DNA from: Alphaproteobacteria bacterium
GTDB taxonomy: Bacteria; Pseudomonadota; Alphaproteobacteria; UBA8366
Reading direction: 5' to 3'
Length of the DNA stretch: 64,000 nt
Assembly: GCA_965228695.1 (NCBI GenBank)
Contig: CBDDIB010000002.1
Span: 3,417,089-3,481,088 of the forward strand
The notes under the pieces are model-generated. The model saw only the letters and a list, made by a program, of their open reading frames with translations. It did no database searches and had not been told where the DNA came from. A program made the position numbers and the translations under genes. Shown piece after piece: positions 1 to 64,000 of the stretch. Position 1 is the first letter of the stretch; each line of letters starts with the position of its first letter.

Positions 1-222
1 AAGAAAAAGTAACGTTGTCTAGCGATCCGCGGGAACCGGGGTAGGGCAAATGCCTTGCCCCGGACCGGCGGGTTTGTATTCGCCTCGGACGGGGCACCCG
101 ATGCGACCGGTCGCTAGAAGATGGGACAAAAGCCGGTGGGATGGCGGAAGAACCGGTCTACGACCGCCCGCCATACTTTTTCCGCCGGCGCCATAATCGA
201 ACCGCGATAATTCAGGGAATCG

Positions 223-1050
223 GTGAAGATGGAAGATACAGTAACTGAAACGGTCGACGCGATTATCGAGGTCGTGGCCACATATGGTCTTGATGTCGTC
301 GGTGCGATCGTCATTCTCATCGTTGGGTTGATGTTTGCCGGCTGGGCGCATCGAACGAGCCTGAAGGGCTTCTCCAAGATCGACAAGCTCGACCCGATGC
401 TGCGCAGCTTCTTCGCCAGCATCATAAAATATTTCGTCATCGTCATCGTCGTTCTGGCGGTGCTCAACCAATTCGGCGTCCAGACGACGAGTCTTATCGC
501 CGTTCTCGGTGCGGCGGGCCTGGCCATCGGCCTGGCAATGCAAGGCACGCTCAGCAATGTAGCGGCCGGCGTCATGCTGTTGATCTTCCGACCTTTCAAG
601 GTTGGGGATTTCATCGACGCCGGCGGGCAAACCGGAACAGTGGATGCATTGACCCTGTTCGTTACCGAACTCAATACGCCGGACAATGTCCATATCATCG
701 TGCCGAATAGTCAGATATGGGGGTCTGCGGTGAAGAACTTCAGCTTCAACGCAACCCGGCGGGTCGATTTGGTGGTTGGTATTGGCTATGACGACAATAT
801 CGACGAGGCGATGGAAGCGGTTCACGCCGTGATCAAGGCCGACGACCGGGCGCATGAGAGTCCCGACCCGCTTGTAGCGGTAACCGAACTGGCCGACAGC
901 TCGGTCAATTTGGTGATACGCGTCTGGTGCGATGCCGGAAATTACTGGCCGCTGAAGTTCGATCTCACCAAGGCGATCAAGGAACGGTTGGATGCGGACA
1001 ACATTTCCATACCGTATCCGCAACACGACATTCACATGGTGCAAAGTTAG
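223..1050 (+). CDS. Small-conductance mechanosensitive channel (MscS family)
   Basis: 275-aa ORF. N-terminal TM helices are followed by the MscS pore/beta-domain pattern (GLAMQGTLSNVAAGVMLLIFRPFKVGDFI...GTV...TELNTPDN..IIVPNS). Family recognised from the translation. Confidence 0.9.
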   Translation: MKMEDTVTETVDAIIEVVATYGLDVVGAIVILIVGLMFAGWAHRTSLKGFSKIDKLDPMLRSFFASIIKYFVIVIVVLAVLNQFGVQTTSLIAVLGAAGLAIGLAMQGTLSNVAAGVMLLIFRPFKVGDFIDAGGQTGTVDALTLFVTELNTPDNVHIIVPNSQIWGSAVKNFSFNATRRVDLVVGIGYDDNIDEAMEAVHAVIKADDRAHESPDPLVAVTELADSSVNLVIRVWCDAGNYWPLKFDLTKAIKERLDADNISIPYPQHDIHMVQS

Positions 1051-1091
1051 CCGTATCGCCTTTCGCGGCGTTTTTCCGCGAACAACGACAG

Positions 1092-1127
1092 GCGTCGGAG
1101 GTCATTTTGGGCTTCCGGCGCTTTTTT
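1092..1127 (+). terminator. Rho-independent terminator after the MscS gene
   Basis: 10-bp stem GCGTCGGAGG/CTTCCGGCGC (two G-U pairs) with a 10-nt loop, followed by TTTTTT. It lies about 40 nt after the stop at 1050. Confidence 0.6.
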
Positions 1128-1350
1128 CTATGTATTCCCGATGCTTGATCGCTGGCATTGGCTTTAATCCGTTAACAGTGTGTTAACCCCCACGAGCAAG
1201 AATCCTGGGAACTAGTCACGGCGGATTATCTCGTGATGCCAGTGTGTTAACCATAATTCACAGACTGGCTTCCGTGGCCCTTCATAGGACGAGAGTGCCC
1301 CGTTTCGTTTGGGCGTTCCGTACGTGAGTTTTCGCACGGAGGAAGAGAGA

Positions 1351-1776
1351 ATGAAGGTAAGAACGATTCTGTTCAGCATCGCCACGCTCACCTTGTTGGG
1401 GGCGTGCCAAACGATGTCTGAATACGGCGACAAGATGAAGAGCTGGGTCGCCCTGGAAGGGGACAAGAAATACGTTGTCTACTTCCGGTCCAACTCTACC
1501 GCATTGACCGAATCGTCCGAAGGCACGCTGTATGACGTCATGCAGAAGATCCGTCAGGACAAGGTCGAGAAAGTGCGGGTCGTCGCCTACACCGACAGTA
1601 AGGGAAGCCCGAAATATAACCAGCAACTTTCGATGCGACGGGCCGAGTCGATCAAAAAACGTCTATCGACCAGCGGCGCTGATGCAATCGAGGTCGCCGG
1701 TGCCGGCGAGACGGACGCGACAAGTTCCGTCAGCGGCGAAAAAGCCCGGCGGGCTGAAATTTTTCTCAATAAGTAA
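1351..1776 (+). CDS. OmpA-family (OmpA_C-like) lipoprotein
   Basis: I chose the internal ATG at 1351, behind GGAGGAAGAGAGA. Signal peptide with lipobox LLGAC. C-terminal OmpA-like peptidoglycan-binding pattern (YTDSKGSPKYNQQLSMRRAESIKKRL). Confidence 0.85.
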   Translation: MKVRTILFSIATLTLLGACQTMSEYGDKMKSWVALEGDKKYVVYFRSNSTALTESSEGTLYDVMQKIRQDKVEKVRVVAYTDSKGSPKYNQQLSMRRAESIKKRLSTSGADAIEVAGAGETDATSSVSGEKARRAEIFLNK

Positions 1777-1800
1777 CAGTTAGTTACAAGACGATTTGGC

Positions 1801-1836
1801 GGAGGGACGAGAATTCGTCTCTCCGTCTCTTCTTTT
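1801..1836 (+). terminator. Rho-independent terminator after the OmpA-like gene
   Basis: 10-bp stem GGAGGGACGA/TCGTCTCTCC with loop GAAT, followed by the T-rich tract GTCTCTTCTTTT. Confidence 0.65.
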
Positions 1837-1980
1837 GCCGCAGTCCGCGCTGCGGTCGCGTCCTCGCATTGTTTGTGCGGCGCGTTTCTGCTACATTTCG
1901 GGCGTCGTTTGGGAGGGGTTTAAGAGGCATTCTCTCAAGCAAACCATTCCCTTAACCCACATCGAATCCGATAACCCGAT

Positions 1981-4671
1981 TTGAGCAATCCGCCCACCGG
2001 CGATAAGCCGTTTGACATAAGCCAGGTCACGATTGAGGAGGAGATGAAGCGCTCCTACCTCGATTACGCGATGAGCGTGATCGTGAGCCGGGCGCTTCCG
2101 GACGTGCGCGACGGGTTGAAACCTGTGCATCGGCGCATCCTCTATTCCATGAAGGAAGGGGGATACGATTCCAGCAAGCCTTATCGCAAGTCGGCCCGGA
2201 TCGTGGGCGAGGTCATGGGTAAGTATCACCCCCATGGCGACCAGGCGATCTACGACGCAATGGTGCGGATGGCCCAGGACTTCTCGATGCGGCTGCCGCT
2301 CATAGACGGTCAAGGTAATTTCGGGTCCATGGACGGCGATCCAGCCGCGGCGATGCGCTACACCGAGGCCCGGCTGGCCAAGGCGGCAGAGTCCCTGCTG
2401 GACGATATCGACAAGGAAACGGTCGATTTTCAGCCCAACTACGACGATTCCATCGAGGAACCGGCGGTTCTGCCCGCCCGGTACCCCAACATGCTGGTCA
2501 ACGGAGCCGGCGGCATCGCGGTCGGGATGGCGACGAATATCCCGCCGCACAACCTCGGCGAAGTTATCGATGCCTGCTTGGCCTATATCGAGAATCCGGA
2601 AATCACACCGGACGAATTGATCGAGATCGTCCCTGGGCCGGATTTCCCCACCGGGGCACTGATCCTTGGCCGCAACGGCATTCGGGCGGCCTATCACACG
2701 GGCCGCGGCTCCGTTGTGATGCGCGGCCGGACCCACATCGAATCGGTCAGCAAGGACCGCGAAGCGATCGTCGTCACCGAAATCCCCTATCAGGTGAACA
2801 AGGCGCGGATGCTGGAGCGCATCGCGGAATTGGTGCGCGACAAAACGATCGAAGGCATCTCGGACCTGCGCGACGAGTCGGACCGCGAAGGTCTGCGCGT
2901 CGTGGTCGAACTGCGGCGCGATACCATCGCCGATGTCATCCTGGCCCAGCTCTATCGGTATTCGCCGCTGCAAACGAGCTTCGGCGTCAACATGCTGGCC
3001 CTGAACCAGGGCCGGCCCGAGATGATGCCGCTCAAGGAGATCATCGCGGCTTTCGTCGAGTTCCGCGAAGAGGTCATCACCCGCCGGACCGTCTATGAAC
3101 TGCGCAAGGCGCGCGAGCGGGCTCATGTCCTGGCCGGATTGCTGGTCGCCATCAACAACATCGATCCGGTGATCGAACTGATTCGCGCCGCGCCGGATCC
3201 GGCGACCGCGCGCGAGCAGTTGATGGCCCGCGACTGGCCGGCCACAGATGTCGAGCCGTTCATCAAGATTATCGACGATCCGGGACATGAGGTGGTCGAC
3301 GGCAAGTACCGCCTGTCGGAAACCCAGGCGCGCGCGATCCTTGAACTGCGCCTGCAACGGTTGACCGGCATGGAACGCGAGAAGCTGGCCGAGGAGACCA
3401 ACGAACTCGCAGCACGGATAAACGGTTATCTGGAGATTCTGCAATCCCGCGAGCGCCTCATCGAGGTTATGCGGGAAGAGCTGACGGAGATGCGGGAGGC
3501 CTATGCCAACGATCGCCGCACGACCATCGAGGAAGCAGAGTTCGAGCACGATATCGAAGACCTGATTCAGCGCGAAGACATGGTCGTGACGGTGACCCAT
3601 GCCGGCTATATCAAAAGGGTGCCGCTGTCGACCTATCGGGCTCAACGCCGCGGCGGACGGGGCCGGGCGGGGATGAGCACCCGGGACGGCGATTTCCTCA
3701 GCCGGGTGTTCGTGACATCGACGCACACGTCGGTGCTGTTCTTCTCGACCCGTGGCATCGTGTACGAGATGAAAGTTTACAAATTACCGCTGGGCAGCCC
3801 CACGGCGCGCGGCAAGGCAATGGTGAACCTTCTGCCACTCGAGGAAGGGGAGTCGATCTCCACGGTCATGACCTTGCCAGAGGAGGAAGAGGAGCAGCAA
3901 GAGAAGTTCGTGATGTTCTCGACCGCTGGCGGCAACGTGCGCCGGAACCGGCTGAGCGATTTCGTGAACATCAAGGCGAACGGCAAGATCGCGATGAAGC
4001 TTGCCGACGGCGATCGTCTGGTGAACGTCCGAATCTGTAGAGAAGATCAAGATGTTGTGCTCGCCAGCCGGAAGGGGATGTGCATCCGGTTTCCCGTTAC
4101 TGACGTTCGCGTCTTTACGGGCCGGACATCAACCGGCGTCCGCGGCATTCGCCTCGACAAAGGCGACGAGGTGATTTCCATGTCGATTCTGTCGCATGCG
4201 GAAATCGATATGAACGTGCGCGATGACTATCTGCGCATTGCCGCCCACAACCGGCGGACTGAAGCAAATGGCGTCGAAAACGGGGATAACCTGCCCGAGA
4301 TGGCCGACGACCAATACAACGAGCTTGCCGAACGGGAACAGTTCATCCTCGCCGTGACCGAAAAGGGCTTCGGCAAACGGACCTCCGCCTACGAATACCG
4401 GGTGACGGGACGGGGCGGCAAAGGCATCGGCAATCTTGACGTTACCGACCGAAACGGGCCGGTCGCCGCGACCTTCCCGATCGATTCAAGCGATCAGATC
4501 ATGCTTGTGACCGATGCGGGGCAATTGATTCGGTGCCCGGTAGACGATATTCGTATCGCCGGACGGAAGACACAGGGTGTCACGTTGTTCCGCGTCGACG
4601 ATGACGAGAAGGTCGTGTCGGTCGCGCGTCTGCGGGAAGTTGGCGACGAAGACGACGAAGACGAGCAATAA
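1981..4671 (+). CDS. gyrA: DNA gyrase subunit A
   Basis: 896-aa ORF with a TTG start. Canonical GyrA N-terminus ([37 protein letters not shown], active-site region AAMRYTE), C-terminal beta-pinwheel repeats and an acidic tail. Confidence 0.98.
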
Positions 4672-4700
4672 GGGACCTCGGAGAAAAGGAATAACCAAGA

Positions 4701-5207
4701 ATGTCTGAGGATCGTGTTGGCCTATATCCCGGAACGTTCGATCCCATCACGAATGGGCATCTCGACATCATCACGCGGGCGGCGAACCATCTGGTGGATA
4801 CGCTGATCGTGGCGGTTGCCCGCAATATCGGTAAAGGGCCGCTGTTCAGCGTCGACGAGCGCGTCCAGATGGTAAAAGACGAGGTCACCGCGAACGGCGA
4901 CCGGCTTCGGGCCGATATCATCGTGAAGTCGTTCGACAACCTTCTCGTGGATTTTGCGCGCGAGAACGGCGCCGGGATGATCGTCCGGGGCCTGCGCGCC
5001 GTTTCGGATTTCGAGTATGAGTTCCAAATGGCCTCGATGAACCGGTGCCTGGACGACGGCATCGAGACCACCTTCCTGATGGCGTCGGATCGCAACCACT
5101 TCATCTCGTCGCGGTTCGTTAAGGAAATCGCCATGCTGGGCGGAGACATCAAACCCTTCGTGCCCTCAAGAATCGCGGAAATCGTCGATACGAAATTCGC
5201 CCGCTGA
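4701..5207 (+). CDS. coaD: Phosphopantetheine adenylyltransferase
   Basis: 168 aa. Contains the motif YPGTFDPITNGHLDII and conserved CoaD core. The gyrA-coaD adjacency is typical of alphaproteobacteria. Confidence 0.97.
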   Translation: MSEDRVGLYPGTFDPITNGHLDIITRAANHLVDTLIVAVARNIGKGPLFSVDERVQMVKDEVTANGDRLRADIIVKSFDNLLVDFARENGAGMIVRGLRAVSDFEYEFQMASMNRCLDDGIETTFLMASDRNHFISSRFVKEIAMLGGDIKPFVPSRIAEIVDTKFAR

Positions 5208-5288
5208 CAAGATTTGGTTAAGCATTTCTTCGTTTAATACCCGCTGGGGCCGGCGTTTCCGCTGGTCATTGAACGTGACTCAGCGGGC

Positions 5289-6056
5289 ATGCGCAGAAAT
5301 CGGCGAGTTTTCCTCCTTTTCCTGACGAGTCTCTTGACCGTATCGGGTCCCTCGGGAGCCGAAAATTCCGTTGAACCCACGGTTTCGTCGCGGCTTGCCC
5401 CAAGCTTTATCGAATTCTTCGACACGTTGGCGCTGACGGCGGATTTCGGGCCGTTCAACCGTCGTCCGGCATGGGTTCGCAAATGGAATGGCCCGGTCAC
5501 CGTCACCCTGTCGGCCCCGGCAGAGAAGCTGCGCGATGACATCGAGCGGCTGACCCGCCGGGTCTCGCAATGGACCGGCCTGTCATTTACCGTCGCGGCG
5601 CCGGGCAGCCGGCCGGTCGTCGACGGCAGCAATGTCATCAATGTCCGGCTCATTCCGCAGTCCGATACCGGCGCGACGTTTTCCTCCGGCGACATTGTCT
5701 GCCAAACCGAGACGCATGGCATGGGCGGGGCGCTCCACACCGGATACATGGTTATCAGCGAGCGTTATGTGGATTGCCTGAAGCACGAGTTCATGCATGT
5801 GCTGGGGTTCGATTCACATTGGCGGCCGGCGGGACGGACCAATATCCGATCCGTGTTGGCGCTTCGAGATACCGAAAAGCGAACGGCCGATTTCTCGAGC
5901 TGGGACATCCTGGCAATCCAACTGCTGTACAACCAACGCATCCATGCCGGTATGCCGCGCGGCCGCAGCCTGGTGATCGCCAACGAGGTGATCCGTCGCG
6001 GCCCGCAGCGGGCAGCCTTGCCGGCGACGGACGGTTTTCGTCAGACAAATTGGTAG
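5289..6056 (+). CDS. Exported hypothetical protein with an HExxH zinc-metallopeptidase-like motif
   Basis: 255 aa with an N-terminal signal peptide (RRVFLLFLTSLLTVSGPSGA) and an HEFMHVLGF motif. It possibly belongs to a DUF2927-like family, but I am not sure of that. Confidence 0.6.
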   Translation: MRRNRRVFLLFLTSLLTVSGPSGAENSVEPTVSSRLAPSFIEFFDTLALTADFGPFNRRPAWVRKWNGPVTVTLSAPAEKLRDDIERLTRRVSQWTGLSFTVAAPGSRPVVDGSNVINVRLIPQSDTGATFSSGDIVCQTETHGMGGALHTGYMVISERYVDCLKHEFMHVLGFDSHWRPAGRTNIRSVLALRDTEKRTADFSSWDILAIQLLYNQRIHAGMPRGRSLVIANEVIRRGPQRAALPATDGFRQTNW

Positions 6057-6291
6057 CGATATCTCGGCGCGTCGACGCGGCATAAATGGCTGGCGTCGGT
6101 GGCACGATATCCGTATACCTCGTGCCGCTTCGGGGCGGTCGCCATACCGGCCCAAGAGAGAAATTCGCGGCGCTGCGACCTTCGGCGCAGGCAAAAAAGA
6201 ACCCTTGAAAACCGTATTTGCGACGAAACGCACGTGACCGGTTGGGAAACTGACCAGAATTGCGCGTCCGATAGGTGAGAATGTTGGAGAA

Positions 6292-8475
6292 TTGTTCATG
6301 ACTGATCGAGTTCAAACCGGCGGCTTGGCCGTCGCCAAGGTGTTGTATGATTTCGTCAACGACGAAGCGCTGCCGGGAACCGGCGTGGACGCGGCCGAAT
6401 TCTGGTCTGATCTCGACGCGATCGTGCACGATCTGTCGCCGAAAAACCGGGCGCTGTTGGCGCGGCGCGACGAATTGCAGGCCCAAATCGACGCATGGCA
6501 TCGCGAGCGTAAGGCACAGCCGTTCGATTTGGCGTCCTATCGGTCATTTCTGGAAGAAATCGGGTATCTCCAACCGGAAGGGGACGGGTTTTCGGTTGGC
6601 ACCGACAACGTGGATCCCGAAATCAAGTCGATTGCGGGGCCGCAGCTCGTCGTTCCGCTGACCAACGCCCGCTATGCTCTGAACGCCGCCAATGCGCGCT
6701 GGGGAAGCCTGTACGACGCTCTATACGGCACCGATGCTATTTCCGACGAGGATGGCGCGGCCATCGGCGACGCCTACAACCCGGCGCGAGGCCGGAAGGT
6801 GATCGCCTGGGCTCGCGATTTTCTGGATGATGCCGTTCCGCTCGCGTCCGGGTCCCACCGGGATTCGACGGGCTATGCCGTCGTGGACGGGTCGCTTTCT
6901 GCGACCCTGTCGTCCGGCGCGACCGTCGGCCTGAAAGACCCGGATAAGTTCGTGGGGTATCAGGGCGACGCGGCTGCGCCCACCACCCTGCTGTTCGTGA
7001 ACCACGGCATGCATATCGAACTCCGCATCGATACCAACCACCCAATCGGCATGGACGACCCGGCGGGGGTCAGCGATGTGGTGCTGGAAGCCGCGGTGAC
7101 GACGATCGTCGATTGCGAGGATTCGGTCGCGACGGTCGACGCCGAGGATAAGGTCGAAGCCTACCGCAATTGGCTGGGGCTGATGAACGGGACCCTGACG
7201 GCGCGCTTTGCGAAGGGGGGCGGGCAGGTCGACCGTAGCTTGAACCCCGACCGGACCTATACCGCACCGGACGGCGGGTCGGTCACGCTGCCGGGGCGGA
7301 GCCTTCTGCTGATCCGGAATGTCGGCCACTTGATGACGATCGATGCAATTCTCGACAAAGACGGCAATCCGGTGCCCGAGGGCATTTTGGACGGGATGAT
7401 CACGTCGATGATCGCGATGCACGACCTGCAAGGACATGGCGATTTCCGCAACAGCCGGGCCGGGTCGGTCTATATCGTCAAACCCAAGATGCACGGCCCG
7501 GACGAGGTCGCCTTTGCCAGCGAGCTCTTCGGCCGGATCGAATCGGCGCTCGGCCTCGATTCCGCCACGCTCAAGATGGGAATCATGGACGAGGAACGCC
7601 GCACGACGGTCAATCTCAAGGAATGCATTCGCGCTGCCAGCGACCGCGTCGTGTTCATCAACACCGGGTTCCTCGACCGCACCGGCGACGAGATGCATAC
7701 CGCCATGGAGGCGGGGCCGATGATCCGCAAGGGCGACATGAAAGCGGCCGCCTGGATCCAGGCCTACGAGGATTGGAATGTCGATATCGGGCTCGAATGC
7801 GGCCTGCAAGGGCACGCCCAGATCGGCAAGGGCATGTGGGCCATGCCGGATATGATGGCGGATATGCTGGAGGCCAAGATCGGCCATCCGCAGGCGGGCG
7901 CGAACACCGCCTGGGTGCCGTCGCCGACCGCGGCCACGCTGCATGCCACGCATTATCATCAGGTCGATGTGGCGGCGCGCCAATCGGAGCTGAAGTCCCG
8001 GGATCGGGCGAATCTGGACGATATCCTGACGATTCCGCTGGCCGATCGGCCGAATTGGTCTCCGGATGACGTTCAGCAGGAGTTGGACAACAACGCGCAG
8101 GGCATTCTCGGCTACGTGGTCCGCTGGATCGATCAGGGTGTAGGGTGTTCGAAAGTTCCGGATATCAACGATGTCGGGCTCATGGAAGACCGCGCGACCC
8201 TGCGTATCTCCAGTCAGCATATCGCCAACTGGCTTTACCACGGCATCTGTACCGAGGAGCAAGTGGTCGAAACGATGCAGCGGATGGCCGCCGTCGTCGA
8301 CCGTCAGAACGCGGACGATCCGGCCTATCGGCCGATGGCGCCGAATTTCGATGACAGCATCGCTTTTCAGGCGGCCTGCGACTTGGTTTTCAAGGGGCGG
8401 GAACAACCGAGCGGATATACCGAGCCTATTCTCCACGCGCGCCGGATCGAGCTGAAAAAGCAGCGCGCGGGCTGA
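6292..8475 (+). CDS. glcB: Malate synthase G
   Basis: 727 aa. Full-length match by eye to the MSG family (N-terminus [22 protein letters not shown]). RBS TGGAGA lies 6 nt upstream. Confidence 0.97.
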
Positions 8476-8488
8476 AGGCGGCGGGCCG

Positions 8489-9058
8489 TCAGTCGGCCGC
8501 GTCTTTGTCGTCAAGCAGGCCGGTCGGCAATCCGTCGATGCTGCGGGTGTTTTTCTCCGATCGATAGGCGACGAGGCCGTCTTCGCCCTTGGCTTCGGCC
8601 CAGCGCGCCATGGTGTCGCGCTCGCCCGTATAGTCGAACAGCGGGACCCCGAATCCGCAGGATGTCTGCACCAGGTCGACATCCAGCTGGACGATCTGGC
8701 GGGCGCCCAGCGGCGCTTCGCCATCGTAGGCGTCCGCGAGTAATTTCTCATAATCGGCACTGCCGGCCGGCAGCGTATGACCTCTGCCGTAGAGGCGAAG
8801 GATAAGCGGCGGTCCCTCGACGGCGCAGAGCATGATGGTCATGCGGCCGTCCGCCCGCAAATGGGCTGCTGTTTCGTTTCCACTGCCGGTCAGGTCCAGA
8901 TAGGTCACGGTGTGGGGGTCCGGCACGCGTAGGGCATCCGTGCTGCGGGGCGAGATGTTGACGCGCGACGCATCCGTCGCCGTCGCGGTGAAAAAAATAT
9001 GCTGACGCGCGATGAAGTCGCGGTGCTTCGGTTCGATCTTCGGGAATTGCTGGGCCAT
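8489..9058 (-). CDS. Pyridoxamine 5'-phosphate oxidase family protein
   Basis: 189 aa with the PNPOx-like split-barrel pattern (HRDFIARQHIFFTATA...NISPR...LDLTGSGNET). Confidence 0.8.
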   Translation of the reverse strand: MAQQFPKIEPKHRDFIARQHIFFTATATDASRVNISPRSTDALRVPDPHTVTYLDLTGSGNETAAHLRADGRMTIMLCAVEGPPLILRLYGRGHTLPAGSADYEKLLADAYDGEAPLGARQIVQLDVDLVQTSCGFGVPLFDYTGERDTMARWAEAKGEDGLVAYRSEKNTRSIDGLPTGLLDDKDAAD

Positions 9059-9158
9059 TGCGCTCCTCCTTGTCCTGCAGGGCCGAGGACGGCGCCGGAC
9101 GAAGCACTATACCTAGGGCGATCGCCTCGTCCCAGTAATCTTGGCGGGAACTCCGCGG

Positions 9159-10442
9159 TTAGGCGATTTGCAGCATACCGACGACCGTACCCGTCATGCA
9201 GGTGGCGATCGTGCCCGCGATCAAGGACTTGAAGCCCAATTTAATGATTTCGCGACGCCGCTCCGATGCCATGGTCGTCAGGCCGGCCAGCATGATACCG
9301 AGACCCGCGAAATTGGCGAAACCGCACAGAGCATAGGTCATCATCAGTCGGGTCCGGTCGCTCAATGCCTCTTCGGGCAGGGCGGCGAGCTTCGTATAGG
9401 CGATCAATTCGTTGAGGATCAGTTTGGTGCCGAGCAATTCGCCGGCAATCTGCGCCTGTGACCAATCGTAGATGCCCATCAGCCAAGCCACAGGTGCGAA
9501 GAACCAACCGAAGAGGCGCGACAAGGTAATCGGCTCGTCATCTACGTAGGGCAGAAAATCCAAGAGGTGATCCGACAGGGCGACGAAGGTTACCGCGACG
9601 ATCAACATCGCAATGATGTTGATCGCCAATTTGGCGCCATCGATCGTACCTTCGGTGAGCGCCTCGAGCGTGTCGTGCGGGCCGTCGTCGGAATCGATGG
9701 TGCGCAGGGGAACATCCGCGCCGGTCGGCGGCGCGGTGTCCGGGACCATGATTCTGGAAATCATCAATGCGGCGGGAAGCGTGATGATCGATGCCGCCAG
9801 GAGTTGAACGATCGCATTCGGTATGACCGGTTCCAGGATCGTCGCGAAGAGGACCATGACCGTCCCGGCGATCGTAGCCATGCCGCAGGTCATGACCGCG
9901 AAGAGTTCGCCGCGGCTGAGCCGGTTCAGATACGGACGGATGAGCAGCGGCGCCTCGACCATGCCGAGAAAGACGTTGGCGCCCGCCGCCACACCAAGGG
10001 GACCGCCGACGCCGAGGGTTTTCTGCAAGATCCAAGCAAGGCCGCGCACGATGATTGGCAGAATCCGCCAATGAAAGAGCACTGCGGACAAGGCGCTCAT
10101 GACGATCACCAGCGGCAGCGCTTGAAAGGCGAAGACGTAGGTCGCGCCCATTTTCGTCGGCTTGAAGGGGAGGTCACCGCCGCCGAGGAAGCCGAAGACG
10201 AACGTCGTTCCCGCCGTGGTCGCCGACTGCAGCGCCCGAACCGCATTGCTCAGCAGGATGAAGATTTCGGTGAATTCGAAGAGCTTCAGCAACAGGACGG
10301 CGATGATGATTTGAAAAGCGAGGCCGCAAATGATCGTCTTGGCTTGCGTTCGCCCTGCGACTTGCAAGCGATTCTCGCTTAGCAACCACGCAATGGCGAC
10401 GAAGCCGAAGAGTCCGAATAATCCCTTGAGGATGAATTCCAT
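9159..10442 (-). CDS. NupC/NupG-family concentrative nucleoside transporter
   Basis: Polytopic membrane protein with a CNT-family pattern throughout. I chose the internal ATG (MEFILKG...) at 10442. The track ORF extends to 10502. Confidence 0.85.
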   Translation of the reverse strand: MEFILKGLFGLFGFVAIAWLLSENRLQVAGRTQAKTIICGLAFQIIIAVLLLKLFEFTEIFILLSNAVRALQSATTAGTTFVFGFLGGGDLPFKPTKMGATYVFAFQALPLVIVMSALSAVLFHWRILPIIVRGLAWILQKTLGVGGPLGVAAGANVFLGMVEAPLLIRPYLNRLSRGELFAVMTCGMATIAGTVMVLFATILEPVIPNAIVQLLAASIITLPAALMISRIMVPDTAPPTGADVPLRTIDSDDGPHDTLEALTEGTIDGAKLAINIIAMLIVAVTFVALSDHLLDFLPYVDDEPITLSRLFGWFFAPVAWLMGIYDWSQAQIAGELLGTKLILNELIAYTKLAALPEEALSDRTRLMMTYALCGFANFAGLGIMLAGLTTMASERRREIIKLGFKSLIAGTIATCMTGTVVGMLQIA

Positions 10443-10648
10443 GCGTGTCCCACCCTGCCCGAAGGCCGGGAATGCGTACCGGACACCAGGGATACACCGC
10501 AATTTATTTAACTATCGTTAAATACCATTAAGTCAATTATCAATGTATTTTCAAAATGTTATAGCGTGATATCGAGCCGATCTATCCCGTCACCGACCGG
10601 CCCGGTCGCGGGATCATCCGTTCGTGCCCATTCGACGGGGATTGCGGC

Positions 10649-11707
10649 TTATTGATCGGGCATCGTGCGGGGCTGTTTTCCGTCGGCGATGCGCTGAATA
10701 TCCTCGAAACGCTCGCGGGGCATGGGAATGCCCGCCTCGAGCGTTTGCGCCATGCTCTGGGCCTCCGGCTCGCCGGGAATCAGGACCGGAAGCGCCGGGT
10801 CTGCCGCCGGGGTGGCCTTGATGGTTTTGCAGAATGTCTCCATTTGCTCGAAATACGCCTCTTCGCCGAGCAAACGGGCGGGATCCAACGCGATGAAGAA
10901 ATGCGCGACGCCTTGCGGCGTCTCATCCCGACGAAAGAGTTGATTAACGCCTGTGGCCGATTGTCCGCCGGAGAGTACCCCCGACAGCATGTCCACCGCC
11001 AACGCCAATCCATAGCCCTTGTGGCCGCCGATCGGCAGCACCCAGCCCTTCATTCCAGCCAGCGGATCGGTCGTCACATGGCCATCGGCATCGGCGGCCC
11101 AGCCTTCCGGGATCGATTCGCCGGCCTCGTGGGCATGACGCAGCTTGCTGTAGGCCACCACGCTCTGCGCCATGTCGAGGATGAAATCGGGTCCATTGCG
11201 GCGGGGCGCGGCGATCCCGATCGGGTTGTTGCCATGTGCGAGGGCCGCGCCGCGCCACGGCGCCATGACCGGTTGCGTATTCGTGCCCATAATGGAAACC
11301 AGGCCGGCGTCGCACGCGCGCGCTGCATAGGGTGCGACCGGGCCGAAATGGTGACTGTTCCGGCACCCCACATAGGCCATGCCGCTTTCCTTGGCCATTC
11401 GGATGGCGGCCGCGACACCACGGCTGCCGATGACCGGCCCCATGCCGTTCCCGCCGTCGATAACGGCCAGGCAGGGCGACCGTTCCTCGACCGTTATCTC
11501 GGGGTCGGCAACGATCGCGCCGTCCAGGATGCGCTGGCAATAGATGATGACGCGGCGGGTCCCATGTGTGCTGATGCCCATCAGGTCGCCGACGACAAGA
11601 ATACCTGCGGCGGCGTCCGCGTCGTCCGCCGGTACGCCGACCCGCTCGAAGGCGGCACGGCAAACGGTGTGTAGGTCGTCTTTCGGAATATGGATTATGT
11701 CGGTCAC
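10649..11707 (-). CDS. Ldh_2 family (malate/L-lactate/sulfolactate dehydrogenase-like) oxidoreductase
   Basis: Ldh_2 signature (GISTHGTRR...GNGMGP...CRNSHHFG...NPI..AAP...DMA.S..A..K...G..IP.GWA.D..G..T.DP). GTG start at 11707, behind GGAAG. The track ORF extends to 11767. Confidence 0.85.
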   Translation of the reverse strand: MTDIIHIPKDDLHTVCRAAFERVGVPADDADAAAGILVVGDLMGISTHGTRRVIIYCQRILDGAIVADPEITVEERSPCLAVIDGGNGMGPVIGSRGVAAAIRMAKESGMAYVGCRNSHHFGPVAPYAARACDAGLVSIMGTNTQPVMAPWRGAALAHGNNPIGIAAPRRNGPDFILDMAQSVVAYSKLRHAHEAGESIPEGWAADADGHVTTDPLAGMKGWVLPIGGHKGYGLALAVDMLSGVLSGGQSATGVNQLFRRDETPQGVAHFFIALDPARLLGEEAYFEQMETFCKTIKATPAADPALPVLIPGEPEAQSMAQTLEAGIPMPRERFEDIQRIADGKQPRTMPDQ

Positions 11708-11850
11708 GATGATCTTCCAAGGCGGCGTAGGAAAGAAAAGGCTATGCGCTCGGCCCCCGTGGCGCAAGGCGAGGGCGACGAATGAAAAACGGGCCCCATC
11801 GAAATGGGGCCCGCGAGTCGGTCGAAATTTTCTTGAACGTCCGGGAGTGG

Positions 11851-12501
11851 TTAGTTCAACAAAACATTATCCAATCGGTCGAGATCGTTGATGACCTGCC
11901 ATGCGCCGCCGCCGGATTCGACGCGGCCCTGCCAATTATTCAAGCGGTTCATGTAGTCCCGCGGATCGACGTTGTCGCTGCGCAATTTGGTGACGTTGAG
12001 CGCGACGACATTGACTCCGTCGAGCGGCAGGGAGATGTCGCGGATGTATCCCTTCTTCAGGTCTTCGGCGAGATCCGAGAAGATCAGGATCGTCTTATTC
12101 CCCGGGTTCTTCTCGGTCAGGTATTCCGATGCCTGCAGCAGTCCGCCGGTAATATCCGTATACCGGGCCGGGCGGACCCGCTTGACGAACGTGTTGATGG
12201 CGTCGCGGAACTGGCGTTTCTCCTTGTTCGCGACGCTCGGGCGATCGTCGAAGGTGGCCTTTGCGACGATGTCCTTCTCGCTGAAGCTGCCGGTGTCGAT
12301 CCGGGCGACCGCGAAGGAATCGCCGGGATCCAGGCGCGTTAGGATCACGTTGATGATCTGCTGGGCCTTGCGCAGTTCCTCGGTATAGGTCCCCGACGTA
12401 TCGAGCAGCAGGTAGACGCCGCGGTTCTGCGGGGTCGCCTCGCCGCAGGCGGACAACGCCAGCAGGGCCAAAGCCGCGATGCATGAGGTTAGACGTTTCA
12501 T
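11851..12501 (-). CDS. vWA-fold lipoprotein, function unknown
   Basis: 216 aa from the internal ATG at 12501. Lipobox LALSAC. MIDAS-like residues (LLLDTSGT, YTDITGG, LIFSDL). Its ATG overlaps the upstream stop as TAATG. The 566-aa track ORF is an artefactual extension. Confidence 0.7.
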   Translation of the reverse strand: MKRLTSCIAALALLALSACGEATPQNRGVYLLLDTSGTYTEELRKAQQIINVILTRLDPGDSFAVARIDTGSFSEKDIVAKATFDDRPSVANKEKRQFRDAINTFVKRVRPARYTDITGGLLQASEYLTEKNPGNKTILIFSDLAEDLKKGYIRDISLPLDGVNVVALNVTKLRSDNVDPRDYMNRLNNWQGRVESGGGAWQVINDLDRLDNVLLN

Positions 12502-13946
12502 TACAGCACCTCTCTTGCTGTTGCCGTATCGCGGTCGTCCCGCATATCGGCGTGATGCGCCTTGATACGCCGTTCGAGCCACAGCGGCAGGAAGATGATC
12601 ATGTCGTACAGGTCCACCAGGATGGCGCCCATGTGATGGAACACGCTGCCCAGCAGCCGCAGGAAGAGCGCCAGCGCCCGCATCAAGCCACCCCCGACGA
12701 GTCCGAGAACGGTCCGGAGCGAGTGCACGAAGGTTTCCAGCGGAATTGCGACGAACACCAGGGCAAAGGGCAGGATGAAGCCCATCCCCATTTGAGCCGC
12801 CGTGGTGATCCACACGAAGTTGGATGCATCGACGGCGAGGCTCTGCTGGGCGCCGCGCAATAGGGCGCTGGTGGCCAACTCGTCCTGTAACAGGATTTCC
12901 CGCATATAGGCGAGGCCGGCCTCGACGCTGGCCAACAGGAATAGGATTGTGAAGGTGGTCCAAATCATGCGGACGCGCATCTTGTCCGGCAGCGCGCTGA
13001 TGACCGGGAACAACCGCGTGATCCGAAGCGATTCCATGAGGAACAGGCCCATGGATATCTCGACCATGATAATGACCAGGGCTGCAATATCGGAGATCTT
13101 GAAGACGCCGATGGTGTTGTTGCCGCCGACCATCTCCGCCATCGGGCGCGCGATCAGATGGAAGTTGATCATGGCGCCGCCGATGGCGATCGCCAACACC
13201 AGGGCGGATACGAAGAACTGGACCAGGGACGAGGACGACAGCATGCGCGCCGCGCGGTCGGACCCCTGGAGGATGTTTTCGTACTCCTCCATATGGCGGT
13301 CGATGACCTTCGCGCGATGCAACAGGGTATTGACGTTCTTGTCTGTCGCCGAAAGCTGCTGCTGAATCTTGCGCCAATGGGGCAGCATGTTCCGCAGGAA
13401 TTTGTGTCGGTCCCGCGTGGCGTCGCGATACTGATCGCGGGCCTTCTGCTGCGCTTCCACCAGGGATTCGTGAATCTTGTCGAGGATATTCGCGACCATC
13501 GGGTCGCCTTTCGACGGGATGTTCGCCACCGCCTCGACGGCGTTGGCCCATCCGGGCGGCGTCGGGGGGACTTCGGCACTCTGCCTATGGTCTTCCTCCA
13601 CGCTTGCGATCTGTTCCTCGATCTTGCGCTGCAGGGCCGGGCATTCGGCCAGGTCCCGCTGAACGGCTGCGTCCATCCGCTCGAATTCACGCTCGATGAT
13701 GTGTTCCGCGGCTTCGCGCCCGGCGGCGAGCAGAACCTCGCGGTTACGCTCGGTCATCCGCTTTTCCGCCTTGAATACGGAATGCGCGGCAAGGCGCATC
13801 GTCGCGTGCAGGACGCGCGCCAGCGACATGATGGCGTTATGAGCGGGCGCCCGGGTCAGGTATAGGGCGATGACTGCGAGAAGTATGACCGTCAGCCAGG
13901 TCAAAACGGATCCCGACCCCGCCGACAGCGAGTTGAAGAACGGCAT
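12501..13946 (-). CDS. Polytopic membrane protein with a long cytoplasmic coiled-coil, function unknown
   Basis: 481 aa. One N-terminal TM, about 200 aa of charged heptad-like sequence, then about 5 C-terminal TM helices. I do not recognise a family. Confidence 0.7.
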   Translation of the reverse strand: MPFFNSLSAGSGSVLTWLTVILLAVIALYLTRAPAHNAIMSLARVLHATMRLAAHSVFKAEKRMTERNREVLLAAGREAAEHIIEREFERMDAAVQRDLAECPALQRKIEEQIASVEEDHRQSAEVPPTPPGWANAVEAVANIPSKGDPMVANILDKIHESLVEAQQKARDQYRDATRDRHKFLRNMLPHWRKIQQQLSATDKNVNTLLHRAKVIDRHMEEYENILQGSDRAARMLSSSSLVQFFVSALVLAIAIGGAMINFHLIARPMAEMVGGNNTIGVFKISDIAALVIIMVEISMGLFLMESLRITRLFPVISALPDKMRVRMIWTTFTILFLLASVEAGLAYMREILLQDELATSALLRGAQQSLAVDASNFVWITTAAQMGMGFILPFALVFVAIPLETFVHSLRTVLGLVGGGLMRALALFLRLLGSVFHHMGAILVDLYDMIIFLPLWLERRIKAHHADMRDDRDTATAREVL

Positions 13947-14334
13947 TGTTAACCCCCTCCATGACCGGTCGACCGTGGCCGTTTGACCATCGCTCGCCGG
14001 TCACCCTCCGACATTCTCCTGGCCGAATGATTGGCCGATATTGATAACAATTCGTTAATTAAAACTAAGGTTTCGTTAATTTCGTGGTTAATGCGATCGG
14101 TTCAATATTCTATGAAATCAAATATTTAAGCTGTATTCGAATTCGAATATTGGGTTGATGCGCATGAATACTGTCCCATCCCTTAGCGGCGAGAATAAGG
14201 CGAGACTACGGCGGGAGCGGGAATTGCTCAGTCGGCGACGCGATATGGCGCCGTACCTTTAATTATCGGCGGGAAGGGGCGGGGAGCGGGCAATACCCCG
14301 CCGGCTCCCCGTGGTTTACGGCCTTTCAGCTTGG

Positions 14335-15108
14335 TCAGCGGCTTGCCATGACACCGCCATCCACCGGCAAAACCGCTCCGGTGATCCAGGACGCTTCTTC
14401 GGAGGCCAGAAACAGAATTGCACCAACCACATCGTCTGGCTGCCCGTTTCGGCCCAATGGATGGAAATCATGGAAGGTCGGCAGCACGGTCTTGATTTCG
14501 TCGGGGGTCAAGAAAGTGCCAAAAACCGGGGTTTCGACCACCGCCGGCGCGACGGCGTTGATCCGGATCTTCGACGGAGCAAGCTCGACCGCCAGATTTC
14601 GCACCATGGCGTGTACGCCGGCTTTTGCCGCCGAATAAGCGCTGGAAGGGGTCGCTGTGACCGCGCGTTCCGCCCACATGGACCCGGTTTGGACGATTGC
14701 ACCGCCGCCGCGTTGTTCCATCGCCCTGGCCGCCGCCTGAGCCATGAAGAATTTCCCTTTCAAGATGGTGGTGATGTAGCGATCGAAATCTTCTTCCGTA
14801 TGGTCGAGAAAGGGCGTCGGTTTGAAGATTCCGGCATTGTTTAACAGGATGTCCACGCCACCGAAGTGCGTGCGGGCGACATCCACGGCACGCTCGCCGG
14901 TTTCCGGATGCCCGACATCGGCCGCCAAGATCGCGACGTGTTCGCCGGTCGGGTCGACCGCTTTTGCGGCGTCCGTAATGACGTCTTCGCGGCGACCAAG
15001 AATAACGGCCGACCCGCCTTGTTTGACAAACCGTTGGGCTGCCCGGAAACCAATTCCGGTTCCGCCGCCCGTTATGATCGCCACTTTGTTTTCGAATTTT
15101 GTCATCAT
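14335..15108 (-). CDS. SDR-family oxidoreductase
   Basis: TGGGTGIG cofactor motif, NNAG, and catalytic YSAAK. Start trimmed to MMTKFENK. Confidence 0.9.
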   Translation of the reverse strand: MMTKFENKVAIITGGGTGIGFRAAQRFVKQGGSAVILGRREDVITDAAKAVDPTGEHVAILAADVGHPETGERAVDVARTHFGGVDILLNNAGIFKPTPFLDHTEEDFDRYITTILKGKFFMAQAAARAMEQRGGGAIVQTGSMWAERAVTATPSSAYSAAKAGVHAMVRNLAVELAPSKIRINAVAPAVVETPVFGTFLTPDEIKTVLPTFHDFHPLGRNGQPDDVVGAILFLASEEASWITGAVLPVDGGVMASR

Positions 15109-15126
15109 CTCTCGCTCTGTGTTCAA

Positions 15127-15189
15127 TCTATCGATAGATAGGCACATAGAGCTTGCTGAAAGGCAGTTCAATACCTATCTATCGATAGG
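15127..15189. promoter_or_regulatory. Paired palindromic operators in the SDR/TetR divergent intergenic region
   Basis: TCTATCGATAGATAGG (15127-15142) and CCTATCTATCGATAGG (15174-15189) are reverse complements at 15 of 16 positions. Each contains the perfect 10-bp palindrome CTATCGATAG. Confidence 0.6.
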
Positions 15190-15223
15190 TCATAACAAGA
15201 TCGTGAGAAAGGAGGGTGCAAGG

Positions 15224-15802
15224 ATGCCTGAGATGCCGAGCACACGAGACCGTATCATCGCGGCGGCTGAGTTCCGCATGCGCGACGGCGGCTATCACGG
15301 CTTCTCGTTTCGCGAGATTGCCGCGGACGTCGGTATCAAAAGCGCGAGCGTGCACCATCATTTTCCGGCCAAGGAAGACTTGGCGTCCGCCGTCGTCGAC
15401 GGTTATACGGAGCGCTTTATCGAGACGCTTGGCGATCCCGACGATCCCGGTAGAACCCCGAGGGCACTGATTGACCGTTACATAGATTTGTTTCGCCGGG
15501 CGTTGATTGTAGAGCACCGAATGTGTCTATGCGGCTTGTTGGGTTCGGAGGTAAGAACATTGCCCGATCGGGTCAGCGTGGGCACCCGAACTTTCTTCCA
15601 ACGTCATATCGAATGGCTGTCCAAGGTCTTTCGGTCGGCCGATCCGGCGGCGACTCAAGATGTGGTCGACGACCGGGCCATGCAATTCGTTGCGACGCTT
15701 GAAGGCGCACTTTTAGTGGCCCAGAGTCTTGGCGACCCGGAGGTATTTGAGAGGATCGTCACCGCGACCTTGGCGACCCTTGATTTCGGAAGCTCAGAAT
15801 AG
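15224..15802 (+). CDS. TetR/AcrR-family transcriptional regulator
   Basis: 192 aa from the ATG behind AGGAGGG. N-terminal TetR HTH (FSFREIAADVGIKSASVHHHFPAKEDL). Divergent from the SDR gene. Confidence 0.9.
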   Translation: MPEMPSTRDRIIAAAEFRMRDGGYHGFSFREIAADVGIKSASVHHHFPAKEDLASAVVDGYTERFIETLGDPDDPGRTPRALIDRYIDLFRRALIVEHRMCLCGLLGSEVRTLPDRVSVGTRTFFQRHIEWLSKVFRSADPAATQDVVDDRAMQFVATLEGALLVAQSLGDPEVFERIVTATLATLDFGSSE

Positions 15803-15829
15803 GATCGGGTTCTGCCTATTTGTTAGGTA

Positions 15830-16726
15830 TCAGCGCGATAATCCAACCGTGGGACGGCGCGGCAGTTTTTCGATGAAATCGGCGATCGTATCGACCACGC
15901 CGCCTTTTTCCTGGAAGGGCTCGGCGAGCGCCAACAGGATACCGATATGCCCAACATCGTCGAGTTGGACGAGCTGGACGGGAACACGGGCTTCCTTCAG
16001 TTTCTTGGTCAATTCGATCGAATTCTCGGGCCACACGGTGGTGTCGTCCTTGCCGTGCAGCAGGAGCGACGGCGCTTGGCCGGGCATCACGAAGGTAACC
16101 GGACGCGCTTCGTCCGGGCGTGTAGCCGTCTCAAAGATAGGCCGGAGACTGGCGTATTTCAGCGGGTCGAAATAATAAGGGCCGGCAAGTCCGACGAGGC
16201 CGGCGAGCGACGTCATGGGAACGCCGGCGGCCTTCAGATAATGGTCGTCATAGGCGAGGAGGGCAGCGATATGCGCACCGGCCGAATGTCCGGCCAGCAC
16301 GATGCGGTTCGGGTTGCCCCCGTAGCGTTCGATATTCTTTCGGACCCAGGCGACGGCGGCGGCGGCGTCGTTGACGAAGGCGGGGAACCGCACGTCGGGA
16401 TAGGTGCGGTAGTCGGGAACGACGGTGACATAGCCGCGCGAGGCGAAGGCCTGCCCCGCAAATCGGTAATTCTCGCGCTTCCCGTTCTTCCAGCTTCCGC
16501 CATACAGAAAGACCACGACCGGCTTATCGCCGTTCGCATCGTCGGGCTTGTAGACATCGAGACGCTGCCGGGCCTCGGGGCCGTAAGCGATATCGACGGC
16601 GCGCTCATGGCCGTCTTTCGGCACAAACGCGTTGATGGCCGATAAGGGCGAGCAACCGGGGATAAGCAAAAGTGCGGCGGCCGCGAGGCCGAATCGCAGA
16701 TACTGCAAATTGTATATCATCAGCAT
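15830..16726 (-). CDS. Alpha/beta-hydrolase (esterase/lipase-type) lipoprotein
   Basis: Lipobox LLIPGCS. HGG-type oxyanion region (VFLYGGSW) and nucleophile elbow GHSAG. Confidence 0.85.
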   Translation of the reverse strand: MLMIYNLQYLRFGLAAAALLLIPGCSPLSAINAFVPKDGHERAVDIAYGPEARQRLDVYKPDDANGDKPVVVFLYGGSWKNGKRENYRFAGQAFASRGYVTVVPDYRTYPDVRFPAFVNDAAAAVAWVRKNIERYGGNPNRIVLAGHSAGAHIAALLAYDDHYLKAAGVPMTSLAGLVGLAGPYYFDPLKYASLRPIFETATRPDEARPVTFVMPGQAPSLLLHGKDDTTVWPENSIELTKKLKEARVPVQLVQLDDVGHIGILLALAEPFQEKGGVVDTIADFIEKLPRRPTVGLSR

Positions 16727-16786
16727 TATCTACGAATCCGAAGCAGGATTGGATGACTCGGGCTCGGGATTTAGCCTGCCCTAATC

Positions 16787-17815
16787 TCAGACCTTGAACT
16801 TCGTCATAACGGATTCGGACCATTCGCGCATGAACCGCTCTTTGTCCGCGAAATGGACGCTCATCCAAAAATGGTGGGCGCCGGCCTCCGCCGCGGCCTC
16901 GATTTTTGCCACGCAGTCGTCGACGGTCCCGACGATGGCGAATCGGTCGGCGAGGTAATCCACCAAGCCCAGGTCCTCGATCATCTTCACGTTGTCGCTG
17001 CCGGGCATCTGATGCTGATCGAACCGGTAGCGCTTCTTGGCCTCCCGGATCTTGTCGAGGAACTGGCTGGGAATATGCTTGCCTTCCGTCGTGAACCGGC
17101 CGAGATGCTTCGCGCCCGACGCGAGGGAATGCTTGATCTTGTCCACCGCTTCGTCCCGGGTGTTCGCCACGCTGACCCAGGGGAACCAGGTCTTGTCGAT
17201 GGCGTCGTAGTCGCGCCCGGCGCGTTCTGCGCCGCGCCTGATACAGGCAAGCGCGTCTTCGATCACTTCCGGCAGCAAGCCGGTCTGAATGATCACGCCG
17301 TCGGCGACTTCACCGGCCAATTCCAACGTCTTCGGCCCCGACGCGGCGAGGTAGACCGGAACGTCGGCCGGGCCCCAGGTCAGCTTCGCGGTTTCACCCT
17401 GATAGACGGTTTCGCCCGATTTTAAGAGTTCCCGGATCGATGCGGTGTATTCGCGGGTCTCGGCCATGCGGGCGGGTCGGACCCCGGCGTTGTGGACCGA
17501 ACTGTCGCCGCTTCCGACGCCAAGCACCGCCCGGCCAGGGGCCATTTCCGCCAATGTCGCCGCGCCGGAGGCCGAGACCGCGGGGTGACGGGTCATCGGA
17601 TTGATCACGCGCGGTCCGAACTTCACCCGTTCGGTCTCCTGCGCGCAAAGCGCCGCAGTGATGAACACCTCGCGGTAGAGCGATTGGGAGTCGCCGATGC
17701 CGATGGTGTCGAATCCGTTATCTTCGGCGGTTCGGCACCAGGACAGGAACTCGTCCAGGGCGTTCGGCAGGAGCGTAACGCCGAAACCGACCCGTGTGTC
17801 TTCGCGTCGTAGCAT
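16787..17815 (-). CDS. LLM-class (luciferase-like) flavin/F420-dependent oxidoreductase
   Basis: 342 aa from the ATG at 17815, behind AAGGAGA. Luciferase-like TIM-barrel pattern. The track ORF has an Arg/Ala-rich upstream extension. Confidence 0.85.
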   Translation of the reverse strand: MLRREDTRVGFGVTLLPNALDEFLSWCRTAEDNGFDTIGIGDSQSLYREVFITAALCAQETERVKFGPRVINPMTRHPAVSASGAATLAEMAPGRAVLGVGSGDSSVHNAGVRPARMAETREYTASIRELLKSGETVYQGETAKLTWGPADVPVYLAASGPKTLELAGEVADGVIIQTGLLPEVIEDALACIRRGAERAGRDYDAIDKTWFPWVSVANTRDEAVDKIKHSLASGAKHLGRFTTEGKHIPSQFLDKIREAKKRYRFDQHQMPGSDNVKMIEDLGLVDYLADRFAIVGTVDDCVAKIEAAAEAGAHHFWMSVHFADKERFMREWSESVMTKFKV

Positions 17816-17862
17816 TCTTTTTCTTCTCCTTCGGGCAACAGAGTTGGCGGGACTAGGATTGG

Positions 17863-18885
17863 CTAGACCGTCGCGACCGGGGTTGCGGGCGATCCGACCG
17901 CGCCCGGCAGCCGAAGCGGCGGCGCGGTCAGCAGGAACCGCGACCGGTTGTTGGAGCGCAGCCAACCCGCCAGTTCGGTGAGGTACCACAACTCTCCGAG
18001 ATGGATACCCAGCTTGAACAGACAGTGTTCGTGCAATGGCAGGGCAGCGCCCCGGTCCCCGAGCCGCGGGTCCGGACCCAGGCTTGAAGATCGTTCGACC
18101 GCCAGATTATCCGAGATGATCGCCGCGACCCCGCTGTCGGTTATCCATTGCAGCAGTTTATCGTCGAAACCATCCAGAACGGCGCAGAGCTCCCGGACCG
18201 AGTCATCCGGATCGCGTTTCATATCCAACAGCCGTTGGGACAATCCGGTGTGCAGGCAGACCATGTCGCCGGTTTCCACCTCCACCGTGTCCTCATCCAT
18301 GATGCGCATGAGCGTGTCGTAGCCGACGGACTGTCGTTCGTCGCCGAGATGATGCCGCAGGTCGATCATAACGCCGCGGCCCTGCACGCAGGTTTCGGCC
18401 ATTCGGTCCACGGTGAGCGCGGCGGCCCCGACCTCGCCTTGCGTCGGCTCCCCGGTATCGCTCGCGACGACCGTGTGGCCGTTGTAGTAGACCTTTTCGG
18501 GCACCCCGTCGCCGTCCGCGTCGAACATCGATCCTTTGTGCGCGAAGGCGTCCCATTGGGTGGAATACTGGCTGTACAGCGTCACCGCTTCGTCGCAGCT
18601 GACGTCGGTGAACCGCGGGTCGATCTTCGATGCCTCCATGTGGAAATAGACATGGCCGTGTGAATGCACGGGTTCGAACTTCGGCGGGAAGCGCGACGCG
18701 TTCAGCACGCTGCCGCCGGGATAGTCGAGCGGCAAGCTGAGACAGAAAACCTTACCGTCACGCACTTCCGACATGGCCTTCAAGCGCCGTTCGGGGGTCA
18801 GGAGGTTCATGCGGCCGTATTGATCGTCGGGTCCGAAATCGCCCCAATTGGAACCTTCCGGCCGATTTTTCCAGCGGTTCGCCAT
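17863..18885 (-). CDS. Cyclase-family (kynurenine-formamidase-like fold) protein, paralog A
   Basis: 340 aa (MANRWKNRPEGSNWGDFGPDDQYGRMNLL...). Collinear with the neighbouring paralog, and both end in PGAVGSPATPVATV. Confidence 0.8.
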   Translation of the reverse strand: MANRWKNRPEGSNWGDFGPDDQYGRMNLLTPERRLKAMSEVRDGKVFCLSLPLDYPGGSVLNASRFPPKFEPVHSHGHVYFHMEASKIDPRFTDVSCDEAVTLYSQYSTQWDAFAHKGSMFDADGDGVPEKVYYNGHTVVASDTGEPTQGEVGAAALTVDRMAETCVQGRGVMIDLRHHLGDERQSVGYDTLMRIMDEDTVEVETGDMVCLHTGLSQRLLDMKRDPDDSVRELCAVLDGFDDKLLQWITDSGVAAIISDNLAVERSSSLGPDPRLGDRGAALPLHEHCLFKLGIHLGELWYLTELAGWLRSNNRSRFLLTAPPLRLPGAVGSPATPVATV

Positions 18886-18896
18886 GATGTGTCTCC

Positions 18897-19916
18897 CTAG
18901 ACCGTTGCCACCGGGGTCGCCGGCGATCCGACCGCGCCCGGCATGCGCAGCGGCGGACCGGTGAAGAGGAAACACGAGCGCTTGTTCTCCCGCAGCCAGC
19001 GCGCCAACGGGCCGAGGTTGAACATCTCGCCCAGATGGACGCCGAGCCGGAACAGGCAGAGGTCGTGCAGCGCCAACAGCGGCCCCGGTTCGGTCGCGTC
19101 CATGACGCCGCCCCATTCGTACTCGACGGCGCGATTGTCGCAGACGAGGACCGCGAGGCCGCTGTCGGTGATCCATTGCCGAAGTTTTTCGTCCCGGCCG
19201 TCGAACGCGGCGCCTGATTCGAACATGACGTCGGGATCCGGATCGCCGGCAAAGTCGATCAGCATGTCGCTCCAGCCGGTGTGCAGAAGCACGATATCGC
19301 CTTCCTCGACCTCGACCTGGTCGACATCCAGGATTCCCATCAGATCGTCGTATCCGACCGGCTTATGGTCGGTCCCGTAATGGGCATGCAGGTCGATCAT
19401 GACGCCGCGGCCTTGGACGCAGGATTCAGCCATATGTTCGATACCGAGCGAGACCGCGCCGACTTCGCCCTGCGTGGGCTTGCCGGTCTCTTCGTCGACC
19501 ACGGCGAAGCCGTTGTAGAAGACCACCTTCGGGTTGCCGTCGCCGTGAATATCGAATTCGCCGCCGTAGTGGGCGAGGGCGTCCCATTGGGTCGAATACT
19601 GGCTATGGAAATACATCGCGTCGTCGCAGGTGGCGCTGGTCACCAACGGGTTGAACCGGCTCATCGGCTGGCAGAAGGCGACCTCGCCCTCGCGGTAGAC
19701 CGGCTTCAGCTCCGGCGGGTGCCTCCGCGGGTTCAGCGCCGTACCGCCGGGCAGATTCAGCGGCAGGCTGAGGCAGAAATTCTTCCCCTCTTTCACTTCG
19801 GCAACCCCTTGGCGGACCTTTTCCGGTGTGAGCAGGTTGAGGCGTCCCAGTTGGTCGTCTTCGCCGAAATCGCCCCAGGTCGACCCTTCGGGGCGGTGTG
19901 TCCAACGCTTGCTCAC
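18897..19916 (-). CDS. Cyclase-family protein, paralog B
   Basis: 339 aa (MSKRWTHRPEGSTWGDFGEDDQLGRLNLL...) with a GTG start. It is a tandem duplicate of 17863-18885. Confidence 0.8.
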   Translation of the reverse strand: MSKRWTHRPEGSTWGDFGEDDQLGRLNLLTPEKVRQGVAEVKEGKNFCLSLPLNLPGGTALNPRRHPPELKPVYREGEVAFCQPMSRFNPLVTSATCDDAMYFHSQYSTQWDALAHYGGEFDIHGDGNPKVVFYNGFAVVDEETGKPTQGEVGAVSLGIEHMAESCVQGRGVMIDLHAHYGTDHKPVGYDDLMGILDVDQVEVEEGDIVLLHTGWSDMLIDFAGDPDPDVMFESGAAFDGRDEKLRQWITDSGLAVLVCDNRAVEYEWGGVMDATEPGPLLALHDLCLFRLGVHLGEMFNLGPLARWLRENKRSCFLFTGPPLRMPGAVGSPATPVATV

Positions 19917-20018
19917 GGTTGCCGTCTCCTCTTTCTTATCGCGGTGTTGTGGCGGTCTTGCCGCCTATGCCGGTATGATACAGTGAATTGCATGCAGGGT
20001 CAGATTGTGGAGATTTGG

Positions 20019-20618
20019 ATGACGGAAACCGACGAACGGGACCGCGCGGTTGCAGCCTCTCTAGCTGAAATCAGGGCCATTGAGGCGGCCAACGGCGTCA
20101 CCGAGGCTTCGCTCGAGAAGATCAAAGGCGTGCTGCTGCAGCTGGCTCAAAAGCGCGCGCTGTTCGACGACCGGGCGTTCCCGCCGCCGGATCGGGACGG
20201 CATCAGCAACTTCTATAAACTGTCGATCGATGACGACGACCGCTATGCCCTGTATCTATCGGTGGGCCGGAAGGGCCGTGAAACGCCGCCGCACAACCAC
20301 ACGACCTGGGCGGTTATCGTCGGCATGTCGGGGGAAGAGGAAAACCGCATCTACGCGCGCTCAGACGACGGCTCGATCGAGGGCGAAGCCGAGTTGAAGC
20401 AGATCGACAGCAAGGTCCTTCGCGCGGACGACGGACTCGCCTATATGCCCGACGCGATCCACAGCATCCACGTCATCAGCGAGGAGCCGACCCGGCATTT
20501 TCATATGTACGGCACCGCCCTGCATGTACTGCACGAGCGCGTCCAATTCGACACGGAATCCGGGCGATATACTCATTTCCCGGCGATCCCGAGCATGTCC
20601 GCCAAGGCGGATGCATGA
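20019..20618 (+). CDS. Cupin / cysteine-dioxygenase-type-I-like metalloenzyme
   Basis: About 199 aa from the ATG at 20019, behind GGAG (an alternative ATG is at 19992). Double-stranded beta-helix His pattern (PPHNHTTWAVIVGMSGEE ... HSIH). The upstream part of the 445-aa track ORF is antisense to cyclase B. Confidence 0.7.
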   Translation: MTETDERDRAVAASLAEIRAIEAANGVTEASLEKIKGVLLQLAQKRALFDDRAFPPPDRDGISNFYKLSIDDDDRYALYLSVGRKGRETPPHNHTTWAVIVGMSGEEENRIYARSDDGSIEGEAELKQIDSKVLRADDGLAYMPDAIHSIHVISEEPTRHFHMYGTALHVLHERVQFDTESGRYTHFPAIPSMSAKADA

Positions 20619-21211
20619 CCGTGACCCTGCGCAACTTGAGTATTCGTTTTGTCGCGGCGGGTATTGCGTTCTGGACGGCCGCGGCGGCAGCGGATGTCAT
20701 CGTATCCACCCAGGTTTGCGATTCGATTCCGGCGGGGGCGGCGATGCAGCTCTCGCCCGCGGACGATGCGGACCTTTACAAATGGGTCGACAAACCTTTG
20801 CGTCACGCGCTGAAAAACGCCGGCCATCCCATATCGGACGGCGGCAGCGTTGACGTGTATTACACCATCACCGAAGCACCGGTCGCCTATCGCAAGGACG
20901 GTCCGTCCCTGGGGCGGCTGGAGGTCGATACGACCCGCAGCGGGCAGCGCGCCTTGTTACTGCTCAACGTCTGGTCGACCCGGGAGGACAGCATATTGGG
21001 CGGCCGCAAGGGCAAGTCCGGCTCACGGTTTGCGACCTATCTTTTCATGTCGTTCGAGATCAACGACAGGCAATCGGGGAAATGCCTGTGGCGCGGGGAG
21101 GGCGGTACGGCCCTTGTGGGCGACCGGAAAGTCCTTATCGTGCGGATCACAGACACCGTGATGGAACATCTGGGGCAGGCGGTCGACCGGAAATCCGTTG
21201 TTGTGGATTAG
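20615..21211 (+). CDS. Exported hypothetical protein
   Basis: 198 aa with a signal peptide (FVAAGIAFWTAAAAA). ATGA start/stop overlap with the cupin gene. Confidence 0.6.
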   Translation: MTVTLRNLSIRFVAAGIAFWTAAAAADVIVSTQVCDSIPAGAAMQLSPADDADLYKWVDKPLRHALKNAGHPISDGGSVDVYYTITEAPVAYRKDGPSLGRLEVDTTRSGQRALLLLNVWSTREDSILGGRKGKSGSRFATYLFMSFEINDRQSGKCLWRGEGGTALVGDRKVLIVRITDTVMEHLGQAVDRKSVVVD

Positions 21212-21226
21212 GGGGCCGGACGTGCC

Positions 21227-21937
21227 GTGAAGCCATATGTCACACTTGTAACCGGGGCGAGTCGCGGTATCGGTCTTGCGATCGCAAACCGGTTGGCGGC
21301 GGCCGGTAGCACGGTGATCGGCGTCTCCCGCCGGCGGCCGGACGGAGACTTTCCCGGTACCTATTTCGAAATCGATTTGTCCAACCGGGAAGAGACCGAG
21401 CAAGGCCTCCGCGACGTCACGGCCACGCATTCGATCGATCATCTCGTCAACAACGCGGGATATCTCATTGCGTCGACCTTGGATGAGACAACATCGGAAG
21501 AATTCGATACCCAGATTGCCGTCAACCTGCGCGCCTATGTGCAATGCGCCCAAGCCTGTTTGCCGGCCATGCGGGCGCGCGGACGAGGACGGATTGTCAA
21601 CATCGCCAGCCGCGCGACCTTGGGCCGGATAAAACGCACGGCCTATGCCGCGGCCAAGGCGGGCGTCCTCAGTCTCACCAAGACGTGGGCCCTTGAACTC
21701 GCGCCGTCCGGGATCACCGTGAACACGATCGCGCCCGGCCCGATCGCCACGGAAATGTTCAAGACCAACATGCCGCCAGGTTCCCCGGAGTATGAAACCG
21801 TCATCGCCGGCATCCCCATGAACCGAATGGGCAGGCCGGAAGAAATCGCCGCCGCCGCGGTCTTCTTCCTGAGCGACGACGCGGGCTTCGTGACGGGCCA
21901 GACGCTGTATGTTTGCGGCGGCGGCGGTGTCGGATAG
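21227..21937 (+). CDS. SDR-family oxidoreductase (FabG-like)
   Basis: GTG start. TGASRGIG, NNAG and YAAAKAG motifs. Confidence 0.9.
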   Translation: MKPYVTLVTGASRGIGLAIANRLAAAGSTVIGVSRRRPDGDFPGTYFEIDLSNREETEQGLRDVTATHSIDHLVNNAGYLIASTLDETTSEEFDTQIAVNLRAYVQCAQACLPAMRARGRGRIVNIASRATLGRIKRTAYAAAKAGVLSLTKTWALELAPSGITVNTIAPGPIATEMFKTNMPPGSPEYETVIAGIPMNRMGRPEEIAAAAVFFLSDDAGFVTGQTLYVCGGGGVG

Positions 21938-21953
21938 GAAGGATTAGACGTCG

Positions 21954-22793
21954 ATGACATCAGGAGATCCAGTCCCGAGCATACCGGAGGCGAATGCGAC
22001 CGGTGAGATAGCGGCGCTTTACGCGGATATACGGCAGACGCTGGGCGTGCCGCTGGTCAATCTGATCTGGCGGAACCTTGCGACGGTCCCCGGCGCGCTT
22101 GATTGGGCATGGACCACGCTCAAGCCGGTCTACGAGGACGGCGGCATCCAAGCCGAAGCCCGCGCGCTGCGTGTGGGCCTGTCGCTGCCGGAGGTCACAG
22201 CACTCAGTCCGTCCGCACTCTCTGAGGCGGGGCTGTCCAAGACCGACCTGACGACAATCGGGACCATTCTCGACACCTATGAGCGAAGCAATCCGTTGAA
22301 CTTGGTCGCGATCGGCGCATTGCTCGTGGTGTTGCAGGGTAGATCCGGCGATGCGCCGGCGGCCGCACCGGCCGACCATGACGCGGAACCGCCCGTTTCA
22401 GGGGATTTGCCCACATTGTTGTCGTTCGACGACATGACGGCGGAGACGGCGGATCTCGCCCGCGCGGTAAATGCATTGGGCGCGCGCGGCCGGACGCATA
22501 TCATGGTCAGCATGCCGCGCCATCTGGCTCATTGGCCCGCCTATCTTGACCTGTATAAGTCCGTCATCGCGCCGTTGGATGAAGACGGGCGGCTTGCGGC
22601 GAGTATCGATGCCGTCATTGCCGATGGACGATCCCGCGGCGCGTTGCTGGCGCCCCGATTGGCCGCGGCATCCGAGCCGCAGGGTGCAGCGCGGGCCGCG
22701 ACGGTGGCGACACTCGAGGATTTTTACGAGAACGCCATTTCACGCATGATCCCGGTGGTCGGACTTCTCAAGAAGGCGATGCCGCCTTCCTAG
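21954..22793 (+). CDS. DehI-like (halocarboxylic acid dehalogenase I family) protein
   Basis: 279 aa. The N-terminus (ATGEIAALYADIRQTLGVPLVNLIWRNLATVPGALDWAW) and later blocks (ERSNPLNLVAIGALL; HLAHWPAYL) parallel DehI of Pseudomonas putida PP3 as I recall it. Family-level call only. Confidence 0.6.
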   Translation: MTSGDPVPSIPEANATGEIAALYADIRQTLGVPLVNLIWRNLATVPGALDWAWTTLKPVYEDGGIQAEARALRVGLSLPEVTALSPSALSEAGLSKTDLTTIGTILDTYERSNPLNLVAIGALLVVLQGRSGDAPAAAPADHDAEPPVSGDLPTLLSFDDMTAETADLARAVNALGARGRTHIMVSMPRHLAHWPAYLDLYKSVIAPLDEDGRLAASIDAVIADGRSRGALLAPRLAAASEPQGAARAATVATLEDFYENAISRMIPVVGLLKKAMPPS

Positions 22794-22857
22794 CCGACAA
22801 AAGGAAACGGGCGACCGTCCAAGCAGCCGCCCGCATCATTTCTTGCAGAAGAGCGGT

Positions 22858-23694
22858 CTACTTGCCGAAGAGCTTCTTCAAGCCTTTCTCCGCTTCGCCC
22901 GCACCTTCCTTCAAGGCTTTACCGGCATCGCCGCCTTTCTCCAGGGACTTCTGGATCCCGGCCGCGGCGCCGCCCAGCTCTTTGCCGAGTGCGTCTTTGA
23001 TGGCGCCGACATCAAGCTTGCCGACCGCTTGCGTCGCCGCCGCACTGATGGCCGCAATGACTTTCTTCGCGACCTCGGCCGGCGTTGCGCCTGTATTGGC
23101 GCCACCGGATTTTCCGATGTCCTTGAGATGCAAGGAAGGCAACTTCGCGCCCTGCGACTGGCCTTTCAGGAAGTCCGCGCTGACATTAACCCTTCCGTCG
23201 CGGACATACAGGTTTTCGATCACGAGTTTCGGACTCTTGCTATCGCCGCCGGCGCTCGACGAACCGCCGCTGCCGCCGCCGGAAGACGCGCCGCCGGCGG
23301 CCTTTTCCACATTCTTCTGAATCGTGCCGATATTGCTGCCGCCCGAGCCGAACTCATAGGTGACTTGGGGCGCGGCGATGACGACTTCCTTCACGACGAT
23401 GACGTCCGATGTGACGGTGGCGGGGTCGACCTTAACGCTGACTTCGCCAAGTTTGAGCGCGGAATCGGTATTGAAACCTGATGGATTGCCGACCGTCAGG
23501 CCGCGTATGCCGGCCTGGCCATCGGTGAGCTTGTCCACGTCGACACCGTCGAGGGTCACGCTGACCTGCGTGACTTTCGAACCGGTCTCTTCGACGGCCG
23601 TTTTGATGATGGACCCCAGATTCGACCACACGAAATACAGCCCGCCGGCAACGATGACGACAAGTACCGCCAGTCCAATAAGAACCTTTTTCAT
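22858..23694 (-). CDS. Membrane-anchored hypothetical protein (Gly/Ser-rich linker, Lys/Ala/Glu-rich tail)
   Basis: 278 aa. Single N-terminal TM (LIGLAVLVVIVAGGLYFVW), a central GGASSGGGSGGSSSAGG linker, and an amphipathic C-terminus. Confidence 0.65.
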   Translation of the reverse strand: MKKVLIGLAVLVVIVAGGLYFVWSNLGSIIKTAVEETGSKVTQVSVTLDGVDVDKLTDGQAGIRGLTVGNPSGFNTDSALKLGEVSVKVDPATVTSDVIVVKEVVIAAPQVTYEFGSGGSNIGTIQKNVEKAAGGASSGGGSGGSSSAGGDSKSPKLVIENLYVRDGRVNVSADFLKGQSQGAKLPSLHLKDIGKSGGANTGATPAEVAKKVIAAISAAATQAVGKLDVGAIKDALGKELGGAAAGIQKSLEKGGDAGKALKEGAGEAEKGLKKLFGK

Positions 23695-23834
23695 ATCTGA
23701 TCTCTATTCCTGTCTCTACCCGAGTGCCCTGCCCATGCGGTGCGCACTGTACCCACCGGGGCATATGACTGCACGGAAATATGGCGTCCGTATGGTGTCA
23801 AATTACCGGATTGCGACCGAATCCGCGACGGCGC

Positions 23835-23868
23835 AAAAAAGCCTCGCCGGACGAATGCCCGGCGAGGC
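23835..23868 (-). terminator. Rho-independent terminator of the small ORF 23910-24065
   Basis: Perfect 10-bp stem GCCTCGCCGG/CCGGCGAGGC with an 8-nt loop, followed on the minus strand by TTTTTT. Confidence 0.75.
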
Positions 23869-23909
23869 TTAGGCTTCAGCCACTGGGAGGAGGCTGGAGT
23901 AACCTTGTC

Positions 23910-24065
23910 TTATCGGCCTTGATGAAGGATCCGGCGTAGGCCGTGGACCAAAAACTCGGCCCGGGCCCGACTGGCCTTGCTGATCACGCTGGCGATTTCG
24001 TCGTCGGTGGGCAGCGCGCCGTTCGGCAGCGGGGCAACACCCTTGATGTCTCGATTATATGGCAT
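23910..24065 (-). CDS. Small hypothetical protein (51 aa), below the ORF-track size cut-off
   Basis: MPYNRDIKGVAPLPNGALPTDDEIASVISKASRARAEFLVHGLRRILHQGR. AAGGAG lies 8 nt upstream of the ATG, and its own terminator lies downstream. Divergent from a LysR gene. Confidence 0.55.
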   Translation of the reverse strand: MPYNRDIKGVAPLPNGALPTDDEIASVISKASRARAEFLVHGLRRILHQGR

Positions 24066-24265
24066 ATTTTCTACTCCTTGCTTGCATCCGAATTTCAGAG
24101 AAATTTAACCGTAACATTCCGTGTCGTCTGGCAAGCGTTTAACGTTTGTTAATGATATCGCTTATATTCCGTAGCGTTGATAAGGAATATATGCTTGATT
24201 CCTCCTCTGGACAAACGATCATTTTTCATCATTAATTTTAGAAAATCTAAAGTTAGGAGAACTTG

Positions 24266-25177
24266 ATGGCGACCCGACTGCCGCCACTGAACGCCCTCCG
24301 GGCATTCGACGCATCGGCCCGACACCGCAGTTTCACGCGCGCGGCCGAAGACTTGAGCGTGACCCCGGCGGCGATCAGCCATCAAATCAAGGGGCTTGAG
24401 GAGTTTCTCGGCGCAAAACTGTTCCGGCGGGCCAAGGGGACACTCATGCTCACCGAAGCGGGGCAACGCATCATGCCCGGCGTCCGCAAGGGGTTTTCCG
24501 CCTTCGAGGAGGCGATGGAGAATTTCGGGCTGTACGACCAGACGGGACAGATCAACGTGGCCGTTACACCGTCCTTCGGTGCGAAATGGCTGATTCCGCG
24601 CTTGGAACACTTCAACGCGGCGCATCCGGAGATCGATATCCGGATTTCGACCACGATGGAGATCATCGATTACGAGCAGGAAGGGGTCGACATCGGCATC
24701 CGCTTCGGGCGTGGCGAATATGCCGGCTTGGTGGTCGAACCGCTGCTCAGTTCCGAGGTCACGCCCGTCTGCAGTCCGGAGCTCTTGCAGGGCGACCACC
24801 CAAAGCTCGAGAAGCCGAGCGATCTGCGGCATTTCACGCTATTGCACGATGAGAGCCCCTTACTCGATGAGGCGCATCCGAACTGGGCCATGTGGTTGTT
24901 GGCGGCAGGCGTCACCGACGTGGATGCGAGCCATGGCATGCGCTTCGACAGTGCAAGTTCGGCCATCAGCGCCGCGATCGAAGGGGTCGGGGTCGCGCTC
25001 GGGCGCACCGCCCTTATCGGCCGCGATATCGCCGCCGGCCGGTTGGTGCGGCTGTTCAAGCTCAGCTTGCCGATCCGCTTCGGCTATTACGTCGTCTATC
25101 CCGAGCGCAGCCGCAATCGCCCGAAGGTCATGACCTTCCGGGACTGGCTGTTCGAGGAAGTCCGCGAGCCGGGCTAG
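24266..25177 (+). CDS. LysR-family transcriptional regulator (GcvA/AmpR-like subgroup)
   Basis: N-terminal HTH LPPLNALRAFDASARHRSFTRAAEDLSVTPAAISHQIKGLEEFLG, followed by a LysR substrate-binding domain. Confidence 0.9.
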   Translation: MATRLPPLNALRAFDASARHRSFTRAAEDLSVTPAAISHQIKGLEEFLGAKLFRRAKGTLMLTEAGQRIMPGVRKGFSAFEEAMENFGLYDQTGQINVAVTPSFGAKWLIPRLEHFNAAHPEIDIRISTTMEIIDYEQEGVDIGIRFGRGEYAGLVVEPLLSSEVTPVCSPELLQGDHPKLEKPSDLRHFTLLHDESPLLDEAHPNWAMWLLAAGVTDVDASHGMRFDSASSAISAAIEGVGVALGRTALIGRDIAAGRLVRLFKLSLPIRFGYYVVYPERSRNRPKVMTFRDWLFEEVREPG

Positions 25178-26232
25178 GGTTTCTCCCGGCGCGCCGCGAC
25201 ATCCGCCGCCAACTGCTCTAGGACCGCTTCGGACGCCTGCCAATCGATGCAGCCGTCGGTGATGCTCTGGCCATAGGTTAGCTCTTGCCCGGGCACCAAA
25301 TCCTGGCGGCCGCCGACCAAATTGCTCTCCGCCATGACCCCGATGATCCGCCCGTCGCCGTCGGCGACCTGGCGGCCGACATCCGCGAGGACGGCCGGCT
25401 GGTTTTCCGGCTTTTTCGCGCTGTTTGCGTGGCTCGCATCGATCATCACCGCCGGATTCAGCCCGGATTTCACCGCGATCGCGCAGGCCTCGTTGACGCT
25501 GTCGGCGTCGTAATTCGGCTCTCGGCCGCCGCGCAGGATGATGTGGCAATCCTTGTTGCCGGCGGTGGCGGCGATGGCGGACCGGCCGTCCTTGGTCACC
25601 GCCATGAAATGATGCGGATGGGAGGCCGATCCCACGGCATCGACCGCGATTTGGACGTTGCCGTTGGTGCCGTTCTTGAACCCGACCGGGCAGGACACGC
25701 CGGATGCAAGCTCGCGGTGAACCTGGCTCTCCGTCGTGCGGGCGCCGATCGCGGCCCAGGACACGAGATCCGCGATGTATTGCGGCGTAGTCATCTCGAG
25801 GAACTCGCAGCCCGCCGGCAGGCCGAGCGCGTTGATGTCGAGCAACAGTTTCCGGGCCAGGCGCAGCCCTTGCTCGATCTCGAAACTGCCGTCCAAATTC
25901 GGGTCGTTGACCAGGCCTTTCCAGCCGACCGTGGTGCGCGGTTTCTCGAAATAGACCCGCATGATGATCTCCAGCGTATCGGCATGGCGGTCGCGCAGCG
26001 CGGCCAGGCGCTCAGCGTAGTCCATGGCGGCCTCGGGATCGTGGATCGAGCAGGGGCCGATAATCACGGCGAGCCGGTCGTCTTGCCGGTGAATGATGCG
26101 CTGGATCGCGCTGCGCGCCTCGGTCACGGTCCGGGTGACCGCGGTGTCGCGCGGCAGTTCGCCCATCACCTGGGCCGGGGTGTCGAGGGCCTTGATTTCG
26201 CGGATGCGAATATCGTCTGTCGTGTCGAGCAC
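25174..26232 (-). CDS. 3-deoxy-7-phosphoheptulonate (DAHP) synthase, class I (AroF/G/H type)
   Basis: 352 aa from the GTG at 26232, behind AAGGAG. Class-I pattern (IIGPCSIHD, KPRT..GWKG, GARTTESQ.HRE..SG, GFKN, ID.SHANS). The 550-aa track ORF is an upstream extension. Confidence 0.95.
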   Translation of the reverse strand: MLDTTDDIRIREIKALDTPAQVMGELPRDTAVTRTVTEARSAIQRIIHRQDDRLAVIIGPCSIHDPEAAMDYAERLAALRDRHADTLEIIMRVYFEKPRTTVGWKGLVNDPNLDGSFEIEQGLRLARKLLLDINALGLPAGCEFLEMTTPQYIADLVSWAAIGARTTESQVHRELASGVSCPVGFKNGTNGNVQIAVDAVGSASHPHHFMAVTKDGRSAIAATAGNKDCHIILRGGREPNYDADSVNEACAIAVKSGLNPAVMIDASHANSAKKPENQPAVLADVGRQVADGDGRIIGVMAESNLVGGRQDLVPGQELTYGQSITDGCIDWQASEAVLEQLAADVAARREKP

Positions 26233-26270
26233 GGCGTAAACTCCTTGTCTGTGCGTCACGCCGGCGGCAC

Positions 26271-26296
26271 AAAAAAACCGCCAGGGACTGGCGGTT
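26271..26296 (-). terminator. Intrinsic terminator hairpin inside the DAHP synthase leader (candidate attenuator)
   Basis: Minus-strand AACCGCCAG-UCC-CUGGCGGUU running into U7. It ends 38 nt upstream of the DAHP synthase GTG. Confidence 0.65.
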
Positions 26297-26320
26297 CTGA
26301 GACTTTCTTCGGTCTTTGCT

Positions 26321-26404
26321 TTAGACCAAAAGCATCCCTTCCGCCGCCGAAGGCTTCGGATAACCAAAAAACCAAAAATAGGACGTGGCGGTTGAGTGAT
26401 GCAT
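26321..26404 (-). CDS. Candidate aromatic-rich leader peptide (27 codons)
   Basis: MHHSTATSYFWFFGYPKPSAAEGMLLV*. Six of seven consecutive codons are Tyr/Phe/Trp. It lies between the promoter region and the leader terminator. No clear SD precedes it. Confidence 0.5.
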   Translation of the reverse strand: MHHSTATSYFWFFGYPKPSAAEGMLLV

Positions 26405-26553
26405 GGACGGTTAAATAGTACCGACTGGCCGGTTTGTCCATGGGTCTTTTGGCGAACAGCCCGATAGGGCTTTTCTTTACGCGGTTGGCGTAGGGCCCGG
26501 CTGCCCGTATAAGATGCCGCCCAGCCGATAACACGAACCGACCAAGGACGACA

Positions 26554-27285
26554 ATGAGCGCAAACGCCAAACCCTTCGATCTGACCCCGCCGAAAGAGGC
26601 GGATGTCGCCACATCCGTCGACGACGCGATCGCCTCCCGGCGGTCGATCCGGGCCTTCCTGCCGACCCCGGTGCCGCGTCCCCTGATGGAGCATATCCTG
26701 GAAGTGTCGTCGCGCGCGCCGAGCGGCACAAACATGCAGCCGTGGAAGGTCTATGTGGCGGCCGGGGCCACCAAGGAACGGTTGTCGCAAGCGATCGTCG
26801 ATGCGTTCGAGGCGGGCGAAGAGCACAAGCGAAGCTGGAAATATTATCCGGACGAATTCTTCGAGCCTTACAAGTCACGCCGCCGCAAGGTCGGTTGGGA
26901 CCTCTACGGCACGCTTGGCATCGAGCGCGGCGAAACCGAGAAGATGAAGGCGGCGCGGGCCCGAAACTACGTCTTCTTCGACGCGCCGGTCGGCTTGATC
27001 TTCGCCATCGACGACAAGCTGGAGATCGGCAGCTGGCTGGACTACGGCATGTTCATGGAAAACATCATGATCTCCGCCCGCGGCCATGGCCTGCACACGA
27101 TCCCGCAGGCGGCGTTCAGCGACTATCACGCGATCATCCGCGAGCATCTGGGCATTCCCGAGGATCACACGATCATCTGCGGCATGTCGGTGGGTTATGC
27201 GGATTTGGACGCGCAGGTGAACCAGTTCAGCACCGAGCGGGCGCCGGTCGAGGGATTCGCGACCTTTATCGATTATCCGGCTTAG
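26554..27285 (+). CDS. Nitroreductase-family protein
   Basis: 243 aa. RRSIRAF...PSGTNMQPW signature and C-terminal nitroreductase fold pattern. Confidence 0.9.
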   Translation: MSANAKPFDLTPPKEADVATSVDDAIASRRSIRAFLPTPVPRPLMEHILEVSSRAPSGTNMQPWKVYVAAGATKERLSQAIVDAFEAGEEHKRSWKYYPDEFFEPYKSRRRKVGWDLYGTLGIERGETEKMKAARARNYVFFDAPVGLIFAIDDKLEIGSWLDYGMFMENIMISARGHGLHTIPQAAFSDYHAIIREHLGIPEDHTIICGMSVGYADLDAQVNQFSTERAPVEGFATFIDYPA

Positions 27286-28090
27286 GCGGGGGCACGCGCG
27301 GCGGCAGGGCCGCCGTTTGCGCGCGGCTGTAGCGGCGGAAATGAGCCAGTAATTGCCGGATATCCGGGTTGAGCGTATCCCACAACGCCATCTGTGACGG
27401 GGTTTGCCGGCGCATGTGGTCCCGGAAGTCGGCACAGTACCGGTTTTCCATGCGCCGCCGGAACAGGACGATGGAGCGGGACTTCTTCGGCACGTCGAAA
27501 TCCTGGTAAGCCTGTTCCTCGAACAGCGACGCTTCGCATTCCAGGTCCAACTGGCGGCCCGTCGCGATGCGGCCTTGCAGATGCTGCCCGCCGTGGCCCG
27601 CCAACTCGTGGACGATGATGGCGGCCAGTTCCGGCACCGGCCATTTGACGCCGAACTGGTTGATCACCACCACGAATTCCTTGCCGTCGCTCAGCTTTAT
27701 GCCGCGCTTGCGGAGGAAGTCCGGGAGGAAGAGGGCCACGTTCTGGGTGTTCAGGCCGGTGCGGCTGCGGAAATTATTCGGAAAATACGCCAGAAGCACC
27801 AGACCGCGCCGTTTCAGGGCGTCGATCCGGCGGGCATTGCGGGGGGACCGGTCGTAGATCAACTCGATTGCCGCGGCGATCTTGTCCAGGCTTTCCGCCG
27901 CCGGCGGCACGGAGACATCGAACCGGCTGCTGGTGGTCGGGGCGAACGCCATCAGCCGTATGCCCCGATGGACTCGATCCATCACCGGGTCGGCATGGCC
28001 GATCTCGGTCGGCAGCAAAATTCCCCAGAGTCCGCCGAGAATCAGGCAGAGGCGGGCGATCCGGCCATTGATGAATGACAGACGCGGCAT
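27266..28090 (-). CDS. Hypothetical exported/membrane-anchored protein with an HExxGH motif
   Basis: 274 aa. N-terminal hydrophobic segment (LCLILGGLWGILL) and HELAGHGGQH. I do not recognise a family. Confidence 0.6.
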   Translation of the reverse strand: MPRLSFINGRIARLCLILGGLWGILLPTEIGHADPVMDRVHRGIRLMAFAPTTSSRFDVSVPPAAESLDKIAAAIELIYDRSPRNARRIDALKRRGLVLLAYFPNNFRSRTGLNTQNVALFLPDFLRKRGIKLSDGKEFVVVINQFGVKWPVPELAAIIVHELAGHGGQHLQGRIATGRQLDLECEASLFEEQAYQDFDVPKKSRSIVLFRRRMENRYCADFRDHMRRQTPSQMALWDTLNPDIRQLLAHFRRYSRAQTAALPPRVPPPKPDNR

Positions 28091-28190
28091 AATTGAGGAT
28101 TGTAGGGACCGGGGATTAACGTGAGGTTGATGCCCGGCCGATACGGGCCGGATTTGCAGGGGTCGAGACCTAAAAGGGAGGGAATTTCAC

Positions 28191-28895
28191 ATGGCCACGA
28201 AAGAAACAGCAGTGATTGTCGGGAGCGGCCGGGGGCTCAGTGCGTCCTTGGCGCGTCTGTTCGCCCGCGAGGGGATACAGGTATCTTTGGCGGCCCGGGA
28301 CGTGGATAAACTTGCGGATCTGGCCAAGGAAACCGATGCCGCGGTCTATCCCTGCGACGCGAGCCTGCCGGGTGATGTCGAGAAGCTCTTCGCCGGCCTG
28401 GTGGAGAGCAGCGGCGTGCCGGACATCGTGGTCTACAACGCGAGCAACCGCGGCGGCCGCGGCCCGATCGTCGATCTCGATCCCGAGGCCGTGCGGCAAG
28501 CGATCCTAGTGACCTGTTATGGCGGCTTTCTGGTCGGGCAGGTGGCAGCGCGGCTCATGACGGAGCGGGGCCACGGCACCATCCTGTTTACCGGCGCGTC
28601 GGCCAGCTACAAGGGGTATCCGAACTCTTCCTCATTCGCGATGGGCAAGTTCGGCCTGCGCGGGTTGGCGCAGAGCATGGCGCGGGAACTCGCGCCCCAA
28701 AACATCCATGTGGCGCATTTCCCCATAGACGGCGGGATCCGCCAAGGCGACGACGATCCGCGGATCGACGGGCGGCCGGAGGACGGGCTGCTTCATCCGG
28801 ACGCGATCGCCGAAACCTACCTGAATGTGCATCGTCAGCACCGCAGCGCCTGGAGCTGGGAGGTCGAACTCCGGCCCTGGACCGAATCCTTCTAA
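28191..28895 (+). CDS. SDR-family oxidoreductase
   Basis: GSGRGLS cofactor loop and catalytic S...Y(FAMGK)-type pattern. RBS GGAGGG. Confidence 0.9.
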   Translation: MATKETAVIVGSGRGLSASLARLFAREGIQVSLAARDVDKLADLAKETDAAVYPCDASLPGDVEKLFAGLVESSGVPDIVVYNASNRGGRGPIVDLDPEAVRQAILVTCYGGFLVGQVAARLMTERGHGTILFTGASASYKGYPNSSSFAMGKFGLRGLAQSMARELAPQNIHVAHFPIDGGIRQGDDDPRIDGRPEDGLLHPDAIAETYLNVHRQHRSAWSWEVELRPWTESF

Positions 28896-28904
28896 GGCAG
28901 CGGT

Positions 28905-30023
28905 CTAGCCGATACTCGTCATCATACGGCCGGCGAAGTCGTCGATCTTGTTCTGATCGATCCAGCGGGCGACCACCGCAAGGTCCAGCGCCGGATCGAG
29001 CCAGATGATGCTGGTGCCCGCGCCGACCGCGAAGAAGCTGCTTTCCGGCGCATTGGCGTAATAGGACCGGTCCGGGTTGAGCCACCAGAGCAAGCCGTAG
29101 CCGTCGTTGATGTCGCAGGGCTTGTGCAGCGCGTCGACATAGCCGGCGGGCAGGATTTCAGTGCCTTGCCATTGCCCCTTCTGCAGGATCAGTTGTCCGA
29201 CGCGGGCGTGATCCAGCGTGCTGATCCAGAGACCGCCGCCCCAATGCGAGCCGCCCGGCACCGATTGCATCTCGCGGCCATCCACTTCGATGGTGGAATT
29301 GCGGTACCCGTGCCATTCCCAGTCGTTTGAAGCCCCGATCGGGTCCATCACGCGTTCGCGCAGGACATCGGGCAGGGGCCGCCGGAAAAGCTGCATCAAT
29401 GACAGCGAGAAGCGATTGACGCGGACGTCGTTGTATTCCCAATAGGTTCCCGGGGCCTGTAGGTCGCGATGCTGTCCCTTACGCGAGTTGTCTGCCCCGG
29501 CGCCGACCTGCCGGTTGCGGTCGATCAGGTCCGGTTTGGTCCACAATTCGCCTTCCCACTCGCTGGTTTGCGTCAGCATGTGCCGCCACGTGATGGCGCG
29601 ATTCTGCGGCGCGTCATAGCCGTCGTCGAGCGCGTAGCCGCGGATCGGATCGTCCAGATCCTTGATCAGATTGTCCTTGAGCGCAATGCCCGTGAGGATC
29701 GAGAGGTAGCTCTTGGCGATGCTGAAGGTCATGTCGGCACGGGCGACGTCGCCCCAGGCCGCGACGAACTTGCCGCCGCGCACCACGACCCCGTTCGGTC
29801 CGGTGCGGGGCTTGGTCGGCCCCAGGACTTCGTTCCAGGGCGGCGGTTCGATATCTCCGGATGCGGCAAGGCCCTCGCTCAAGTCGTAGGGCCAGGGCGT
29901 TTCCGCCTCTGTCTCCGCATATTGGATCGCGTCCCGCAATTTTTCGGGATCGAATCCGCAATCGGCCGGGTCGGCGCAGGTCATCGGATCGATTGCGCCG
30001 GCGATATCTCTCAAGTCGTCCAT
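28905..30023 (-). CDS. Serine hydrolase (beta-lactamase/transpeptidase-like, class-C-related)
   Basis: 372 aa with the SxxK motif SIAKSYLS and a YxN-like region. Confidence 0.85.
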   Translation of the reverse strand: MDDLRDIAGAIDPMTCADPADCGFDPEKLRDAIQYAETEAETPWPYDLSEGLAASGDIEPPPWNEVLGPTKPRTGPNGVVVRGGKFVAAWGDVARADMTFSIAKSYLSILTGIALKDNLIKDLDDPIRGYALDDGYDAPQNRAITWRHMLTQTSEWEGELWTKPDLIDRNRQVGAGADNSRKGQHRDLQAPGTYWEYNDVRVNRFSLSLMQLFRRPLPDVLRERVMDPIGASNDWEWHGYRNSTIEVDGREMQSVPGGSHWGGGLWISTLDHARVGQLILQKGQWQGTEILPAGYVDALHKPCDINDGYGLLWWLNPDRSYYANAPESSFFAVGAGTSIIWLDPALDLAVVARWIDQNKIDDFAGRMMTSIG

Positions 30024-30108
30024 TTGTCCGCTCTCCCCTTCACCGAATAGTATCCGTTAGGCCGCGATGGCATGCGTCGAAGAATGAACCGAATTGGTGG
30101 AGGGAACA

Positions 30109-30906
30109 ATGGCGACGGAAACGCAATCGGATGCATCAAGCCCGGTTCTCCTGGATTTCGACGACCGCGGCGATGCCGGCCGCATCGCCCGGATCACCTT
30201 CAACAACCCGGAGAAGCGAAATGCGCTCGGCCTCGCGGGCAAGGAGAAGTTCATCGAGGTGATGACCGGCCTTAAGCATGACGAAAGCCTGCGCGCGGTC
30301 GTTCTGACCGGGGCCGGCGACCGGTCCTTCGTTGGCGGGACCAACCTCGCCGAGATGGCGAATTTCGATCTCGACGACGCCGAAGGCTCTTCCACGAAGA
30401 CCCACCGCGTGTGCGATGCGGTGCGCACCTTTCCGGTACCCGTGATCGCTCGGATCAACGGCTATTGCTTCGGCTCGGGGATGGAGATCGCCGCCTGTGC
30501 CGACATGCGGGTCGGTGCGGACCACGCCAAGTTCGGCATGCCCGAAACCCGCTTCGGCATTCCTTCCGGCATGGAGGCGTCGATCCTGCCGCAAATCATC
30601 GGGTGGGGAAAGGCGGTCGAATTGGTGCTGACCGGCGACCATATCGACGCCGACGAGGCGTATCGCATCGGATTCCTGCAACGCCTGGTGCCGACGGCCG
30701 GGCTGGACGAGGCGGTGGAGAGTTGGATCCAATCGTTGCTGGCGTGCGGCCCGCTGGCGGTGCGTATCCAGAAACGCCTGATCATCGATTGGGACCGCAT
30801 GTCGACGACCGATGGCGCCCGTGCGGGCATCCAGGCTTACGTGGACTCGTATCGGACCGACGAACCCAAACGCATGATGACGGCCTTCCTGAACCGGAAG
30901 AAATAA
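30109..30906 (+). CDS. Enoyl-CoA hydratase/isomerase (crotonase) family protein
   Basis: Crotonase pattern (ITFNNPEKRNAL ... GYCFGSGMEIAACADMR ... FGMPE). ATG at 30109, behind GGAGGG. Confidence 0.9.
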   Translation: MATETQSDASSPVLLDFDDRGDAGRIARITFNNPEKRNALGLAGKEKFIEVMTGLKHDESLRAVVLTGAGDRSFVGGTNLAEMANFDLDDAEGSSTKTHRVCDAVRTFPVPVIARINGYCFGSGMEIAACADMRVGADHAKFGMPETRFGIPSGMEASILPQIIGWGKAVELVLTGDHIDADEAYRIGFLQRLVPTAGLDEAVESWIQSLLACGPLAVRIQKRLIIDWDRMSTTDGARAGIQAYVDSYRTDEPKRMMTAFLNRKK

Positions 30907-30925
30907 CGGCGGAAAGAGAGCGAAA

Positions 30926-31951
30926 ATGACCGATATCCAATTCGGCCTGATGATCCGCGGCCAGTTTCCGCAGGACGAGGACATGGGCGCGCGGTTCGAG
31001 GAGATGGCGGAACAGGTTCGTCTGATCGATCGGCTCGGCTTCGCGTCGCTAACGAAGGGGATGCATTATTCGTCGCATCCGCTGCAGGCGTTCAACCAGA
31101 CCGTCTTTCATTCGCGTATGGCGGCGGAATCGCAGAACCTCCGGCTCAATTTCGGGATCATCCTGCTATCCCTGCATAAGCCCTTGGACATCGCCGAACA
31201 GCTCGCCTCGCTCGACGTCATGACGAAGGGGCGGGTGATCTTCGGCGCGGCGCTCGGCTACCGCGAGGTCGAACTCGCGGCCTTCGGTGTCGAGCGGAAA
31301 CAGATTGTCCGGCGCTTCACGGAAAACATCGAAGCGATCAAGCGCCTTTGGACTGAGGACAAGGTGTCCATGAAGGGCACCTATTTTGAACTGCTCGACG
31401 CAAACGTATCGGTCAAACCGGTGCAGAAGCCCCGCCCGCCGATCTGGATCGGCGCCAACGCGGACCCGGCGATCGAGCGGGCGGCCCGCATCGGTGATTG
31501 CTGGTACGTCAATCCGCATAACCGGATGGACACGATCCATAAGCAGATCGACGTTTACAAGCGGGCCCTGGACGAGGCCGGCAAGCCCTTCCCCGAGGAG
31601 TTTCCCGGACGCCGCGAGTGTTTCGTCGCGAGTACGCGCGAAGAGGCTATCCGTTTATGCCGGCCGTATCTCGCCAAGAAATACGAGGTTTATCACGCCT
31701 GGGGTCAGGACAAGGTGATGCCCGAGGGGGACAACGATCTGGGGCTCGACTTCGACGAGTTGATCAAGGACCGCTTTTTCCTGGGCGGGCCGGACGAGGT
31801 CGCGGAACAGATCATCGACTACACGAAACAGACCGGCATCAACCATCATGTCTTGAGCTGCCAGTGGCCCGGGATGCCGCAGAACCTGGTGTTGGACACG
31901 CTGCAACTGTTGGCGGAAGAGGTTTTCCCCCGAGTGCGCCAGGGCGTTTGA
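30926..31951 (+). CDS. LLM-class flavin-dependent oxidoreductase
   Basis: 341 aa with a luciferase-like monooxygenase pattern. Confidence 0.85.
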   Translation: MTDIQFGLMIRGQFPQDEDMGARFEEMAEQVRLIDRLGFASLTKGMHYSSHPLQAFNQTVFHSRMAAESQNLRLNFGIILLSLHKPLDIAEQLASLDVMTKGRVIFGAALGYREVELAAFGVERKQIVRRFTENIEAIKRLWTEDKVSMKGTYFELLDANVSVKPVQKPRPPIWIGANADPAIERAARIGDCWYVNPHNRMDTIHKQIDVYKRALDEAGKPFPEEFPGRRECFVASTREEAIRLCRPYLAKKYEVYHAWGQDKVMPEGDNDLGLDFDELIKDRFFLGGPDEVAEQIIDYTKQTGINHHVLSCQWPGMPQNLVLDTLQLLAEEVFPRVRQGV

Positions 31952-31972
31952 GCCGGCGTCCTCCGGTGTTGC

Positions 31973-33330
31973 CTACTCGGCTGCGTCCGCCGTGGTCTTC
32001 CAGTCGCCAATTCCCGGTTTCGACAGCCCGAGATGGTCGCGCAGCGTATTGCCGGTGTAGTCCTTACGGTAGATGCCGCGTTTCTGCAGTTCCGGGACTA
32101 CGTATTTCACGAAATCCTCGAAGGATCCGGGCTGATGGGTTGGCCCGATGACGAAGCCGTCACAGGCGGGAGCGGTAAACCATTCTTCCATCATGTCGGC
32201 GATTTCCGTCGGACCGCCGATCCATTTCGTGTTGAGCAGGCCGCGCCGCGTGATCCGCATGAAGTCCCGCACGGTCGGGTTTTGGATGCCGGTCGACGTG
32301 ACTCGGTCGCGGAGGGCGTGCATGCCCTGGATACTGGCGATTCCTCTTCGGTGAACGGCTCGTCCAGCCCTTTGGTCGCGAAATCGTAATTGAGGGCCTC
32401 GGAAAGCAGTGAGAGCTGATCGATGTCGGTGGTCAGCTTGTCGTAGGCGGCCTTTTTATCCTCCGCTTCCGACTTCGACTCACCGGTCATGATGTAGGCC
32501 AGGGTCGTGATCTTCATGCGATCCGGATCCCGCCCGAGAGCGGCAGCGGACGCCTTCAGTTCCGCATAGCGCTGCTTTCCGGATTCCACGTCGGGATAGA
32601 CGACGAAGATCAACTCGCCCCAGCGGGCGGCGAACTGCTTGCCGCGGCCGCTCTGCCCCGCCTGAATTACGACCGGATGGCCTTGCGGTGAGCGCGGCAC
32701 CGTGAAAGGGCCACGGGACTTGAGGAACGTGCCCTCGTAGTCGAGCCGGCGAACCTTGTCCGGATGGGCGTAGATGTTATTGGCCTTATCGGCAACGATC
32801 GCATCGTCGTCCCAGCTATCCCAATGACCGAGAACAGCCTCCAGGAATTCGTCGGCGCGATCGTAGCGCGTGTCGTGTTCGATCACGCCTTCACGGCCCA
32901 TATTGCGGGCTTCGTTGTCGTTGACCGAGGTGACGACATTCCAGGCGGCCCGGCCGCGCGTCATCAAATCGACCGTCTGAAACACGCGCGCCACATGAAA
33001 GGGTTCGTAGTAGGTTGTGGAGTAGGTGGCGCCGAAGCCAAGTTTCTCCGTAACCCCCGCCATGGTCATCAGGCAGGCTACCGGATCCATCTTGACGCAG
33101 CGGATGCCGTTTTCGACCGTATGGGCGTGATCGCCGGAATACATGTCGGGCATGGCAAGCCGGTCGTCGAAGAAGCCGATATCGAATTTTCCGGCCTCCA
33201 GGACCCGCGCGATGTGTTGGTAGTAGTCGGGCGAGTAGGTATCGGTCCGTGCCTCGGGGTGCCGCCAGGACGCAGGGAGCGTCGTGCAATTCTGCGCCTG
33301 AAGGAAGGCCACGAGATGAATTTGCCGCAT
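31973..33330 (-). pseudogene. NtaA/SnaA/DszA-family flavin-dependent monooxygenase, interrupted by a frameshift
   Basis: The N-terminal 340-odd residues lie in ORF 32191-33330 and the C-terminal 116 in ORF 31973-32323. The frames join at about 32337-32345: ...EPFTEEE / (I)ASIQGMHALRDRV.... This is consistent with loss of one A in GGAAATC. Confidence 0.8.
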
Positions 33331-33434
33331 GGGAGCCGCCTTTTGCCGATGAAGTTCGGTCTACGGTAATGCAAACCGGCGCGCGCGGTAAAACCGGCCG
33401 GGCGCAGCCGGCGCTGGACGGCGTCGGGAGCGTT

Positions 33435-34643
33435 TTACGGGGCGACCTTGATGACGCGGCAGAACCCGCCCTCGGCCTTGATGCTGGCGCAGAGGGATTT
33501 GGAATCAGACCGGCTCGGCACCGGATCGGCCAGCAAGCGGTACAGCGTGCGCTTCGGGTTATCCAGTTTGACCGGCTGGACCGTGTAATTCGTCAATCCC
33601 TCCAGCGAGGCGTATTTGCGGCCGAAAATCGTCCAAGCACGATCGGCCTTTTCGTGGCTGGAGAAAGAACCGATATGGACGCCGAACCCGCTCTTTTCCG
33701 ATGGTTGCTTCAATTTCGGCGGGTCGAGTTTGGGCGGTGCGATATTGCCCGGTGCGGGCGTCGGTTTTTCGACCATGGGCATGCGAAGCGCAATCGGCGT
33801 GTCGTCACGGCTGGCGACGAGCGTCCGTTGTGACGGCGTCGGGATTTCGGCGTTGGTTTTCGAAGTTTCCGACGGCCGGGTCAGGCCGAGTGGCGGATTG
33901 GCCGCGGCGACCTTTTCCGGTTGAACGCGGGGCAGGGTGTTGCCGTTCTGATCCCATTTCGCGATGGCGGCGTTGGACCAGCCGCCGGGCAGCGATTCAG
34001 AGCCGTTCGAAGTGATGCGCGGCGTGTTTCCCGGCTTGAAGGACAATAGGGTCCGAACGACCTCTTCACCATTCGCATTGGTTTCTGTCGTCGACACGGT
34101 GCTGTTCAAGGCGGGGGCATAATAGGATTCGACTTTCTGGCCGTCGCTGCGCCGGCAATAAACCGGAAAGGCCGCGAAATCCCCGGCCGGGACCGAAACA
34201 TGCCGCGGATGGCCGGTGTAGCAATTCCAAACGAAGAGAGCGTGCCCCCGTTCCCCGCCCACACGGACCGCCGATTTGTAGGTCAACTTGTTGCCGGCCT
34301 TGAGCGGGAACAAACTGCCGGTCCACTCCACGATGCGGCGTTCGCCGGTAGACTGGTCGGCTTTTTGCCATCGGATCGGCGGCAGTAGCGGATCGAACAT
34401 CGTCGTCTGACGGTGGCCGAGCGTGCTTTCCCAGATGATCAATTCATCCTGGATGGAGACGACGGTCCACTTTTCCCGAGGATTATCGAAAATGTACTCG
34501 TCGCCCTTGGCATAGGTGGGCAACTCCGCCGGCGGCAGGTCCGTTTGCAGCGAATCGGTAAAGGGTACCTCGGCATCGCGCTGCAGCGCGCAGCCTGCAA
34601 GCAATGCTGCCAAGCAAATCGGCGACAAAAGCCGACCCCACAT
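33435..34643 (-). CDS. SPOR-domain lipoprotein
   Basis: Lipobox LLAGCA. Pro-rich linker. C-terminal SPOR pattern (GFGVHIGSFSSHEKADRAW ... YRLLADPVPSRSDSKSLCASIKAEGGFCRVI). Confidence 0.8.
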   Translation of the reverse strand: MWGRLLSPICLAALLAGCALQRDAEVPFTDSLQTDLPPAELPTYAKGDEYIFDNPREKWTVVSIQDELIIWESTLGHRQTTMFDPLLPPIRWQKADQSTGERRIVEWTGSLFPLKAGNKLTYKSAVRVGGERGHALFVWNCYTGHPRHVSVPAGDFAAFPVYCRRSDGQKVESYYAPALNSTVSTTETNANGEEVVRTLLSFKPGNTPRITSNGSESLPGGWSNAAIAKWDQNGNTLPRVQPEKVAAANPPLGLTRPSETSKTNAEIPTPSQRTLVASRDDTPIALRMPMVEKPTPAPGNIAPPKLDPPKLKQPSEKSGFGVHIGSFSSHEKADRAWTIFGRKYASLEGLTNYTVQPVKLDNPKRTLYRLLADPVPSRSDSKSLCASIKAEGGFCRVIKVAP

Positions 34644-34866
34644 CGTCCCGACCTCCCACTTTCGTTGCCGATACTATAGAAAATTATTTCACCGGCGTCT
34701 TCTATGAGAATCATAGGCGCGTCGATTGGAGACGCCAATGGTGCAAGGCAAAATTAACATATCGAGCGTAGTCTCAGGACCTTCGCCCAAGGCATTGGTC
34801 TGAGAATATTTTTCTCGGTCGACCCAGTTACCCATAACACCTTGGACGGGAACGGAATCCTTTTCG

Positions 34867-34916
34867 AGTGATCATTATCACTTCGAGTTTACTCATAAAG
34901 TGGTTCATTACCACTT
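34867..34916. promoter_or_regulatory. Two related inverted repeats upstream of small ORF 1
   Basis: AGTGAT-catt-ATCACT (34867-34882) and AAGTGGT-tcatt-ACCACTT (34898-34916). Their centres are about 32 bp apart. Confidence 0.4.
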
Positions 34917-34948
34917 GTTTGAGGGTGGGTTGATTGCATAGAGAAATC

Positions 34949-35146
34949 ATGATCAGCGAGCAGGAAAGTTGGCGCCTGGCCAAGATGCTGATCGAAGAGC
35001 ATGGGGAAAAAGCTCTTCGACATGCCCGCAATAATGCGGAAAAGCTTCTGTTCGGCGATGACATACAAGGCGGCGCCGCCTGGATGCGGGTGGCGCGGGC
35101 AGTGGGAACGCTGCTGGAGAACCAATGGACCGGCAAGGTCCATTGA
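34949..35146 (+). CDS. Small helical hypothetical protein, paralog 1
   Basis: 65 aa from the ATG at 34949 (an alternative TTG is at 34934). MISEQESWRLAKMLIEEHGEKALRHARNNAEKLLFGDDIQGGAAWMRVARAVGTLL...KVH. Confidence 0.55.
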   Translation: MISEQESWRLAKMLIEEHGEKALRHARNNAEKLLFGDDIQGGAAWMRVARAVGTLLENQWTGKVH

Positions 35147-35253
35147 AATCACCGTGACGATACGAATTCCTTCCTAAAACCCTCATATTTCCAAGGCTCT
35201 CTCGGTAATCGTCTCAATCTTTTTGGCGATTCTCGTGATTTTGTGTTCGGACC

Positions 35254-35267
35254 GTGATCGTCATCAC
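35254..35267. promoter_or_regulatory. GTGAT-N4-ATCAC palindrome upstream of small ORF 2
   Basis: GTGATcgtcATCAC lies about 30 bp upstream of the ATG at 35296. It has the same half-sites as 34868-34881. Confidence 0.35.
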
Positions 35268-35295
35268 AGTCCGTAAGGTTAAGATTTGAGAAACT

Positions 35296-35529
35296 ATGTC
35301 TGCGCTTAACACAGCAAGGGGATGGGTAACCGTGTTCGTAAAGCCAGATGTGCATATCATTGCCAGGATGTTGATCCACCAGCATGGCGCTCAGAGCCAT
35401 ACGCTGGCCATCGAGAAAGCCGACGAATTGAGTGCCGAAGGCAACTCCGGCGGCTTCGCCTATTGGACGCGCGTTATCCAGGCTATCGAAGAGGAACTGG
35501 ATACCCCGTTAAGCACGACAATTCATTAG
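35296..35529 (+). CDS. Small helical hypothetical protein, paralog 2
   Basis: 77 aa. ...HIIARMLIHQHGAQSHTLAIEKADELSAEGNSGGFAYWTRVIQAIEEEL...TIH aligns by eye with paralog 1 (A+MLI..HG...A..A..L..G..GG.A.W.RV..A...L). Confidence 0.55.
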   Translation: MSALNTARGWVTVFVKPDVHIIARMLIHQHGAQSHTLAIEKADELSAEGNSGGFAYWTRVIQAIEEELDTPLSTTIH

Positions 35530-35648
35530 GTATTCGCTGGACCGTCCGGTTTCCGGACGGCATTACTCCGCCCGCAAGGGCCTTGCATTGCAGGCATTTG
35601 GGATAAGGCGCTCGTTGCGAGCGCACATCGATAGAAGGACAAGGGAAA

Positions 35649-35680
35649 GCCCCGCCGTAATTGGCGGGGCTTTCTTCCTT
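35649..35680 (+). terminator. Rho-independent terminator after small ORF 2
   Basis: Stem GCCCCGCC/GGCGGGGC with loop GTAATT, followed by TTTCTTCCTT. Confidence 0.7.
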
Positions 35681-36105
35681 AAGTAACCCGTTAAACGGGC
35701 TCTCCCCAATTTACCGGCCTGCGCGAGTGCGGCAAGGCCAGGTCGCTACGCCGCATCCGTGACCGCCGACGGTTCCACCAAAATCCCGCAGCGACGGTCT
35801 ATCACCTGTAATTGCTCGAAAAGATTACTTGCATCCGGCGCGAGGCTCAGTGAGCGACGTCACAAGGCCACAAGTTTATCGGATCACCTATGACGGGGCG
35901 GAGAGGGTTCGTACGGTAAAATTAGGGTATGTGACTGGGAATTTCCAAGTAATAGGAATGATTTATTACAATTAACCATAATACAGTTCGTATTCCTACA
36001 CATAAACCAAAGACATATGTCTTATTAATAAAGTATTAATCCAAAATTTGAGTGACATTTGCGAAGCATTAATACTAGCATTTCAATTGTTAGGGAGTGG
36101 CGCAA

Positions 36106-36786
36106 ATGGGGATACCAATGGATCAAGTGCGTATTTACTTAGTAGGGGGCTCAAACCTCTTCCGGCACGGACTGCGGAGCTACCTCGACGGCGGGGACTT
36201 CGAGATCTTGGGCGAAGCGGACGGGCACACCGAATTCTTGAATGCCAAGGATCGCATGTCGGATCCGGACCTGGTTCTGTACGCCAAGTCCGATGCCGAA
36301 CAAGATCCGGCAGCAGCGATCACCGAGATGCGTGAGCAGATGGGCGACACTCAATTCCTGGTCATGGCGGAAAGTCTGTTGCCGGCGGAATTCAGCGACT
36401 GCCTTGGCGCTGGGATCAGCGGGTACCTGTTGAGCGATATTTCTCGCGATGCATTGCTGCATTCCATCAAGCTGATCATGCTGGGGGAAAAGGTTTTCGC
36501 GACCGAGTTGGCGAAAATCTGGATGAGCGGCGGTCTCGACCGCAAGCTGCAATGCGCAAAGAAGCTGGAACACAGCCTCACCAATCGGGAGAGCGAGATC
36601 CTCAGCTGCCTGTTGGAAGGTGATTCGAACAAGCTCATCGCGCGCCGCCTCGAGATCACGGAATCGACCGTGAAGATTCACATGAAGTCCTTGCTTCGGA
36701 AGATCAACGTTCAGAACCGCACGCAGGCAGCGATCTGGGCGATGGAGTCCGGTTTTAATTCGGATGCAGCTGGTTTGACGAATTGA
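36106..36786 (+). CDS. LuxR/FixJ-type transcriptional regulator with a degenerate (pseudo-)receiver domain
   Basis: C-terminal LuxR HTH (LTNRESEILSCLLEGDSNKLIARRLEITESTVKIHMKSLLRKINVQNRTQAA). The N-terminal REC-like fold lacks the acidic pocket, phospho-Asp, Thr and Lys. ATG at 36106, behind AGGGAG. Confidence 0.85.
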   Translation: MGIPMDQVRIYLVGGSNLFRHGLRSYLDGGDFEILGEADGHTEFLNAKDRMSDPDLVLYAKSDAEQDPAAAITEMREQMGDTQFLVMAESLLPAEFSDCLGAGISGYLLSDISRDALLHSIKLIMLGEKVFATELAKIWMSGGLDRKLQCAKKLEHSLTNRESEILSCLLEGDSNKLIARRLEITESTVKIHMKSLLRKINVQNRTQAAIWAMESGFNSDAAGLTN

Positions 36787-36863
36787 TTTAGACGTTCAAG
36801 GGACACGCCGGTATTACCGTCCCGACCCGCGATAAACGCAAAAGATAGTCGATTTATAAAAGA

Positions 36864-36905
36864 ACGGCCTGGCGTCCCATATGCGACGCCAGGCCGTAAT
36901 TTTTC
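36864..36905. terminator. Bidirectional Rho-independent terminator between the LuxR gene and the ABC permease gene
   Basis: Perfect 13-bp stem ACGGCCTGGCGTC/GACGCCAGGCCGT with an 8-nt loop. T-rich tracts follow on both strands (AATTTTT on plus, TTCTTTTATAAA on minus). Confidence 0.75.
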
Positions 36906-36916
36906 GCGCCGACGCC

Positions 36917-38665
36917 CTAGTCGACTTCGAGGGCGCCTTTACCCGCAATCTTGCGGGCGATCACCACGGTGGCGACGCTCAGGAATGCGATCAGGACCGA
37001 GATCGCGGCGGCATGCTCGACCGCGCCGTCATCCAGGAATTGGAAGACCGCGACGGCCATCGTTTCCGTGCCCGGCTGCGCGAGCAGGATCGACATCGCC
37101 AGCTCCCGCAGCGAGATCGAGAAGATCAGAACCCAGGCGACCCAGATACCGGTTTTCATGAGCGGGATCGTGATGTCCCACACCATGCGCGCCCAGGAGG
37201 CGCCCGCGATGCGTGCGGCCTCTTCGAGTTCTTCCATGATCTGCTTGATCGCGTTGCGCAGGAAGATGAAGGCGAAGGGAATCTTCTTCGCCATGTAGGC
37301 CACGAAGAGGATCCACAACGTTCCGTAGATCCAGTTGATGTAGCCGATCAGGATGCCGACGCCCATGGCGACCGCCGGGAAACCGAAGGTGATCATGATG
37401 ATCACCGTGACCGACCCGCGGCCTACGATCTCCGTGCGTTCGACGATCCAGACATAGGCAATACCCAACAACACGCACAGCGTGGCCGTGCTGATCGAGA
37501 GGATGAAACTGTTCTCGATGGACTGAAGCACGATGAAGGAGTCATCGAAGAAGATTTCATAATTCTCCAATACCATGTTCTTGAACTCGATCGGCGCGCC
37601 GAAGGTGTTCAGCAGGGACAGAATGACAAGGCCCGCCATCGGCAACAGCACGCTGAACGTGATGATGATGAAACAGAAACCGAAGGCCGCCCAGCGCCAT
37701 GGCCCCAGATCCGTGGCCCGGGCCTGTCCGGCTTTGCCGGTCAGCGTCGTGTACCGCCCGCGTCCCAGCCACCATTTCTGCACGAAGAGGCAGGCGGCGG
37801 TGAAGAACACGATCGGCACCGCGACGGCCGCGGCGAGCTCGAACTTCGGCGGATGCAGGATAAGCGTATAGATTTTCGTCGTCAGGACATGGAAGCCGCC
37901 GGCGAAGCCAAGCGCGGCCGGCGCGCCAAACGACGCTAACGCGTCCAGGATGCAGAGGATGGCGCCCGACAGGACCGCCGGTGTGACCAGCGGCAGCGTA
38001 ATCGACATCGCCGTGCGGAGCCGGCCGGCACCCAGGTTTCGCGCCGCTTCCTCGTAGGACGGATCCATATTGTCCAGGGATGCGCTTACCGCGAACAGCA
38101 CCAGTGGATAGAAATGCATGACCAGAACGAAGGTCAGTCCTTCCATCGTGAAGATGTCGAGCGGAGGTGAATCAAGATTGAACCAGGAAACCAGCGTCTT
38201 ATTGATCAGCCCCGAGTTTGGCGCCATCAGGAAAATCCACCCGATGGTGCCGATGAAGGAGGGGATGACGAAGGCGATCCCGGCGAAGGCCCGGACGAAC
38301 AGCTTGCCGGGCATGTTCGTGCGCGACACCAGCCACGCCATGGGAAGGCCGAGCAGCAAACAACCCAGAGGAACCAATACACCCAGCAGGAGCGTGTTCA
38401 GCAATGCGCTGAACAGATCCTTGCGCTGCATAACCTCGATGTAGTTGGCCGCCGTCAGGCCGCCCTTCGGATCGACGATGCTGAATTGAAACAGCAGCCA
38501 AACGGGATAGACGACCAGGAGCGCGAGGATAATCACCGCCGTAATCAGCAGGGAGTATTTCATCGGCTCCCGGGCATAGCCGAGACGGAAATCCGCCCAA
38601 CCGCGCGAGAATTTAGTGCCTAAACCGCTGAGATATGAACCGGAATCTACCGTTGTTGTGGCCAT
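36917..38665 (-). CDS. ABC transporter permease, fused double-domain (FbpB/ThiP-type)
   Basis: Two tandem binding-protein-dependent transport permease domains. I chose the ATG at 38665, which overlaps the ATPase stop as TAATG. The track ORF (TTG) extends to 38680. Confidence 0.9.
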   Translation of the reverse strand: MATTTVDSGSYLSGLGTKFSRGWADFRLGYAREPMKYSLLITAVIILALLVVYPVWLLFQFSIVDPKGGLTAANYIEVMQRKDLFSALLNTLLLGVLVPLGCLLLGLPMAWLVSRTNMPGKLFVRAFAGIAFVIPSFIGTIGWIFLMAPNSGLINKTLVSWFNLDSPPLDIFTMEGLTFVLVMHFYPLVLFAVSASLDNMDPSYEEAARNLGAGRLRTAMSITLPLVTPAVLSGAILCILDALASFGAPAALGFAGGFHVLTTKIYTLILHPPKFELAAAVAVPIVFFTAACLFVQKWWLGRGRYTTLTGKAGQARATDLGPWRWAAFGFCFIIITFSVLLPMAGLVILSLLNTFGAPIEFKNMVLENYEIFFDDSFIVLQSIENSFILSISTATLCVLLGIAYVWIVERTEIVGRGSVTVIIMITFGFPAVAMGVGILIGYINWIYGTLWILFVAYMAKKIPFAFIFLRNAIKQIMEELEEAARIAGASWARMVWDITIPLMKTGIWVAWVLIFSISLRELAMSILLAQPGTETMAVAVFQFLDDGAVEHAAAISVLIAFLSVATVVIARKIAGKGALEVD

Positions 38666-39756
38666 TATGCGATCACCCAAGCCAGTTCTGGATTGATGTT
38701 CACATTCACTTCATCGCCGAAGTCCATCTGCGGCACCTGGCACCGGAATTCGCGGCCCTTGATGTCGAGGCGAAGGTCGAAGCGGTTGCCGAGGAAAGCG
38801 CTTGCCTTGACCCGGGCGTTGATCGGCGGATTGTCGTCTTCCGCCGCACCGTTCACACGAATTGCCTCGGGACGGACCGAGACCGAGATGCCTGCACCCT
38901 TCGATAGGCCCGCGACCACGTCTTTCGGGCCGCTCGCCCAAAAGGGTTCACCGTATTCCTGCGCGACGCGGACACGGCCGCCGGTCTGATCAGTATCCTC
39001 GACCTTTCCTTCGATGATGTTGTTGATGCCGACGAAATCGGCGACGAACTGGGTCGCGGGACGCAGATAAATGTCCGTCGGTGCCGCAACTTGCTCGATC
39101 TTGCCGTCGCTCATCACCACGATCCGGTCGGCCAGCACCAGGGCTTCTTCCTGATCGTGGGTTACGTACAGCGTTGTCATTTCGATGCGTTCTTGCAGTT
39201 CCTTCAACTCGAACCGCATTTCTTCGCGCAGCCCGGCATCGAGGTTCGAGAGAGGCTCGTCCAGCAGCAGCATGGACGGCTCGGCGACGATCGCGCGGGC
39301 GAGGGCGACGCGCTGTTGCTGACCGCCTGACAATTCGCCGGGGTAGCGATCCTGCAGGCCGGTGAGCTGAACGAGTTCCAGCGCCCGATAGACACGGTCG
39401 CTGATTTCCTGTTTCGGCCGCTTTTGGATCACCAATGCGTAGGCCACATTTTGAAACACCGTCCGGTGCGGCCAGACGGCGTAGTTCTGAAAGACCATGC
39501 CGAGATTGCGCTTCTCGGGCGGCAGCATATTCGTATCGGTGGCGATGACGGTTCCGTCGAGCAGGATTTCGCCGCCATCCGGCTGGATAAAGCCGGCGAC
39601 CGACCGCAAGGTCGTCGTCTTGCCGCACCCGCTGGGCCCCAGCAGGACGACGCTCTCGCCCGTGGCGATCGTAAGATCGATGCCATCCACCGCGCGGACG
39701 TCGCCGAAATATTTGGCTAGTTTCCGGAGTTCAAGTTTGGAGCTGCCGTCCACCAT
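38665..39756 (-). CDS. ABC transporter ATP-binding protein (PotA/FbpC-type)
   Basis: Walker A GPSGCGKTT, signature LSGGQQQRVALARA, Walker B LLLDEP, and a C-terminal TOBE-like domain. Confidence 0.95.
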   Translation of the reverse strand: MVDGSSKLELRKLAKYFGDVRAVDGIDLTIATGESVVLLGPSGCGKTTTLRSVAGFIQPDGGEILLDGTVIATDTNMLPPEKRNLGMVFQNYAVWPHRTVFQNVAYALVIQKRPKQEISDRVYRALELVQLTGLQDRYPGELSGGQQQRVALARAIVAEPSMLLLDEPLSNLDAGLREEMRFELKELQERIEMTTLYVTHDQEEALVLADRIVVMSDGKIEQVAAPTDIYLRPATQFVADFVGINNIIEGKVEDTDQTGGRVRVAQEYGEPFWASGPKDVVAGLSKGAGISVSVRPEAIRVNGAAEDDNPPINARVKASAFLGNRFDLRLDIKGREFRCQVPQMDFGDEVNVNINPELAWVIA

Positions 39757-39944
39757 GTTGTCGAACCTCCCGACCTATAAATTTCTCGGTCCCCGCCAAC
39801 GGCTTTTGCTGCCGATTTTGCGACCCGATCATGCGCTGCCGCGCGTGTCATTCTTCGAAACGATGAAATAACGTCGAACTGCCCGGCATGCCTCCTGCCC
39901 GCGGAACGGGCAGGAGGGTAGCCGGTCAGAACAAACAGCCTATG

Positions 39945-41003
39945 TCAGCCGCGCTTGCCCATCAGATCGCCGAACTTGTCGAGGAACTCCTTCTGTCCCT
40001 TGATCATGAACTTCAAGTCCGGAATGACCATGTTGAACTTGTCCAGCGGCGGCATGCCTTTGGGCGATTCCGCGCCTTTCACGACGCCCCACTGACGTCC
40101 CCAACGGGCCAACTGGTTTTGACCTTCGACGGAGAAGGTCCACTCCATCAGAAGCTTCGCCGCGTTCGGATTCTTGGCGGACTTCAAGATGCCCATCGGG
40201 GAGTGATTCACGATGGCGCCGTCTTCATACGCATACCATTTGATCGCCTGTCCCTTGTCCATCGCAACCACGATGTTATGGGAGGAGATGGCGACCGCGA
40301 GCGGACGCTCACCGGCGACGATCATACGGGCGGCGGCGCTGTTGCCGCGCGTGTAGAACAAATCTTGTTTGCCGAGCTCTTTCAGGAAATCCCAACCGCC
40401 GGCAAGATTGTTGTGCACCATCGTGGCGTAGAAGGTGCGCGACGACCCGGCAGTTTCAGGATGCGCCGAGAGAAGCTTCTTGTTCCATTTCGGATCGAGC
40501 AGATCCTTGAACTTCGTCGGCAGCACCGACGTGTCCTTGATCAGATTGGTATTGTACGCGCCAAGCAGCAGGAAGACCGTCCGGGAAATGTAATGCCCGT
40601 CCGGATCCCGCAGGCCCGGATCGATCCTGTCGAAGGTCGCCGGCTTGTACGGCGCATAGAGGCCTTTCTCAAGCCAGATCTCTGCCATGTAGGGAACCGA
40701 GACACTGATCACGTCGGGCCGTGGTTTGCCGGCCGCCAATTCGGCGGCGAATGTCTGGATCAACTTGCCGGAGTTCTTACGAAGGATTTTGAGTTTTACC
40801 TCAGGAAATTTCTCCTTCCAGAACTTGCTGAATTTCTTGTTATAGGCTTTCCGGCCGGTCGTATAGAATATTATCTCGCCTTCTTTCTTGGCCGCTTCGT
40901 AGAGCTTGGCGATGCGATCACTGTCCGCGCTCGCCGTGCCGGGTAGTGCGATCACGGCCGCAACGGCTGCCGCCATTGCCGTTCGTAGAAATGTGCGGTT
41001 CAT
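39945..41003 (-). CDS. ABC transporter periplasmic substrate-binding protein (Fe3+-type, family 1)
   Basis: 352 aa from the ATG at 41003, behind GGGAGGA. Signal peptide ending in ASA. First gene of the SBP-ATPase-permease operon. Confidence 0.85.
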   Translation of the reverse strand: MNRTFLRTAMAAAVAAVIALPGTASADSDRIAKLYEAAKKEGEIIFYTTGRKAYNKKFSKFWKEKFPEVKLKILRKNSGKLIQTFAAELAAGKPRPDVISVSVPYMAEIWLEKGLYAPYKPATFDRIDPGLRDPDGHYISRTVFLLLGAYNTNLIKDTSVLPTKFKDLLDPKWNKKLLSAHPETAGSSRTFYATMVHNNLAGGWDFLKELGKQDLFYTRGNSAAARMIVAGERPLAVAISSHNIVVAMDKGQAIKWYAYEDGAIVNHSPMGILKSAKNPNAAKLLMEWTFSVEGQNQLARWGRQWGVVKGAESPKGMPPLDKFNMVIPDLKFMIKGQKEFLDKFGDLMGKRG

Positions 41004-41449
41004 CGTGTTCCTCCCACGGTGTGAACTTTTGTTCCCATCCGACCGGGCGATGTTTTCTTTTTTAGATGGCAACCGCCATCAGCCCGGTAGGCGTGATTAT
41101 TCGCCCATGTTCGCTGCAGCCGGATGCGTAGGAATTGATTGATTGGCCGCGGTGCGTCGTGGACCTGCATTATTCGATCATACTTTATTGAATTGTGACA
41201 AGCGGCGGATCGCTTTTATTAAATATCAAAGGCTTATAATGAATTGCCTGTTCAACCATTATTTGAAGGGGCGCATTTTTGACGCGTATGGGATGCGGGC
41301 AGAGCGTCCACGGACGGTTGGATGGGATGATCGGCGAGCGTGCGGCCGGATGCATCCTTAACTTTCCTTAACGGTATCTCCACCATTGCATGGAATAAAC
41401 GTAGGACCGGCAAAGCAAACGTTTGCATCACTTTTTCTAACGGCAAAGC

Positions 41450-42199
41450 ATGTGGGCCGAGATTGACCCTATAGCCGCCACCGCCATCGGGTTGTTGGGG
41501 GGCGTCCTGATGGCCGCGGCCGTGTATGTGGCGGCGGTGCATTGGAAGCGGCGTTCCGGTTTGGCATATTGCTTGCCGGCGTTCCTGATTTATGTGCTGC
41601 TGTTCGTCGCCACATATCGCCACAGTGTCGTGAACGCGGACACGGGAACTCACGAAATTTCTGAGTATGCGGTAACCGCGCTGCTTTTGGGACAGGCCGC
41701 GGTTTCGGCGTTTGGGGTCGCCGTCGCGGTGATTGCCGTCTTCGGGCTTTACCTTTCGATGTTGCCGCGGCTCGACCGACCGGTAAACCGGGTCCGGGCT
41801 TACGGTAGTTGTGCGATCGTCTGCATGGTCATCGCCGTGCTGTTCAATCCCAACGGGGCGGTGCGCAAGTTGGAAGCGCCGGCTGCCGCCGCCATCGTTG
41901 CCATCGACCCGAACACGGTCGACGGCGCGATGCGGAGAAAAGCGGAAAATACTCTTCAGAAGTTGCGTGAACTCGGCGTCATAATCCGGATCGAAACCGA
42001 CGAATCGGCGATCACGCATTACGTCAGCGAGCATTTCATCGCGCTACCCGACGATGACGTCGAGGAATACGCGCGGGCTGCCTTCGTGCACCACATCCAA
42101 AATGATTCCGGCAGCGCGAAATCGGTCATACTGCGGGAGTCCAAAAGCGGACGGCGCATCGCGATACGCGATAAAGACGGAACTTTCCAGCGGTTCTAA
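41450..42199 (+). CDS. Hypothetical membrane protein (4 TM plus a soluble C-terminal domain)
   Basis: 249 aa with four predicted TM helices, then about 100 aa of charged sequence. I do not recognise a family. Confidence 0.6.
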   Translation: MWAEIDPIAATAIGLLGGVLMAAAVYVAAVHWKRRSGLAYCLPAFLIYVLLFVATYRHSVVNADTGTHEISEYAVTALLLGQAAVSAFGVAVAVIAVFGLYLSMLPRLDRPVNRVRAYGSCAIVCMVIAVLFNPNGAVRKLEAPAAAAIVAIDPNTVDGAMRRKAENTLQKLRELGVIIRIETDESAITHYVSEHFIALPDDDVEEYARAAFVHHIQNDSGSAKSVILRESKSGRRIAIRDKDGTFQRF

Positions 42200-42214
42200 G
42201 GGCGAACGGTGGAC

Positions 42215-42991
42215 CTAGCCGCCGGTCAGCATGCCGCCCTCGACCAGCAACTCGGTGCCGGAGACATGCCGGCTCTCGTCCGAAGCCAGGAACAGCGTGG
42301 CATAGGCAATATCCTCGACGGTCCCCAACTCGCCCATCGGCACGGCCTTTAGGCGTTCTGCCGCACCCGCTTCTTCGTCACCCCAACGCAGTTTCAACAC
42401 ATCGTTGCCGAGCGGCGTCCGCACCATGCCGGGGTGAATCGAGTTGCACCGGATCCTGTAGCCCTTGCGCCCGCAATGCTGGGCAACCGATTTCGTAAGC
42501 TGGCGTACCGCACCCTTGCTGGCGCCGTAGGCGACGAGAGGCGCCGTGCCGCGAATTCCCGCCGTGGATGAGATGTTGATGATCGAGCCGCCGCCGCTTT
42601 TGGCCATGGCGGGGATCGCCGCCCGGCATCCCAGGAACACGCCGTCCAGGTTGATGCCGTTGACGAAGCGCCATTCGTCCAGGCTGATTGTCTCGATATC
42701 CTGCGGCGCGCCGGTGCCATAGACGCCGGCATTGTTCATCAGGATGTCGATCTTACCGTAACGTTCCATGGTGTCATTTACGACCCGCTCCCAGTCCCCG
42801 GGCTTGGTTACATCCAATTCAACAAAATTCGCGGCCGCACCGATTTCTTCGGCAACGCGGGCACCGTCCTTGACATTTTTGTCGGTTACCACGACGCTCG
42901 CGCCTTCATCGGCGAGTAACTGCGCGGTCGCTGCGCCAAACCCGGACGCGCCGCCCGTGATGATCGCTACTTTGCCGTCGACCCGGCCCAT
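42215..42991 (-). CDS. SDR-family oxidoreductase (hydroxysteroid/glucose dehydrogenase-like)
   Basis: TGGASGFG, NNAG and YGASKGA motifs. Confidence 0.9.
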   Translation of the reverse strand: MGRVDGKVAIITGGASGFGAATAQLLADEGASVVVTDKNVKDGARVAEEIGAAANFVELDVTKPGDWERVVNDTMERYGKIDILMNNAGVYGTGAPQDIETISLDEWRFVNGINLDGVFLGCRAAIPAMAKSGGGSIINISSTAGIRGTAPLVAYGASKGAVRQLTKSVAQHCGRKGYRIRCNSIHPGMVRTPLGNDVLKLRWGDEEAGAAERLKAVPMGELGTVEDIAYATLFLASDESRHVSGTELLVEGGMLTGG

Positions 42992-43110
42992 TCTGAAGTC
43001 TCCCTGCGCGTTTTACGGTTACAATCAGGCCATTGTAGCCGGGCAGGCGATGCGAATGGCAAATTTCCGGTCCGACGGCGACGAATGGGCGCACCAAGAT
43101 AGAGGACAGA

Positions 43111-44079
43111 ATGGAATACACGACACTCGGAAAGACCGGTTTGAAAGTCAGCGTCGCGGGACTGGGCTGCGGCGGCAACAGCCGCTTGGGGCTGGGCACG
43201 GGACGCAGCGAAGAAGAAGCCATCGCCATCATTCGAGGAGCGGTCGATCTCGGCGTCAATATTCTGGACACGGCGGCCAACTACAAGACCGAGGACGTCG
43301 TCGGTAAAGCAATCAAGCCGCTGGATCGGGATTCGATCGTCATCGCGACGAAATCCAGGTTCCAGACCAACGGTGTCTTTTTAACGCCCGAGCAAGTCAT
43401 CAGCAGCCTGGATAATTCGCTGCGGGAGCTCGACACGGACTACATCGACGTATTTCAGCTTCATGCGGTTCCGCCCAAGGGCTACGACCACGCGCTGGAG
43501 GTGCTGGCGCCCGCGCTGGAGCGGGAGCGGGAAAAAGGCAAGATCCGTTTTATCGGCCTGACCGAGACGTCGCCGAACGATCACGGTCACGAGATGCTGC
43601 AACGCGCGGTGCATGACCGGGTCTGGGAAGTGATGATGCTCGGTTTCAACATGATGCATCAAAAGGCACGGCAGAAAGTCTTCCCGCATGCGATCGAGAA
43701 TAACGTCGGCACGCTGCTGATGTTCGTCGTGCGCAATATCTTCAGCCAGGAAGGGTATCTGGCCAATACGATGCGCGAACTGGCGGCCGAAGGGAAAGTT
43801 CCCGCCGAGTTGGCGAAAAGCGACAATCCGCTCGATTTCCTGATCCATGACGGTGGCGCCACGAGCTTGACCGACGCCGCCTACCGGTTCGTACGGCACC
43901 AACCCGGCGTTAACGTGGTCTTGTTCGGCACCGGCAGTCAGGAACACCTGCGGACGAATATCGAGTCCATCATCTCACCGCCATTGCCGGAAGCCGACGT
44001 GACGAAGCTCCACAGTTTGTTCGGCCACCTGGAAGGCGTTGGTCTCGACCTGCCCGACCGGAGCCAGAAGAAGAGCTAA
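43111..44079 (+). CDS. Aldo/keto reductase
   Basis: MEYTTLGKTGLKVSVAGLGCGG...DTAANY pattern with the AKR fold throughout. Confidence 0.9.
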   Translation: MEYTTLGKTGLKVSVAGLGCGGNSRLGLGTGRSEEEAIAIIRGAVDLGVNILDTAANYKTEDVVGKAIKPLDRDSIVIATKSRFQTNGVFLTPEQVISSLDNSLRELDTDYIDVFQLHAVPPKGYDHALEVLAPALEREREKGKIRFIGLTETSPNDHGHEMLQRAVHDRVWEVMMLGFNMMHQKARQKVFPHAIENNVGTLLMFVVRNIFSQEGYLANTMRELAAEGKVPAELAKSDNPLDFLIHDGGATSLTDAAYRFVRHQPGVNVVLFGTGSQEHLRTNIESIISPPLPEADVTKLHSLFGHLEGVGLDLPDRSQKKS

Positions 44080-44281
44080 AGCTTAATCGGACGAAAACGT
44101 TCGCGGTGGCAGGCCGAAGAGGCAAGTTTGCCGGCTCGGGCCTTACCGTTTCCAAATTAATCCTTGAAAACGTTCGCAAACTGCTTTGCCCATTTTTTCG
44201 GTGCTGATAGCGGAACTTTAGCGCGTTGGTTGCGTTATTGTGTGATTGTGCAATCTATAAGAAGAGATAAGAGTAGAATTC

Positions 44282-45373
44282 ATGCGCGCCGCGCCTTTAT
44301 CCGCTTTCCTGACTTTGTTTGTCGTAGCCATCATCCCTTTCCCGGTCACCGCCAACGACGACAGGCCCTATCCTAGGGTGGACGCGAGCATCTCGATCGA
44401 GGTGCAAAACGACAACACCTACACATCGCAGGACGATGCCGCCGAATTGAACGATTTGTACACGACGACCGAGCCGGAAATAACCTTCAATTTCAACCGG
44501 TATCTGTCGCTGTTGATTCATGGCGTCTTGGAGCCGGTGGAGGATCCGGGACCGCGGGAAGACCGGTATTTCGAGGATCACGGATTCTATCTCGAAGAGA
44601 TCGTCCTGCAGTATGACGCGGATTGGGTTTTCGGCTTCGGCGGAAAATTCGCGCCGAACTTCGGCCTCGCCTGGGACACGGCGCCCGGCGTCTACGGCAG
44701 CGATTTCGCTGAAGACTATGAATTCTCTGAAAATATCGGTTTCGGCGGCGGCTTGGTCTATGCATCCGAAGCCGTCGGCGCGCACACCGTTGCGGCCAGC
44801 ACCTTTTTCCAGGATTACAGCATTCTGAGCGATTCCGCGATCACCAGACGGGGACAAACCCGTGTGAGCGACGGCGGTGTCGGCAACACCGGCGACTTTT
44901 CCTCCTTCGCGGTCTCGCTCGACGGCGCGGAAATGCCATTTGCACCAGGCTTCGCCTATCACACGGCCTTCATTCTGCGCGGTAAGGGCAGGGGTGATGC
45001 CGAGGACGAAAAGGGTGTGGTGGTTTCCGGCAGCTATACCGTCGAAATGCAGGGCTTCACCGTGACTCCGCTGGTCGAATACGCGCATTTCTTCGATGCC
45101 GATGGGGTGAACGACCAGGAGCGCGGGTTCCTCACCACCGCTGTGAGTGTGGAGTGGCAAAACTGGAACCTGGCGCTGTCGCGCACCAGCCGGGACACCG
45201 ACCGCCCGAACGCCGGCGATATCGATGATGCCCTGTATCAGGTTTCCGCCGGATACAGCTTCGATTTCGGCCTGTCAGCCGACTTGGGCTGGAAGATTGC
45301 CGAAGAGGGCGGCGTGGAGTCGCAGACCATCGGCGTTCTTCTCACCTATGCGCGTGGTTTCAGCGCACCGTGA
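44282..45373 (+). CDS. Putative outer-membrane beta-barrel protein
   Basis: Signal peptide, alternating amphipathic beta-strand pattern rich in aromatic and Gly residues, and an aromatic residue near the C-terminus (...YARGFSAP). Family unknown. Confidence 0.6.
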   Translation: MRAAPLSAFLTLFVVAIIPFPVTANDDRPYPRVDASISIEVQNDNTYTSQDDAAELNDLYTTTEPEITFNFNRYLSLLIHGVLEPVEDPGPREDRYFEDHGFYLEEIVLQYDADWVFGFGGKFAPNFGLAWDTAPGVYGSDFAEDYEFSENIGFGGGLVYASEAVGAHTVAASTFFQDYSILSDSAITRRGQTRVSDGGVGNTGDFSSFAVSLDGAEMPFAPGFAYHTAFILRGKGRGDAEDEKGVVVSGSYTVEMQGFTVTPLVEYAHFFDADGVNDQERGFLTTAVSVEWQNWNLALSRTSRDTDRPNAGDIDDALYQVSAGYSFDFGLSADLGWKIAEEGGVESQTIGVLLTYARGFSAP

Positions 45374-45397
45374 AGACGTAGCAAGGTTCTTTTCGAC

Positions 45398-46543
45398 TTA
45401 TTTCAACAGGTCCCGGCCGATGATCTCGCGCATGATCTCGCTGGTGCCACCGGCGATCCGGCTCATCCGCGCATCGGCCCAGGCGCGGGCGATGGGATAT
45501 TCCCACATATAACCGTAGCCGCCGTGTAGTTGGACGCAGGTATCCAGCGCCTGACACAGCCGTTCGGTTGCGTAGAGCTTGGCCATGGCCGCATCCTCGG
45601 CGGTCAATTCGCCGTTAAGATGAAGCTCGATGCATCTGTCGATGAAGATGCGCGCCGCGGCCGCCTCGGTCTTCACGTCGGCGAGCTGAAAGCGGCTGTT
45701 TTGGAAAGCGGCCAACGGCCGGCCGAAGGCCTGGCGCTCCTGCGTGTAGTCCACTGTCCACTCGAGCGCGGCCTCGATCATGGTGACGCAGCGGATGGCA
45801 ACCAGCAGCCGTTCCTGCGGCAGTTGCTGCATCAGTTGGATGAATCCTTCGCCCTCTGCCGTACCCAGCAAGTTGGTCATCGGCACGCGCACGTCGTTGA
45901 AGAACAGTTCGGATGTGTCCTGGGCCTTATAGCCGACCTTTTCGAGGTTGCGGCCCCGTTCGAATCCGTCGCACTCGCGTTCGACCAAGATCAGGCTGAT
46001 GCCTTTCGCCTTCTCGTCCGGATCGGTTTTCGCAACCACGATGACAAGGTCGGCCAGTTGTCCGTTGCTGATAAAGGTTTTTTGCCCGTTCAGGACATAG
46101 TGGTTGCCGTCGCGTATTGCGCGGGTGCGGATGCCCTGCAGGTCCGATCCCGCGCCGGGCTCTGTCATGGCGATGGCGCCGATCGTCTCGCCCCGGACCA
46201 TCTTGGGCAGCCAGGTCTGTTTCTGATCTTCGGTGCCGTAATGCCGGATATAGGGGGCGACGATGTCCGAATGCAGATAGAACGCCGGGCCGGACGTGCC
46301 GGCGCGCGCCAGCTCCTCGACGACGATGGCGCTGAACAGAAAATCCGCCTCGGGCCCGCCATATGCCTCGGGAACGGTACAGCCGAGCAAGCCCGCAGCG
46401 CCTGCCTTTTGCCATACCTCGCGGCTGACCACGCCGTCGCGCTCCCACTGATCGTGATGCGGGGCGACTTCGGCTTCGATGAAGCCGCGCACGGTTTCGC
46501 GAAACAGTTCGTGCTCGCCCGAATACAAGGTCCGTGGGATCAT
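45398..46543 (-). CDS. Acyl-CoA dehydrogenase
   Basis: 381 aa from the ATG at 46543, behind GGAAGG. Classic ACAD pattern (AMTEPGAGSD, TFISNG, catalytic-base region GGTSEIMREIIGR). Confidence 0.95.
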   Translation of the reverse strand: MIPRTLYSGEHELFRETVRGFIEAEVAPHHDQWERDGVVSREVWQKAGAAGLLGCTVPEAYGGPEADFLFSAIVVEELARAGTSGPAFYLHSDIVAPYIRHYGTEDQKQTWLPKMVRGETIGAIAMTEPGAGSDLQGIRTRAIRDGNHYVLNGQKTFISNGQLADLVIVVAKTDPDEKAKGISLILVERECDGFERGRNLEKVGYKAQDTSELFFNDVRVPMTNLLGTAEGEGFIQLMQQLPQERLLVAIRCVTMIEAALEWTVDYTQERQAFGRPLAAFQNSRFQLADVKTEAAAARIFIDRCIELHLNGELTAEDAAMAKLYATERLCQALDTCVQLHGGYGYMWEYPIARAWADARMSRIAGGTSEIMREIIGRDLLK

Positions 46544-46625
46544 ATGCGGCCTTCCTAGGGGTTGAATATTTCCAATCGTACCGTCGGCGTATAGGTTAGG
46601 GAAAAGATGCAACAAGACCAACCGG

Positions 46626-48095
46626 ATGATCATGAGCAACACAGGAATCACGGCCGTCGGCGGATACATCCCACGTTTGCGGATGCAGCGCGCGAAAATC
46701 GTGGAAGCGAACGCCTGGGCGAACTCGGCGTTGAAAGGATACGCCAAGGGCGAGCGGTCCATGTGCAACTGGGACGAGGACAGTGTCACCATGGCGGTCG
46801 AGGCCGCCCGGGACTGCCTGCATGACACGCCGAGGGATGACCTTACCGCGGTGCATTTGGCATCTACCACGCTGCCGTTCGCAGACCGCCAGAATGCAGG
46901 GATCGTTGCCGAAGCGCTCAATCTGCCGGAGAATCTCGCTACGTTGGACATCACGTCGTCGCAGCGCGCCGGGACGTCCGGACTGATCAATGCCTTGATG
47001 GCCGCCAACGGCGGACCGGTCCTGTTCGCCGCGGCCGAGCATCGCCGGTCGCAGAACGGTACGCCGCAGGAATTGCTGGCGGGCGACGGCGCGGCGGCGA
47101 TGACGCTCGGCACGGACGATCCCATCGCCACGTTCCTCGGTAGCCATACGGTGTCCATCGATTTCGTGGATCATTATCGCGGCCAGCACCATGAATTCGA
47201 CTACGATTGGGAAGAACGGTGGATCCGCGACGAAGGCTACATGAAGATCGTGCCGGATGCGGTCGGCGCGTTGTTCGCCAAGGTCGACAAGAAACCGGCG
47301 GACGTGGACCGGTTCATCATCCCAACCGCGCTGCGGGGTGTGCCGGCCATGCTGGCCAAGCGCCTCGGCATCAAGGATGAGGCGGTCTGCGACGTGTTGC
47401 AAGGCATCTGCGGCGACACCGGCGCGGCGCACGCGGTCGTCCTGTTGGCGAAGGCCCTGGAAGAAGCGGCGCCGGGCGAGACGATCCTCGTTGTCGGATT
47501 CGGCCAGGGTTGCGACGCGCTGTTGTTCGAAACGACCGGCAAGATTGCATCGGGCCGCCCGGGGCGCGGGATCAACGGTAGCCTGGCTTTGCGGGCGCCG
47601 GAAGAGAACTACAACAAGTTCCTGTCATTCAATCAGACGGTCGACAAGGACTTCGGTAAGCGCGGCGAGGTCGATAAGCAAACGGCGCTTTCGACGCTAT
47701 ACCGGAACCGCAAGATGCTGACCGGCTTTATCGGCGGCAAATGCACCAAATGCGGCACGGTGCAATTCCCGAAGTCGCGCTATTGCGTCAACCCGAACTG
47801 CGGTGCCTTGGACACCCAGGACGATCACGCGATGGCCGATACGCCGGGTAAGGTGAACACCTATACCGCGGACTCGCTAACCTTTTCGTTGGACCCGCCG
47901 GCCTATTTCGGCATGGTCCAGTTCGACGGCGGCGGTCGGCTGATGGTCGACTTCACCGATGTGGACCGAGACAGTTTCGACATCGGCGTCCCCGTGCGGA
48001 TGCAGTTCCGGGTCCGCGAATACGACGACGAGCGGGGTTTTCGTAAATATTTCTGGAAGGCGGTGCAGACGGCATCGCCGGGCGCAGAGGCGTAG
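46626..48095 (+). CDS. HMG-CoA-synthase-like thiolase-fold domain fused to a DUF35 zinc-ribbon/OB-fold domain
   Basis: The N-terminal ~340 aa resemble archaeal HMGCS (VGGYIPRLR..., NWDEDSVTMAVEAA). The C-terminus has a CxxC...CxxC ribbon (GKCTKCGTVQFPKSRYCVNPNC) and an OB-fold. Confidence 0.8.
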   Translation: MIMSNTGITAVGGYIPRLRMQRAKIVEANAWANSALKGYAKGERSMCNWDEDSVTMAVEAARDCLHDTPRDDLTAVHLASTTLPFADRQNAGIVAEALNLPENLATLDITSSQRAGTSGLINALMAANGGPVLFAAAEHRRSQNGTPQELLAGDGAAAMTLGTDDPIATFLGSHTVSIDFVDHYRGQHHEFDYDWEERWIRDEGYMKIVPDAVGALFAKVDKKPADVDRFIIPTALRGVPAMLAKRLGIKDEAVCDVLQGICGDTGAAHAVVLLAKALEEAAPGETILVVGFGQGCDALLFETTGKIASGRPGRGINGSLALRAPEENYNKFLSFNQTVDKDFGKRGEVDKQTALSTLYRNRKMLTGFIGGKCTKCGTVQFPKSRYCVNPNCGALDTQDDHAMADTPGKVNTYTADSLTFSLDPPAYFGMVQFDGGGRLMVDFTDVDRDSFDIGVPVRMQFRVREYDDERGFRKYFWKAVQTASPGAEA

Positions 48096-48106
48096 GAGGA
48101 GCGACG

Positions 48107-49312
48107 ATGGCTAGTGGAATTCGCGACAAGGTCGCCATTTTGGGAATGGGCTGTTCGAAGTTCGGCGAGCGCTGGGACGCGGAACCGTTCGACCTTATGG
48201 TCGAGGCGTTCGCCGAATGCATCGACGATGCCGGCATCGAGAAGGACGAGATTCAGGCGGCGTGGCTGTCGACTGCGATCGATTCCGTCAACGTGGGCCC
48301 GAGCGGCGTGCCGCTTGCGGTGGCGTTGCGGCTGCCGTTCATTCCGGTTACGCGCGTGGAGAATTTCTGCGCCAGCGGCACCGAGGCCTTCCGCGGCGCG
48401 GTCTATGCCGTGGCGTCGGGCGCGTGCGACATCGCCCTGGCGCTCGGCTGCGAAAAGCTCAAGGACACGGGCTATGGCGGCCTGCCGCAGCGCACGCGCG
48501 GCGTCACCAACTCGATGTATTGGCCCAACCTGTCGGCGCCCGGCGTATTCGCGCAACTTGCGGCGGGATATCGTGGCGCCTATGGCGTCGAACGGGACGA
48601 GTTGAAACGCGCGATGGCGCAGGTGTCGGTGAAGAGCCATGCCAACGGTGCAAAGAACCCCAAAGCGCATCTGCAGCGGCCGGTAACCATGGACAAGGTC
48701 CTCGGCGCGCCGATGGTCGCCGAGCCGATTGGGCTATTCGACTGCTGCGGGGTGAGTGACGGCGCGGCCGCCGCGATCGTGTGCACGCCGGAACTCGCGA
48801 AAAGCCTCGGCAAGCAAGACCTCGTGTCGGTCAAGGCGCTGCAGCTCTCCGTCTCGAACGGATCGGAGGCCGGGCATAACTCATGGGACGGGTCGCATAT
48901 CAAGACGACGCGGATTGCCGCCAAGAAGGCGTACGAGGAGGCGGGCATCAAAAACCCACGTGAAGAGATCAGCATGACCGAGGTGCATGATTGTTTCTCG
49001 ATCACGGAACTGATCACCATGGAGGACCTCGGCCTGTCGCAGGAGGGCGAGGCGGTGAAGGACGTGCTCGACGGCGTGTTCGATGCCGACGGCGACGTGC
49101 CCTGTCAGATCGACGGCGGCCTGAAGTGTTTCGGTCATCCGATCGGGGCGTCCGGCCTGCGGATGTTGTACGAAATGTATACGCAGCTCCTAGGGCGGGC
49201 CGACGAGCGGCAGTTGGCGGACCCCAAGATCGGATTGACCCATAACTTGGGCGGGTTCCCGCACATGAACGTCAGCAGCGTCTCAATCGTGGGCCGGTAC
49301 GAAGGGGCCTGA
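48107..49312 (+). CDS. Thiolase-family protein (SCP-x / non-specific lipid-transfer-type)
   Basis: 401 aa. Nucleophile Cys context VENFCASGT and C-terminal GGLKCFGHPIGASG. Confidence 0.9.
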   Translation: MASGIRDKVAILGMGCSKFGERWDAEPFDLMVEAFAECIDDAGIEKDEIQAAWLSTAIDSVNVGPSGVPLAVALRLPFIPVTRVENFCASGTEAFRGAVYAVASGACDIALALGCEKLKDTGYGGLPQRTRGVTNSMYWPNLSAPGVFAQLAAGYRGAYGVERDELKRAMAQVSVKSHANGAKNPKAHLQRPVTMDKVLGAPMVAEPIGLFDCCGVSDGAAAAIVCTPELAKSLGKQDLVSVKALQLSVSNGSEAGHNSWDGSHIKTTRIAAKKAYEEAGIKNPREEISMTEVHDCFSITELITMEDLGLSQEGEAVKDVLDGVFDADGDVPCQIDGGLKCFGHPIGASGLRMLYEMYTQLLGRADERQLADPKIGLTHNLGGFPHMNVSSVSIVGRYEGA

Positions 49313-49315
49313 CGG

Positions 49316-49501
49316 ATGGCGGAAAAGCTTCGCTACCGCCTTCTGACCGGCGTCGACGACCGGAAATTCTGCGAACGGATTTCAGCGGCACTGGACGACG
49401 GGTACGAGTTGTACGGCTCGCCCGCGGCCACGTTCAACGGTGAATCCGTGATCGTGGCGCAAGCGCTTGTGTTAACGGACCGGAAAGCCTCCAGCGACTA
49501 G
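49316..49501 (+). CDS. DUF1737-like small protein
   Basis: 61 aa. YRLLTG.DD..FC.RIS.AL..GY.LYG.P pattern as I recall for DUF1737. It starts 4 nt after the thiolase stop. Confidence 0.65.
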   Translation: MAEKLRYRLLTGVDDRKFCERISAALDDGYELYGSPAATFNGESVIVAQALVLTDRKASSD

Positions 49502-49575
49502 CATTCGTCAAACGGTTATGCCCGGCGCGTATACTGCGTGAGAAGGGGCGGAATTCCGGCGTTAAGGACGATGCG

Positions 49576-51129
49576 ATGATCAAATGGACCCGGCGTAGCA
49601 TTCTGAAGCGGTCGGCGGCGCTATCCACGGTGACCTTCCTGAGCCCCGCAATTGCACCCGCAATTGTCTCCACCGCGCATGCCGCATCGTCCGATCCGTT
49701 ATTCACGCTCGGCGTCGCGTCCGGCGATCCTTGGCCCGACAGCGTGGTCCTTTGGACCCGATTGGCCCGCGATCCGCTCGACGGCGGCGATATGGGCGAC
49801 GCGCCGGTTACCGTGAACTGGGAAATTGCGGCGGACGAAGGGTTTCAGCGCATCGTCCGGAAAGGGACCGCGACGGCAATCGCGGAAAATGCGCATTCCG
49901 TGCACGTGGAAGCAGGCGGTCTCGACCCGCATCGCTGGTACTGGTACCGGTTCAACGCGATGGGCATCGCGAGCCCGGTCGGCCGGACCCGCACCGCGCC
50001 CGCATTGGATGGGTCGAATGAGCGGCTGCGGCTCGCCTTGGCCTGCTGCCAGCATTACGAACACGGCCACTACACGGCCTACCACCACATGGCGCGAGAG
50101 GATCTGGACCTCGTCCTGCATGTCGGCGACTACATTTACGAATACAGCGCCAAGGACGATCGGCCGCGGCGGCATAATTCGGCCGAGATCAAGACGCTCG
50201 ACGCCTATCGCAACCGATATGCCCTCTACAAGCTCGATCCGGATCTGCAAGCGGCGCATGCGGCCTTTCCCTGGGCCGCGGTGCCGGACGACCACGAGGT
50301 CGAGAACGACTATGCCAACGAAATCGAGGAACACGGACGCCAGGCACCGGAAGATTTTCTGAAGCGCCGCGCCGCCGCGTACAAGGCCTACTACGAGCAT
50401 CTGCCGTTCCGGCATGCGTCCCGGCCGAATGGGCCCGCTATGCGGCTGCATCGGTCGCTCAAATTTGGCCGGCTTGCATCAATCAATATGATGGATACGC
50501 GGCAATTCCGGTCGGACCAGAAGTGCTGGGCTAAATGGAGCCCGCGCTGTGACGATGCTCTCGACCCGTTGGCGACGATGCTTGGACCGGAACAGGAAAA
50601 CTGGCTCGATACGGCGTTGACCAAATCCGAGACGCACTGGGACGTGCTGGTGCAGCAAGTGCCGATCATGGAGCGCGGGCGCATGCGCGATGGGCAACTC
50701 ATGCATCATATGGACAAGTGGGATGGCTATGTCGGCGCGCGGGAACGCCTGGTTCATTCGATTCAGCGGCGCGGCCGCGGCGGGCTAGTCGCCCTGTCCG
50801 GTGATGTACATGAGAATTGGATCGGTAGCCTGAAAGCCGATTTCGCGAATTCAGGTTCCGCGACATTGGGAGCGGAATTCGTCGGCACTTCGATCTCGTC
50901 AAAAGGCGACGGAAAGGACACGAAGAAAAGCCGCCAACGGATTATCGACGCGAACCCGCATCTTATGTTCCATAACGGTCAACGCGGATACACGCGGTGC
51001 GAGATCACCGCTGATGCTTGGAGGACCGATCTGCGAATTCTGCCGTATGTGTCGAAGCCGGGTGCGCCGATTGCCACGCGCGCATCCTTCGTGGTGGACC
51101 GTAAGAGTAACCGTCTCGAAAAGGCCTGA
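49576..51129 (+). CDS. phoD: Alkaline phosphatase D family protein (Tat-exported)
   Basis: Twin-arginine signal TRRSILKRSAAL...AHA. PhoD N-terminal domain (GVASGDPWPDSVVLWTRL) and metallophosphatase core. Confidence 0.9.
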   Translation: MIKWTRRSILKRSAALSTVTFLSPAIAPAIVSTAHAASSDPLFTLGVASGDPWPDSVVLWTRLARDPLDGGDMGDAPVTVNWEIAADEGFQRIVRKGTATAIAENAHSVHVEAGGLDPHRWYWYRFNAMGIASPVGRTRTAPALDGSNERLRLALACCQHYEHGHYTAYHHMAREDLDLVLHVGDYIYEYSAKDDRPRRHNSAEIKTLDAYRNRYALYKLDPDLQAAHAAFPWAAVPDDHEVENDYANEIEEHGRQAPEDFLKRRAAAYKAYYEHLPFRHASRPNGPAMRLHRSLKFGRLASINMMDTRQFRSDQKCWAKWSPRCDDALDPLATMLGPEQENWLDTALTKSETHWDVLVQQVPIMERGRMRDGQLMHHMDKWDGYVGARERLVHSIQRRGRGGLVALSGDVHENWIGSLKADFANSGSATLGAEFVGTSISSKGDGKDTKKSRQRIIDANPHLMFHNGQRGYTRCEITADAWRTDLRILPYVSKPGAPIATRASFVVDRKSNRLEKA

Positions 51130-51133
51130 ACGC

Positions 51134-51682
51134 CTACCGCGTCAGGCTCGCGCGAAGCTGCGGGATGAAATGACCGAAATCCGGCGTCTCCGCATCCGGT
51201 AGTTTCGCGAGATCGTCCCAACGGCGCAGTTCGACCCCTTCCTTGGCAAACGGCTGCGCCAAGAACTCTTCGGCTTCCGTTTCGGTGAACACGCCGCCTT
51301 GCCCTTTGAGGCTGCGGTGTGACCCGCCCGAGACTTTCTTTTGATAGGCCGGATCGGTCGCCATCAGATACCGCTTGGCAGCGACATGCCAGTAGATCGG
51401 CATGGTGACGTCGGGGCCGAACCATGGTTCGAGGAATTTCTGCGCGACGATCTCATGTTTTGCGTCGCCGCCGCGGTCGGTAATCGCGCGGTCCTTGGGA
51501 TTGACGATCCGGCCGATATCATGGAGCAGGGCGGCGGTCACCATCGGTGCGTTGGCGCCCGCTTCCTCGGCGATCATGGCCGTCTGCAGGGCATGCGACG
51601 TTTGCGTGACCGCCCGATCGCCCTCGAAAATCTCGCATCCGGCCGTGCCGTAGATTTCGGCCAGTTTTTCAATGGGGTCCAT
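51134..51682 (-). CDS. HD-domain protein of the PhnZ-like (phosphonate-degradation-associated HD oxygenase) family
   Basis: Ligand set SHALQ / LLHDIG / KHE / WHVAAKRYL / LRRWDDLAK and family-typical blocks. ATG at 51682, behind GGAAAGG (an alternative ATG is at 51703). Confidence 0.8.
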   Translation of the reverse strand: MDPIEKLAEIYGTAGCEIFEGDRAVTQTSHALQTAMIAEEAGANAPMVTAALLHDIGRIVNPKDRAITDRGGDAKHEIVAQKFLEPWFGPDVTMPIYWHVAAKRYLMATDPAYQKKVSGGSHRSLKGQGGVFTETEAEEFLAQPFAKEGVELRRWDDLAKLPDAETPDFGHFIPQLRASLTR

Positions 51683-51743
51683 GGTCTTGCCTTTCCACGC
51701 CATTACCGCAGAGGAAGATTAACGTTTCGTGTTTAAAGGAGGG

Positions 51744-52493
51744 TTAGCCTCGCCCGACAAAGGGCATCTTAGTCGCCATGACGGTCATGAATTGCACATT
51801 AGCGTCCAACGGCAAATTGGCCATGTAAACAACGGCGTCGGCGACGTGTTTCACGTCCATTCGGGGTTCCGGCACCACGTCGCCATTGGCCTGTGGGACG
51901 CCATCGCTCATGCGATCGGTCATCGGCGTCGCGGCGTTGCCGATATCGATCTGGCTGCAGGCAATGTCGTACTTCCGGCAGTCCAGCGACGTCGATTTGG
52001 TCAACCCGGTGACCGCGTGTTTCGTCGAAGTATACGGGGCGGAATTCGGACGGGGGGCGTGTGCCGAGATCGATCCGTTGTTGATGATCCGGCCGCCCAT
52101 CGGATCCTGGTCCTTCATGATTCTGATGGCTTCCTGCGTGCACAGGAAGGTGCCGGTCAGATTCGCGTTCACCACGGTCGTCCATTGCTCGTAGGTCAGA
52201 TCTTCGAGCGGAACCGGCGGTGCGCCGGTGCCTGCGTTGTTGAACACCACATCCAAACGGCCAAACGATTCCTTGGTCTTGGCGAAGAGCGCCTTCACTG
52301 CATCCCGGTCCCCGACATCCGCCGAGACCGCGAGGGCCTTGGAAGCCGGTGCGCCGGATTCCGCGATTGCCTCCTCCAACGGTTCCATCCGACGTGCGGA
52401 AAGCACGACGGCGTAACCCGCCTCGAGCAACGCCAGCGCGGACGCTTTCCCGATCCCCGATCCGGCGCCGGTCACAATGGCGACCTTATCCAT
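51744..52493 (-). CDS. SDR-family oxidoreductase
   Basis: [12 protein letters not shown] and YTSTKHA motifs. Confidence 0.9.
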
Positions 52494-52543
52494 TGCTTCT
52501 CTCCTTCAAATCAGAACGTCTTGGCGTTCGACAAGTGTGACCG

Positions 52544-53479
52544 CTATTCGGCAGCCGGCCGATGGCCAAGGGAATCTGAATATTTCTCCAATTCCTCTTC
52601 GCCCATGAACCGCTTCTCCAGCTCCATGACCTCGTCGAAACCGGCGAAGGTGTGGAAATCGCCCAAGGGATGATCGGTGAACTGCTCGTTGAAGCGCTTC
52701 TCGGCGTCCGGGCCGTCCTTGTGCATGGCAACCGCCAGATCGTAGACGGCGACCATGGTCGCACGGAGGGTTGCGCCCGGCACGATGGTGATCGCGATGC
52801 CGAGTTCGTTCATCTCGGTTTCGCTGAATCGCGGCGAGATGCCGGTCTGATTGTAGAGGATCGGTCCGTTCACCTCGGCGCAAACCCGCTTCACCTCGTC
52901 GACATCGCGAGGGCCTTCGACAAACGCCATGTCGGCGCCGGCGTCGAGATAGGCGTTGGCGCGCGTGATCGCATCGTCGAGCGTGCCGCCATGCGCGCCG
53001 CGCGCGTCGGTCCGGGCGATCAAGACGAAATCGGGGTCGATCTCTCTCCGGGCGTAGTCCGCGGCCTGGTACTTGCCAACGGCTTCCTCGATGGGAATGA
53101 CCTGGCGGCCGGCGACGTGGCCGCAGCGCTTGGGAATGATCTGGTCTTCGATATGGACCGCGGCGACACCGGTCTGGATATACTCCTTGACGGTCCGCAC
53201 CACATTGATGGCGTTCCCATAGCCGTTGTCGGAATCGGCGATGACGGGAACGTCCGTGACATTCGCGATGTTGCGGGCGTTGAGATGCATTTCGGTCATC
53301 GTGGCAAGTCCGGCGTCCGGCATGCCGAGGAGGGAAAGCGACGTCCCATACCCCGTCATGTAGATCGCCGGGAAGCCGACCTTGTCCAGAATCTTCGCGC
53401 TCAGCGCGTTGTAACAGCCGGGGACGAAAAGCGTTTTTCCCGATTTCATCAATTCGCGTAATTGCGTTGTCTTTTTCAC
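52544..53479 (-). CDS. Isocitrate lyase / PEP mutase superfamily enzyme (methylisocitrate-lyase-like, KRCGH loop)
   Basis: PGCYNALSAKI, DSDNGYG and HIEDQIIPKRCGHVAGR motifs. GTG start at 53479, 6 nt after GGAGGA. The track ORF extends to 53497. Confidence 0.85.
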   Translation of the reverse strand: MKKTTQLRELMKSGKTLFVPGCYNALSAKILDKVGFPAIYMTGYGTSLSLLGMPDAGLATMTEMHLNARNIANVTDVPVIADSDNGYGNAINVVRTVKEYIQTGVAAVHIEDQIIPKRCGHVAGRQVIPIEEAVGKYQAADYARREIDPDFVLIARTDARGAHGGTLDDAITRANAYLDAGADMAFVEGPRDVDEVKRVCAEVNGPILYNQTGISPRFSETEMNELGIAITIVPGATLRATMVAVYDLAVAMHKDGPDAEKRFNEQFTDHPLGDFHTFAGFDEVMELEKRFMGEEELEKYSDSLGHRPAAE

Positions 53480-53638
53480 GGCATTTCCTCCACACACTGT
53501 CTGAGTTCTGTCTTGAACAGATACCGAGACGCGCCGCAGGTCAAGTTGACCAAGCCGAATTCAGTTGCCGGCGCGGTCTGCTATCATCGTGGCCCTTCGA
53601 GCAAGCGATTTGCCGCGGACCACAAGAGGAAGGGTTGG

Positions 53639-54451
53639 GTGTCGACGACCAAACTGGGACCGGTGATATTCCTGACCGTCCTCGGTTGCCTCGTGGCGGC
53701 GATAGGGCCGTCGGCGGTCGCTGCGGAACGGCATGTTTTGGAAGTTCGCCCTGGCGCGAAACAGACATTCCTCCTGTTGCGGCCCAACGGCCCGCCGAAC
53801 GCCAGTGTGGTGCTTTATGCCGGCGGCAGCGGATCGATCGGCCTACGTGATGACGGGTTGCTGAAGCGTGGCGGGAATTTTCTCGTCCGGACGCGGGCAA
53901 TGTTCGCGGCGCAAGGATTCCTCGTGCTCGTGCCCGATCGGCCGTCAGATTGGGCGGGCGGCGACAAGTGGTCTTACCGCCTCACCAAGGAGCACGCGCA
54001 AGACGCTGCCGCTCTCATTGCCTTTCTGCGCAGCGAAGCGGATGTCCCGGTATGGCTGGTCGGAACGAGCCGAGGATCGATTTCCGCCGCCAGTGCGGCG
54101 GCGCGGATCCGTAAGAACGGGCCGGAAGGGATCGTTCTGACCGCGTCGGTGACCAACGGGGGCAACAAGGTTCGACCGTCGCTTGCGGATATTGATCTCG
54201 ACCGGATTACAGCCGCGGCCCTGATACTGGGCCACAAGGACGACGACTGCTATGTCACGCCGTGGTCGGAACAAGCGGATTTGGCCGGGAAGCTCACGAA
54301 AGCGCGCAAGGTCCAGTCGGTCGGCGTTTCAGGCGGGCAGGCGGGAGACCTAACCGCCCCTTGCGGCTCTCATTCACATCACGGTTTTCTCGGCATCGAA
54401 AAAGAAACCGTCGGCCGCATCGCCACGTGGATCCTGTCGAACGGGCGATGA
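53639..54451 (+). CDS. Exported alpha/beta-hydrolase-fold protein
   Basis: GTG start behind AGAGGAAGG. Signal peptide, nucleophile elbow GTSRGS, and a late Asp/His. The upstream part of the track ORF is antisense to the neighbouring gene. Confidence 0.7.
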   Translation: MSTTKLGPVIFLTVLGCLVAAIGPSAVAAERHVLEVRPGAKQTFLLLRPNGPPNASVVLYAGGSGSIGLRDDGLLKRGGNFLVRTRAMFAAQGFLVLVPDRPSDWAGGDKWSYRLTKEHAQDAAALIAFLRSEADVPVWLVGTSRGSISAASAAARIRKNGPEGIVLTASVTNGGNKVRPSLADIDLDRITAAALILGHKDDDCYVTPWSEQADLAGKLTKARKVQSVGVSGGQAGDLTAPCGSHSHHGFLGIEKETVGRIATWILSNGR

Positions 54452-54470
54452 TCCGCGGCTGATCGTCAGG

Positions 54471-55157
54471 TCATTCCTTGGACTGCTGCTCCGCGAGCCA
54501 ATCGTCCAATCGGGGCACCCGGGCATCGACCAGGCGCCAATTGTAGTAGGGGATGGTCGGCTTATAGATATCGTAGACGCGCCGCAGTTCACCGACCGGC
54601 TCGTCGTGAATGTCCACCCGGAGGTTGACCTCGGAGAATTCCTTGTCGCCATAGACCAGGATGGCGGCGGACCGTTGTCCGCCGTGCTGTCCGCCCGCAT
54701 CCCGGCCGGCTTCGATGCCGCGCATGAGCCGGTCCTCCAGCGGATCGTCGGACGAGGCGAGATAGGCTTCTTCGATTGCCGACAACACATGTTCGCCCTT
54801 CAAGGCGTTCCCCAGCGCCAGATGACTGTCGCCGATGTGATAGCCGGTGTAATCGCGGTTTTCCGCACCGTTCCGGCAGGCGATGAAGCCATCGTCGTCG
54901 ATGGCGCCCAACTGCCGGTATTCCGCGTAAGGATCGCCGGCCACGACCGCATCGATGACCCTTGGCGCCTTGTACCCAAGTTCGAGGAATCGCATCGCGG
55001 TGTCGCCGAGGCGGGGGTCGGCAATGGCCATGATCGATACCGCGCCCACCCTGGGCCGGATAAACGGGACCCGCACGCCAACGGCTAGGGCATTCGTTGC
55101 GGTGGCAATGCCTAGGCGTCCGGATTCCTTGCATCGTCCCATGATCGTAAAGGTCAT
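54471..55157 (-). CDS. DUF1028-family (Ntn-hydrolase-like) protein
   Basis: MTFTIMGRC...GRLGIATATNALAVGVRVPF...GAVSIMA matches the DUF1028 N-terminal pattern. Confidence 0.8.
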   Translation of the reverse strand: MTFTIMGRCKESGRLGIATATNALAVGVRVPFIRPRVGAVSIMAIADPRLGDTAMRFLELGYKAPRVIDAVVAGDPYAEYRQLGAIDDDGFIACRNGAENRDYTGYHIGDSHLALGNALKGEHVLSAIEEAYLASSDDPLEDRLMRGIEAGRDAGGQHGGQRSAAILVYGDKEFSEVNLRVDIHDEPVGELRRVYDIYKPTIPYYNWRLVDARVPRLDDWLAEQQSKE

Positions 55158-55289
55158 TTTCCTCTCCCTCGGTAGCCAGGTGAATGCCGGTAATTCGGCG
55201 GAAGGGAATTGTGCGCGCGACGATGCCGTGCACGCAAATTAGCAACCAAATTACAGAAATCCGGGTGGCCTGGCCGGCGGGCCGTCCGA

Positions 55290-55523
55290 TTAGGACTCGC
55301 TCATTTCGTCGTGTGAGTTTGCGGACGGGGAATTCATTGACTCGGTATTGCCGAACATTCGCACCGCCATTTCATAGATCGCGATCGCAGATGCGACGAA
55401 AATCAGAATCAAGACCCAAGGCGCGATAGCGATATCAAGATTATGGGTCATCAGGGCGATACAGGACGTGATAAACACGCCAATCGCAATTGCGCCGTAC
55501 AAGGGCCTTCGCTGCAGGTTCAC
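55290..55523 (-). CDS. Small two-TM membrane protein, hypothetical
   Basis: 77 aa with a GTG start behind GAGGG. Two hydrophobic helices and an acidic Ser-rich tail. Confidence 0.5.
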   Translation of the reverse strand: MNLQRRPLYGAIAIGVFITSCIALMTHNLDIAIAPWVLILIFVASAIAIYEMAVRMFGNTESMNSPSANSHDEMSES

Positions 55524-55938
55524 GACGCGCCCTCATCTCCCAGACGTGTACCAGCTTACCCTGAGGATTTTATCGAACGATCGGCAAGCATGCCACTAGA
55601 TTACTCAAAAGCGGTATTTCAACCCCTTCGATAAATCAAGCCGTATCGGGCATTGAAGTTGATTCGATTCCTATCCTGCTGATGCATTGCGATATTCCAA
55701 CTGCAGTGCCGTAGGTGACAGAGATGCGCGACCAACGCCGCGCCGGAGCTCCTGCACCGAATTTGGCGACTCGCCGCGATTGGAGAGGGCATGCGGATCT
55801 GTCCAAATACCAGTCGCCGGCAGCAGTCCCGGGCTCGAAAGGCCGACCCCTGAAGAGCTATCGACCCGTTCCGCGCCGCATGGTTCCCTGGTCGTATCGC
55901 GCCAGAAAGAGCGCCAATCCGCGGGATAGAGCAAATCA

Positions 55939-56178
55939 ATGAAACCGGACCACGAGATCGACATCGAGGGTATCAACTTCGACTGCGGCTGCCCTAAATG
56001 CGGCCATGAGACCGGCAAAACCGCGGCTTATATCCGCCAATATTCCGAGTATGTCTGTCAGGAATGCGAGACGATTGTTCCGATCGTCGACCGGCGCGAA
56101 ATCCTCCAAGCGATCGCCGTCGGCGAGAAGGTCATCGAACTCGCAAAGACAATTCGGGACCCCAAATCCGCCGCCTGA
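55939..56178 (+). CDS. Small zinc-ribbon protein, hypothetical
   Basis: 79 aa with CGCPKCGH...CQEC (a CxxC-N20-CxxC arrangement). It lies in a lower-GC patch. Confidence 0.55.
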   Translation: MKPDHEIDIEGINFDCGCPKCGHETGKTAAYIRQYSEYVCQECETIVPIVDRREILQAIAVGEKVIELAKTIRDPKSAA

Positions 56179-56309
56179 TCCGTAGTGCAGGCTTGCGAGC
56201 TTTCGGCAGTTAAAAGGCGGGACGTCAATTTTGGCGGCGTTAACCATGTATTCATTCCTATCCCCTATCATGCGAGCATTACATGACGCACTAAATTCGA
56301 CCTAAATAA

Positions 56310-56340
56310 GCCCCGCATCTCTCCCTGCGGGGCTTTTTTT
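56310..56340 (+). terminator. Rho-independent terminator
   Basis: Stem GCCCCGCA/TGCGGGGC with an 8-nt loop, followed by TTTTTTT. It lies 130 nt after the zinc-ribbon stop. Confidence 0.8.
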
Positions 56341-56473
56341 GTTATTTTTCAATAAATTGCACGAATGTCCCCAAGCCTAGTCCCTTCGGACTAGTCCGTC
56401 GGCATGCTAGGCCAAAACCGCATAACCGCTACGCTTTCCTTTCGAGATTTCACTCGGAACAGGAGCGCTTGGC

Positions 56474-56608
56474 ATGTTCAAAAACGCCGTCGAACAATCC
56501 GATACCGCCGATTGGGACGCCGCCCAGTCCAGCGAAATGCTGATCGGCACGGTCGTCCTCGTCGCGTGCTTCGCCGTCGTTTGCCTATTCATGATCGCCG
56601 CCCTCTAG
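56474..56608 (+). CDS. Candidate 44-aa tail-anchored membrane peptide, below the ORF-track cut-off
   Basis: MFKNAVEQSDTADWDAAQSSEMLIGTVVLVACFAVVCLFMIAAL. AGGAG lies 8 nt upstream of the ATG. Confidence 0.4.
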   Translation: MFKNAVEQSDTADWDAAQSSEMLIGTVVLVACFAVVCLFMIAAL

Positions 56609-56724
56609 CGGCCGGCCCGGCCCGTACTGACGCGCCGGGTATTTCCGACGCGCTGGGTATTTCCCCCGCTTGCGGAAAGCGGCCCCCGCGGCAGACGGCA
56701 AAACGCCTATCGCGGGGACGTCCC

Positions 56725-57174
56725 TCACGCCGCCGGGCTCGGACGCTTGAAGATCGCGGCGACGACCGGTTCCCGATCCGTTACCGCATAAGCGCCGCCG
56801 CCGAGCAATGCTTGAACCGCGGCGGTCAGCGTCAGAAACATCGGATACTCCCAACCGCCGCCTTCGGCCGAGAACACCCAGCCATTTCCGGAATGCGCCC
56901 AGGTCGCGCCGAGAAGGACCGGAATGAGCAGTGCTGCGACCGTCCGGGTCTGAAAGCCGAGGATCAACGCCAGTCCGCCGGCCGTTTCGGCGGCGAAGAC
57001 GAGATAGGCGGTTTCCGGAGGCAATCCCAAAGAGCCGAAATACTGCGCGGTACCGGGCAGGGTAAAGACGAACAGCTTGAGATAGACGCTGTGCGCGAGA
57101 AACATCACACCGAGTGAAAGGCGGAGGAGCAGGGCCGCATACGGGGCCGTGCGGGTATCGATTGTCGTGTTCAT
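56725..57174 (-). CDS. DoxX-family membrane protein
   Basis: 149 aa from the ATG at 57174, behind GAGGAGA. DoxX pattern (LLLRLSLGVMFLAHS..K...F...G...YF.SLGLP). Confidence 0.85.
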   Translation of the reverse strand: MNTTIDTRTAPYAALLLRLSLGVMFLAHSVYLKLFVFTLPGTAQYFGSLGLPPETAYLVFAAETAGGLALILGFQTRTVAALLIPVLLGATWAHSGNGWVFSAEGGGWEYPMFLTLTAAVQALLGGGAYAVTDREPVVAAIFKRPSPAA

Positions 57175-57337
57175 TGGATTTCTCCTCGGACCGTTTGGTT
57201 GGTTGCAATTGTTTGTTGAGGAGAAAGATATCTGTTTTTTCTCGCCTATGAATTCACCAAAATACAATATTTAATTTGCAAATATGCACAACTTGATCAT
57301 ACGGTGTTGCCATTGGGATCGATAGGACATTCGAATT

Positions 57338-58228
57338 ATGGACTGGGATGATTTGAGGATTTTCCTCGCGGTTGCGCGGGAAGGATCCTTGTCCGGCGCG
57401 GCCCGGACGCTTGGCGTCAATCACTCAACCGTTTTCCGCCGGATCAGAGGATTCGAAGACCGGATCGGCGTGCGCCTGTTCGACCGAATGCCATCAGGCT
57501 ACGCGTTGACTGTCGCCGGCAGCGAAATGCAGGAAACAGCCGAACGGGTCGAGCGGGAGGTCGAAGCGCTTGACCGCCAGATCGCGGGGCAAGATCTTCG
57601 ACTGAGCGGCGACATCGTCGTCACGACCACCGATACCATGGCCTGCCAATTTCTCGGACCGCATTTGAAAGCGTTCTGCGATGCGTTTCCGGGCATCAAT
57701 GTCGACCTCGTGCTCGACAGCCAGTTCTACAATCTGTCTAAGCGGCAAGCGGACATCGCCATCCGGCCGACACTTTCGCCGCCGGAAACGCTCGTGGGGC
57801 GGCGCCTTTGCGCGGTGGCGTTTGCCTGTTACGCCGCGACGTCCTATCTCGCCACCGTCAATCCGGGCGCTGATTTGGAGACGCATCGCTGGCTCGCCCT
57901 AGACGAAAGTCTGGCGCATCTCGCGGCGGTCAAATGGCAGCGCGGGATCGAGGGGGCGGAGACCGTTCAGGTCCGGTCCAACAACCTGCTCGGGCTGCTG
58001 GGCGCGGCCAAGGCGGGATTGGGGGTCGCCACGCTGCCCTGCTTCATGGGTGATCCGGAGCCTGAATTGGAGCGGATCACCGCGCCGGATCCGGAGATCG
58101 CCTCGGCATTATGGTTGCTGACCCATCAAGACTTGCGGACCACCGCGCGCGTGCGCGCTTTCCTGGACTTCATGGCACGATCCCTGGCGTCCGACATAGA
58201 TCTGCTGGAAGGCACGCGCGGCGGTTAG
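57338..58228 (+). CDS. LysR-family transcriptional regulator
   Basis: HTH MDWDDLRIFLAVAREGSLSGAARTLGVNHSTVFRRI. Divergent from the DoxX gene. Confidence 0.9.
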   Translation: MDWDDLRIFLAVAREGSLSGAARTLGVNHSTVFRRIRGFEDRIGVRLFDRMPSGYALTVAGSEMQETAERVEREVEALDRQIAGQDLRLSGDIVVTTTDTMACQFLGPHLKAFCDAFPGINVDLVLDSQFYNLSKRQADIAIRPTLSPPETLVGRRLCAVAFACYAATSYLATVNPGADLETHRWLALDESLAHLAAVKWQRGIEGAETVQVRSNNLLGLLGAAKAGLGVATLPCFMGDPEPELERITAPDPEIASALWLLTHQDLRTTARVRAFLDFMARSLASDIDLLEGTRGG

Positions 58229-58734
58229 CCCATAGCGGCGATCCGCGCTTGATTCTCCAACGTTAGCGCGCAGGCGCGGGCCGCTTCGGCGCCCTTCACC
58301 TTGAAATGCTCGATGAAGAACTGCGCGTGCTCGCCATGCTCGTGAAAGTGATGCGGCGTCAGAACGACCGAGAGAATCGGAACCTCTGTTTCCAGTTGAA
58401 CCTGCATCATGCCGTCGATGACGGATTTGGCGACGAAGTCATGACGATAGATGCCTCCGTCCACCACCAGTCCCGCTGCGACGATGACCGAGTAGCGGCC
58501 GGTCTTCGCGAGCTGTTTGGCTTGAAGCGGGATTTCCAGGCTGCCGGGAACGTCGACGGTGTCCACGGCAAGCGTTCCGACGCCCAGTTCCTCGAGAGTT
58601 TCGATGAAGGAAACGCAGGCTTGATCGACGATTTCCTTGTGCCAACAGGCGCGGATAATAGCGATCCGGTGCGCCCCGCCGGATGGCGGCGCGGCGCGGT
58701 CGTTGGTGTTGTCGGTCGTGAGTATCTGATTCAT
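58225..58734 (-). CDS. ribH: 6,7-dimethyl-8-ribityllumazine synthase, type II (RibH2-like)
   Basis: 169 aa with lumazine synthase core blocks (RIAIIRACWHKEIV, VPGSLEIP, AAGLVVDGGIYRH.FVA, VLTPHHFHE). It sits directly downstream of an FMN riboswitch. Confidence 0.9.
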   Translation of the reverse strand: MNQILTTDNTNDRAAPPSGGAHRIAIIRACWHKEIVDQACVSFIETLEELGVGTLAVDTVDVPGSLEIPLQAKQLAKTGRYSVIVAAGLVVDGGIYRHDFVAKSVIDGMMQVQLETEVPILSVVLTPHHFHEHGEHAQFFIEHFKVKGAEAARACALTLENQARIAAMG

Positions 58735-58819
58735 GGTTTTTCCCTAAATATCGAGACCAGAATCAGGGCGTGAAGGACGCGGTGGTCGGCGGCATTCGGG
58801 CCGCAAAGCCGATACTGTC

Positions 58820-58968
58820 CCATTCTCTTCCATCCGGACTTTAACCGTCGGCTTCGGAATCTCACCGAATCTGCTGACCTCGACAATCGAACCGCCGAGC
58901 GCTCGCGGGCTGATGCGCCGGAACGCAATCACCGCCGGTGGGGAATTCCACCCCGCCCCGAGAACGTG
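58820..58968 (-). promoter_or_regulatory. FMN riboswitch (RFN element) aptamer
   Basis: The minus strand reads ...UUCUCGGGGCGGGGUGGAAUUCCCCACCGGCGGUGA...AGCCCGCGAGCGC...GGUCAGCAGAUUCGGUGAGAUUCCGAAGCCGACGGUUAAAGUCCGGAUGGAAGAGAA. This matches the conserved RFN core blocks. Confidence 0.9.
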
Positions 58969-59084
58969 CACGGCCGGTCGTCTGAAACCGTCCGTCCACG
59001 CAATATAGGGCGTCGGCAAGGTGCAGGCAAAATCGTATGATGACGGCTGGCGCAACAACCAATTGGATCCGCGGCGGCGGGCGC

Positions 59085-60470
59085 ATGACGTTGGATCGGG
59101 AGGCTCTCGAGGACATTTACAATCGCGTGCCGATCTGTTTTCAGAACGGCGCGCTGAGTGCATACGGCCTGTACACGCGGCTCACACGGTACAACAAGAC
59201 ATTCTTTCGGCAGCTCGACACACTCCGCGGTCGGGATGCGTGGAGCCCGGAGCAGACGGCGGCGCATCGCGACGATCGCGTCCGCCGTTTCATCCGGCAT
59301 TGCGCGGATACCGTTCCGTACTATCGCGATCTGTACCGGGATTTGAAAGTCGATCCTCGGGACATCACGGGGCTTGATGCGCTGGCGCAGTTACCCACTC
59401 TCGACCGGTCGACGGTCCGGGACCGGTGGCGGGAATTCTTATCGGAGGCATTTCCGGCCTCCGCCCGACAGGTGAAGTTCACGAGCGGAACGACCGGTGC
59501 CGGGCTTCGGTATGTTTCGACGCTCGCCTCGACCCGCGAACAGTGGGCGATCTGGTGGCGCTTCCGCTATGCCCATGGCATCGAATTCGGCACCGAGTGC
59601 GCCATGTTCCGCAGCGCCCTGCTGGTGCCGTTGGACCGCGCCGAGCCGCCGTTCTGGCGGCGCAACCACGCGACGAACGAGACATTCTTCAGCGGGAACC
59701 ACATGAGTCCCCGCTATCTGCCCTTTTACGTGGAGGAAATGAACCGACGCCAAATACCGTGGATCTATGGATTTGGATCGACGGTGACGACACTCGCATC
59801 CTTCATTCTCGAGACCGGGCACCGTCTCGATTATCCCGTTCGTTGGGTCACCTTGGGGTCCGAACAGGTCTATCCCCATCAAATCGAGAAGATCGAGGCC
59901 GCATTCGGTGTTCGGCCGCTACAGATCTATGGCATGACCGAAGCCGTTGCCAACATTTCCGAAGCCCCGGACGGCAACTTATACGTGGACGAGGATTTCG
60001 CCGCCGCCGAATTCCTGCCGACAGACGACGCAGGCGTTTGCGAGGTCGTCGGTACCAATTTGAGCAATCCGATCTTCCCGCTCGTGCGGTATCGCGTCGG
60101 CGACCTTGCCGCGCCGGCCGGCGGCCGGGGCGCCAATGGCCGGCGGATCGTATCCCGGCTCGAAGGCCGTAGCGACGACTACGTCATCCGGCCCGACGGA
60201 TCGCGTCTCGGGCGGCTCGATGTCCTATTTCGCCGTATGGTGAATATCCGCGAGGCGCAGATACTTCAGCAGCGTACTGGAGAGGTTCGCCTCCGGGTGG
60301 CGAGAGGAAAGGCCTACACGGCGGCCGACGAAACGGCTCTGCTGTCGGTTGCGCGCAAGCACATCGGCGGCGACATGAAAATCTCGGTGGATTATGTCGA
60401 TGCCATCGAACGAACGCCGTCCGGAAAACTCCTGCATGTCCGGTCGGAAATGGCGGGCGGGCAGCTCTAG
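59085..60470 (+). CDS. Phenylacetate-CoA ligase-like / F390-synthetase-family adenylate-forming enzyme
   Basis: FTSGTTG AMP-binding motif and PaaK/CapK-like organisation. I prefer the ATG at 59085. The track ORF starts at 59037. Confidence 0.8.
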   Translation: MTLDREALEDIYNRVPICFQNGALSAYGLYTRLTRYNKTFFRQLDTLRGRDAWSPEQTAAHRDDRVRRFIRHCADTVPYYRDLYRDLKVDPRDITGLDALAQLPTLDRSTVRDRWREFLSEAFPASARQVKFTSGTTGAGLRYVSTLASTREQWAIWWRFRYAHGIEFGTECAMFRSALLVPLDRAEPPFWRRNHATNETFFSGNHMSPRYLPFYVEEMNRRQIPWIYGFGSTVTTLASFILETGHRLDYPVRWVTLGSEQVYPHQIEKIEAAFGVRPLQIYGMTEAVANISEAPDGNLYVDEDFAAAEFLPTDDAGVCEVVGTNLSNPIFPLVRYRVGDLAAPAGGRGANGRRIVSRLEGRSDDYVIRPDGSRLGRLDVLFRRMVNIREAQILQQRTGEVRLRVARGKAYTAADETALLSVARKHIGGDMKISVDYVDAIERTPSGKLLHVRSEMAGGQL

Positions 60471-61153
60471 CGCCGTTCGGCCTCGTCGGCGAAAATCTCC
60501 GCGCCATATCGCAAGAAGCCGTTCACATGCTCGTAGAAAAATGTGACGCCGAGCGACGCATAGCGCTGAACATTGTCCCGATCGACCATGATGCCCGGGT
60601 TCCGGCCGCCCGCCCGGATTCGGGCGATCGACTCGTCCATGACGTCTTGCATCGGCTGGCATCGGTAGTCGCCGCCATGCCCGAGGCTCTTGGACAGGTC
60701 GACCGGACCGATGAAGTAAGCGTCGATCCCCGCCAAGGCGAGGAGCGCATCCAGATTATCCAACGCCTCGCTGCTTTCGATCTGAATGATGAGAACCTTA
60801 TCGCCATGATCGTCGGGATAGCAGTATTTCACGGCGTCGATCATGCGCTGCGCCTGGTCCGGCGTATCGATCCGGGGCACCACGATGCCGTCCACTTTGC
60901 GGAACAAGGTCCGCTCGACGAGCCACGGCTCCGGCTGATAGATCCGGACCAGGGAGGTTAGGCCGGTCAGACGGGCAGCCCGCGCCATGTCTTCGACGGC
61001 GAGGAAATCGGGCGCCCCTTGCTCGCAATCGATGAAGACGGCGTGCACGGGCAGGGCGCCCAGCACCTCGACCAGGCTCGGCGACACGTGATCGACATTC
61101 ACCACGGTCACCGGCTTGCCGGCCGCGAGACGCTGTTTCAAGGGATTGCTCAT
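60467..61153 (-). CDS. HpcH/HpaI-family aldolase
   Basis: 228 aa with the class II aldolase TIM-barrel pattern (FIDCEQG, VRI, IIQIES, IGPVDLS). Confidence 0.85.
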   Translation of the reverse strand: MSNPLKQRLAAGKPVTVVNVDHVSPSLVEVLGALPVHAVFIDCEQGAPDFLAVEDMARAARLTGLTSLVRIYQPEPWLVERTLFRKVDGIVVPRIDTPDQAQRMIDAVKYCYPDDHGDKVLIIQIESSEALDNLDALLALAGIDAYFIGPVDLSKSLGHGGDYRCQPMQDVMDESIARIRAGGRNPGIMVDRDNVQRYASLGVTFFYEHVNGFLRYGAEIFADEAERR

Positions 61154-61170
61154 GATCCTTGGTCGGTCCG

Positions 61171-62019
61171 CTACTCGTCGATGATCGGATTCCGCAATAC
61201 GCCGATCTGCGACACTTCGACTTCGATCGTATCACCGGCCTTCATCCAAACTGGCGGCGTGCGGTACGCGCCCACGCCGCTGGTCGTACCGGTGGAAATG
61301 ACATCGCCCGGCACCAGTTCGGTGAAGGTACTGATGTATTCCACGAGCGTCGGCACGTCGAAGATCAGGTCGTCCAGCGTGCCTTGCTGCATGACTTCGC
61401 CGTTTAGACGCGTTTGAATGCTCAGGACGCTTGGATCGGGGATTTCATCGGTGGTGACGAGCCAGGGACCGAACCCGCCCGTGCCGACGAAATTCTTGCC
61501 CGGGAGATACTGCGTCGTATGGCGTTGCCATTCCCGGATACTGCCGTCGTTGTAGCAGGAGTATCCCGCGACATAATCATAGGCATCCGCCTTCTTCACG
61601 TGGCGTCCCGTCTTGCCGACGATGAACGCGAACTCGCCTTCGAAATCGAACGTTTCCGACACCATCGGCCGAACCATCGGCTGGGCATGGCCGACTTGGG
61701 TATTGCTATAGCGGGGAAACAGGCTCGGAAACTCGGGCAACTTGTTGCCGCCTTCCGCTGCGTGCGAGGCGTAGTTGAGCCCGACACAGATGATCTTTTC
61801 CGGATCGGGGATCAGCGGCAGAAGGGTGACATCGTCGAGCGCGGCGTCGGCGGCCCGGCCTTCAGCATGGGCCCGCGCGGCGCCCAGCGCATCATTTGCC
61901 AAGATCTGCCGAAGCGTGTTGCCCTTAACGCCGTCGGCGCGCCCGACGTTGATCACGCCGTCGCCATCCACGACACCGACTGTATCGCCCTGGTTATCGC
62001 GGTAACTGATGAGTTTCAT
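61171..62019 (-). CDS. Fumarylacetoacetate hydrolase (FAH) family protein
   Basis: C-terminal FAH domain pattern (KIICVGLNY..H......P..P.LF.......D.EGE.A.VIG...). Confidence 0.9.
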   Translation of the reverse strand: MKLISYRDNQGDTVGVVDGDGVINVGRADGVKGNTLRQILANDALGAARAHAEGRAADAALDDVTLLPLIPDPEKIICVGLNYASHAAEGGNKLPEFPSLFPRYSNTQVGHAQPMVRPMVSETFDFEGEFAFIVGKTGRHVKKADAYDYVAGYSCYNDGSIREWQRHTTQYLPGKNFVGTGGFGPWLVTTDEIPDPSVLSIQTRLNGEVMQQGTLDDLIFDVPTLVEYISTFTELVPGDVISTGTTSGVGAYRTPPVWMKAGDTIEVEVSQIGVLRNPIIDE

Positions 62020-62233
62020 GAATTCGTCCTCCCTGTGCTCCGCATGATGCCCGAGGACGACCGGACAGGCAAAGCCTGCGCCGCGCGCGGCGGAAACAAT
62101 TGAAACAATTCGATCCGAATCCAGAAATTGGCGGGAAACAGCCTGCGGATAACGTGCCCGTCATTAGCGTGGCGCGACGGCAGCTTTGCCCGGACCGTCC
62201 TTGCCTTAATCTTTGTTTCTTGGAGATTCAGAT

Positions 62234-63316
62234 ATGTGTAATGCGATTGTCCCGGCGGAGGATACGCTGTCGGAGCGAATATTTCATTCGGCCATTCAGT
62301 CCCTCGAACTCTTCGGCATTTATCTCGGTAAGCGGCTTGGTCTTTACACGGTCCTGGAGAAGAAAGGTGCGATGACGCCCGGCGATCTGGCGCGGGCCGC
62401 CGGACTTCACGAGCGATATGCCCGTGAATGGCTTGAACAGCAAGCCGTGGCCGGTTTCCTGGTCGTCGAGCACGAGCATGCGGATGCAATGATGCGCCGC
62501 TACGTTTTACCCACGGAACATGCGGGCGTTCTGGCCAAGGACGACGATCCGGCGCACGTGGCCCCCTTCGCGCAAATGATCGTCGGGATCGCCGCGGCAT
62601 TGCCGGATGTCGTCGACGCGTATCGCACCGGCAACGGCGTTGCCTACGAGCGCTACGGCGTCGATTTTCGGCAGGGCCAGGGCGGAATCAATCGCCCGGC
62701 GTTCCGCCAGGATCTGGTCGACGACTGGATGCCGGCTATTCCCGATCTTCATGACTATCTCGACCGCACCGACGGTGCCCGCATCGCAGATGTCGGATGC
62801 GGAGAAGGCTGGTCCACGATCGCCCTCGATAATGCTTATCCCAATGCGACGGTCATCGGTTACGACCTGGACAAGGCATCCATCGAGGCGGCGGCCGGCC
62901 ATGCGGCATCCGTTGGATCCAATGCGGTGTTCCATCAACGCGACGCCGCCGATATGGCCGCGGATGGACCGTTCGATCTCATCCTGATCCTCGAAAGCCT
63001 GCACGACATGTCGCAGCCGACGAAGGCGCTGTCCGCGCTGCGGTCTGCGTTGACGCCGCATGGGTCGATCGTAGTCGTCGACGAGCGGGTCGCCGAGACA
63101 TTCACGGCTCCCGGCGACGATGTGGAGCGCATGATGTACGGCTGGAGCGTTTCGCACTGTTTGCCGGTCGCGATGTCTGATTCACCGTCGGAAGCGATCG
63201 GCACGGCCATTCGCCCGGAGACGGTTCGGAATTGCGCGGTAAATGCCGGGTTCACCAATGTCGAGTTCCTGCCGATCGACAACGAATTGTTCCGTTTCTA
63301 TCGGCTGCGGGCCTAG
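62234..63316 (+). CDS. Class I SAM-dependent methyltransferase with an N-terminal winged-helix domain
   Basis: SAM motif I ADVGCGEGWSTI and motif post-I GYDLD. ATG at 62234, behind TGGAGA. The track ORF (TTG) starts at 62213. Confidence 0.85.
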   Translation: MCNAIVPAEDTLSERIFHSAIQSLELFGIYLGKRLGLYTVLEKKGAMTPGDLARAAGLHERYAREWLEQQAVAGFLVVEHEHADAMMRRYVLPTEHAGVLAKDDDPAHVAPFAQMIVGIAAALPDVVDAYRTGNGVAYERYGVDFRQGQGGINRPAFRQDLVDDWMPAIPDLHDYLDRTDGARIADVGCGEGWSTIALDNAYPNATVIGYDLDKASIEAAAGHAASVGSNAVFHQRDAADMAADGPFDLILILESLHDMSQPTKALSALRSALTPHGSIVVVDERVAETFTAPGDDVERMMYGWSVSHCLPVAMSDSPSEAIGTAIRPETVRNCAVNAGFTNVEFLPIDNELFRFYRLRA

Positions 63317-63376
63317 CGCAAATACCAAATCGCCCCGGTCCGGCCTGGGATCGGGGCGATTAATTCCAGTGACCGG

Positions 63377-63505
63377 TTATCCACATCAACGGTGTAGAGA
63401 CCCTGTGGATAACGGGGATATCGTGCGATCGCCGTGAATTCGCGCAAACGCCCGCGCGTCATCGTTGTAAATCTGTGGATATTCCTGGGGATAACGCGGG
63501 GATAT
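63377..63505. promoter_or_regulatory. Cluster of DnaA-box-like 9-mers between convergent gene ends
   Basis: TTATCCACA (63377-85, perfect) and TGTGGATAA (63404-12, perfect, opposite orientation). TGTGGATAT (63474-82) and TGGGGATAA (63486-94) each have one mismatch. CGGGGATAT occurs twice (63413-21 and 63497-505) with three mismatches. Confidence 0.5.
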
Positions 63506-63537
63506 CCGGAATTCGTCATACGATGACCGCGATGATG

Positions 63538-63966
63538 TTATTTGACGACTTCTCGAATTTTCGAACCGGTGTCCTGAAGAGCGTCGCCTGCTTTCTCGGC
63601 GGCTTCCTTGCTGACTTCTTTGGTTTTTTCGCCAACGGTTTTCAACGTTTCCCCCGCCTTGCTTGCGGCGTCTTTCGATAGATCGACGGCTTTCTCGCTG
63701 GCGTCTTTCAAGGAACTGCCGGCTTTCTTCGCAGCTTCCTTGCTCGCTTCCAGTGCTTTTTCACCGGCCTCTTTCAATGCTTTGCCGGCCTCCGCGGCCG
63801 CTTCCTTGGCTTTCTCGCCGGCGGCCTTGAGTGAGGCTTGGGTCGAGGAAACCGAAGCACCGGTGGGAGTCGACGCATTGTCCTCGCCGCAGCCGGTAAT
63901 CATGAGCAATGAGGACAGAGCAATCATGGCGCCGAGCAATTTTCCAGTCAGGAATAATTTCCTCAT
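63538..63966 (-). CDS. Lipoprotein built from 11-residue Lys/Ala/Glu-rich repeats
   Basis: Lipobox MITGCG, then eight consecutive 11-mers (KAAGEKAKEAA AEAGKALKEAG EKALEASKEAA KKAGSSLKDAS EKAVDLSKDAA SKAGETLKTVG EKTKEVSKEAA EKAGDALQDTG). Confidence 0.7.
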   Translation of the reverse strand: MRKLFLTGKLLGAMIALSSLLMITGCGEDNASTPTGASVSSTQASLKAAGEKAKEAAAEAGKALKEAGEKALEASKEAAKKAGSSLKDASEKAVDLSKDAASKAGETLKTVGEKTKEVSKEAAEKAGDALQDTGSKIREVVK

Positions 63967-64000
63967 AACGGAACATCCTTTAGTCCATTGCGCCCGGATA

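Follow-up and report, generated by a model that had tools for sequence, protein, structure and literature searches.

The class-I DAHP synthase gene in a 64-kb stretch of alphaproteobacterial DNA (the whole of which is called the window here) is very probably coupled to the supply of charged aromatic tRNA by a ribosome-mediated (leader-peptide) transcription attenuator. We put the probability of this reading, which is based on sequence comparison, at about 85%. An attenuator reading aromatic codons ahead of this gene had been proposed in a sequence-only reading of the same DNA, and the proposal was strongly supported here by conservation at approximately 140 loci from several alphaproteobacterial orders. 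DAHP synthase is the enzyme that commits carbon to the shikimate pathway. To our knowledge, the transcriptional control of its gene is essentially uncharted in alphaproteobacteria, because these bacteria are without the TyrR/TrpR paradigm of E. coli.

Leader, terminator, gene and promoter in the window

The leader ORF is located on the minus strand at 26321..26404, from the ATG at 26404 to the TAA at 26323-26321, and consists of 27 codons and a stop, encoding MHHSTATSYFWFFGYPKPSAAEGMLLV. Its codons 9-15 (26360..26380, minus strand) form the putative regulatory run UAU UUU UGG UUU UUU GGU UAU (Tyr Phe Trp Phe Phe Gly Tyr), six of the seven being aromatic. Direct reading of the minus strand confirmed this ORF and its run as first described, and all coordinates given in the sequence-only reading were correct. 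A seven-codon stretch with at least six aromatic residues was found only this once in the six frames of the 64-kb window, against a mean of 0.03 in shuffled windows. The leader RNA of the window was also more stably folded than its own shuffles (z = -3.1).

The intrinsic terminator occupies 26271..26296 on the minus strand and is composed of region 3 (AACCGCCAG, 26296-26288), a UCC loop, region 4 (CUGGCGGUU, 26284-26276) and a U7 tract that runs to 26271. As had been claimed, its GC-rich stem of 9 bp begins exactly 24 nt past the leader stop, and the end of the U-run lies 38 nt before the GTG start of the gene with the AAGGAG motif. The hairpin has a predicted energy of -16.6 kcal/mol. A simple terminator scan did not list it, though it is plain in the sequence, the folds and the alignment, probably because an extension of the stem takes in part of the U-run.

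The regulated gene, at 25174..26246 on the minus strand with its Shine-Dalgarno sequence AAGGAG (26246-26241) included, starts with GTG at 26232, encodes 352 aa and ends with a stop codon at 25176-25174. Its identification as a class-I (AroF/G/H-type) DAHP synthase was borne out by a match of 514 bits to TIGR00034, with the N-terminus at GTG 26232 and a fitting Shine-Dalgarno spacing. The score for the AroG equivalog was 539 bits, below the cut-off of 568, and that for the AroH subfamily was 487 bits, above the cut-off of 463, scores that do not fix the feedback specificity of the enzyme.

Upstream of the leader, a candidate promoter was located at 26413..26441 on the minus strand, with a -35 element ATGGAC (26441-26436), a 17-nt spacer and a -10 element CTATTT (26418-26413), in the register CTTGAC-N17-CTATAT. 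Only 8 nt (26405-26412, minus strand) separate it from the leader ATG. In all 80 sequences compared, consisting of the window and 79 genome loci, an xxTGAC-N17-CTATAT box was present 7-9 nt before the leader ATG, with a gap of 8 nt in 68 of them, and the same box was found upstream of the Labrys and Paracoccus leaders. We take this box to be the alphaproteobacterial sigma-70 consensus. A scan for E. coli-type promoters found none upstream of the leader, and the promoter became visible only by comparison among relatives. Of 140 loci, 3 had a Shine-Dalgarno-like motif ahead of the leader ATG, and 133 had one ahead of the DAHP synthase start. The promoter position predicts, for each of the 80 sequences, a transcription start that coincides with the leader AUG or lies no more than 1-2 nt from it, and the leader mRNA is probably leaderless. 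The sequence-only reading had noted the missing Shine-Dalgarno sequence of the leader as a caveat. No such sequence was found upstream of the leader ATG in the window, and its absence would be explained by the leaderless start, with which the promoter geometry agrees in 80 of 80 cases; the absence is therefore not a weakness.

Conservation of the element among relatives

The element was detected at approximately 140 loci in Bradyrhizobium, Devosia, Labrys and MAGs labelled Rhodospirillaceae, and in a diverged form in Paracoccus. The conserved parts are the promoter, the leader ORF with its Tyr/Phe/Trp run, a GGCGG motif within the ORF, and the GC-rich hairpin followed by a U-run. The spacing is conserved as well: GGCGG follows the run after 11 nt, the stop codon comes a further 20 nt on and CCGCC another 26 nt on, and the U-run and the gene are about 37 nt apart. 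One copy was present in 79 of 80 genome loci, the 80th being truncated, and all metagenome loci with more than approximately 160 nt of upstream sequence carried the element, except for one chimeric contig. The element was always found upstream of a DAHP synthase gene (100% linkage in several orders). The comparison of orthologous 5' regions that had been put forward together with the attenuator proposal thus found the short ORF, the aromatic run and the hairpin all conserved in relatives.

The element was not found at beta- and gammaproteobacterial homologues of the DAHP synthase gene, and the upstream regions of Vibrio and Salinivibrio aroG had no aromatic leader ORF, terminator or covariance-model match. 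A covariance-model search of the 64-kb window gave no further copies. Membership in the Rfam family Phe_leader (RF01859) was considered and rejected: the family aligned over its full length to the window at 32 bits (E = 0.002), below the gathering score of 55, and gave no match at E <= 1 in seven relatives. No other Rfam leader family matched.

Homologous leader ORFs at these related loci were 23-28 codons long. Among 92 unique leaders the codon run occurred in 30 variants, with the exchanges staying within Tyr, Phe and Trp. Every run contained at least one Phe and at least one Tyr codon; Trp was found in 87 of the 92 leaders, mostly as a single codon per run, and was missing in five. The Phe codons of these leaders were predominantly TTT (177 TTT and 15 TTC, 92% TTT), in comparison to 75 TTT and 368 TTC (17% TTT) in the genes of the window. 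Such a strong preference for the rare UUU codon would sharpen the response to Phe-tRNA. The leader peptide had no family in NCBIfam, and a look-up of the exact sequence returned only 'hypothetical protein', an annotation occasionally given to the leader ORF by gene callers.

Competing RNA segments and the proposed mechanism

The terminator helix was well supported in the alignment, with 92.8% of the alignment cells pairing and a compensatory exchange of G-C and A-U (25 versus 11 sequences), and its covariation was equalled by none of 500 shuffles. RNAalifold, when unaided, recovered this helix only.

For the alternative pairings, the sequence-only reading had pointed to the hexamer CCGAAG, which occurs twice around a single CUUCGG. 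This arrangement is indeed present in the window, but as a switch it is confined to the subclade of the window, and it was discarded as the core of the mechanism as it has already disappeared in L003, Bradyrhizobium, Devosia and the other relatives. The conserved competing segments are instead regions 1 and 3 of the CCGCC type and regions 2 and 4 of the GGCGG type. Region 1 (CCGCC, 26387..26391, minus strand, leader nt 14-18) lies within AACCGCCACGUCC, a near-copy of the region 3 sequence AACCGCCAGUCCC, and is predicted to pair with region 2. Region 2 (GGCGGCGG, 26341..26348, minus strand, leader nt 57-64, in the codons Ser-Ala-Ala-Glu) is a copy of the 3' arm of the terminator inside the ORF and the predicted 5' strand of the antiterminator. 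Its GGCGG showed little or no variation among 38 diverse leaders while the encoded residues differed (SAAE, LAAG, LAEV, PAEA), and a C-rich region 1 and a G-rich region 2 were present on either side of the codon run in all lineages. In the window, the upper part of the predicted antiterminator (26299..26338, minus strand) is formed by GGGAU (26338-26334) with GUCUC (26303-26299). This helix closes an apical hairpin CUUUUGGUCU/AGACCGAAG (26331-26307, minus strand) that contains the leader stop codon. A hairpin enclosing the stop codon was rejected as a conserved element: it was present in 75 of 76 distinct sequences, yet was no more stable than in shuffles.

In the 38-sequence alignment, 88% of the cells of helix 2:3 and 69% of those of helix 1:2 paired, the latter being about the same as in shuffles, and neither helix had significant covariation because their cores never vary. 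As a duplex, 1:2 had a median z against shuffles of -3.3 across lineages and of -1.0 in the window; in Paracoccus it forms a strong hairpin of 10-12 bp. The perfect complement between regions 2 and 3 extends over 8 bp in Bradyrhizobium, L003 and Labrys, which was reached by 0.7-2% of shuffles, and was also significant in Paracoccus, where 2:3 was judged by direct complement tests, the model alignment displacing region 2 of this genus by about 6 columns. For the window and for Devosia the perfect complement is just 5 bp, equalled by 42% of shuffles, and the modelled antiterminator of these two is predicted to rely on extra helices that are individually without support. Concerted changes were seen in single lineages. 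The main family has CUGGCGG, CCGCCAG and CUGGCGG as regions 2, 3 and 4; L136 has CCGGCGG, CCGCCGG and CCGGCGG; and Paracoccus has CCGCUG as region 1 followed by CCAGCGG, CCGCUGG and CCGGCGG. It is thus conserved complementarity and a few such lineage-specific changes, rather than statistical covariation, that point to the antiterminator and the anti-antiterminator.

We folded the window leader with the ribosome placed at different positions. Without a ribosome 1:2 was formed, a ribosome stalled on codons 9-13 gave 2:3, with the upper antiterminator as the minimum free energy structure, and a ribosome at the stop codon left region 3 free. The Paracoccus leader behaved in the same way. When region 4 was included, the terminator was the equilibrium structure of the window in every ribosome state, and the switch must therefore be kinetic. 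With the ribosome at the stop codon, region 2, 18-25 nt upstream, is left uncovered, which means that re-formation of 1:2 or a steric argument is needed for that state.

In the proposed mechanism, transcription would begin on the leader AUG or beside it. A 70S ribosome would initiate on the leaderless 5' end and trail the polymerase. A shortage of Tyr-, Phe- or Trp-tRNA would make this ribosome stall in the run, that is, in the loop of the 1:2 hairpin. Region 1 would then be blocked, and region 2 (GGCGG) could pair with region 3 (CCGCC), the 5' arm of the terminator, with further helices extending the pairing; the terminator would be prevented and the polymerase would enter the DAHP synthase gene. 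When all three tRNAs are plentiful, the ribosome would pass region 2 and reach the stop codon, melting the upper antiterminator. Region 2 would be either shielded or, once the ribosome has passed, taken up again by region 1, and the 3:4 terminator would form and release a transcript of approximately 134 nt. If the leader is not translated, 1:2 and 3:4 would form and transcription would terminate.

One possibility, which we regard as unlikely, would add to attenuation rather than replace it: the leader RNA of approximately 134 nt, or the aromatic-rich peptide, could also act in trans, for example on other shikimate or aromatic genes. An example of such a function is given by rnTrpL, an attenuator-derived, leaderless trans-acting sRNA described as conserved in Sinorhizobium, Agrobacterium and Bradyrhizobium in the account of PMC6614838. 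The leader is very highly conserved in nucleotide sequence over its entire length; the diversity at four-fold degenerate sites within Bradyrhizobium was 3.7 times below that of aroG, making synonymous sites about four times more conserved. In addition, a conserved GC motif directly after the U-run, called region 5 here (GCCGCCGGCG, 26259..26268, minus strand), is complementary to region 4 (median dG -11.8 kcal/mol and median z -2.3 in 85 distinct sequences) and has no part in the attenuation model. However, the overlapping constraints of coding and RNA structure are sufficient to account for the conservation, and the N- and C-terminal parts of the peptide differ by lineage while the RNA motifs persist.

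It is much less probable that the leader is a small-protein or sRNA gene with its own terminator and that the peptide is the product, the DAHP synthase gene being transcribed by constitutive read-through without tRNA sensing. The strong terminator (with its U7) does dominate the equilibrium fold, and the peptide is almost invariant within Bradyrhizobium and is sometimes called a hypothetical protein. Such a gene would, however, hardly be linked without exception to one and the same gene over several orders at a fixed spacing, with a promoterless interval of about 37 nt between its U-run and the start of that gene. Outside the codon run, moreover, it is the RNA motifs (CCGCC, GGCGG) that are conserved rather than residues, the exchanges in the run retain nothing beyond aromatic character, the bias towards a rare codon suits a stalling sensor, and the peptide matched no protein family. 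Least credible of all is that the terminator is under another control, by a TRAP-like protein, a ligand-binding RNA or a TnaC-like arrest, with the ORF incidental or acting through its peptide: the alternative helices are without statistical covariation and the Trp followed a few residues on by Asp/Pro is, as we take it, loosely reminiscent of TnaC, but there is no conserved structured domain besides the terminator and no match to an Rfam riboswitch or protein-binding leader, arrest by a free amino acid would turn a biosynthetic gene on at high levels of its product, the reverse of the expected logic, and the residues after the run vary between lineages while the ORF persists, with its frame and start, throughout the relatives compared.

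Relation to known systems

The ribosome-mediated attenuator proposed here belongs to a kind of system that is already known, from aroR-aroF and from the leaderless trpL, and it reveals no new mechanism. Tentatively, and with somewhat less than even odds, we suggest that the element represents an undescribed and ancient alphaproteobacterial RNA family, found in Hyphomicrobiales, Rhodobacterales and Rhodospirillaceae-labelled MAGs. Entry into the shikimate pathway could be governed at the level of transcription mainly by this element, in the role that falls to the TyrR and TrpR repressors in enterobacteria. The charging of all three aromatic tRNAs would be integrated in a single leaderless leader peptide, and the released RNA of approximately 134 nt might act in trans like rnTrpL. 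If this is true, the control of aromatic entry would have a simple answer in Bradyrhizobium, Devosia, Labrys, Paracoccus and many uncultured relatives, a multivalent aromatic attenuator would join the textbook set, and a further example of a leaderless leader peptide would be gained. A covariance model could be used to annotate the element, which is now missed by Rfam and by the pipeline of NCBI. In practical terms, removal of the element should deregulate the aromatic flux in engineered alphaproteobacteria.

The element was not found in Rfam, NCBIfam or the literature searched, although it may have been predicted earlier elsewhere. It was not mentioned in a paper on Bradyrhizobium small ORFs and ncRNAs, aro genes were not mentioned in the attenuator survey of Naville and Gautheret, no aro leader was found in a paper on actinobacterial attenuators, and a paper on Proteobacteria regulons covered only TyrR and TrpR (PMC5343134). 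E. coli regulates its DAHP synthase genes through the repressors TyrR and TrpR and not by attenuation (PMC5343134). Attenuators have been predicted upstream of the Vibrio operon of a class-I-alpha DAHP synthase gene (aroF-type) with tyrA, as listed on the Merino prediction website cited in PMC1173090. As with the present element, a terminator and an antiterminator are predicted before a proteobacterial class-I DAHP synthase gene; they are a computational listing, in which no leader peptide is described as far as the citing paper conveys.

The pheA leader (pheL) and the gammaproteobacterial trp, his, leu, thr and ilv attenuators resemble the present element in their codon run, the intrinsic terminator and the alternative 1:2, 2:3 and 3:4 pairings, of which 1:2 and 2:3 are predicted here. 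The enterobacterial leaders differ in having a Shine-Dalgarno sequence, and pheL controls a different gene. Leaders that each respond to more than one amino acid are known from thr (Thr, Ile) and ilv (Ile, Leu, Val).

A single attenuator sensing all three aromatic tRNAs on a DAHP synthase gene had been considered unusual in the sequence-only reading. Attenuation of such a gene by a mixed aromatic leader has a precedent in aroR-aroF of C. glutamicum (PMC11802643, PMC4046766). There aroR, with the codons Phe-Tyr-Phe, precedes aroF, and ribosome stalling raises transcription, according to Neshat et al. 2014 as cited in PMC11802643; the leader was first noted in PMC4046766. The two systems share a short mixed-aromatic leader ORF before a DAHP synthase gene, the gene function and very probably the class of mechanism. 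The likeness is functional, since C. glutamicum belongs to another phylum and aroR has three regulatory codons and no Trp, in comparison to 5-7 codons, usually with one Trp, here. The present element is further distinguished by its probably leaderless start and its four-segment CCGCC/GGCGG design. From the codons we infer that one leader may sense all three aromatic amino acids; the presence of a codon is in itself no proof of sensing, because the Tyr-containing aroR is reported in the cited accounts to respond to Phe and not to Tyr.

The closest alphaproteobacterial counterpart in design is trpL/rnTrpL, located before trpE(G) in Sinorhizobium, Agrobacterium and Bradyrhizobium, with an RpoD-type promoter, a transcript that starts from the leader AUG and a terminated RNA of approximately 110 nt (PMC6614838). 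Like trpL, the present element is very probably an alphaproteobacterial leader-peptide attenuator, and the leaderless start documented for S. meliloti trpL is predicted here. In contrast to the present element, trpL reads Trp only and controls anthranilate synthase rather than the entry to the pathway, and trans-acting functions of its RNA and peptide have been demonstrated.

Leader, terminator and occurrence among relatives

On the minus strand of the window an open reading frame from ATG 26404 to TAA 26321 encodes, read directly from the sequence, the leader peptide MHHSTATSYFWFFGYPKPSAAEGMLLV*, in which codons 9-15 (UAU UUU UGG UUU UUU GGU UAU; 26380-26360, minus strand) form a Tyr/Phe/Trp-rich run. 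The hairpin AACCGCCAG-UCC-CUGGCGGUU followed by U7 (26296-26271, minus strand) begins 24 nt past the leader stop. A 352-aa ORF, preceded by AAGGAG, starts with GTG at 26232 (minus strand), 38 nt beyond the U-run. With 514 bits to TIGR00034, its product is a DAHP synthase of class I (AroF/G/H type), though isoenzyme models did not settle its inhibiting amino acid. Coordinates and sequence statements of the sequence-only reading, which had proposed an attenuator here, were all correct on direct reading of the minus strand. The aromatic run of the leader was the only seven-codon stretch with at least six aromatic residues in the six frames of the 64 kb (mean 0.03 in shuffled windows), and the leader folded better than its shuffles (z = -3.1). 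As the upstream neighbour, a nitroreductase-like gene (26554-27285, plus strand), is divergent, the hairpin does not terminate any gene lying before it. Another, small terminator-like hairpin, AGCCCGATAGGGCT followed by TTTCTTT (26458-26471, plus strand), sits between the two divergent genes, some 80 nt ahead of the nitroreductase-like one, with no plus-strand gene upstream of it. Elsewhere in the window, an FMN riboswitch (RFN element, RF00050; 58818-58969, minus strand) was detected with 114.8 bits, well over the gathering score.

The element was compared in 80 genome loci and 80 metagenome loci with enzymes 70-94% identical to that of the window, from two unclassified alphaproteobacterial MAGs closely related to the window, MAGs labelled Rhodospirillaceae, many Bradyrhizobium species and Devosia. 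Wherever the upstream DNA reached far enough, it showed an ORF of 23-28 codons that begins with ATG and carries a Tyr/Phe/Trp run, and after it a T-run whose distance to the DAHP synthase gene is fixed. The element was missing from a single genome locus, where the sequence ends about 157 nt before the gene. Thirty-eight diverse leaders were used to build a covariance model, which had a single match in the window (105.8 bits; runner-up 10 bits) and exactly one strong match per related locus (65-131 bits for full-length matches), always on the strand of the gene and directly upstream of it. The element was also present in Labrys miyagiensis, and Paracoccus (Rhodobacterales; enzyme 58-61% identical) has a diverged copy before its DAHP synthase gene (26-38 bits, leader MSQQMFYTASFYWFRCIQRGRVAV). 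Homologues in Burkholderia, Cupriavidus, Vibrio and Salinivibrio were without an aromatic leader ORF, terminator or model match. Based on this pattern of presence and absence, the element is an alphaproteobacterial family tightly tied to the DAHP synthase gene and spans Hyphomicrobiales, Rhodobacterales and MAGs labelled Rhodospirillaceae.

Weak reverse-strand matches (21-24 bits) in the related loci L038, L050, L020, L096, L147 and L129 overlap the terminator, the motif after it and the gene start; they stem from the near-palindromic CCGCC/GGCGG repeats and are no second element. In L096 (metagenome contig WNFI01092837.1) the 3' two-thirds of the leader are kept, intact from the run onward (…YYWYFSYDSSLAVGGSRSI*), about 140-175 nt before the gene start at 965, but in place of promoter, ATG and region 1 of the leader stands the 3' portion of a CDS that is unrelated, membrane-protein-like and in another frame. 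This fusion is probably an assembly chimera or a natural rearrangement; if the latter, the leader would depend on upstream translation. In a plasmid collection, about 350 conjugative Escherichia plasmids and some from Klebsiella and Salmonella carry a distant class-I DAHP synthase homologue (e.g. NZ_MH422552.1, 74872-75825; 45.8% identity to the window enzyme).

Codon run and probable leaderless start

Translation of the 92 unique leader ORFs gives 70 different peptides, in which the run takes 30 forms, such as YFWYFSY, FYWYFSY, YYFWFFGY, YFFYYFSY and YFAYYFTF. Changes within the run swap Tyr, Phe and Trp among themselves, and each run retains at least one Phe (mean 2.1) and at least one Tyr (mean 2.7); most runs have just one Trp codon, and 5 of 92 have none. 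For Phe the leaders use TTT 177 times and TTC 15 times, compared with 75 and 368 times in the window genes, a bias towards a rare codon that would be apt for a sensor relying on stalling. In the rest of the leader ORF nucleotides are kept and residues are not: a C-rich segment (CCGCC, or GCCACCAGC in Bradyrhizobium) lies ahead of the run, and an invariant GGCGG, a median of 11 nt past it, encodes SAAE, LAAG, LAEV or PAEA depending on lineage. Diversity at four-fold degenerate sites in 60 Bradyrhizobium loci was 0.069 in the leader and 0.255 in the first 120 codons of aroG, the DAHP synthase gene (3.7 times less in the leader). The regulatory codons of the run all begin with U in the leaders of all loci (UAU/UAC, UUU/UUC, UGG). 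The i6A37 modification, which depends on MiaA, is generally present in tRNAs that read UNN codons; a response of the attenuator to miaA status would therefore be expected, as with trp and phe attenuators. A 2026 paper deals with MiaA and trp attenuation in Pseudomonas.

All 80 sequences analysed (the window and 79 genome loci) have an xxTGAC-N17-CTATAT box, the alphaproteobacterial RpoD-type consensus, with 7-9 nt between its end and the leader ATG (8 nt in 68). The window box is ATGGAC-N17-CTATTT (26441-26413, minus strand), and Labrys and Paracoccus have the same arrangement. Transcription would accordingly start at the A of the leader AUG or 1-2 nt before it. Of 140 loci, 133 have a Shine-Dalgarno-like motif before the DAHP synthase start and 3 have one before the leader ATG. 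Promoter geometry and the rarity of the motif before the leader together point to a leaderless mRNA as the most probable template for leader translation, which would explain why the sequence-only reading saw no convincing Shine-Dalgarno sequence before the leader AUG. Such an mRNA has been documented for another attenuator, trpL of Sinorhizobium meliloti (PMC6614838), and in B. japonicum 192 start sites coincide exactly with start codons (PMC4842269).

Alternative pairings and predicted mechanism

The leader RNA can be divided into four regions, with 1:2 as predicted anti-antiterminator, 2:3 as predicted antiterminator and 3:4 as terminator. For the terminator 92.8% of alignment cells pair, a compensatory G-C/A-U exchange separates 25 from 11 sequences, and the covariation score was reached by none of 500 shuffles; RNAalifold, unaided, predicted this helix only. 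Region 2, the in-ORF GGCGG (26348-26341, minus strand), is a copy of region 4, and region 1 (AACCGCCACGUCC in the window) nearly repeats region 3 (AACCGCCAGUCCC). Structures were predicted for the window leader cut short of region 4, a ribosome being represented by a 29-nt footprint. Without a ribosome 1:2 formed and region 3 was free; with a ribosome stalled on codons 9-13, 2:3 formed (GGCGG:CCGCC), extended by GGGAU:GUCUC and an apical hairpin with the stop codon in it; with the ribosome at the stop codon region 3 was free. Paracoccus gave the same three states in a more trp-like layout, with region 1 directly after the run. When region 4 was included, the terminator was the equilibrium structure in all ribosome states of the window, so the decision would have to be kinetic, as in other attenuators.

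Support for the alternative pairings is weaker than for the terminator. Across the 38 aligned sequences 88% of cells pair in the 2:3 core, which never varies and therefore gives no covariation; for 1:2 the figure is 69%, about equal to shuffles. Independent support comes from concerted, lineage-specific changes: regions 2, 3 and 4 read CUGGCGG, CCGCCAG and CUGGCGG in the main family (region 1 varies), CCGGCGG, CCGCCGG and CCGGCGG in locus L136, and CCAGCGG, CCGCUGG and CCGGCGG in Paracoccus (region 1 CCGCUG). The longest perfect complement between regions 2 and 3 was compared with 5000 shuffles of the ORF segment. It was 8 bp in Bradyrhizobium (L004; 33 shuffles as good), a Rhodospirillaceae MAG (L003; 37) and Labrys (L161; 112), and 7 bp in Paracoccus (L163; 179) and L136 (675); the 5 bp of the window (2101) and of Devosia (L047; 3380) were not significant. 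A helix enclosing the stop codon occurs in 75 of 76 sequences, yet is no more stable than in shuffles. The CCGAAG/CUUCGG pairings put forward by the sequence-only reading exist in the window but are not conserved among relatives.

Classical ribosome-mediated attenuation of the DAHP synthase gene is kept as the best reading, with a probability of roughly 85%; what the sequences show directly are the parts of the element and how far they are conserved, the terminator, and the complementary segments. We infer the transcription start, leader translation, folding order, what happens at the stop codon and, most of all, how the element responds to each amino acid. When charged Tyr-, Phe- or Trp-tRNA is scarce, the ribosome would stall and occupy the loop of 1:2, so that region 2 could pair with region 3 ahead of the synthesis of region 4, and with 2:3 formed the polymerase would continue into the DAHP synthase gene. 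A ribosome clearing the run would move through region 2 to the stop codon, where it would not cover region 2, which lies 18-25 nt upstream; the terminator would form and a transcript of about 134 nt be released.

Directly after the U-run lies a conserved GC-rich motif, region 5, which reads GCCGCCGGCG in the window (26259-26268, minus strand) and, at the equivalent position, UUGGCCGGCAGG in Bradyrhizobium. Its complementarity to region 4 has a median dG of -11.8 kcal/mol and a median z of -2.3 over 85 distinct sequences from the window and related loci. Because transcription would terminate before reaching it, the classical model gives it no part; in the read-through mRNA it might form a 4:5 hairpin whose loop contains the U-run, or it might alter access to the DAHP synthase Shine-Dalgarno sequence.

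Comparison with known systems

Ribosome-mediated attenuation is a textbook kind of control, and the element is a real, strongly conserved regulatory element that forms a new family within this well-known kind, of concern mainly to the fields of alphaproteobacterial gene regulation and aromatic metabolism. Rfam Phe_leader aligned end to end to the window with 32 bits (threshold 55) and had no match in the seven relatives examined, and membership was rejected on these grounds. The leader peptide has no NCBIfam model, and gene callers that called the ORF labelled its product 'hypothetical protein'. No description of the element in alphaproteobacteria was found in the literature searched; an earlier computational prediction, e.g. 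in the survey of proteobacterial attenuators by Vitreschak et al. 2004, is possible. The nearest functional precedent is aroR-aroF of C. glutamicum, where aroR (Phe-Tyr-Phe), upstream of aroF, reportedly responded to Phe and not to Tyr (PMC11802643, PMC4046766). The nearest architectural relative is the leaderless trpL/rnTrpL of rhizobia.
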